28,492 bases of DNA, taken from positions 1 to 28,492 of the forward strand of contig JACCYX010000450.1 of NCBI GenBank assembly GCA_013696265.1, in the 5' to 3' direction. The notes beneath the pieces were generated by a model. That model searched no databases. It saw only the letters and a list, made by a program, of their open reading frames with translations, and was not told where the DNA came from. Source of the stretch: Chloroflexia bacterium. Its GTDB lineage: Bacteria; Chloroflexota; Chloroflexia; Thermomicrobiales; UBA6265. The translations under genes and the position numbers were made by a program. This document shows positions 1-28,492 of the stretch, one piece after another; positions within the stretch are counted from its first letter, which is position 1, and every line of letters starts with the position of its first letter.

Positions 1-401
1 TCGTTGTACGCCGCCCGCATCGGCGGCTTGCGGAAGAAGACGAGCCCGAAGGCGAGGAGGCAGAGGCCGAGGTTGACCACGGTTCCGGCGGCGGCAATGA
101 TCGTCTGCTGCACGAGACTGAACTCGAACGGGAAGTAGGAGACGTACCCGGCAAATCCGTAGTAGCCGAAGTCGACGACCGTGCCGTCCATCGTCCAGAT
201 CGCCACCGCGTGGCCCAGCTCATGCAGGGCGACGGAGACTGGCACCAGCACGAAAAAGGCCGCCTCGTCGACGATGGAGCGGTCAGCCTGGGTGAAGGAG
301 CGATCCCAGACCGTCGACCACGATCTGACGAGCCGGTAGACCACGCGGACGCCGATGACCACGTAGAAGAGACTGATAATCGCAAAGGGTCCAAACGGCA
401 T
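1..401 (-). CDS. M50/site-2-protease-like membrane zinc metallopeptidase, N-terminal part (truncated by window edge)
   Basis: Manual translation from ATG at 401: MPFGPFAIISLFYVVIGVRVVYRLVRSW...VSVALHELGHAVAIW...IIAAAGTVVNLGL. HExxH (HELGH) at 210-224 lies in a hydrophobic segment. The frame is open to the window edge and is absent from the ORF track. Confidence 0.8.
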   Translation of the reverse strand, partial: MPFGPFAIISLFYVVIGVRVVYRLVRSWSTVWDRSFTQADRSIVDEAAFFVLVPVSVALHELGHAVAIWTMDGTVVDFGYYGFAGYVSYFPFEFSLVQQTIIAAAGTVVNLGLCLLAFGLVFFRKPPMRAAYN

Positions 402-482
402 GGGGCATCCTGCTCGACACGGATCGGTGTCGCGGCCCGTGCCGCGCTCCGGAATGATAGGGCCTCGACCCGTGGCGCGGGA

Positions 483-1814
483 TCAGGAACCGTGAGCCAC
501 GACGTTCCGCGTCTCGGGCATGAGCCGTTGGCGCTGGGTCCAGGCGATCGCGATCGCCGCCGCGGCGGTGATGATTCCCCCGACTCCCACCGCCGTCGCC
601 ACCCCAAACTGATCGGCGATGGCGCCAGAAATCAGGGCCCCGAATGGGGTGGTACCCGCGAAGACCGTCATGTACACGGCCATCACGCGGCCCCGCAGTT
701 CGGGCGCGGCGGTCGTCTGCACGGTCGTGTTGGCGGTCGCCATGGCGGTGCTGGAGGCGAATCCGGCAATCGCCAGGGTGAGCATGCCCAGGGCGATGCC
801 GGTGGGGATCGAGGCCGCGACCGCGAGCACGATTTCGACCAGGCCAAGTCCGATCGCCGCGCCCAGCATGCGCACACGGCTCGGCGTACGCCCGAACATG
901 GCCAGGGTCAGCGCCCCGAGCAGCGAACCGATACCCATCGCCGAGAAGAGCAGCCCGTAGGCCCCGGCGCCAGATCCGAAACTGTCCGAAGCCAGCATCG
1001 GCACCCAGATATTGAAGTTCATGCCAAAGGTGCCGACCGCCCCGACCAGGATGATCGTCCGGTAGATGGTGGGGGTGGCCAGCACATAGCCCACGCCTTC
1101 CCGCAGCCGGGCCTTGGCCGAACCGCTCGCCACCCGAACCACGGGCGCGATCCGCATCATCAGGAGCCCAATGATCACACCGCCGTAGGAAACCGTGTTG
1201 ATCGCGAAACAGGCCACCGGCCCGAACACCGCCAGCACCAAGCCGGCGATCGCCGGTCCCACCACGCGGGCGGTGTTGAACATCGTCGCGTTCAGGGCGA
1301 TCGCGTTCATCACCGCCTTCTTGCCGACCATCTCCGACACGAGCGATTGGCGGGTCGGCATGTCGAGCGCGTTGGTGATGCCAAAGACGCCCGCGACGGC
1401 GTAGACCTGCCAGAGTTGGATCCGGTCGAGCAGCACCAGGATGGTGAGCACGCCCGCCAGCAGGGCGAAGATCGATTGCGTCATGACCAGGAGTCGGCGT
1501 TTGGGAAACCGGTCGGCAACGACGCCGGCCGGGATGCCGAGCAGCAGGACCGGCGCGAACTGGAAGACGTTGACCAGTCCCAATTGAAACGGCGACGCGC
1601 CGAGGAGTTCGTAGACGAGATACGACTGGGCCAGCGACTGCATCCAGGTGCCGGTGACGGAAACCAGCTGGCCGAAAAAGAAGAGTCGGTAGTTCCGGTA
1701 GCCAAACGCGGGGAATCGCCCGCGCGCTTCCGGTTCCAGGGGCTCGTTGGGAGGCGGATCAGCCGGGCTGATCGAGGTTACGGGATGGATGGAGGGATGG
1801 GAACTTGCCGGCAT
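483..1814 (-). CDS. MFS transporter (MFS_3/DUF894-like exporter)
   Basis: About 12 hydrophobic segments; family-typical NYRLFFFGQLVSVTGTWMQ, motif A-like GVVADRFPKRRLL, and LRGRVMAVY. Start uncertain (ORF track gives 1847; ATG at 1814 chosen). Confidence 0.92.
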   Translation of the reverse strand: MPASSHPSIHPVTSISPADPPPNEPLEPEARGRFPAFGYRNYRLFFFGQLVSVTGTWMQSLAQSYLVYELLGASPFQLGLVNVFQFAPVLLLGIPAGVVADRFPKRRLLVMTQSIFALLAGVLTILVLLDRIQLWQVYAVAGVFGITNALDMPTRQSLVSEMVGKKAVMNAIALNATMFNTARVVGPAIAGLVLAVFGPVACFAINTVSYGGVIIGLLMMRIAPVVRVASGSAKARLREGVGYVLATPTIYRTIILVGAVGTFGMNFNIWVPMLASDSFGSGAGAYGLLFSAMGIGSLLGALTLAMFGRTPSRVRMLGAAIGLGLVEIVLAVAASIPTGIALGMLTLAIAGFASSTAMATANTTVQTTAAPELRGRVMAVYMTVFAGTTPFGALISGAIADQFGVATAVGVGGIITAAAAIAIAWTQRQRLMPETRNVVAHGS

Positions 1815-2063
1815 GCGTCCTGTGCTGGTGAGCTGGACGGCCGGCACCGCGATCCGGGCTGGGAGCCGCGCGGTGGCGGGTCGAAGTTCGGGCGATCAAC
1901 GGGTGAAGAGAGCCGTGCCAGACGAGAGGTCGAATCGTCGTCGACCATTCCATGAATCGCATGGATCGGCCGCGCTGTCAAATCGAATGGGGCCATGCAG
2001 GCGTGGCGCCTGGCTGTCCGATATTGCCAAGTATCGGCCCGACTCCGGCCAGCACAAACAGTT

Positions 2064-2187
2064 CGTCATTCCGAGCGTGCGAGGCAGCGACGCGAAGCGG
2101 AGCGATATCCCCCGCGAAGCGGTATTGAAGTTTGGCGAAACACGTACCGGCTCCGCCGGGGATGTCTCGCTGGCGCTCGACATGACG
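2064..2187. repeat. CGTC-tagged REP-like inverted repeat element
   Basis: Left arm CGTCATTCCGAGC (2064-2076) and right arm GCTCGACATGACG (2175-2187); inner arms AGCGATATCCC / GGGATGTCTCGCT. Lies downstream of the usp stop. A related partial copy starts at 28348. Confidence 0.65.
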
Positions 2188-2213
2188 GCCGGGAGGACGC
2201 ACCGGCCACACCC

Positions 2214-2681
2214 TCACCTCCGCCCTTCGTCGTCTTCACGCGGGTTCCGGATAAGCAACACGGGAACGGTGGCCTGGCGCAAGACCTCCTCGGCCACGCT
2301 TCCCAGGAACCAGCGCTTCACCCCGGTCCGGCCATGCGACGCCATCGCGACCAGGTCGCCATCCTGGGTGGCGGATTTGATCGCGGCGGCCGCGTACCCG
2401 CGCAACACGACCCCGGTCACGGTGTAGCCGTCGGACGTCAACGCCGAGACCTGCGTGTCGATGAACGCGGTGGCGTCCTGTTCCTCCTCGGTGATCAACT
2501 CGCTGACCGCCGTGTAATCGAATCCCATCCCGATCGGTCCAATACCGGCGCCGACCGTCGGATCGACCGCGCGAACGAGGTGGAGCGGCACGTCGAGCCG
2601 CTTCGCCAGGTCCTTGGCGTGGGCCAATGCCTCGCTTGCCAGGTCGGAGCCATCGAGCGGAACCACAATCCGGTTATACAT
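2214..2681 (-). CDS. Universal stress protein (UspA family)
   Basis: MYNRIVVPLDGS start, DLVAMASHGRTG...FLGSVAEEVLRQATVPVLLIR signature; SD-like GGGGAG upstream. Confidence 0.96.
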   Translation of the reverse strand: MYNRIVVPLDGSDLASEALAHAKDLAKRLDVPLHLVRAVDPTVGAGIGPIGMGFDYTAVSELITEEEQDATAFIDTQVSALTSDGYTVTGVVLRGYAAAAIKSATQDGDLVAMASHGRTGVKRWFLGSVAEEVLRQATVPVLLIRNPREDDEGRR

Positions 2682-3017
2682 GTTGCGACTCTCCCCTGTT
2701 GGAACTCACGAATGGACGCTTGGTGCCCGGCCGAGATGACCCGCGTCGCTGCCGATCCGCGGGCCGAGATGATCCCTCGCAAGCTCGGGACGGCAGCCAT
2801 ACCGGAAGGCAACCCTGCAAGTCCGACACAATCTTTGCACAGCCTACCCCACCGCAACCTGCCCGCGAGCGAATTGCGCGTTGGTCGGCGCCGCCGAATT
2901 TTGGACGGCTGCGTATCCGGGGGCGCGTCGAGCGGGGTCAGGTTGCTCCGCCCGCGCTCGGAAACATCGGTGAGCCCAGGTGCTTCACCAGGTAATCTTC
3001 TGGATGTCGACACACCG

Positions 3018-3063
3018 ATTAAAACAGCATCGCCCGGTGCCTGAGCATCGGGCGATGTCTTTT
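3018..3063. terminator. Intrinsic terminator-like hairpin, possibly bidirectional
   Basis: CATCGCCCG-GTGC / GCAT-CGGGCGATG stem (3028-3057) followed by TCTTTT on +; ATTAAAACAG on the left gives a U-rich tail on the minus strand. Confidence 0.55.
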
Positions 3064-3518
3064 GTCTGCTCGATCGCAGCCGGGGAGTACCAGCTTGACC
3101 GCGATCGACTGGTCAAGCCTCGGAGGGGAAGGTTGTGAAGTGATGCCAACGTCCATCGTTTCCTTCAGGAGCCAGCACACTGTTGGGAGGAAGAAGGGGG
3201 TAGTGATAAGCCAGGCGACCGGCTAACGTCGCCCGAGGCGGCAATGGTATCGACGGCCCACGATGGTTCGGGTTCGATGTCATCGGAAATGTCATCGCGT
3301 GCCGGGCGGCCCTGCGTCGATGGTCGTAGCGATACGACTTCGGCGAGCCAATGGGTTGAATTGTCAATGTACCTTGGCGCCTTTAGGCGTTGCAGCGTCT
3401 CTGTTACCTGAGTCGTCTGCGACTATCGTAGCATCGCGATATGGTGTTGTCTAGACCCCCAGCCATAATTGTGACGAATTGCACGATTTTGTGCCCCCGA
3501 GGCAACGAATGTTCGCCG

Positions 3519-4655
3519 CTACCTGACCCGCGCCCGTAACGTCTCGGCCATGGCTTCGACGCGTTCGCGGTCGATCGCGTAGTACTTCATGCCGCGCCTG
3601 GGCTCGACCTGGATTAAACCGGCCCGCTCCAGTTGCGAAAGATGCCGGGAGACCGCCGATTGCGCGATCCCCAGCCGGCCAACGATTTCCTGGGCGTAGA
3701 GTTGCCCGCTGCTGAGGAGGTCGATAATGCGAAGACGGTTGGCATCCCCCAGGGCGCGCAGCATTTCGAGGAGATCGTCTCCCGACAGGGCCGGGATCGC
3801 GACCCCGTTTTCCGGGTCGGGCCGGAAGGATTCCAACTCGACTTCCGGCACACCCAATCCGGCGCCAGCCGCGACTACGTTTTGGGCACTGAAAAAGACC
3901 ACCAGGTCGGGCGGGTAACTGATGTAGCTGACGAAGGCGCCGATGTGCGCGGACGGGCAAAAGGTGACGCTCGCCACCTGGTTCAGGCCCGCCGCCAGCG
4001 TCGATGGCAGGCGATTGCCGGTCAGTTCCGCGAACGCCAGGCCAAAGCCGCGGCTGGCCTCGATCCGGGCGATTCGCTCCGCTTCTTCCAGTTCGCCGCG
4101 CCGTTGCTCGTATTCATCGCGGTAGACCGCGTCCCACACCCCGCGGATGAGCCGCATCGTCCGCCACTTCAGTTGTTCCGGATCGCGGATCAACTGCACC
4201 ACGTCGGCGGCGGCGGCGGTGGTCAGGCCGGGTTCGACGTAGCGATACCAGGCGTTTTCCTCATCGAGCGAGGGGGCGGCGAGGCCGGTTCCCAGGTCCT
4301 GGTGAACCCGATCAAGGGCGCCGATCGCCATCTCCCGGTAGTCGTGGGCGGGAAGCTCGCCAAGGAACCAGAGCAGGTCGTCGATCGAGGCCGGCAGGCG
4401 ATCCTCCCGCAACGGGTCGAACCGCATGATCGGTTCTTCCATGTAGTAGAGCAGCCGGCCCGAGAAGCCATGCAAAACATCCAGGTCTTCCTGAAGTTGC
4501 CGGGGCAGGGCCCGCCGGGCGCCGATCAGCCAGCGGTCCAGCCCGCTACCGGGCACGGCCCGGTACAGCAGCGACATGACGGAAACCATGTCGAGCGGAA
4601 TCGAGATCGCGGTTCGTACTTGCAGCGCGGGACGTCCGACGACGAGTTCGCCCAT
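3519..4655 (-). CDS. ArsR/SmtB-family transcriptional regulator with long N-terminal (DUF5937-like) domain
   Basis: C-terminal LRALGDANRLRIIDLL...EIVGRLGIAQSAVSRHLSQLERAGLI winged HTH; ~290-aa N-terminal domain. Confidence 0.9.
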   Translation of the reverse strand: MGELVVGRPALQVRTAISIPLDMVSVMSLLYRAVPGSGLDRWLIGARRALPRQLQEDLDVLHGFSGRLLYYMEEPIMRFDPLREDRLPASIDDLLWFLGELPAHDYREMAIGALDRVHQDLGTGLAAPSLDEENAWYRYVEPGLTTAAAADVVQLIRDPEQLKWRTMRLIRGVWDAVYRDEYEQRRGELEEAERIARIEASRGFGLAFAELTGNRLPSTLAAGLNQVASVTFCPSAHIGAFVSYISYPPDLVVFFSAQNVVAAGAGLGVPEVELESFRPDPENGVAIPALSGDDLLEMLRALGDANRLRIIDLLSSGQLYAQEIVGRLGIAQSAVSRHLSQLERAGLIQVEPRRGMKYYAIDRERVEAMAETLRARVR

Positions 4656-4788
4656 GACAAGGTCCGTTTCATGGCTGGCCGTAGCCGGTTCTCACGTGAG
4701 CGATTCCGAATACGGGGCGCTGGTGTCTGGCGCCGAAACGATCCGCAAGCGATGCGCTCCGACGGTCCAGGGCGATGATGCAATGACG

Positions 4789-4797
4789 ATATTAGCA
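4789..4797 (-). promoter_or_regulatory. Candidate extended -10 promoter for the ArsR-type regulator
   Basis: Minus-strand TGCTAATAT (TGn + TAnnnT) in an AT-rich island about 135 nt upstream of the start. Confidence 0.4.
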
Positions 4798-5009
4798 TAA
4801 TGACCGGTGTGCCAGTGCCTAAAGCATGGAACGGCTCGTTTCGCATTTCACAAATCGGGAAGCCGATCCGGGGCTTTCGGAACATGTAGCAGCGCGCCAC
4901 ACTGGCGTGGGTGCGACGCACGATTTGGCATGGCGTTCCTACGCCAACCGACGTTCGCGATTCCCAGATGGACCGATGGGTAGTCAGCGAACTGTCTGGC
5001 GTACGCGAC

Positions 5010-5039
5010 TTGACATACGGCCGATCGCCACTCTAGTCT
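5010..5039 (+). promoter_or_regulatory. sigma70-type promoter for the recombinase-like gene
   Basis: TTGACA (5010-5015), 18-nt spacer, TAGTCT (5034-5039). Confidence 0.6.
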
Positions 5040-5088
5040 CGGGCATATGGCGGTGAGATACGCATCCACGCGGCGACTGGAGGTCACC

Positions 5089-6174
5089 ATGCCCGATCGG
5101 CCCGATTCCAGCAACCAGGTGCCTCCGGACCATGTATCCCGCTTTCGGGGCCGGGATGGGGTCACCGATGATGAGCGCGAGCAGCCGCCGTATGGCAGCG
5201 AGGCGCTTGCCCGGATTGAATCGGAGGCGCGGAACAACCGCCCCGCCCAACTCGACTTGTTCGCGGTCGGCGACGGTGGCGCGTTCATCCAGGAGGTGGG
5301 TGGGCTGGCGCCGCTCGCCGCCCGCTCCAGCCTCGACCTCGCGCGAACGACATACCGCCGGCATCTGGAGGCGCTCAAACGGCCGCGCAACACGATCGAA
5401 TCCTACAGCTACGACCTCAACGTGCTCGAGCACCTGATCGGCCCCAAACCGCTCAACCGGATCGAGCGGCGGGACATCGCCCGGTACCTGGGCGATGCCT
5501 CCAGCAAGACCACCCGGAAACGGCGGCTGACTTCGGCGCGTCGCTTCTTCCGCTACCTGATCGATGACGTCAAAGTCCTTAAGTTCGATCCGACCGAGGG
5601 CTACTATCCGCACGCCATCGCCTTGCGGGCACCGGCGCCGCTCTTCGAGCAGGAACAGCGTGACCTGCTGGAGGCGGCCCACGCCGACGAGGAGTGGAGC
5701 GCGCTCGCGGTCTGGCTGATGATGCGGCTGGGCTTGACGCGCGCCGAGTTGCTGGCGTTGCAACGGGATCACATCGACCGCACCAACCCGCTCGAACCCG
5801 TCGTGTACGTGGCCTACGACTCCGCCGCCAAGCAATCGAAAGACCGGAAGCTGGCGGCGGATCGAGCCTTCGCGGCGCTCTACGACGCCTTCCTGGAGGC
5901 GCGGGAGCCCACGGGAATCCTGTTTCCCGTTGGACCGCAGGCCGTGAACGGCATGATCGAGCGGCTGCGGCGAGCGGCGAACATCACGAAAGACGTGTCG
6001 CCGCAAACACTGCGCACGACCTTCGCCGTCGAGCAAGCCAGGGCGGGCGCCGACCAGCAACAGTTGTTGGCCCTGCTGGGATTGGTGAACGATCCCCGCA
6101 ACCGGGCCAGCGTCGATCGCTACCTCGCCCTCGCGTCGCCACCGCTCGAGACCGCTGTTCCGGACCGTCCATGA
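5089..6174 (+). CDS. Tyrosine recombinase/integrase-fold protein with degenerate active site
   Basis: SAM-like N domain (RNTIESYSYDL...IARYL...TRKRRLTSARRFFRYL) and catalytic-domain boxes (LGLTRAELLAL, VSPQTLRTTFA, LLGL...VDRY). SD GGAGGT precedes ATG 5089; in-frame ATG 5047 is an alternative start. Confidence 0.88.
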   Translation: MPDRPDSSNQVPPDHVSRFRGRDGVTDDEREQPPYGSEALARIESEARNNRPAQLDLFAVGDGGAFIQEVGGLAPLAARSSLDLARTTYRRHLEALKRPRNTIESYSYDLNVLEHLIGPKPLNRIERRDIARYLGDASSKTTRKRRLTSARRFFRYLIDDVKVLKFDPTEGYYPHAIALRAPAPLFEQEQRDLLEAAHADEEWSALAVWLMMRLGLTRAELLALQRDHIDRTNPLEPVVYVAYDSAAKQSKDRKLAADRAFAALYDAFLEAREPTGILFPVGPQAVNGMIERLRRAANITKDVSPQTLRTTFAVEQARAGADQQQLLALLGLVNDPRNRASVDRYLALASPPLETAVPDRP

Positions 6175-6187
6175 TGGGACAACCACG

Positions 6188-6712
6188 GTGACAACTGGTC
6201 AGCTCGTGGTGATCGGCCTGCGGCTGATCGTGCCGCTGCTCATCCTGAGGCGACCGTTGGCGGGCGGCATCGCCGCAATGCTGCTCGACGCGACGGACGT
6301 GATCATCGTCGAGATTTTCGGTCCGGGCGGGATGGGCGCACATTACCAGAATATTGATAAAGGGCTCGATCTCTGGTATCTCGGGCTCGAAGCCTACGTT
6401 TCGCTGAGCTGGACCGAGCGCGTACCACGCCTGATCAGCATGTGGCTGTTTGGACTGCGACTCGTCGGTGTAGTGCTGTTCGAACTGAGCGGGTGGCGCC
6501 CGTTGCTCTTCCTCTTTCCGAATCTCTTCGAAAACTGGTTCCTGTTCGTGCTCGTGATCTGGAGATTCTTCCCCAACGTGCGGCTCGATACCTGGCGAAG
6601 GTGCCTGGCCTGGCTCACCGTGCTGTACATCCCGAAACTCGGTCAGGAATACCTCCTGCACGTCGCCGAAGCGCAACCCTGGGCGTGGCTCAAGGACCGG
6701 CTGGGCATTTAG
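6188..6712 (+). CDS. Hypothetical integral membrane protein (CDP-alcohol phosphotransferase-like Asp pattern)
   Basis: 174 aa, about 5 hydrophobic segments, LLDATD...YQNIDKGLD; GTG start 13 nt after the recombinase stop. Confidence 0.8.
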   Translation: MTTGQLVVIGLRLIVPLLILRRPLAGGIAAMLLDATDVIIVEIFGPGGMGAHYQNIDKGLDLWYLGLEAYVSLSWTERVPRLISMWLFGLRLVGVVLFELSGWRPLLFLFPNLFENWFLFVLVIWRFFPNVRLDTWRRCLAWLTVLYIPKLGQEYLLHVAEAQPWAWLKDRLGI

Positions 6713-6736
6713 ATATGGCATCCGGGTAGTTCGTGC

Positions 6737-6811
6737 GTAGGGGTCAACCTCCGTGTTGACCCAGATTCCGCGATCCCGACGCCACGGGCGATCACGGAGG
6801 ATCGCCCCTAC
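6737..6811. repeat. GTAG-tagged REP doublet (REPIN)
   Basis: GTAGGGGTCAACCTCCGTGTTGACCC (6737-6762) and inverted GGGCGATCACGGAGGATCGCCCCTAC (6786-6811), 23-nt spacer, between convergent genes. Confidence 0.85.
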
Positions 6812-6847
6812 CCCCGTGTTCGTGAACATCGCCTGTTCGCCCTGTGC

Positions 6848-7771
6848 TCACACTGACTCCGTATCGGCGTCCCAGGCGAGGAGTTGGGCCGCCAGCGAAC
6901 GTATCTCATCGACATCGTGCAGGACGTCGAGCCAACGCGCCGGGAGCGCGGACGCGCCGTACTCCGCCCCGGCCAGGGCGCCGGCAACCGCTCCGGTGGT
7001 ATCCGAGTCGTGACCCAGCGCCACGGCCCGCACGATCGTCTCCTCCGCGGAATCGGTCGAGAGGAGAGACCAATATGCGGCGTTCAACGTATCGAGGACG
7101 TAGCCGCCCGACAATACATCCGCTCGATCCATGTCCGGCGCCCGCCGGATGGCGTCAACAACACGATCCTCGCCAATTCCCTCGATCGAGGCATCGACCA
7201 GGGAGTCGCGGTGTCCGCCACCCAGCAGGTGGACAATGCCCTGGTTGAGCGCCACCGCACCCCAGGTTGCCCGGGGATCGGCGTGCGTCATCCGCGATGT
7301 CTCGATCGACGACCACCGCAACCGCTCGGGATCGGACCGGAACCGCGCCGCCAGCGGCGCGCAGCGCATCACCGTTCCATTTCCCGCGACGCCATCAACG
7401 GAGGTCCGCTGCAGGCGTTCGCCGGCATCTTGCCACGGCACGCCCTGGGCGATCAGTTCCAGGGCGCGATCGGTGGCAAGGCCGATATCCTTCGGTCCGG
7501 ACCGATACCAGGCGACAAGGTTTGCGGCCACGGCGTCGAGATCGATGCCGTCGCGCGTGCAGCCCCGCGCGATGGCCAGGGCCATCTGCGTATCGTCCGT
7601 GTACTCGCCCGGTTCGAGACGATGCGGACCCCCGCCCACAATTTCGCGGATTCCATCGGGAAACGACCGGTCGAGATCGTTCCGATCGCGAAACTCGACG
7701 GCGCCACCGAGCGCATCGCCGCAGGCCAGCCCAAGGAGGCATCCCGCCGCCCGGTCGTCGAGACCGGTCAT
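6848..7771 (-). CDS. ADP-ribosylglycohydrolase (DraG/ARH family)
   Basis: GLACGDALG, YTDDTQM, DIG, GNGTVMRCAP, TH and GHDSDTTGAVAGALAGA motifs. ATG at 7771 overlaps the upstream stop (ATGA). Confidence 0.95.
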   Translation of the reverse strand: MTGLDDRAAGCLLGLACGDALGGAVEFRDRNDLDRSFPDGIREIVGGGPHRLEPGEYTDDTQMALAIARGCTRDGIDLDAVAANLVAWYRSGPKDIGLATDRALELIAQGVPWQDAGERLQRTSVDGVAGNGTVMRCAPLAARFRSDPERLRWSSIETSRMTHADPRATWGAVALNQGIVHLLGGGHRDSLVDASIEGIGEDRVVDAIRRAPDMDRADVLSGGYVLDTLNAAYWSLLSTDSAEETIVRAVALGHDSDTTGAVAGALAGAEYGASALPARWLDVLHDVDEIRSLAAQLLAWDADTESV

Positions 7772-8841
7772 GGCCGCATCGCCTGGTGAAGATCGCCGGT
7801 GGCTCCTCCCAATGCCGCGACCGTTTGGGGATCGGCGCCCGCGCGAATCGCCGGTTCGACGATATCCGGCATGAGATCGGGCACCCAGGAGACGAGCGCG
7901 ACGCACGGTTCCAAAGCCGTCAGGATCGACGGGCGTTTCGATGGCCAGACCACGGCCGACGAACCGCGGCCGATCCTCAAGTCATTCACGTTTGCCTCCC
8001 CTTCGAGCATCGTGACCACGCCGAGGCTGCCGGATTTCGAGATTTCCAGGGATCCGCCCCGCGGCAGAGCGATCCGTTCGAGCGCGAATGGGCGGCACGC
8101 GGCGAGAAGATGCCGTTCCCCGATCGCTGGCCGAAGCGAAACGGGAGAGATGAGTTCGGGAATCGACTGGAGTTGGGCCACCGCGAACCCCGCGTCGAGA
8201 TGCACCTCGCGGGGGTTGCCTTCGGCGTCGACCCGACCCCAATCGTCGAGCCGGTAGGTGATGTCGGACGGTTGCTGCACTTCGTAAACCATCACCCCGG
8301 CGCCGAGCGCGTGCACGGTGCCGGCGGGAATGAGGACCGTGGTGCCGGGCCGGGCCGGGACGGTTCGCATCATGCGCGCCGATGAGCCATCCAGCCGGGT
8401 AGCCGCCTCCTGAAACTCGGCAAGGCTCACGCCGGGCCGGATTCCGAGGTAGAGTACCGAACCGGGATCGGCTTCAAGTATGTGCCAGGCTTCGGTTTTC
8501 CCGAGCCGGTCCAGATGCGCGGCCTGGCTGTCGTCTGGATGGACCTGGATCGACAGGTTTCCCCCGGCGTCGATGAGCTTGACCAGCAAGGGGAAAACCG
8601 GCCGGCCACCGACCGCGTCGTGCGCTGTCGCCCCAAGACGTGCCGACGGATCGGCCTCGACGATTTGCCCAAGCGTCTGGCCCGCCAGGTAGCCGGTCGA
8701 AACAACCGCCTCGCCGGCGGTAATCAGCGCCTCGCCGATGGGCTCGCCTAGGGGCAGCGCAAGCCCGTAGCGGCCAAGCTTGCGCCCGCCCCAGGGCTTG
8801 CTATCGAGACGCGGCGAGACGAGGGAAACGCGATTGTCCAA
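7768..8841 (-). CDS. manA: Type I (class I) mannose-6-phosphate isomerase, cupin
   Basis: KPWGGRKL, IGEA, FPLLVKLIDA...LSIQVHPDD, GKTEAW, IPAGTVHAL, EVQQPSDITYRLDDWGR. Probable TTG start at 8841 with GGAG upstream (8856 is an alternative). The ORF-track extension to 10179 is antisense to manC. Confidence 0.93.
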   Translation of the reverse strand: MDNRVSLVSPRLDSKPWGGRKLGRYGLALPLGEPIGEALITAGEAVVSTGYLAGQTLGQIVEADPSARLGATAHDAVGGRPVFPLLVKLIDAGGNLSIQVHPDDSQAAHLDRLGKTEAWHILEADPGSVLYLGIRPGVSLAEFQEAATRLDGSSARMMRTVPARPGTTVLIPAGTVHALGAGVMVYEVQQPSDITYRLDDWGRVDAEGNPREVHLDAGFAVAQLQSIPELISPVSLRPAIGERHLLAACRPFALERIALPRGGSLEISKSGSLGVVTMLEGEANVNDLRIGRGSSAVVWPSKRPSILTALEPCVALVSWVPDLMPDIVEPAIRAGADPQTVAALGGATGDLHQAMRP

Positions 8842-8988
8842 CGGAACTTGCTCCAACGATTCGCCAAAGGTAGGTGCCCTAAATGCCCATTGCCGCATCG
8901 TACTATGTTCGCCACCATAGAGGTCTGCCCGAGCCTGGACACGCCAGGCGTGGATGGGAATTTTTCGGGAAACCATGGAGCACGACGC

Positions 8989-10113
8989 ATGACCATCTCG
9001 GAAACCTCCAGCATCACGACGCGGCGGCGAACGGGCGCCTTCTGGGCTGTTATCCCGGCGGGCGGCTCGGGCACGCGCCTGTGGCCGCTGAGCCGCTCGA
9101 CGCGGCCGAAGTTCCTGCTCCCGTTGCTTGGGAACCAATCGCTCCTGCAGCAGACCTTTGACCGGCTCCGCCCACTGACCGACCCGGAACACATCGTGGT
9201 CGTCTGCGGACCGGCTCACGTCGCCGCAATCGCGCGGCAACTCCCCGACCTGCCATCCGGAAACATCATCGTCGAACCGGCCCCGAACGGGACCGGTCCG
9301 GCCCTCGCCCTGGCCTCGGCGCTGATTGCCCGGCAGGATCCGGACGCGATCATGGGTAGCTTCGCGGCCGACCATGACGTTACGGATACCGGGAGCTTCG
9401 AAACCGCCGTCCGGACCGCGATCGCGGCGGCGGCGACGGGCGACCTGGTCACGATCGGACTCACGCCGACCCGGCCCGAAACCGGCTACGGCTACATCGA
9501 ACGGACCGATGACGTCGTGGTCGATACCGGTGCCGGCGTGGCTTACCGGGCGGCCCGCTTCGTCGAGAAACCAGACCTGGACACCGCCCAACGATATGTC
9601 GAGAGCGGTTCCTTTCTCTGGAACGCCGCGATGTTCACCTGGCGCGTCGACACGCTGCTGGACGAACTCAAGCGTCAGCAGCCGCAAATCTTCGAAGGTG
9701 TCCAGGCCATCGCCAAAGCCTGGGACACCCGCTCCCGAGAGCGGGTGACGGCTTCGATTTGGCCGACCCTCCCCAACATCACGATCGACCACGGAATCAT
9801 GGAACATGCGGCGCGGGTCGCCGTGGTGCCGGCCGAAATGGGGTGGTCCGATGTCGGCGACTGGAACGGCCTGGGCGAAATGATCGAGCAGGACGCGCTC
9901 GGCAATTCGGTGCGCGGCGATCTCCTTCAGATCGACACGACCAACAGCGTGATCTGGTCGGAAACCGGACGCATGGTGGCGATGGTGGGGTTGGACAACA
10001 TCATCGTGGTCGACACCGACGACGCGTTGCTCGTGATCGACCGAGCGAAGTCGCAGGATGTCCGTCAGGTGGTGGAGCGCCTCAAATCGGGGATGCGGAC
10101 CGAGTTGAGTTGA
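8989..10113 (+). CDS. manC: Mannose-1-phosphate guanylyltransferase
   Basis: AVIPAGGSGTRLWPLSRSTRPK, EPAPNGTGPA, ADH, PETGYGYI, FVEKP, WNAAMF, WSDVGDW; GGAG before ATG 8989. Confidence 0.96.
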   Translation: MTISETSSITTRRRTGAFWAVIPAGGSGTRLWPLSRSTRPKFLLPLLGNQSLLQQTFDRLRPLTDPEHIVVVCGPAHVAAIARQLPDLPSGNIIVEPAPNGTGPALALASALIARQDPDAIMGSFAADHDVTDTGSFETAVRTAIAAAATGDLVTIGLTPTRPETGYGYIERTDDVVVDTGAGVAYRAARFVEKPDLDTAQRYVESGSFLWNAAMFTWRVDTLLDELKRQQPQIFEGVQAIAKAWDTRSRERVTASIWPTLPNITIDHGIMEHAARVAVVPAEMGWSDVGDWNGLGEMIEQDALGNSVRGDLLQIDTTNSVIWSETGRMVAMVGLDNIIVVDTDDALLVIDRAKSQDVRQVVERLKSGMRTELS

Positions 10114-10145
10114 TGGGAGAGGATTCGCGTCTTCTCGAATCGTGT

Positions 10146-10363
10146 TGGGGAGGGCGAGCGAGCCGTTAATCCGAACCACGCGACGACGCGCGGCTCCCGG
10201 GCGCCTGTCCAGAGCGCAGCATGGGACCCTCCCGCCTGGTCGCCGGTCCCCAAGACCCCGGTTCGTGGCTCAGCCTGGGGTGACGAGGCATCGCGGGAGG
10301 GCATACGCGGGCCAATGCCTTGTAGCGAAAGGTGGCATTAACGAGCCCGCTAGCCCTCCTCTA
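10146..10363 (-). ncRNA. Candidate 6S-like structured RNA
   Basis: Ends pair over about 22 bp (10147-10170 with 10337-10361). Central asymmetric bubble, perfect 9-bp inner stem (10227-10235/10293-10301) plus further pairing. Intergenic between convergent genes. TATGGT -10-like hexamer on the minus strand at 10375-10370. Confidence 0.5.
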
Positions 10364-10404
10364 CAGGCACCATAATTTCAAAAGTCGGGGCCAACCATCT
10401 CCAT

Positions 10405-11211
10405 TCATCCGAAACTCGACTTTGCTCTGGCCAGCGGTTCGTCGGTCCGAGACGCGTCAGGAGTGCCTGGATCATCCACGTTGAGTTGGTTGTCGCCCCC
10501 GCGGCGGACTTCGTCCGTCGGCGTGGGATCCGGTGCCTCATCGGAGGCCGGTTCGAATCCCGTGGGCGTCGAGGGAGCAGCGGCGTCGTTCTCAGTTTCG
10601 GACCCGGACTCGGTAGCCGTTGGCGCGGCGTCGATGACCGATTCCATCGTCGCCGTCGGGTCGGTGGACCCGCCTCCATCGCCGTCCCGATTGAGGAGCC
10701 AGATCAGCGCGACGATCGCCACCAGCAGGATTGCCGCTCCCACCAGGATGAGCATTCGGGTTCGGTCGTCGTCCGGGAACCGCCAGGGAAACATGCCGTC
10801 GGTGCGCCCACCGTCATCGCCGTCGTCGTCGTACGTCACGCGGGGGCCGTCGTCCCGATCCGAGGCGACTGAGTCCCGCCAGTAGGTCCGCGGCCGGCTT
10901 CGCGGCCTGACGTCGGGCTCCTCTTCCGCCTCCCTGGGCGGTAAGGGGGACCCTGCTGACGGGGACGAACCCGTCGCGCGTTCAGCCGACTTGGCGGCGC
11001 GGCGTCCCGATCGACCGGACCGGGTCGGGGTACCGAAAAGCTCGGCGGCAGAGCGGACGGTGGATGAGACGTAGGAGCCAAAATCCACCGGCTGGCCGGA
11101 CTCGGCGTCCCGCGGATTATCTGGTTGGGCCGGATCGTTCGGCGATGGCGGATTCCTGGAATCCGGCCGCTCGTTCCTTCTGGTTGGAGGGTTTGAATCG
11201 CCAGTCGACAT
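10405..11211 (-). CDS. Hypothetical single-pass membrane protein, low complexity
   Basis: Pro/Arg/Asp-rich N region, one TM (MLILVGAAILLVAIVALIWLL), acidic Thr/Pro-rich C tail; GGAG 7 nt before ATG 11211. Confidence 0.75.
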   Translation of the reverse strand: MSTGDSNPPTRRNERPDSRNPPSPNDPAQPDNPRDAESGQPVDFGSYVSSTVRSAAELFGTPTRSGRSGRRAAKSAERATGSSPSAGSPLPPREAEEEPDVRPRSRPRTYWRDSVASDRDDGPRVTYDDDGDDGGRTDGMFPWRFPDDDRTRMLILVGAAILLVAIVALIWLLNRDGDGGGSTDPTATMESVIDAAPTATESGSETENDAAAPSTPTGFEPASDEAPDPTPTDEVRRGGDNQLNVDDPGTPDASRTDEPLARAKSSFG

Positions 11212-11418
11212 GTGGAGGCTCCGCCACGACCCAGTGAGATGCTCCCGGCCTCGACATCCCCCTTCAGCCCGAACGGTGGAGTGTCGCGACACGGGCGCGG
11301 ACACGAGCCCCGGCGTCCAACCTGGAATGCCGTACTCGCGACGTATCCGTCAGTCTAGCCTAACAAGACACTTTCGCTAGGTGGCGGTGTGTACGTACAT
11401 GAGCGTGAGCCACTCTCC

Positions 11419-12273
11419 TCACCGTCGGAATGGGTCGATGTCGATATCCATGAGTTCCTCGGCGATCGCCCGGAGCTGGCTCGCGGCCCGGCCCAGAATG
11501 GCCGTGCCCGCTTCGGCGGTCGCTTGTGAGGAATCGCCGTTGACCCCGGAGTCCGTCGTTCGGTGCTGGACAATGGGCAAGACGCCGCCGGCGGCGCGGA
11601 CGATGGACTGAACCCGCCGGACGGGCTCGTTGACCTCGCGGGTCCCAAGCGCAGTTCGACCAACGAGGTCCGGCCGAATCGCGAGGATGACCGAGCTTTC
11701 ATCACCGCCGCCGTGGCCGATCGCCTCGGGACCGAGCAGCTCCTGGGCCGCGTTCGCGATCAACGAGTAAGCGTAAACCGACGCGACGATCGGCACGCCG
11801 TGATCGCGGTGACAACGTTCGACCGCTAGCTGGAGCGCCGCGTTGTTGCCGCCGTGGGTGTTGACGATCAGGAGGCGCTCGATGCCGTAGCCGTGGAGGG
11901 ACCGGATCGTGTCCTCGACGATGGCGATCAGCGTTTCTTCACGCAGCGAAATCGTGCCCGGCAGGCCGAGGTGGTGCCAGGAGACACCCCAGGGAATGGC
12001 GGGCGCCACGGCGACCCTGGGCCGCAAGAAAGTGGCGGTCAGCCCGCAGAGCACCTGGGCGGTGAGCGTGTCGGTCGACACCGGCAGGGCCGGGCCGTGC
12101 TGCTCGTGCGCTCCCACCGGGATCAGGACCAGATCGAGACGCTCGGCCACCGCGGCGAACGCGGGCGAGGTCAGATCCGCCAGCAGGATCGGTCCCGTTC
12201 CCGTCGAGCCGTCGCGCGATGGGCCACGATCGTCGTCCAGAGTCGTGTTGACGGTCCTGTCTCCCGTATCCAT
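11419..12273 (-). CDS. Creatininase / creatinine amidohydrolase family protein
   Basis: IPVGAHEQHGPALPVSTD, PWGVSWHH, NTHGGN, GHGGGDES metal-binding motifs. Confidence 0.93.
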   Translation of the reverse strand: MDTGDRTVNTTLDDDRGPSRDGSTGTGPILLADLTSPAFAAVAERLDLVLIPVGAHEQHGPALPVSTDTLTAQVLCGLTATFLRPRVAVAPAIPWGVSWHHLGLPGTISLREETLIAIVEDTIRSLHGYGIERLLIVNTHGGNNAALQLAVERCHRDHGVPIVASVYAYSLIANAAQELLGPEAIGHGGGDESSVILAIRPDLVGRTALGTREVNEPVRRVQSIVRAAGGVLPIVQHRTTDSGVNGDSSQATAEAGTAILGRAASQLRAIAEELMDIDIDPFRR

Positions 12274-12393
12274 AGGTCATCCCCCTGTTGGTCGGATCGT
12301 CCCGTCTGAGCCCGAAAAGACCAGTATGGCCGAAGAATGACCTGGGAAACGTAACGAGCCGGTCCGATGTTCATATGGACGTGTCGCCTGGTT

Positions 12394-12422
12394 TTGACTA
12401 TCATATTGAACGTACATAACGT
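12394..12422 (+). promoter_or_regulatory. sigma70-type promoter for the large secreted protein
   Basis: TTGACT (12394-12399), 17-nt spacer, TAACGT (12417-12422); overlapped by the direct repeat AACGTAC x2. Confidence 0.6.
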
Positions 12423-12523
12423 ACGCGGCGGATGTGGCGGGAGGATAGCGGACGAGAGGGAAGGGAAGCCCCCTCGGCCTGGACGTGGCGTTCAGGAACC
12501 GCTCGACAACAAGGATGGAAACC

Positions 12524-15500
12524 ATGCGGCTCTGGCGCCACTCGTTCGAACGCGGGCTCGTGCTCGCGGTCATTTTCGGCATGCTCGCGAGTGTCTTTTC
12601 GCTGGCGTCGAACCCGGACCCGGCGGAGGCGCAATCGGCCACGCCGTCGATCTCCCTCAGCCAGACGCGAGGCCTGCTGGGGCGCTCGATCACCGTGAGT
12701 GGAACCGGGTTCGGCGCCAGCGAGCGAGTCTCGATCCGCTGGCGGTCGTCGACCGCCACGCCGATCGCTCAGCCGCAAACCACGTCGGCCGGTACATTTT
12801 CCGCGTCGATCGCCTTGCCGGATGCCCCGAACGGACCGCAAACCGTCTACGCGAGCGGGCAGCAGTCGGGTCGCCAGGCGACGGCTACCTACACTGTCGA
12901 GCGACCCGCCCCGCGGTCGAGCCGAATCAGCGAGGGCGTCTACAGCGTCTACGCCACCCGGATCGGCCTGATCGGCAACACTACCTCCTCTGGCCATGTG
13001 ATCCGCGAAGGAGACTTTTTCGTCGCCTTGCCGGGCTGCACGCCCACGAACTGCCCTGGTGGTCCTTACTGGGGCTCCATGACCAACTGCGGGAGCCGGT
13101 GCTACGTCAAGATCGTCAATCCCCAGACGAATGCGTGCCGCGTCGAGCCGATCCTCGATGTCGGCCCCTGGTTTCGCGTCGACGACTGGTGGAACCCCAC
13201 GGCCCAACGCTACCTGAACCGGTTGGCGTCCAATCCCGCCGACCTCGTGCAGGGCTACACGGGCACGAACGCCGCCCGCGACGGCTACAACGTCGGCTAC
13301 GGCATCGGCTCGGCGGGCATCGGCAACGACGATACCGGCTCCGGCGGCACCCGACCGGTGCGGCAGGTCGGCAACCGGGCCGCGATCGATCTGGCCGATG
13401 GCACCTGGCGGGCACTCAATCTCTCGTCCGACGGGATCGGGACAACGATCCGGGTGGAGATGCTCTGGCAAACGGGCGCGGACCCGGCTGCCCAGGCGCA
13501 GGCTTGTGGGCACCCCGTGAACCAGACGCCGGCGACCGGCTCGCCGGGCGTCGCCAACCCGTCGTTCCAGGGTGCCGCCCTCACTCCGGTCGGCAGCACG
13601 CAGTCGTCGAACGGCTCCGGTTCGGGCAACGTCCACGACGGCAATCTCCAGACAGCCTGGAGCACGACCAACGCCAACCCGACTTCCGGCCAGTTCACGA
13701 TCGACTACGGGTCGGTTCAGTCCTTGACCGGGATCCGTTGGAACTTCAATCAGTTTGGGTTCGCGGACCGGATGGTGATCGAAACGAGCACGAACGGCTC
13801 GACATGGTCGGCGGTGGGGGTCTACGGCAACGCCAACACTGGGCAGTGGCGTGGTGTCGCGGTCAGTCGCCAGGGCCGCTACGTGCGGTTCTCATTCACC
13901 AACCCGAATGGCGATGCCCGGCTCGGCCAGGTGGCGGAGGTCCAGGTCTGGGGAACTTCGGGATCGGGTTCCACACCTACGCCGACCCCGGCGCCGATCG
14001 CCGGTAGCAACCCGCAACTTGGCGGATCGGTCCTGCCGATCGCCGCGAGTTCGGCCTCGCCCAACTCATCGTCGCCGACCCGCGCGTACGACGGCGACCA
14101 GTCCACGTCGTGGTCTACGACCTCGGTGGACATCCCCGGCACGTCGATGGTGACGTTCGACCTGGGACGGGAGCAACAACTCTCCGGCGTGCGCTGGATG
14201 TATCGGCTCTCCGGCGGCGCCGACCGGATGCGGCTCCAAATCTCCAGCGATGGCACCGCCTGGAGCCAGCTCGTGACCACCTCGAACCGGGTACCGCTCA
14301 CCTGGGAAGGGTGGCGAACGACATCCCGCGCACGGTACGTGCGCTTCGTCTTCGACAACCCGAACGGTGTCCCGGTGCTCGGCTACCTGGCCGAGGTCGA
14401 GGTCTGGGGCACGCCGTCCGCCAGCCCGACTCCGACAGTCATACCGACACCCAGCCCGACCCCGTCGCCAACGGCGACGATGACGCCATCACCAACACCT
14501 TCGCCATCGCCCACGGCAACGGTCGCGCCGACGCAGGCACCCGGCGGATTCGGGGTGGTAGCCAACACCGGAGGGGCGAACCTGCGTTGCCGCACGACCC
14601 CATCGACCAACGGCGGGATCATCGTCTCGCTTCCCGAAGGGACACGGGTGGCCGTGCGTGGCCCCGAATCAGACGGCTGGTACCCGGTGACCTGCGTCAA
14701 CCGGGACGGCTGGGTGTCGGAAGCGTACCTCGAGCTTGAATCCGGGTCGTCAACACCAACCCCAACCGCGACGCCCGGTACGCCCGCGCCGGCCACGTTC
14801 GGCACGATCGCCAATTCGGGGGGATCCCGGGTCAATTGCCGGTTGCAGCCCTCGACGGCGGGGACGATCATCACGAGCCTTCCCGAAGGCACCGAAGTCC
14901 GGCTGCGCGGTCCGCTCCTCGGCGGCTGGCAACCGGTGGTCTGCGCCAACCGCGACGGGTACATCTTCGGTCAGTACGTGGCGGTGTCCTCGTCGACACC
15001 CACGCCCACTCCAACGCCGTCTCCTGGAACCAGCACGTTCGGATTCATCGCGAACGCTGGTGGATCGCGAGTCAACTGCCGCTTGCAACCGTCCACTGCG
15101 GGTACGATCGTCGCCAGCCTGCCCGAAGGGACGCGGCTGGAGCTTCGCGGAGCTGCGCAGGGCGGCTGGCAGCCAGTGCGCTGCGCCAGCCGGAACGCGT
15201 ATGTCTTCGCGCAATACATCTCGATGGAACAGCAGTCACTGGCGCTCGCGCCGCCTGACGTTACCGCCACACCAACCCCGGTGCCGCCGACGACGACTCC
15301 AGTGACGCCCACCGCCACGCCGGCCACTCCAACCGCAACTCCGGTGACACCGACCGCCACACCCGTCACCCCAACACCGACAGCGACGCCCGGCGTGACC
15401 GGGACCGGCTACATCGCGAACGCTGGGGGCGGCCGCGTCAACTGCCGAACGCAGCCATCCACGAGTTCAGGGATCATCGTGGCCCTTGGCGAAGGCGCGA

Positions 15501-16270
15501 TGGTGGATGTGCGCGGCGCGGCGGCCGACGGCTGGCAGGGCGTGCGATGTGGCAACCAGGATGGATTCGTCGCGGCGGAGTTCATCTCATCGCAGCCGCC
15601 AACGCCGACGCCGACTCCGGCTCCGACATCGCCTCCGGCGACCGAAGAACCGGACGTTGAACCAGAACCATCCGTGCCGCGGCCAACCGAGGTAACGGAA
15701 CCTCCGACCCAGGCACCTTCGGCAATGGTCGGCTCCAATCCGCAATTCGGCGGCTCGCCGTTGCAAATCACCGATGTCTGGGGCACGAACGGCGGCAACA
15801 ACGCCTGGCGCGCGATCGACGGGAGCCAGGAGACGAGTTGGGTCTCCGCCGATGGCGTGGGCCAGGCGAGCCTGACCATCAACCTGGGCAGCATCCAGTC
15901 CCTCACCGGAATCCGGTGGATGTATCTTCAGTCGGGCGGAGCGGACAGCATGCGGCTCCAGATTTCGACGGATGGGAACAACTGGACGCAACTGGTCACG
16001 ACGTCGAACCGCGCGCCGTTCACCTGGGAAGGATGGTCTACGGACGCCTCGGCCCAGTACGTGCGTCTCGTCTTCGACAACCCGAATGGCGTGACCACGC
16101 TTGGCTACGTCGCCGAGGTGCAGGTGTGGGGAACAGGCAGCTCGACCGCGGTCCCGGAGGATGCGCCGCTCCTGGCCATTCACCAGCGGGCGGGTCAGGT
16201 TGCAACTCGCGGTCAGGCGGCAGGACGCCGAGAACCAGCTTCGTATGGGCTGTCCTCTGGAAGCGTTTGA
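12524..16270 (+). CDS. Large secreted multidomain cell-envelope protein: Ig-like + RlpA-like double-psi barrel + 3 F5/8 type C (discoidin) + 4 SH3b
   Basis: Signal peptide ending PAEA-Q. DPBB-like segment 12938-13468 (ATRIG...TTSSG...FVALP...DVGP...IDL). Three DG...W/F...RW...W...YVR...AEV.VWG discoidin repeats, four SH3b repeats and Pro/Thr linkers. Start could be 12515. Confidence 0.88.
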   Translation: MRLWRHSFERGLVLAVIFGMLASVFSLASNPDPAEAQSATPSISLSQTRGLLGRSITVSGTGFGASERVSIRWRSSTATPIAQPQTTSAGTFSASIALPDAPNGPQTVYASGQQSGRQATATYTVERPAPRSSRISEGVYSVYATRIGLIGNTTSSGHVIREGDFFVALPGCTPTNCPGGPYWGSMTNCGSRCYVKIVNPQTNACRVEPILDVGPWFRVDDWWNPTAQRYLNRLASNPADLVQGYTGTNAARDGYNVGYGIGSAGIGNDDTGSGGTRPVRQVGNRAAIDLADGTWRALNLSSDGIGTTIRVEMLWQTGADPAAQAQACGHPVNQTPATGSPGVANPSFQGAALTPVGSTQSSNGSGSGNVHDGNLQTAWSTTNANPTSGQFTIDYGSVQSLTGIRWNFNQFGFADRMVIETSTNGSTWSAVGVYGNANTGQWRGVAVSRQGRYVRFSFTNPNGDARLGQVAEVQVWGTSGSGSTPTPTPAPIAGSNPQLGGSVLPIAASSASPNSSSPTRAYDGDQSTSWSTTSVDIPGTSMVTFDLGREQQLSGVRWMYRLSGGADRMRLQISSDGTAWSQLVTTSNRVPLTWEGWRTTSRARYVRFVFDNPNGVPVLGYLAEVEVWGTPSASPTPTVIPTPSPTPSPTATMTPSPTPSPSPTATVAPTQAPGGFGVVANTGGANLRCRTTPSTNGGIIVSLPEGTRVAVRGPESDGWYPVTCVNRDGWVSEAYLELESGSSTPTPTATPGTPAPATFGTIANSGGSRVNCRLQPSTAGTIITSLPEGTEVRLRGPLLGGWQPVVCANRDGYIFGQYVAVSSSTPTPTPTPSPGTSTFGFIANAGGSRVNCRLQPSTAGTIVASLPEGTRLELRGAAQGGWQPVRCASRNAYVFAQYISMEQQSLALAPPDVTATPTPVPPTTTPVTPTATPATPTATPVTPTATPVTPTPTATPGVTGTGYIANAGGGRVNCRTQPSTSSGIIVALGEGAMVDVRGAAADGWQGVRCGNQDGFVAAEFISSQPPTPTPTPAPTSPPATEEPDVEPEPSVPRPTEVTEPPTQAPSAMVGSNPQFGGSPLQITDVWGTNGGNNAWRAIDGSQETSWVSADGVGQASLTINLGSIQSLTGIRWMYLQSGGADSMRLQISTDGNNWTQLVTTSNRAPFTWEGWSTDASAQYVRLVFDNPNGVTTLGYVAEVQVWGTGSSTAVPEDAPLLAIHQRAGQVATRGQAAGRREPASYGLSSGSV

Positions 16271-16284
16271 CCTTGGTGGGGAAT

Positions 16285-16884
16285 CTACGAGCCAGACGCC
16301 GTTCGCCGCCGATTCCGCCCGGCGGGAACGGTCGACATCGAACGCGGGCGGTATCTGAGGCGAATGCGGGCGCTGAGGGCCGATGCCTCCCGGAACCGTT
16401 CCACATCTTCGTACGCGGCGGCGGCGGCCAGCATGCCGGAGCGCGAGAGGTCCCAGAAACCGGGGATGGCGGTCAGGTCGATGGACGATTCGGCGGCGAC
16501 GGCGAACGCGGACCTGGCGTCATCGAACCGTCCGCTCCGGGCGAGGAAGAGACCGCGCACCGCCGCCGATCGGGCACTGCGTTCATGATCCTCGACATCG
16601 ACCGGCCTGGCGGCGGTAGACTGCCCGAGCAATTGCGGATGCCGTCGCCAGCGAAACGCAACGACCGTTTCGGAAACCCTGGGCCAGGCGACCGGTTTGT
16701 CCGGATCGGTGGCGTTGACCAATCGCAAATGGGGATGGGGTTCAGGCGCAAGCGGTGTCAAAGCGGGTTCCTTCGGCATGGACCCGGTGCGGCGAAAGAC
16801 CCGGCGGACCAGTCGCCCCAGGCGATCAGTCAGGCCCCTGGCGCCGGCTTCCATATCGCGCAACGCGAGATCCGTCACCAGCAT
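16285..16884 (-). CDS. Hypothetical protein with a TPR-like helical C-terminal part
   Basis: GGGGAGAG SD before ATG 16884; VRGLFLARSGRFDDARSAFAVA resembles one TPR motif. Confidence 0.65.
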   Translation of the reverse strand: MLVTDLALRDMEAGARGLTDRLGRLVRRVFRRTGSMPKEPALTPLAPEPHPHLRLVNATDPDKPVAWPRVSETVVAFRWRRHPQLLGQSTAARPVDVEDHERSARSAAVRGLFLARSGRFDDARSAFAVAAESSIDLTAIPGFWDLSRSGMLAAAAAYEDVERFREASALSARIRLRYRPRSMSTVPAGRNRRRTASGS

Positions 16885-17179
16885 CGTTTCTCTCCCCAAT
16901 CCCCGAACCACATCCCCGAACAGCACCTTTGGCGATCATCACGGGTCGCGGCACCAGGGCAACCCCTCGTGCCCGATCGTGCAGCCAGGTGATCGTGACA
17001 ATTCGGCACATCGTTGGACTGGATGCTACCACGCTACCCGTACGTACACAAGCGACCTAGACCGTTTTCCCCGCCCTGGCAGGATGACCGGTGTACTTGA
17101 ATGCCTGGAACCGACGACAATAGAGAGGGACCGTTCGTGAACGGTCGTTCGATCGCGATGAAAACGGAGTTCCGCACCT

Positions 17180-18001
17180 TTGCCAGAATCAGCAGCGAAT
17201 TTTTCCGCCCCGCCGGTTGCTCCGCCAGGTGTCCTCGACCAGATCGCCAACCTGGTGCGGTCGAGCGAGCGCATGTCGGTCTTCACCGGCGCCGGAATCA
17301 GTACGGAGTCGGGCATTCCCGACTATCGTGGCCCGAACGGGGTCTGGGCCCGCCAGGCCATCCCCCACATCGACACGATCCGCACCGATCGCGAGGCGAG
17401 GGTCGAGCACTGGCAAGATCGCCGGCACCGCTATCCCGAAATGACGGCCCGGATTCCCAACGCCGGCCACGAGGCGATCGCTGGCTTCGAAGCCGCCGGC
17501 CGGCTGCTGGCCGTGATTACCCAGAACATCGATGGCCCCCATCAGAAGGCCGGCAACAGCGACGACCGTGTGATCGAGTTGCATGGTTCGACCCACGTCA
17601 TTCGCTGCACCCGATGCGGGCGATCCTGGAGCGGCGAGGAGATCCAACGCCGCCTCGAAGCGGGGGAAGAAGACCCTCGCTGCCAGGTCTGCGGCGGCGT
17701 GCTGCGGACAGGGACCGTGTTGTTTGGCGAGGCGCTGCCCGAGCGGGCGCTCCGCACCGCCCACGCCGTCGCCCAGGCCACTGACCTGATGCTCGTAGTC
17801 GGCAGTTCGCTGGTCGTCAATCCGGCCGCGAGGCTGCCCGTCATCGCGAAGGATGCCGGTGCTCGTCTGGTCATCATCAACCAGTCGTCGACACCCATTG
17901 ACGATCTCGCCGACGTGCGGGTCGGGGCCAGCGCCGGCGAGGCGCTATCGGGCATCGCGAAACGCGTGTCGATGGAGGATCGCCAGGTCGATGACGACTG
18001 A
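17180..18001 (+). CDS. cobB: NAD-dependent protein deacylase (sirtuin, Sir2/CobB family)
   Basis: FTGAGISTESGIPDYRG, ITQNIDG.HQKAG, ELHGS, CTRC/CQVC zinc ligands, VLFGE, VGSSLVVNPAA, IINQ; TTG start with GGAG upstream. Confidence 0.95.
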   Translation: MPESAANFSAPPVAPPGVLDQIANLVRSSERMSVFTGAGISTESGIPDYRGPNGVWARQAIPHIDTIRTDREARVEHWQDRRHRYPEMTARIPNAGHEAIAGFEAAGRLLAVITQNIDGPHQKAGNSDDRVIELHGSTHVIRCTRCGRSWSGEEIQRRLEAGEEDPRCQVCGGVLRTGTVLFGEALPERALRTAHAVAQATDLMLVVGSSLVVNPAARLPVIAKDAGARLVIINQSSTPIDDLADVRVGASAGEALSGIAKRVSMEDRQVDDD

Positions 18002-18509
18002 CCGGGAACCGCTCGATCCGGGAGGTGGTGACGCCACCGATCACAACTGCTTCGGGTGCGGGCGGTTGAACGAGCATGGCCTGCAACTGAACCTGATACC
18101 CGACCCGGATGGATACGGCGTGTTCACCGCTTTCGTTCCGGCGTCGCGCACCGAGGGCTACACCGGGATGGTTCACGGGGGAATCATCACGACGGTGCTC
18201 GACGAGGTGATGGCCTGGTCACTGGCGCGCCACGGCATCTGGGCCGTCACCGGCCAGTTGACGACCCGTTACCGCAAGCCAGTGGTGCTTGGTGAGGCGA
18301 CGACGGCGATCGGGTTCCTGGTGCGGGATCGTGGCCGGGCGATCGAGATGCGTGGCGAAATCCGGCGGGACGCGGACCGCGTCCTCCTGGCCAACGCCAC
18401 GGCCACGTTCATCCGCGTGCCGCCGTCGAAAGCCTCCGAATGGCAATCGCGCTACGGGTCGTTCGGCGCCGCCGAACCAACCGAACCAATGGAAGGCGGC
18501 GATCGATGA
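17991..18509 (+). CDS. PaaI-family hot-dog thioesterase
   Basis: HNCFGCGRLNEHGLQL, EGYTGMVHGGIITTVLDEVM, LTTRYRKPV; overlaps the cobB end. Confidence 0.93.
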   Translation: MTTDREPLDPGGGDATDHNCFGCGRLNEHGLQLNLIPDPDGYGVFTAFVPASRTEGYTGMVHGGIITTVLDEVMAWSLARHGIWAVTGQLTTRYRKPVVLGEATTAIGFLVRDRGRAIEMRGEIRRDADRVLLANATATFIRVPPSKASEWQSRYGSFGAAEPTEPMEGGDR

Positions 18510-19000
18510 GGGTCTACCTGGGCGGACCGATGTTTGTGTCCGCGGAGGTTCGCTACAACCTCTGGCTGGCCGGACTGCTCCGGGAGCATGGGTTCGAGGT
18601 CTATTGCCCGAACGAGAGCGAGCCGATCAACGACAAGACCAGGACCGACATCACCGCCGGCAAAATTTACGCCGCCGATCTTGAGGCGCTGGAATGGGCG
18701 AACGTCTATATCTGCCAGGTAAGCGAGGATTCGGGAACCAACTGGGAAGCCGGCTACATGGATTGCCTCAACAAGCGCGTCGACCCAACGCGTTACCACG
18801 GCGTTCTGGGTCTCGCGACCGATATCCGGTTGGCGCAACTGCCCGACCCCGCCCGGAGCGGCATCGACAACCAGGCGTTCTACATCAACCCCTTCATCGT
18901 CGGCGGCATGCAAGGCTCGCTGGGGATCGTTTATACCGAAGACGAATTGATCGCCCGCCTCAAGGAGATTGACGTGACGGTCGCCGCGAAGGGCGGGTAG
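18506..19000 (+). CDS. Nucleoside 2-deoxyribosyltransferase / N-glycosidase family protein
   Basis: VYLGGPMF, YCPN, ADLEAL, EDSGTNWEAGY (catalytic Glu motif), INPF; ATGA overlap with the thioesterase. Confidence 0.88.
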   Translation: MRVYLGGPMFVSAEVRYNLWLAGLLREHGFEVYCPNESEPINDKTRTDITAGKIYAADLEALEWANVYICQVSEDSGTNWEAGYMDCLNKRVDPTRYHGVLGLATDIRLAQLPDPARSGIDNQAFYINPFIVGGMQGSLGIVYTEDELIARLKEIDVTVAAKGG

Positions 19001-19031
19001 AGGACATCACCTATGATGGGGCCTCCCCTAC
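18997..19031. repeat. Degenerate GTAG-tagged palindrome
   Basis: GTAGAGGACATCACCTATGATGGGGCCTCCCCTAC: GTAG...CTAC ends with internal CATCA/TGATG pairing, between convergent genes. Confidence 0.45.
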
Positions 19032-19051
19032 GCCGAATACCCGATTTTTGA

Positions 19052-19792
19052 TCAGTCCCGCTCGATGCCGCGCGCCGCTTGCTGCTGCGCGGACGCCACC
19101 AGCAGGTTGAGGGCCCGCAGGAGGTTGCCGATCGACTCATCATCGAGAAGGTAGAGCGCCAGCTCGGTTTCGTCGTCGGTGAAGGCCAGCATCTCGTCCA
19201 GTTCGTCGTCGTCCACATCGGATTGGCTGGCGGCCTGGATCGCCGCCAGCCAATCCGTGGCCTGGGCGTTAGCGTTCTTCAGGGATTGGAGGAGGTCCTG
19301 GGCGATTTCGCCGCGCAACCGGTTGGACGCTTCTTCGATCGCCGCGAAGTCAGGCGCCGTCGCGGCGGATGTGTCGTGTGCCTCGCTATCACCGGTGAGG
19401 GCGCGATAGGTGCCCGGCGTGGTGGCCAGGATCAGTCCCAGGGTATCGGATTCGGCGTGGGCAACGGCGCGGGGCCCCGGCGCCGATCGCTCGGCCGCCT
19501 GTTGCAGGGTGATCAGCCCGGCGTCGAACAGTTCCTTGCCGGTACGACCGTCGCCGCCTCGTTGTTCGAGGACATAGGCATACACCAGGAACGCGGCCGG
19601 CCCAACCGACGAGTCGAGCTGGATCGTGAAGATCGAGGCGTTGGCGTCACGCTTGATCGGCGACAGGTCCGTCGCCAGGTAGTCTGGCGCATCGGTGATG
19701 CCGAGAACCTCGCCCAGGAAGATGGCGGCGCCGTGGAGGACGGGATCGCGCGCGGGATTGGTCGAATGTCTGGGGTCGATCGGTTCCGTCAT
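19052..19792 (-). CDS. Hypothetical acidic protein
   Basis: AAGGA SD before ATG 19792; GC-rich third codon positions; acidic C-terminal helical region. Confidence 0.75.
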   Translation of the reverse strand: MTEPIDPRHSTNPARDPVLHGAAIFLGEVLGITDAPDYLATDLSPIKRDANASIFTIQLDSSVGPAAFLVYAYVLEQRGGDGRTGKELFDAGLITLQQAAERSAPGPRAVAHAESDTLGLILATTPGTYRALTGDSEAHDTSAATAPDFAAIEEASNRLRGEIAQDLLQSLKNANAQATDWLAAIQAASQSDVDDDELDEMLAFTDDETELALYLLDDESIGNLLRALNLLVASAQQQAARGIERD

Positions 19793-19917
19793 TTCCGTTC
19801 CTTGAGAGGCGATGCCAGGTTTCTGGCAATTCTGTGGAAAACCACGCCAGGGCATTCACGCTGTCGTATATTGCCATATGCAGGGTACCAGCAACGCGGG
19901 CGGCGGAGGTGGCTCAC

Positions 19918-20367
19918 GTGATCGCCAAGACCAACCGGAACGAGGGAGGGCTAACGCCCAGGATCCAGGCGGACCTGATCGATGCGGCGCGTCGTGCGGC
20001 TCAACATGCCTATGTCCCCTACTCCCATTTTCCGGTGGGAGCCGCCGTCCTCACCGAAAGCGGGGATATCGTGACGGGCGTGAATGTCGAGAACGCCAGT
20101 TTCGGCCTCACCGTTTGCGGCGAGCGAGTCGCGATTCATTCCGCGGCCGCCCTGGGGCACCGGTCAATCCTGGCGGTCGCCGTCAGCGCCCCGAAGGCGG
20201 CGGGCACCACGCCGTGCGGCGCCTGCCGTCAGGTGATGAACGAGTTCAAACCGGCGAATGGGGATATGATGGTCCTCATGGACGGCCGCGATTCGATCCT
20301 GGCCATCCCGCTCGGAGACCTGTTGCCCAAATCATTCGGCCCCCGTGATCTTGAACATGAAGAGTGA
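19918..20367 (+). CDS. cdd: Cytidine deaminase (homotetrameric type)
   Basis: AYVPYSHFPVGAA, GVNVENASFGLTVCGER, PCGACRQVMNEF; GGAGGT 7 nt before GTG 19918. Confidence 0.95.
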   Translation: MIAKTNRNEGGLTPRIQADLIDAARRAAQHAYVPYSHFPVGAAVLTESGDIVTGVNVENASFGLTVCGERVAIHSAAALGHRSILAVAVSAPKAAGTTPCGACRQVMNEFKPANGDMMVLMDGRDSILAIPLGDLLPKSFGPRDLEHEE

Positions 20368-20523
20368 TACGAGTACATTGTGCAAAATCGGACGGTCTTA
20401 CGCGATTGGCAGTCGCACAGGTACAATAGAAGGCACTGGGTCCAGGGTCCTCGCTTCATCCGCCGTTGCGCGGATCGTCATCAGCCGCCGGAATACCGGC
20501 GGTGAACTTGAGGAGGGGTAACC

Positions 20524-20988
20524 ATGCGCGGTCGACCATTGGTCGTCGAATGGACCGAATCACCTGAAACGCTTCAGGCCATGTATGAACGCGAGCGAAA
20601 CGGACACCGTCGGGCCCGGCTCCAGGCGCTCTGGCTGCTGCGCAGCGGCGCGTCGATCGGCGAGGCGGGACGCGCGGTCGGCGTCGACTACCGCACCGTG
20701 CAACGCTGGGTTTCCTGGTACCGGCAGGGTGGGCTCGACGCCGTGTTACTGCGCACGCCGGGCTACGCGGCGCCCGGGCGCCCATCGCGCCTGACCGAGA
20801 GCCAGATCGCGGATCTCGTGGGGCGCTCGCGGAACGGTCAGTTCCGCACGGTCAGCGAAGCAGTCAACTGGTCGGCACAGACGTATGGCGTCACCTACAC
20901 CTACACCGGCATGTATGCGCTGCTGGGGCGGCGTGGCGCGGATCAGACGCTCCACCAGGCCTCCCGGAACGAGACCGTCGAAGAGTAG
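20524..20988 (+). CDS. IS630-family transposase N-terminal-like HTH protein, no DDE domain
   Basis: RARLQALWLLRSG...VGVDYRTVQRWVSWYRQGGLDA...GRPSRLT...YGVTYTYTGMYALL matches the IS630 OrfA HTH plus winged-HTH pattern; strong SD GAGGAGGGG. Confidence 0.82.
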   Translation: MRGRPLVVEWTESPETLQAMYERERNGHRRARLQALWLLRSGASIGEAGRAVGVDYRTVQRWVSWYRQGGLDAVLLRTPGYAAPGRPSRLTESQIADLVGRSRNGQFRTVSEAVNWSAQTYGVTYTYTGMYALLGRRGADQTLHQASRNETVEE

Positions 20989-21034
20989 CTGGTTCCCGCC
21001 ACCCTGATTTTCTCGCCCGGTCACTGTCCAACGA

Positions 21035-21043
21035 TGGTAGACT
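21035..21043 (+). promoter_or_regulatory. Extended -10 element upstream of the HTH-M14 gene
   Basis: TGGTAGACT; an identical 9-mer occurs at 28431-28439 upstream of the last ORF. Confidence 0.45.
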
Positions 21044-21102
21044 AGCGGTCGATTGCGCCCCGCGCGCGGCGCGTGTTACACGAAAAAGAGAAGGACCGTG
21101 CG

Positions 21103-23877
21103 GTGCCCAGGGCCAAACTTTCGGATCTCGACGGATACCTCACTACCTCCCACGTCGCCTCGACCTTCGAACTCTCGCCATATTTGATCAAAGCCAGAAT
21201 CGAAGACGGAACACTGCCACCGGCGAGCAGGACCACCGACGCGGGGGTCCTGCTCTTCGACGACGCCTGGATCGCCCAGGCCCGTGACATTCTCGCCTCG
21301 GTCACGCCGCGCAAGCGACGGCGGAGCGCATCAGTCTCGTCACACGTGCCGACGCCCCGCGCCTTCCTGGGACACGACCTCGGCGAGGCGGGCTGGCTGC
21401 CGAACTGGGATCAGGTCGTGGGGTACTTCACCGCGCTGGCGGATGCCTCGGATCGCGTTGAGGTCGAAGTTTTGGGCCAGTCCACGGAGGGACGGCCCTA
21501 CCTCGTCGTCGCCGTCTCGGCTCCCGAGAATCTCCGTCCCGAGGCGCGCCAACGCAATCGGGACGCACTCGACCGGCTCTGGGATGCGCGCTCCACGAGT
21601 CCGGAAGCGGCCGCGCCGCTGATCGATGAGGCTCGGTCGGTCGGGGTGATACTCGCGACCCAACATTCGAACGAAATCGGCGCGATGTTGATGGCCATGC
21701 AGCTTGCCTACGATTTGGCGATCGCCGAGGACGGAGCCGCACTGGACGTGCTGGCCAACACCCTCACCCTGCTGGTTCCGAGCCACAATCCCGACGGCGT
21801 CGCCATGATCTCTGATTGGTACGCCCGCTGGTTGGGCACCCCACACGAGGGGGTGGAGATGCCCTGGCTCTATCATCCATACGTGGGGCACGACAATAAC
21901 CGCGACTGGTTCATGCAGACTCAGGACGAAACCCGCCTCTACGTCGATCTGCACAACCGGGAACACCCGCAAGCCGTGTTCGACATGCACCAGATGGGTC
22001 GCTTCGGACCGCGATTCATGGTGCCGCCGTTCATCGATCCGCTCGATCCCAACCAGGATCCGCTGATCCAGCAAGGATTCTCGGCTCTCGGCAGTCACAT
22101 CGCCCAGCGGTTGACCGCCGCCGGCAAGCCCGGCGTGGTCACCAACGCCATTTTCGATAACTACTCGCCGTCGCTGGCCTACGGTAACTACCACGGCAGC
22201 GTCGACCTCTTGAGCGAAGCGGCCAGCGCCAAGCTGGCGACCACAGTGATCCTTGAGGAAGACGACCTCAACGCCGATTACGGCATCGATCCCCGGATCC
22301 GGGCCTGGAACCAGCCGCTGCCCTGGGAGGCGGGTTCGTGGTCGATCGCCGACATCGTGAGCTACGACCTGATCGCCGCGCGGGCATTCCTCGATCACCT
22401 GGCAAGAAATCGGCGACAGTGGCTTGAGGACTACTCCACCCTGGCCAGGCGGTCTTCAGCACGAACCGAGAAGCCGTACGCCTTCGTCATCCCGCCGGAC
22501 CAGCGCGATCCCCGCGCCACGGCCGAGTTGCTCGCGCTCCTGCAACAGGGGCTCGTCGAGGTGCGTCGCGCAACCGACGCCTTCGCGGCCGACGGCATCA
22601 CCTTTCCGGCCGGCAGCCATGTCGTTCGGCTCGACCAGCCGGCCGGCCCGTTCGCCAAAACCCTGCTTGAGGTCCAGAACTATCCCGACCTCCGCAAGTG
22701 GCCGGATGGACCACTCCTGGAACCCTACGACATCTCGGGTCACACCCTGCCGATCCAGATGGGCGTGAGTGTGGTGCGGATCGACCAGCCGCTGGCCGAC
22801 GATTTGCCCCTACAACTCGTGACCGAGCCCACGGCAGCCATCGGGACGCTCGCCGCGGCGGACGGCGAAACGACCGCCTGGGCCATCGATGCCCGCTCGA
22901 ACGCAATCGCCGACGCGATCCAGGAATTGCACGAGCGAGGCGTTTCCGTCGTCCGTGCCGTTGACCCATCACCCGCGGGCGACGTGCGGCCAGGGGACGC
23001 CCTGATCGCCATCGACGCCATCACCGAAGCGGCCCTCCGCGACGTGGTGGAACTGACCGGCGCCCGCGCCCGCGCGGTCAACATCGCGTCGGGATCGCCG
23101 GTCCTGTCCCAGGCTCCGGTTAGCCTCGGCGTCTTCAAACCCTGGACGGCCAGCATCGACGAGGGCTGGGCCAGATGGGTTCTCGAAGATTACGGCTACG
23201 CGTACGAAACGCTCCGCCCGGCCGACATCCGCCAGGGAGGCCTGCGGGACAAGTTCGATGTGCTGCTAATTCCGGAAATGATCGCCGCCGATGTCGTGGA
23301 TGGTCGCCCGGAGAAGACGCGGGAGAAGGATCCCTATCCTCCCGAATACGTTGGAGGGCTTGGCGACGCGGGGATGGAGGCGCTCCGTCGATTCGTGGCC
23401 GATGGCGGCGACCTGATCGCCATCGACCGGTCGGCCCGGGCGGTCATCGACGCCTTCGCCCTACCGGTCGAGAATGCCCTGCGCGACATTCCGGCCGACC
23501 AGTTTTCATGTCCGGGATCGCTTCTCCGTGTTGTCGTGGATAACACGCATCCGCTCGGATTCGGTCTGCCCCGCGAAACGGCCGTCCTCTTCATGGACGG
23601 CATGGTCTTCACTAGCGCCGACAAGGACGTGACGACCATCGCCCGTTACCCGCGGTCGAACCCCCGGCTGAGCGGCTGGATCAATGGCTGGGAGAAGATC
23701 GAAGGCAAGAGCGCGCTGGTCGATGTGCGGTACGGCGGCGGGCGCGTGGTGCTGATCGGGTTCCGGCCCTATTTCCGGGCCCAGGCGCGCGGCACCTATC
23801 GCATCCTGTTCAACGCCATCGACCGCGCTGGCCAGTCCGATTCAACGTTCGGGGCCGGATCGGCGCACACTGAGTAA
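21103..23877 (+). CDS. M14 zinc carboxypeptidase-family protein with N-terminal MerR/Xis-like HTH and C-terminal class I glutamine-amidotransferase-like domain
   Basis: HSNE (21664-21675), HNPDG, DNNRDW, DMHQ, LLSEAAS. N-terminal YLTTSHVASTFELSPYLIKARIEDGTLP...GVLLFD. C-terminal DVLLIPE...EALRRFVADGGDLIAI. AAGGA 7 nt before GTG 21103 (alternative start 21073). Confidence 0.9.
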   Translation: MPRAKLSDLDGYLTTSHVASTFELSPYLIKARIEDGTLPPASRTTDAGVLLFDDAWIAQARDILASVTPRKRRRSASVSSHVPTPRAFLGHDLGEAGWLPNWDQVVGYFTALADASDRVEVEVLGQSTEGRPYLVVAVSAPENLRPEARQRNRDALDRLWDARSTSPEAAAPLIDEARSVGVILATQHSNEIGAMLMAMQLAYDLAIAEDGAALDVLANTLTLLVPSHNPDGVAMISDWYARWLGTPHEGVEMPWLYHPYVGHDNNRDWFMQTQDETRLYVDLHNREHPQAVFDMHQMGRFGPRFMVPPFIDPLDPNQDPLIQQGFSALGSHIAQRLTAAGKPGVVTNAIFDNYSPSLAYGNYHGSVDLLSEAASAKLATTVILEEDDLNADYGIDPRIRAWNQPLPWEAGSWSIADIVSYDLIAARAFLDHLARNRRQWLEDYSTLARRSSARTEKPYAFVIPPDQRDPRATAELLALLQQGLVEVRRATDAFAADGITFPAGSHVVRLDQPAGPFAKTLLEVQNYPDLRKWPDGPLLEPYDISGHTLPIQMGVSVVRIDQPLADDLPLQLVTEPTAAIGTLAAADGETTAWAIDARSNAIADAIQELHERGVSVVRAVDPSPAGDVRPGDALIAIDAITEAALRDVVELTGARARAVNIASGSPVLSQAPVSLGVFKPWTASIDEGWARWVLEDYGYAYETLRPADIRQGGLRDKFDVLLIPEMIAADVVDGRPEKTREKDPYPPEYVGGLGDAGMEALRRFVADGGDLIAIDRSARAVIDAFALPVENALRDIPADQFSCPGSLLRVVVDNTHPLGFGLPRETAVLFMDGMVFTSADKDVTTIARYPRSNPRLSGWINGWEKIEGKSALVDVRYGGGRVVLIGFRPYFRAQARGTYRILFNAIDRAGQSDSTFGAGSAHTE

Positions 23878-23899
23878 CCACGAGTCGCGTCGATTTTCA

Positions 23900-24106
23900 T
23901 ACGGGCGGACCTGAATCGACCCAAGGTAGCCACCTCCGCAACCCGGATCTTGGTCGTTCCTGTCGTCCACCCGGATCTTGGCGTCCTGATACGACCTTCG
24001 GCTGATCAATGGAGGTTCCGCGCGGCGGGGTATCCCGGCGGACAACAGATTCGACCAGCATACGGTTGGCCAGACGCAGTTGGCGGTCGAATCAGGTCCG
24101 CCCGTA
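23900..24106. repeat. 22-bp terminal inverted repeat element (degenerate REPIN or MITE)
   Basis: TACGGGCGGACCTGAATCGACC (23900-23921) vs GGTCGAATCAGGTCCGCCCGTA (24085-24106), 21/22 complementary; internal 13-bp direct repeat ACCCGGATCTTGG at 23941 and 23969. Confidence 0.7.
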
Positions 24107-24186
24107 CGACTGATGTTTCCATCACTCTTTATCCTGAGTCCGTATGAGTGGCGCGAGGCCTGAACTCACGGTGGAAAGCATCTAAT

Positions 24187-25416
24187 TCAGCCCGCCTCCA
24201 GGCGGCTTTGGCGGTTGAGCGATCCCAGCAACATCAGGGCGCCGCCGGCGCCCCAGATCGTGATGAGCACGCTCAGGATCGAATGCAGGTACGGCACCGG
24301 AATCAGGCGCAGGGCGCCCAGGGCCACCACGCCGAGCGTCATCGCCAGCAGGTGAAATCCCCGGCTGCCATCGTTCCAGCCGCCCGGCAGGACGAACCGG
24401 CCAATTGTGATTCCGACGAACACCTGCGACAGGTAGAGCGCCGCGATGTACAGGGCGAGCAGAATGAGACCGGCCGGTATTCCAATTACCGTCACCAGCA
24501 GCACGAACGCCACGATCGGGACCGCGATCACCGCCAGCAGCCCCATCAGGAACGACGGCAGTACACGCATGCCGTTGCTGCCGAGCTGGTTTGCGAGCCG
24601 CGGCGCCGCCACAACCAGCAGGGCGCCCGCCACGAGCGCCCACAGGGTGCGCAGGAGTGGGCCCGACGCACGCGACAACGGATTGTCACCACCGCCCCAG
24701 GGGTCCAGGTCCTCCCGCTCGATGCCCTGGGCAAGCTGGGCGTTGGCATCGACATCCGCTTCCTGGCGGCTGGTGTAGCTCACCGGTCCGGTAATCCTGG
24801 ACGTGTTGAGGACACTGAGGTCGCTGGTATCGATGTCCACCGATCCCCCCAGTGCGCCACCCAGGGTCGCCTGCATCGCATAGCCGGAGACATCCCCGGC
24901 GACGTTCCCCCGCAGATCGACCTCGCCGCCCGCGACGATCAGGTTACCGCCGATTTGGCCGCTGCTGGTCAGTTCCAGTTGCCCGCCGGCCATCACCACG
25001 TCGCCCCCGACGCTTCCCGAGATCCGGACTGAACCGCTGAGGATGCGCAGCGAGCCGTCGATCGTGCCCGCAATCTCCGTCTGTCCCGTGGCGACCTGCA
25101 ATGAACCGCCGATCGTGCCGTCGATCATGGCCTCACCCGCCGCGATGTTCACATCGCGATCGGCCTGGCCGTTGAACTCGACCGTGCCCGCCGCGATGTA
25201 AACGTCCTCGGCGATCCGTTCGGCCGGCCCGATCACCACCTCGCCGGCGGTTCGCGTCTCGGCGGTCAATCCAAAGGCCGGGTAGGCGAGGATGCCCACC
25301 GCCAGGATCAGGACGAATGCAGTCAACGCCATCAACCTGGAACGCGGTGCAGCTTCGGTTCGGGTGGACCTGCGGGATTTTGGGGGCGCTTCATGTTCAA
25401 TGCTGGGGCGAGGCAT
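24187..25416 (-). CDS. Membrane protein with bactofilin/polymer-forming cytoskeletal-like beta-helix repeats
   Basis: N-terminal signal/TM, Gly-rich repeats (IDGTIGGSLQVATG, ISGSVGGDVVMAGG, LRGNVAGDVSG), then 4-5 C-terminal TM helices. Start uncertain (25416 or 25332). Confidence 0.85.
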   Translation of the reverse strand: MPRPSIEHEAPPKSRRSTRTEAAPRSRLMALTAFVLILAVGILAYPAFGLTAETRTAGEVVIGPAERIAEDVYIAAGTVEFNGQADRDVNIAAGEAMIDGTIGGSLQVATGQTEIAGTIDGSLRILSGSVRISGSVGGDVVMAGGQLELTSSGQIGGNLIVAGGEVDLRGNVAGDVSGYAMQATLGGALGGSVDIDTSDLSVLNTSRITGPVSYTSRQEADVDANAQLAQGIEREDLDPWGGGDNPLSRASGPLLRTLWALVAGALLVVAAPRLANQLGSNGMRVLPSFLMGLLAVIAVPIVAFVLLVTVIGIPAGLILLALYIAALYLSQVFVGITIGRFVLPGGWNDGSRGFHLLAMTLGVVALGALRLIPVPYLHSILSVLITIWGAGGALMLLGSLNRQSRLEAG

Positions 25417-25540
25417 GCGGCGGACTGTCTCCCGGATGGCGCGATCGTTGGCGGCCCGGAGCCACCAGCGTGTTGACAGTCCTGAGCATACGATACTTGA
25501 CGCGCCATCGAATGCTGGCGAGAAGGGAGGAACTCCCGCG

Positions 25541-26185
25541 ATGTTCAATGTCTGTCCTACATGCGGAATGTATGAGGTCGAGCGGGAGGTTCTGGCTGAC
25601 GCCGATCCCGTCTTTGCGACGGCCATCTGCGGGTCGTGCGGCGCGCGCATCCGGTTCCGCCGTCGCCCGCTGTACGTAGTGACTGGCGCCAGCGGCACGG
25701 GGAAGACCGCCATCTGTCACGAACTGACGAGGCGCCAACCAGGTTTTCTCGTGCTGGAGAGCGACATTCTCTGGGGCGCGATCGATGTCTCGGACGGGGC
25801 CGGGCTTGACCGCTACTGGAACGCCTGGTTGCGGATGGTCAGGAACATCCACCAGGGTCCCCAATCCGTGATTCTGTGTGGCACGCAGGTGCCGGAAACA
25901 CTCGAGCGGCAGCCAGAGCGGCGCTACGTCGGGGAGACGCACTATCTTGCCCTGGTCGCCGACCCGGAGGAGCAGGCGCGTCGATTGCGAGCGCGTCCGG
26001 CATGGCGCGAATCCGGCGATCCCGCCTTCATCAAGGAACACGTGCGCTTCAACCGCTGGCTCATCGACCACGCCGGGGCCGGCACTCCATCATGGGACCT
26101 GCTGGACACCACGGACCTGACCGTGAGCGGCACCGCCGACGCGGTCCTGGCTTGGATCTCCGCTTGTCATTCGAAATCCGGGTAA
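25541..26185 (+). CDS. P-loop kinase (nucleoside/small-molecule kinase-like) with N-terminal zinc ribbon
   Basis: CPTC-x21-CGSC, Walker A GASGTGKT, LESD, lid RRLRARP; GGGAGG SD before ATG 25541. Confidence 0.85.
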   Translation: MFNVCPTCGMYEVEREVLADADPVFATAICGSCGARIRFRRRPLYVVTGASGTGKTAICHELTRRQPGFLVLESDILWGAIDVSDGAGLDRYWNAWLRMVRNIHQGPQSVILCGTQVPETLERQPERRYVGETHYLALVADPEEQARRLRARPAWRESGDPAFIKEHVRFNRWLIDHAGAGTPSWDLLDTTDLTVSGTADAVLAWISACHSKSG

Positions 26186-26236
26186 ACACGGAGCGGACCT
26201 GGTAGCGGCATGCCGATAAACGACCCGGGCTTCGCG

Positions 26237-27367
26237 TCAGGTTCGATCGGCCGCCCGCACCAGGTCGTCGCTGAGCTGAGCCCAGCGCGGCGGCTTGAGG
26301 GGCCACGGACGATGCACCGCGCGATTGCCGAACACCGCCAGCGCGAGTTCGCGATCCGGGTCCGCCCAGACCAGCGTTCCGGACTGGCCCCAATGGCAAA
26401 ACGTCCGGGGTGAGCGGAGCGAGCCCGTCCAGTGGTGACGCTTGTCATCGGCAACCTCCCAGCCAAGACCCCACGCCCCCCGGTTCCAATGCACGCCCGC
26501 CGTTCCCACGCCACCGGGCACGCCGCCGGTTTGATCGATGATCATCTCTCGCCGGGTATCGTCGGAAAGGACGCCGCCGGCACCGCCAACGAACGACCCG
26601 GCGAACGTGGCCAGCGCGGTCGCCGTCCCGAAGTACCCGCCCCACGGTATGCCCAGGGCTCGCCAGTACGGGCTGTTGTAGCTCTCGGCCGGTGTGCCAG
26701 CCGACGCCGCGTCATCCGTGTGCGTCAGGCGATCGCTCCAGGACGCATCGGGCCGCGTCGCAATGTCCGTCAGGCGCATGGGATCGAGGATTCGGGTCTG
26801 GAGATAGTCGTGGAATGGCACGCCGGTTGCCCGTTCTAGCGCGCGGCTGGCGATCCCGAACCCGGCGTTCGAATAGCGCAGCAGCTCACCGGGCGCCGAT
26901 TGCAACGGTAACCCGCACATCGCGTCGATGAGGTGCTCCAGCGCCGGTAGGTCGCGCATCCTGATCCGCTTGACCCCGATGTTTTCGGGCAGGCCCGAGG
27001 TGTGACAGAGCAGGTGACGGACCGTGACGCGCTCCCGCAACGCCTCCAGCTGGGGCAGCACGTCGTCGCCCAGCGGATCGTCGACCTCCCCGAATTCGGG
27101 CACGATCGCCGCAACCGGCGTGTCGAGCGACAGGTCGCCGTCGTCGACCGCCTTCATCACCACCGCCGCCGTGATCGGCTTCGAGACCGACGCCAGGGCG
27201 AAGAGGGTATCGTCCCGCACGGGCCGATCCTCCGCCGCCAGACCCGCCGTGCGGGTCGCCACAATCTCCCCGCGATGCCAGACCGCCGCCGAGGCCCCAC
27301 GCACGATTCCGTCGCGGACCCATTCGTCGATCGCGTGGAGCGGCTGCGAGAAATCCGACATGAACAC
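26237..27367 (-). CDS. Serine hydrolase, beta-lactamase/class C-like family
   Basis: FALASVSKP (SxxK), LLCHTSGL, RYSN (YxN), FCHWGQSG. Confidence 0.93.
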   Translation of the reverse strand: MFMSDFSQPLHAIDEWVRDGIVRGASAAVWHRGEIVATRTAGLAAEDRPVRDDTLFALASVSKPITAAVVMKAVDDGDLSLDTPVAAIVPEFGEVDDPLGDDVLPQLEALRERVTVRHLLCHTSGLPENIGVKRIRMRDLPALEHLIDAMCGLPLQSAPGELLRYSNAGFGIASRALERATGVPFHDYLQTRILDPMRLTDIATRPDASWSDRLTHTDDAASAGTPAESYNSPYWRALGIPWGGYFGTATALATFAGSFVGGAGGVLSDDTRREMIIDQTGGVPGGVGTAGVHWNRGAWGLGWEVADDKRHHWTGSLRSPRTFCHWGQSGTLVWADPDRELALAVFGNRAVHRPWPLKPPRWAQLSDDLVRAADRT

Positions 27368-27499
27368 GCTTTCCTGGCAACCACCATGGGCTTCGTCGAT
27401 CTAGCCAGCGTCTATCATAGGACGTTGAAGAGACATCCTGGCCGGGCGAGCCCGGTTCGCCTCAGGTAATCGACACAGCGAACGGGAGAGTGAGTCATC

Positions 27500-28276
27500 A
27501 TGACGAACAACGAGGTGATCGATTCGCGCGGCGCGGCGTTCGGGCTCCACTTGCACATTGTGGCCGACTACGCGCAAGTGAGCCGGCTGGCGGCCGATAT
27601 CGTCACCCGTATCGTGCGGGAAACCCCGGACGCGGCGCTCACGCTGCCAACCGGCGAGACCCCGCGCGGGATGTACGCGGAACTCGTCCGGAGAATCCAG
27701 GCTGGGGAACTCGACTTCTCGGCCGTCCAGCTCTTCTGCCTGGATGAGTATTTCGGGAAGGGCATCGAGGACGCCACCAGCCTGACCGCCTGGTTGAACG
27801 ACGTCTTCCTGGCTCCGGCCAACCTCGACCGCGACAATGTTCATTTGATGCCGTCACAGGCGGCCGATCCGGAGAGTGCGGCAAGTGCCTACGAGCGGGA
27901 CATCGAACATGCTGGTGGGTTGAAGCTTGCGGTTGTTGGACTCGGCCCGAACGGCCACGTGGGTTTCAACGAGCCGGGATCCCCGCGCGAATCACGTACT
28001 CGCGTAATCGACTTGACCGATGAGTCGCGTGACCAGAACGCCGGCTATTACGATGGCGATCAGGCCATTCCGGACAAGGCGATGACGATGGGCATCGGCA
28101 CGATCCTCGACGCCGACCTGGTCGTCCTGATCGTGTCGGGCTCGAGCAAGGCCGAGATCCTGAAGGCAACGCTGGAAGGACCAATCACCGCCGACGTGCC
28201 GGGGTCGTTCCTGCGCACCGTCGGGGAGCGCCTGATCGCGATCGTCGACCAGGACGCCGCCGCGCTTCTGAGCTAA
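27500..28276 (+). CDS. nagB: Glucosamine-6-phosphate deaminase
   Basis: LPTGETP, FCLDEY, VGLGPNGHVGFNEPGS, AMTMGIGTIL, PGSFL. Confidence 0.92.
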   Translation: MTNNEVIDSRGAAFGLHLHIVADYAQVSRLAADIVTRIVRETPDAALTLPTGETPRGMYAELVRRIQAGELDFSAVQLFCLDEYFGKGIEDATSLTAWLNDVFLAPANLDRDNVHLMPSQAADPESAASAYERDIEHAGGLKLAVVGLGPNGHVGFNEPGSPRESRTRVIDLTDESRDQNAGYYDGDQAIPDKAMTMGIGTILDADLVVLIVSGSSKAEILKATLEGPITADVPGSFLRTVGERLIAIVDQDAAALLS

Positions 28277-28347
28277 TCGATACCTCGGAGAGTGCAACAA
28301 TAGTTGCCACACCAGCATCTCGCGTCCGGCATGCGCGCTCCCCTTGC

Positions 28348-28408
28348 CGTCATTCCGACGCAGGAGGCAGCGAAGCGATAGCGCTTCGGCCGGAGGCCGA
28401 CCTCGGCC
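28348..28408. repeat. Partial CGTC-tagged REP-like element with hairpins
   Basis: CGTCATTCCGA...GAGGCAGCGA shared with 2064-2090; hairpin CGAAGCG/CGCTTCG (28371-28388). Confidence 0.5.
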
Positions 28409-28470
28409 ACCTAGTACTACAACGGCACTTTGGTAGACTGGACGTCTTTGGTGGAGATTGGAGGATCCCT

Positions 28471-28492
28471 CATGGTCATGCTGTCCCCGGAG
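28471..28492 (+). CDS. Start of an ORF truncated by the window end (MVMLSPE...)
   Basis: GGAGG SD followed by ATG 28471; TGGTAGACT extended -10 upstream. Confidence 0.55.

Follow-up and report, generated by a model that had tools for sequence, protein, structure and literature searches.

Tyrosine recombinases are textbook enzymes, and conserved degenerate members with a housekeeping distribution have barely been studied. In streptococci and lactococci, there are XerD-like proteins that lack catalytic residues. The XerD protein of Bacillus subtilis acts as a recombination-independent, sequence-specific unloader of SMC, according to the account of Karaboja 2021 cited in PMC12322038. Saturation mutagenesis of Cre (PMC2943603) indicated that the R-I position tolerates Lys or His only, that the W315L variant, with Leu in the Trp/His-III column, retains weak activity, and that H289Q is still active, with Gln found at H-II in about 1% of natural recombinases; the same study found that Cre cannot do without its Tyr or its beta-hairpin Lys. 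The bacterial consensus for binding to the sliding clamp is QL(S/D)LF, as given in PMC9690074, which cites Dalrymple 2001.

Here we analyzed a 28,492-nucleotide stretch of DNA (the window; contig JACCYX010000450.1 of assembly GCA_013696265.1) from a Chloroflexia bacterium of the order Thermomicrobiales, which encodes a Xer-like protein that we refer to as P0001. Among described proteins, the chromosome-dimer resolvases XerC and XerD of bacteria and XerA of archaea resemble P0001 in having a SAM-like core-binding domain and a catalytic-fold domain, and they provided its best HMM and structure matches. P0001 belongs to a family of Xer-derived pseudo-recombinases that has no name and that we observed in Chloroflexota. 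The original prediction described a catalytically dead or atypical recombinase repurposed as a DNA-binding or structural protein; the selection on the gene, its core distribution, and its non-mobile context support an intact, repurposed protein, which may be catalytically dead. We give about even credence to a more specific version, in which P0001 would be a DNA-binding protein of Xer descent that has little or no catalytic activity and is held on the sliding clamp.

The gene, its upstream signals, and two of its neighbors are as follows:

5010 to 5039, + strand: possible promoter, with a perfect -35 element TTGACA (5010-5015), an 18-nt spacer, and a weak -10 element TAGTCT
5079 to 5083, + strand: Shine-Dalgarno sequence GGAGG, read from the sequence
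5089 to 6174, + strand: coding sequence of the Xer-like protein P0001, 361 amino acids, with the stop codon TGA at 6172-6174
6188 to 6712, + strand: 174-amino-acid membrane-like hydrophobic protein with no Pfam match, starting 14 nt downstream of the stop codon of the Xer-like gene
3519 to 4655, - strand: divergent ArsR-type HTH protein

We favored the ATG at 5089 over the in-frame ATG at 5047 because more than 100 homologues begin with MPD and GGAGG lies 5 nt ahead of 5089. The predicted good promoter and Shine-Dalgarno sequence were right as to the latter and to the -35 element, but the -10 element matches only three of six consensus bases, and the consensus promoter scan reported no promoter upstream of 5089, the candidate at 5010-5039 falling below its threshold.

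Fold and active site of P0001

To the two Pfam domains of P0001, PF02899 (residues 90-159, E 2e-8) and PF00589 (residues 187-334, E 1e-10), both over the cut-off, the NCBIfam searches added matches to XerA (NF040815, E 6e-20), XerD (TIGR02225, E 8e-19), and, most weakly, XerC (E 7e-15). These three Xer models gave P0001 55-72 bits versus cut-offs of 220-335, and it missed the equivalog cut-offs of both XerC (TIGR02224, 55 bits versus 335) and XerD (TIGR02225, 68 bits versus 329.6). An AlphaFold2 model built from a 30-sequence alignment (mean pLDDT 81) was confident over the core, residues ~80-350 (pLDDT ~90), and of low confidence over the first ~75 residues. The best solved structure found by Foldseek was XerA (5hxy), with Tn1549 Int, lambda Int, IntI, XerH, and Cre also matched; the probability was 1.00 for XerA, lambda Int, IntI, XerH, and Cre. 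The two Pfam domains, the modeled core, and the match to 5hxy together bear out the predicted tyrosine-recombinase fold. The core-binding domain carries the Xer-type motifs NT..Y..DL and TRKRRLTS. The layout of the protein is:

5089 to 5325, + strand: N-terminal extension, residues 1-79, predicted to be disordered (pLDDT 42-74); canonical Xer proteins have no such extension
5248 to 5262, + strand: QLDLF (Q54-F58), a motif of the beta-clamp-binding type, from its conservation and its match to the consensus
5326 to 5571, + strand: core-binding (SAM-like) domain, about residues 80-161, from PF02899 at 90-159, helices at 82-161, and alignment with canonical Xer
5647 to 6135, + strand: catalytic-fold domain, about residues 187-349, from PF00589 at 187-334, AlphaFold2, and Foldseek

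We placed the catalytic columns in three ways: with HMMER against XerA, with MAFFT together with five canonical Xer proteins of the same order, and with the profile-profile alignment of hhalign (probability 99.9%). The column correspondences were identical in all three, and none of them placed a canonical catalytic set on P0001. The signature R-I/K-beta/H-II/R-II/H/W-III/Tyr reads T217, K248, Q306, R309, L332, and Y345, with three of the six residues replaced:

5731 to 5748, + strand: box I, GLTRAE (G215-E220), with Thr217 at the R-I column (replaced), Arg218 adjoining it, and an invariant Glu220, from the three alignments and the family alignment
5830 to 5847, + strand: beta-hairpin K248-Q-S-K251-D-R253, with Lys248 at the K-beta column (kept), aligned with the catalytic Lys, and R253 invariant
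6004 to 6018, + strand: QTLRT (Q306-T310), with Gln306 at the H-II column (replaced), the invariant Arg309 at the R-II column (kept), and a non-catalytic Thr310, from the alignments
6076 to 6084, + strand: LGL (L330-L332), found family-wide, with Leu332 at the H/W-III column (replaced), from the alignments
6085 to 6123, + strand: VNDPRNRASVDRY, containing the invariant R337, N338, S341, V342, R344, and Y345; Tyr345 (6121-6123) occupies the nucleophile column (kept) and sits after the 4-residue insertion DPRN

The three alignments therefore agree with the predicted substituted active site in which the second Arg and a C-terminal Tyr are kept, and the residues and coordinates first reported for GLTRAE, QTLRT, LGL, and Tyr345 were all exact. 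Two details required correction. Where H-x-L-R-H had been said to read QTLRT, the H-II His is indeed replaced by Gln306, but the second His, here T310, is a residue of the Xer motif and not a catalytic one; its column is occupied by His in the majority of family members, and Thr is confined to the sub-clade of P0001. The Arg of box I had been called replaced or shifted by one: it is better read as lost than as shifted, as relatives carry Lys at R-I and a basic residue at +1 is found family-wide. In the alignment of the wider family, Arg218 is the counterpart of this conserved +1 basic residue, with the R-I column changed from Lys in relatives to Thr here.

Measured against the saturation mutagenesis of Cre, Thr at R-I is the most damaging of the changes. 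With the two-domain, C-shaped DNA-binding architecture of Xer and the phosphate-contacting R-II retained, P0001 would bind DNA; because R-I (Thr), H-II (Gln), and H/W-III (Leu) are lost, binding without cutting, or with very poor cutting, is most likely. Weak or specialized cleavage is conceivable, since in this order Tyr345 is near-invariant and R309 and E220 are invariant, K248 is kept in the query's taxonomic family, and Arg218 adjoins R-I. A stronger form of this idea, the main rival reading although we judge it unlikely, is that P0001 is an atypical but active tyrosine recombinase, either as the second subunit of a heteromeric Xer/dif system beside a canonical Xer or through slow or one-strand chemistry, with Arg218 standing in for R-I. 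The kept Tyr345, R309, E220, and K248 would suit such an enzyme, Arg218 might reach the phosphate, and Cre tolerates Gln at H-II and, weakly, Leu at W315 (PMC2943603); the R-I column, however, holds Thr, Ser, or Gly, where Cre accepts Lys or His only (PMC2943603). Further evidence on both sides came from the homologues.

Conservation and distribution in the order and phylum

Pairwise dN/dS values against four relatives (95% to 69% amino acid identity) were 0.11-0.19 overall and 0.08-0.18 in the core. The gene was present in 55 out of 61 sampled genomes (a tally that takes in two unpublished genomes, G015 and G035, which contribute no sequence to this analysis; 53 out of 59 without them) and in 25 out of 27 genera of the order, mostly as a single copy and at 43-69% identity, and its sequence divergence tracked taxonomy within the order. 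It is thus a mostly single-copy core gene of its order; the named close homologues are Thermomicrobiales metagenome-assembled genomes (MAGs). In 15 aligned sequences from across the order, we observed GL[TSG]R.E, Gln at H-II, an invariant R-II, an invariant LGL, and Tyr in 15 out of 15. When we checked homologues for shared substitutions, the same changes appeared, in place of canonical residues, across the order and the phylum. The view that P0001 is a decaying pseudogene with recent lineage-specific substitutions, for which the substitutions themselves speak and nothing further, is therefore refuted and close to impossible: the frame is intact, dN/dS is 0.08-0.19, and members throughout the order and in much of the phylum have these substitutions as fixed features. 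With its intact frame, low dN/dS, and core-gene distribution, the gene is, as originally predicted, no decaying pseudogene.

Within the order, no part of the protein is better conserved than the segment around the Tyr (R337, N338, S341, V342, R344, and Y345), which speaks for an active recombinase. By contrast, the K248 column is Lys only in P0001's own taxonomic family and H, R, W, Y, L, or N in the other families of the order, although Cre strictly requires the Lys (PMC2943603). Five near-complete genomes of the order each have one strong Xer, encoded elsewhere by another gene (259-288 bits on TIGR02225) and with R...HxxRH...LGH...Y intact, where the P0001-type protein scores 44-79 bits; one strong Xer per genome would leave room for P0001 as an active partner. 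XerC and XerD work under the control of FtsK at a dif site close to the terminus; when we searched these five genomes with a dif core pattern, the single match was off-consensus, and a control with the pattern reversed did as well.

In the genome of P0001 itself, the only other PF00589 match lies on contig C129 (G000:C129:15590-15826; L001:1429-1779, - strand) and is a canonical HSLRH...LGH...Y fragment cut by the contig end. As this MAG is 69% complete, a missing full canonical Xer carries no meaning here; the canonical Xer may be unassembled.

To describe the wider family, we searched 1.84 billion representatives with a profile, which returned 52 matches at E ≤ 1e-30 and 1,455 at E ≤ 1e-10; 102 full-length representatives were aligned and 100 were classified, 75 as the degenerate type and 25 as canonical. 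In the 75 degenerate representatives, LGL and R-II are kept, the H-II column is variable, and the R-I column is mostly Lys, with Lys or Arg as the next residue; across most family members the R-I column is not Arg. The Tyr column is occupied by L, I, V, F, C, or W in 27 of these 75. A quick maximum-likelihood tree search, short of a full careful one, placed the canonical proteins in one clade (SH-aLRT 100), the Thermomicrobiales-type proteins in another (100), and most Tyr-less proteins in a single clade (98) inside the degenerate side, with P0001 on the degenerate side of the branch that splits off the canonical clade. P0257, counted as degenerate, fell within the canonical clade; its row shows LGH and a Tyr, and its alignment looks faulty. 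The Tyr-less sub-clade keeps LGL, R-II, and mostly the N-terminal motif, so the function shared by the family needs no nucleophile, and sister clades that have dispensed with the Tyr while keeping the other family marks speak against an active recombinase. P0001 fits these marks itself, with LGL for LGH, R-II kept, a non-His residue at H-II, a residue other than Arg at R-I, and a motif before the core-binding domain.

The named members that we looked up belong to Chloroflexota, together with one MAG labeled Candidatus Binatia, and databases label family members 'XerD', 'integrase', or recombinase. When 201 evenly sampled Chloroflexota genomes were scored, the distribution was bimodal and 55 out of 201 carried the family (E ≤ 1e-53), in many taxonomic families; all 28 strong loci examined in this sample were of the degenerate type. 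In same-class genomes of families f6-f8, the family was found in 0 out of 21. XerD-like genes, counted at E ≤ 1e-55 across the same 201 genomes, numbered 0, 1, or 2 in carriers of the family, whereas same-class genomes without it had one Xer, which counts against an active second subunit. We also considered whether the pseudo-Xer replaces XerC or XerD and rejected this, as the XerD-like genes (0, 1, or 2 in carriers, 1 in same-class non-carriers) formed no complementary pattern.

We found no tRNA gene in the window, no meaningful flanking repeats, and no conserved mobile genes, in line with the original statement that no att-like or mobile-element context is visible. That P0001 is the integrase of an unrecognized mobile element or prophage, as the Pfam name 'Phage_integrase' and the database labels integrase and recombinase might suggest, is thus very improbable, and we rejected this reading on the distribution of the gene and the missing tRNA gene and repeats: the gene is near-universal and mostly single-copy in the order, its divergence tracks taxonomy, and its neighbors are housekeeping or regulatory genes that vary by taxonomic family. 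No neighbor shared across the order was found, nor any link to smc, scpAB, ftsK, or dnaN in the neighborhoods, nor another functional link. The 174-amino-acid protein, whose gene is probably co-transcribed with the Xer-like gene, is a neighbor only within the query's taxonomic family, with its position kept in close relatives (L020, L023, and L066-L068), and the ArsR-type protein is likewise a neighbor only within that family.

Several other neighbors were recorded. An ADP-ribosylglycohydrolase gene adjoins the Xer-like gene, or is close to it, both in the window (6848-7906, - strand) and at L020:4075-5031, L024:6884-7954, and L025:6880-7797; some of these three further loci come from other taxonomic families, and a Sir2 gene is also nearby in L020. 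Family f4 has GGDEF/HD/GAF neighbors, and one taxonomic family of the order has a large signaling protein with GAF / HD (HD-GYP-type) / GGDEF domains that ends ~80-90 nt upstream of the Xer-like gene on the same strand (L013:2201-5857, L017:2123-5836, and L015:3095-5821). The genes of two distant Tyr-less members from different MAGs are both followed directly by a convergent gene for a GerE(LuxR)-HTH / Kelch beta-propeller protein (L032:7836-9272 and L034:4022-5359). Elsewhere in the window (7768-10179, - strand, and 8848-10113, + strand), a long antisense frame overlaps a mannose-1-phosphate guanylyltransferase gene; part of this antisense frame resembles mannose-6-phosphate isomerase (from a neighbor in L068), and the 803-amino-acid ORF is probably an artifact of high G+C content.

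The N-terminal motif and a proposed clamp tether

The QLDLF sequence of P0001 is an exact match to QL[SD]LF and lies ~21 residues ahead of the DNA-binding core. In the order-wide alignment, Q54 and L57 were invariant and F58 was at least 90% conserved; in a phylum-wide alignment of 37 sequences with 29% mean column identity, Q54, L57, and F58 were among only 18 columns that were at least 90% conserved. Counting was limited to the 70 degenerate representatives with at least eight residues ahead of the core-binding domain, and Q..[LMIF]F occurred in 42 of them versus 0.73 expected from shuffled tails. In every case, 18-25 residues separate the motif from the core-binding domain, and in many proteins it opens the sequence (MQLSLF, DQLDLF, and EQLSLFD). 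The canonical relatives have a median of two residues ahead of that domain, and the motif and extension, sought in the canonical representatives, were found in 0 out of 25. In the AlphaFold2 model, the motif region had a pLDDT below 50 and the peptide was not docked on the core. Variants occur: QPPLF or QPSLF in other families of the order and QLALV in two genomes.

One lineage of the wider family has no N-terminal extension after its first ATG and begins right at the core-binding domain. In two genomes of a lineage that seems to lack the tail (L055 and L065), the frame stays open ahead of the first ATG and encodes TIRK.Y[TA]LF, which hints at a non-standard start codon and a remnant ..LF motif. 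A second conserved tail segment, H.SRFRGRDGVT..ER..PP, lies upstream of QLDLF (window 5089-5240, residues 1-50); it is kept in the query's taxonomic family, is absent from the other families of the order, and may be another short linear motif.

The short linear motif suggests that P0001 most likely binds the clamp, with QLDLF in the disordered tail docking the protein onto the beta sliding clamp DnaN. Because the family shares the Xer-type body, R-II, LGL, and the tail motif but not the Tyr, we prefer the non-catalytic, clamp-tethered reading. A rival reading keeps the dead, Xer-derived DNA-binding protein as a regulator or architectural factor and has the Q-x-x-L-F peptide bind a non-clamp partner or serve self-assembly. 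The motif is short, QPPLF and QPSLF depart from QL[SD]LF at positions 2-3, it is the motif that carries the case for clamp docking, and B. subtilis XerD unloads SMC in a role outside recombination (Karaboja 2021, cited in PMC12322038). We nevertheless regard this rival as rather unlikely, as the conserved Q (position 1), L (position 4), and F (position 5) agree with the clamp consensus, the peptide is part of a disordered terminal tail with a fixed spacing from the core-binding domain, and AlphaFold2 left it off the core.

Under the clamp-tethered reading, docking would tie the binding of a DNA target to replication or to the clamps that stay behind on freshly copied DNA. The broadest proposal, which we put forward tentatively and with well under even confidence, is that these proteins are sliding-clamp clients of a new class. 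In this proposal, an ancient pseudo-recombinase of Xer descent would recognize specific chromosomal sites, be loaded or activated through DnaN, and couple a chromosome-handling step to replisome passage in a large part of Chloroflexota. The step might consist in marking the terminus or the dif site, in taking SMC or the clamp off the DNA, or in controlling the canonical Xer.

The family is found in about a quarter of the sampled Chloroflexota, and in it the loss of catalytic residues accompanies the acquisition of a peptide of the clamp-binding type. Should this peptide bind DnaN, a recombinase fold would join the clamp interactome, which would also point to a new replication-coupled chromosome function in a phylum with almost unexplored chromosome biology. 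These results also advise caution in annotating such genes as 'XerD' or 'integrase'.

Comparison with known systems

Our literature search returned no tyrosine-recombinase-fold clamp client, no account of the family of P0001, and no relevant work on dead or pseudo-recombinases. With Xer proteins P0001 has in common NT..Y..DL, a basic core-binding helix, GL..E, K..K[DE]R, P.TLR.TFA, and an aligned Tyr. It differs from them in the replaced R-I, H-II, and H/W-III residues, in the ~80-residue N-terminal extension with QLDLF, and in the 4-residue insertion before the Tyr; moreover, the five near-complete genomes hold a P0001-type protein as well as a canonical Xer.

The streptococcal and lactococcal XerD-like proteins (NF002685) are, as is P0001, chromosomal Xer paralogues kept beside a working recombinase. 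They belong to another phylum, and the match of P0001 to NF002685 is weak and partial (E 7e-7, 29 bits versus a 178-bit cut-off, N-terminal half only). To our knowledge, no clamp motif is known in these proteins.

B. subtilis XerD, as described in PMC12322038, offers a precedent for a Xer-type factor that binds DNA site-specifically without strand exchange. Unlike P0001, it is canonical and active, and no link to SMC/ScpAB was seen for P0001, its gene neighborhood included. For the tail, the nearest parallels are Hda/HdaA and clamp-binding transposases (PMC4549789), whose folds are unrelated to that of P0001; these proteins act on DNA and are held on DnaN by a short motif of the QL.. type within a disordered terminal tail, an arrangement comparable to the one proposed for P0001.

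Follow-up and report, generated by a model that had tools for sequence, protein, structure and literature searches.

The Xer-like gene and its neighbours

The window analysed here, a stretch of 28,492 nucleotides from a Chloroflexia bacterium, carries a gene for a protein of the tyrosine-recombinase fold (hereafter the Xer-like protein). The gene stands between a divergent gene whose product ends in an ArsR-type HTH and a gene for a hydrophobic 174-residue protein, beyond which lies a convergent ADP-ribosylglycohydrolase-like gene (Table 1). The codons of the pentapeptide QLDLF are in frame with the listed open reading frame 5047..6174. The true start of the Xer-like gene is almost certainly the ATG at 5089, because a GGAGG lies just upstream of this codon and because most homologues are 361 residues long and begin with MPD... 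at the equivalent methionine. QLDLF therefore occupies residues 54-58 of a 361-residue protein.

Table 1. Features of the Xer-like gene and its surroundings (positions in the window)
Feature	Coordinates	Strand	Remarks
378-aa protein, C-terminal ArsR-type HTH	3519..4655	-	PF01022, residues 305-349; divergent from the Xer-like gene
GGAGG ribosome-binding site	5079..5083	+	5 nt before the ATG at 5089
Xer-like tyrosine-recombinase-fold gene, 361 aa	5089..6174 (including stop codon)	+	Pfam, fold match, >600 homologues
Predicted disordered N-terminal tail	5089..5325	+	Residues 1-79; AlphaFold2 pLDDT 41-64
Second conserved tail island, S-R-F-R-G-R-D-G-V-T..E-R..P-P	5137..5190	+	Residues 17-34
QLDLF, candidate beta-clamp-binding motif	5248..5262	+	Residues 54-58; CAA CTC GAC TTG TTC
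SAM-like core-binding domain	5356..5565	+	PF02899, residues 90-159 (104-173 of the 375-aa reading)
Catalytic-type domain, remodelled active site	5647..6090	+	PF00589, residues 187-334
T217/R218	5737-5742	+	Active-site positions of the Xer-like protein
K251	5839-5841	+	Active-site position of the Xer-like protein
Q306	6004-6006	+	Active-site position of the Xer-like protein
R309	6013-6015	+	Active-site position of the Xer-like protein
L332	6082-6084	+	Active-site position of the Xer-like protein
Y345	6121-6123	+	Just past the end of the PF00589 match
174-aa protein	6188..6712	+	Starts 14 nt after the Xer-like gene; hydrophobic sequence
ADP-ribosylglycohydrolase-like gene	6848-7906	-	Convergent neighbour; identity read from sequence

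Neither flank of the gene shows a conserved association with a function in replication. The 378-residue protein, whose ~300 N-terminal residues have no Pfam match, is a syntenic neighbour only in L040, L036 and L037, all of the window's own taxonomic family (f1). The 174-residue protein, for which no Pfam or PADLOC match was found, is likewise conserved at this place in f1 only (71% identity in L036 and L040); its hydrophobic sequence indicates that it may be located in the membrane. A homologue of the ADP-ribosylglycohydrolase also adjoins the Xer-like gene in families f1 and f3 (L036, L039, L042), and this adjacency is probably merely conserved gene order. The neighbours in family f4 are GGDEF/HD-GYP and AAA_33 genes. 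Across families f1, f3 and f4 there is no conserved partner gene, and synteny points to no replication gene. A search with Rfam at gathering thresholds detected no RNA family anywhere in the window, positions 10146-10363 included, and the upstream non-coding DNA of the relatives is too diverged for alignment.

The Xer-like protein has a recombinase core with a remodelled active site

Both recombinase domains scored above their Pfam cut-offs (PF02899, 34.7 bits with a cut-off of 22.3; PF00589, a weak yet significant 42 bits with a cut-off of 27.1), and the closest solved structure by sequence was XerA (5HXY). An AlphaFold model of the protein has a core with a pLDDT of ~90. Foldseek assigned this model a probability of 1.00 to XerA, the best match, and also to Tn1549 Int, IntI, lambda Int, XerH, Cre and XerD. 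The protein scored far from the equivalog models of the resolvases, reaching 67.9 bits on the XerD model (TIGR02225, cut-off 329.6) and 54.9 bits on the XerC model (TIGR02224, cut-off 335.15), and a score of 29.1 on the model of the streptococcal XerD-like proteins (NF002685, cut-off 178) showed that it is not a member of that group.

The active site was read from an alignment to XerA 5HXY together with a profile alignment of 276 sequences. The catalytic set R-K-H-R-H/W-Y is replaced by T217 (with R218 one position on), K251, Q306, R309, L332 and Y345, in agreement with the original prediction, which had called the recombinase degenerate. Complete mutagenesis of the Cre active site has shown that the tyrosine and the lysine are indispensable, that His-II is dispensable and can be replaced by an active glutamine (the residue found there in ~1% of natural sequences), that the Trp/His-III position is tolerant, and that the change of Arg-I to lysine (R173K) is active in vivo only (PMC2943603). 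By analogy, the active site of the Xer-like protein is remodelled but not obviously dead; residual chemistry would be possible because the lysine and the tyrosine, both indispensable in Cre, are kept.

The motif lies on a predicted flexible tail

QLDLF had been described as part of an N-terminal extension ahead of the SAM-like domain, and both a direct reading of the sequence and the PF02899 match confirm this position. In the AlphaFold model the tail has a pLDDT of 41-64 overall, as against ~90 in the core, and values below 50 at residues 51-58. A second model was built, from a separate alignment, for the distant homologue P0146, in which the motif lies at residues 7-11, and here too the pLDDT of the motif was below 50. 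The confident core begins 20-25 residues after the motif in both models. Across homologues, between 19 and 78 residues separate the motif from the core, in a linker that is rich in proline and not conserved. As modelled, low pLDDT combined with a variable linker is what would be expected of a short docking peptide that is flexibly tethered.

The motif is conserved throughout the Thermomicrobiales

The background frequency of the motif was taken from a six-frame scan of the 2.97-Mb assembly (65% G+C, 69% complete; 3.1 million residues in frames of at least 100 aa). It gave two matches to QL[SD]LF and ten to QLxLF, most of them in wrong frames; one match fell inside a folded protein that, judging from its sequence alone, we take to be FabZ. 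Approximately one QL[SD]LF is expected per proteome, and the single occurrence of QLDLF is not beyond chance. The conservation of the motif across homologues is far beyond chance.

Among close homologues (62-95% identity), Q-[LM]-x-L-F was found at the same place in 113 of 120 proteins, most often as QLPLF (44), QLDLF (37) or QLALF (21), and in the remainder as QLTLF, QLSLF, QMALF or QMSLF. Five of the seven other proteins carry a six-residue form (QLALDL, QLTLDL or QLALAL). A review of the clamp defines its binding motif as Q-aliphatic-x-[L/M]-[F/L] or Q-aliphatic-x-[L/M]-x-[F/L], with QLxLF and QLxLxF as the strongest forms (PMC11139829). QLDLF of the Xer-like protein satisfies the first of these patterns, and by the review's definition the motif is present in 118 of the 119 close homologues that could be aligned. 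The original prediction had proposed conservation of QLxLF across homologues as its check and absence of the motif from homologues as grounds for refutation; the check was strongly positive, and the homologues do carry the motif.

In an alignment of 30 sequences, no variation is seen at Q54 and L57, and conservation is at least 90% at L55 and F58. Position 3 is free (D, S, A, P or T), such that the conserved elements are the glutamine and the Leu-Phe pair, which are the anchors of known clamp-binding motifs. The residues flanking the motif vary freely, and in the rest of the 79-residue tail R30 alone is invariant, with M1, D23, T26, E29 and E44 nearly so. The codons of the motif also vary synonymously (CAA or CAG for the glutamine, five different codons for the leucine at position 4, TTC or TTT for the phenylalanine), indicating that the peptide, rather than a DNA element, is under selection.

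At the level of the whole order, QxxLF is found at the same place in ~72 of 80 species-level Thermomicrobiales genomes. The Sphaerobacter and Nitrolancea clades have QPPLF, QPSLF or QAELF, i.e. Pro or Ala at position 2, which falls outside the strict reviewed definition, though E. coli alpha itself has QADMF.

A second island of conservation was observed within the tail at residues 17-34, where R30 is invariant and D23, T26 and E29 are at least 90% conserved. This island, possibly a further docking peptide, was seen only among the closer homologues from the Thermomicrobiales.

The motif persists in distant relatives with altered active sites

A profile search was performed against 1.84 billion representatives, and proteins of less than 50% identity were kept and classed by their active-site signature. 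For many of these distant proteins the profile alignment begins right at the motif (e.g. M-K-D-QLDLF, M-A-D-T-QLSLF and M-D-E-QLALF). Counting altered-site proteins below 50% identity that have a tail of at least 8 residues, 40 of 62 carry the motif at their N-terminus, whereas shuffled tails gave 1.26 on average and never more than 5 in 1000 trials, which amounts to a 30-fold enrichment. Near-variants such as QLSLW, QLSFF, QLSLPSL, QLPLPGL or DLPLF occur in around ten of the other 22. The motif is still present below 30% identity, where its flanks are fully diverged. Tail and motif were found in none of the 23 canonical R-K-H-R-H Xer sequences, and all motif carriers have a remodelled active site (T/K, K, Q/E, R, L and usually Y). 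The amino acids of the motif are conserved over a deep radiation, and the motif is restricted to altered-site clades.

Genes fetched from other Chloroflexota families gave a similar picture, with an N-terminal QxxLF in 14 of 20. Twelve of these have the signature K-K-[R/K/Q]-Q-R-L (eleven aligned through the tyrosine) and two have K-R-R-Q-R in an alignment that ends early. An altered-site subfamily of Chloroflexota with the signature K-K-K-D-R-[IV] showed no tail, no motif and no tyrosine in the six genes fetched. Source names were available for few of the distant members; they read Chloroflexota twice and, once, a 'Candidatus Binatia' MAG.

A maximum-likelihood tree was calculated from the core only (tail removed, quick search, rooted for drawing only). 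The canonical Xer sequences fall on one side of a branch with an SH-aLRT value of 95, and motif carriers occur in all four altered-site clades, one of which has lost the tyrosine. The motif is therefore at least as persistent as the nucleophile. In an alignment of 27 sequences at 25-46% identity, whose rows were chosen for the motif and which is illustrative only, the glutamine and the phenylalanine of the motif are two of nine invariant columns.

Two further observations concern the architecture of distant members. The subclade lacking the tyrosine (P0153, P0171, P0228 and P0237, and loci L058, L060, L065-L067 and L069) has a C-terminus of the form ..LRWT.A...GLS.I.W..., and several of its members keep QLxLF. 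A metagenomic representative of 1051 aa, P0235, has an altered-site Xer-like domain at residues 746-1016, preceded by a long N-terminal part that starts with residues resembling the glycine loop of a Ser/Thr protein kinase.

The gene is a single-copy core gene alongside a canonical Xer

The Xer-like gene is present in single copy in 106 of 121 sampled genomes of the order and in 40 of 43 genera. This tally includes four unpublished genomes (G095, G076, G035 and G015), all of which match; without them the count is 102 of 117. The gene was absent, even at an E-value of 1e-6, from genera g2 and g5 (G004, G019, G073 and G085; completeness 86-97%), both of which belong to f1. This absence suggests a lineage-specific loss, and the gene would therefore not be essential. 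Given the tail-less K-K-K-D-R-[IV] subfamily and the two genera without the gene, tethering to the clamp, if real, is not a universal feature, nor is the gene indispensable.

In each of five near-complete relatives there is a single strong canonical Xer, scoring 259-288 bits on the XerD model, together with other integrases. Because a separate canonical Xer is present, the Xer-like protein is an extra paralogue. Each of these relatives also has a second-tier integrase-like gene (119-145 bits on Xer models), and the Xer-like protein could be the missing XerC partner.

A reading of the gene as part of a mobile element or a defence system was considered and rejected: it is a single-copy core gene with no PADLOC match and no plasmid relative at 1e-10. 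No repeats flank it.

The putative partner of the motif, a full-length DnaN of 380 aa, is encoded in the assembly (G000:C261:1113-2255; E-value of 8e-51 to solved clamps). In a relative, a DinB homologue (L044, G041:C1, 1423-2643, + strand) has QLTMF ~40 residues before its C-terminus. This is likely a clamp-binding motif followed by an extra C-terminal segment, and it makes a plausible positive control from the same order.

A model for clamp tethering and its alternatives

We propose, with a probability of roughly 0.65, that the Xer-like protein is a Xer-derived site-specific DNA-binding protein tethered to DNA-loaded clamps through QLDLF. According to this model, QLDLF would sit on a disordered tail ~25 residues ahead of the DNA-binding core, and the tail would insert the Leu-Phe pair and the glutamine into the hydrophobic cleft of DnaN. 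The protein would then be held on clamps that are loaded on newly replicated DNA or have been left there. Its site-specific DNA binding would be concentrated on replicating or just-replicated DNA, and a slow or cleavage-biased strand chemistry might possibly be concentrated there too. The sequence comparisons and the structural models support the interpretation of the tail as a clamp-docking peptide offered by the original prediction, and whatever the protein does on DNA is probably coupled to replication. We infer the binding to DnaN and everything downstream of it, including a role in replication or repair.

Some caution is appropriate, as five residues are short and a conserved short peptide could serve another partner. 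Conservation and disorder show that QxxLF is functional, but they name no partner. The peptide might instead serve as a short linear motif that docks on another protein, be it the cell's own canonical Xer, FtsK, SMC-ScpAB or a neighbouring protomer in trans. Tyrosine recombinases are regulated by contacts between protomers, which exchange C-terminal segments, and the proline found at position 2 in some homologues is atypical for strong clamp binders. However, the clamp motif is matched in every detail by the conservation of Q1, L4 and F5, by the freedom of position 3 and by the six-residue variants, we know of no other bacterial docking motif with the pattern Q-x-x-L-F, and the tail is not docked onto its own core in either AlphaFold model. 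We regard another partner as unlikely, though deserving to be kept in mind.

It is more doubtful still that the motif is a structural element that becomes ordered only when the protein is on DNA, such as a DNA-contacting strand or arm added to the core-binding domain. Some integrases do have N-terminal arm-binding domains, and the first AlphaFold model contains short low-confidence strands at residues 58-60 and 66-68. However, a linker that varies so widely in length and is both Pro-rich and unconserved fits a fixed structural element poorly, and Q-x-x-L-F is hydrophobic and uncharged, unlike a DNA-contacting segment. Finally, a pentapeptide could have arisen by chance and been inherited by close relatives without any function. 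The background frequency permits such an origin, with two QL[SD]LF matches in the six frames of the organism's own assembly, but persistence below 30% identity, the enrichment over shuffled tails and the synonymous codons all argue against it, and we consider this explanation extremely improbable.

Implications of the clamp-tethering model

A broader and more tentative proposal, which we would not yet favour, is that the Chloroflexota contain an undescribed, widespread Xer-derived class whose alternative active site is fixed as K/T, K, Q/E, R, L, with Y present or absent, and that carries out a clamp-tethered, replication-coupled site-specific transaction. If true, this would be a DNA transaction without a described counterpart in model bacteria, such as clamp-directed marking, nicking, SMC unloading or unlinking behind the fork. 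Polymerases, ligase and mismatch-repair proteins are among the known partners of the bacterial clamp, as are Hda-type regulators, some transposition proteins and a few phage factors. A recombinase-fold protein with a housekeeping role would be a new class of clamp client, and the site-specific chromosome action of the Xer world would be linked directly to replication. The Xer-like family is large, comprising hundreds of clusters, and it belongs to the core genome of at least one order in a major phylum that has been little studied. The many 'XerC/XerD' and 'integrase' annotations given to these Chloroflexota genes are wrong as to function. Among the partners covered by the 2024 clamp review there are no matches for recombinase, integrase, transposase or Xer (PMC11139829), and no paper linking a tyrosine-recombinase-fold protein to the clamp was found in the literature searched.

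Comparison with known systems

The Xer-like protein shares with the chromosome-dimer resolvases XerC, XerD and XerA a two-domain fold and a chromosomal, single-copy, vertically inherited gene; it differs from them in its T/R-K-Q-R-L-Y active site and in the additional 79-residue tail. The sequence of its motif is identical to one engineered into E. coli in the dnaE-M3 allele, where the change was reportedly intended to strengthen clamp binding. This allele of Pol III alpha has QADMF changed to QLDLF (10.1101/676486).

The closest parallels for the placement of the motif are Hda and MuC. Hda carries an N-terminal clamp motif, QL[SP]LPL. MuC of phage Mu, a DNA-binding transcription factor, has a near-consensus N-terminal QHDLF that tethers it to DnaN (10.1101/2025.01.04.631326). 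In these proteins, as in the Xer-like protein, a peptide of the Q-x-x-L-F type lies on the flexible N-terminal end of a DNA-associated protein. In contrast, no protein of the tyrosine-recombinase fold is listed among the clamp partners in the 2024 review, and clamp binding by the Xer-like protein is a prediction.

Proteins that rearrange DNA have also been found to use the clamp. One of them is the transposition protein TnsE of Tn7. IS transposases bind the clamp as well (PMC4549789). Here, a DNA-rearranging type of protein is directed to replicating DNA via the clamp, as is putatively the case for the Xer-like protein; however, TnsE and the IS transposases belong to mobile elements, whereas the Xer-like gene is a single-copy core gene with neither flanking repeats nor plasmid relatives.

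Lastly, there are precedents for a recombinase fold that has been kept as a site-specific binder or bender of DNA while catalysis is reduced or absent. The SMC-unloading role of B. subtilis XerD is reportedly independent of catalysis. XerD unloads SMC at the terminus in a sequence-specific manner (Karaboja 2021, cited in PMC12322038). TnsF is an inactivated tyrosine recombinase that serves as a target selector (PMC10293859). The Xer-like protein resembles these two and the streptococcal XerD-like proteins (NF002685) in this respect. It is unlike them in its clamp-binding motif, none having been reported for the others, and in retaining the lysine, Arg-II and the tyrosine.
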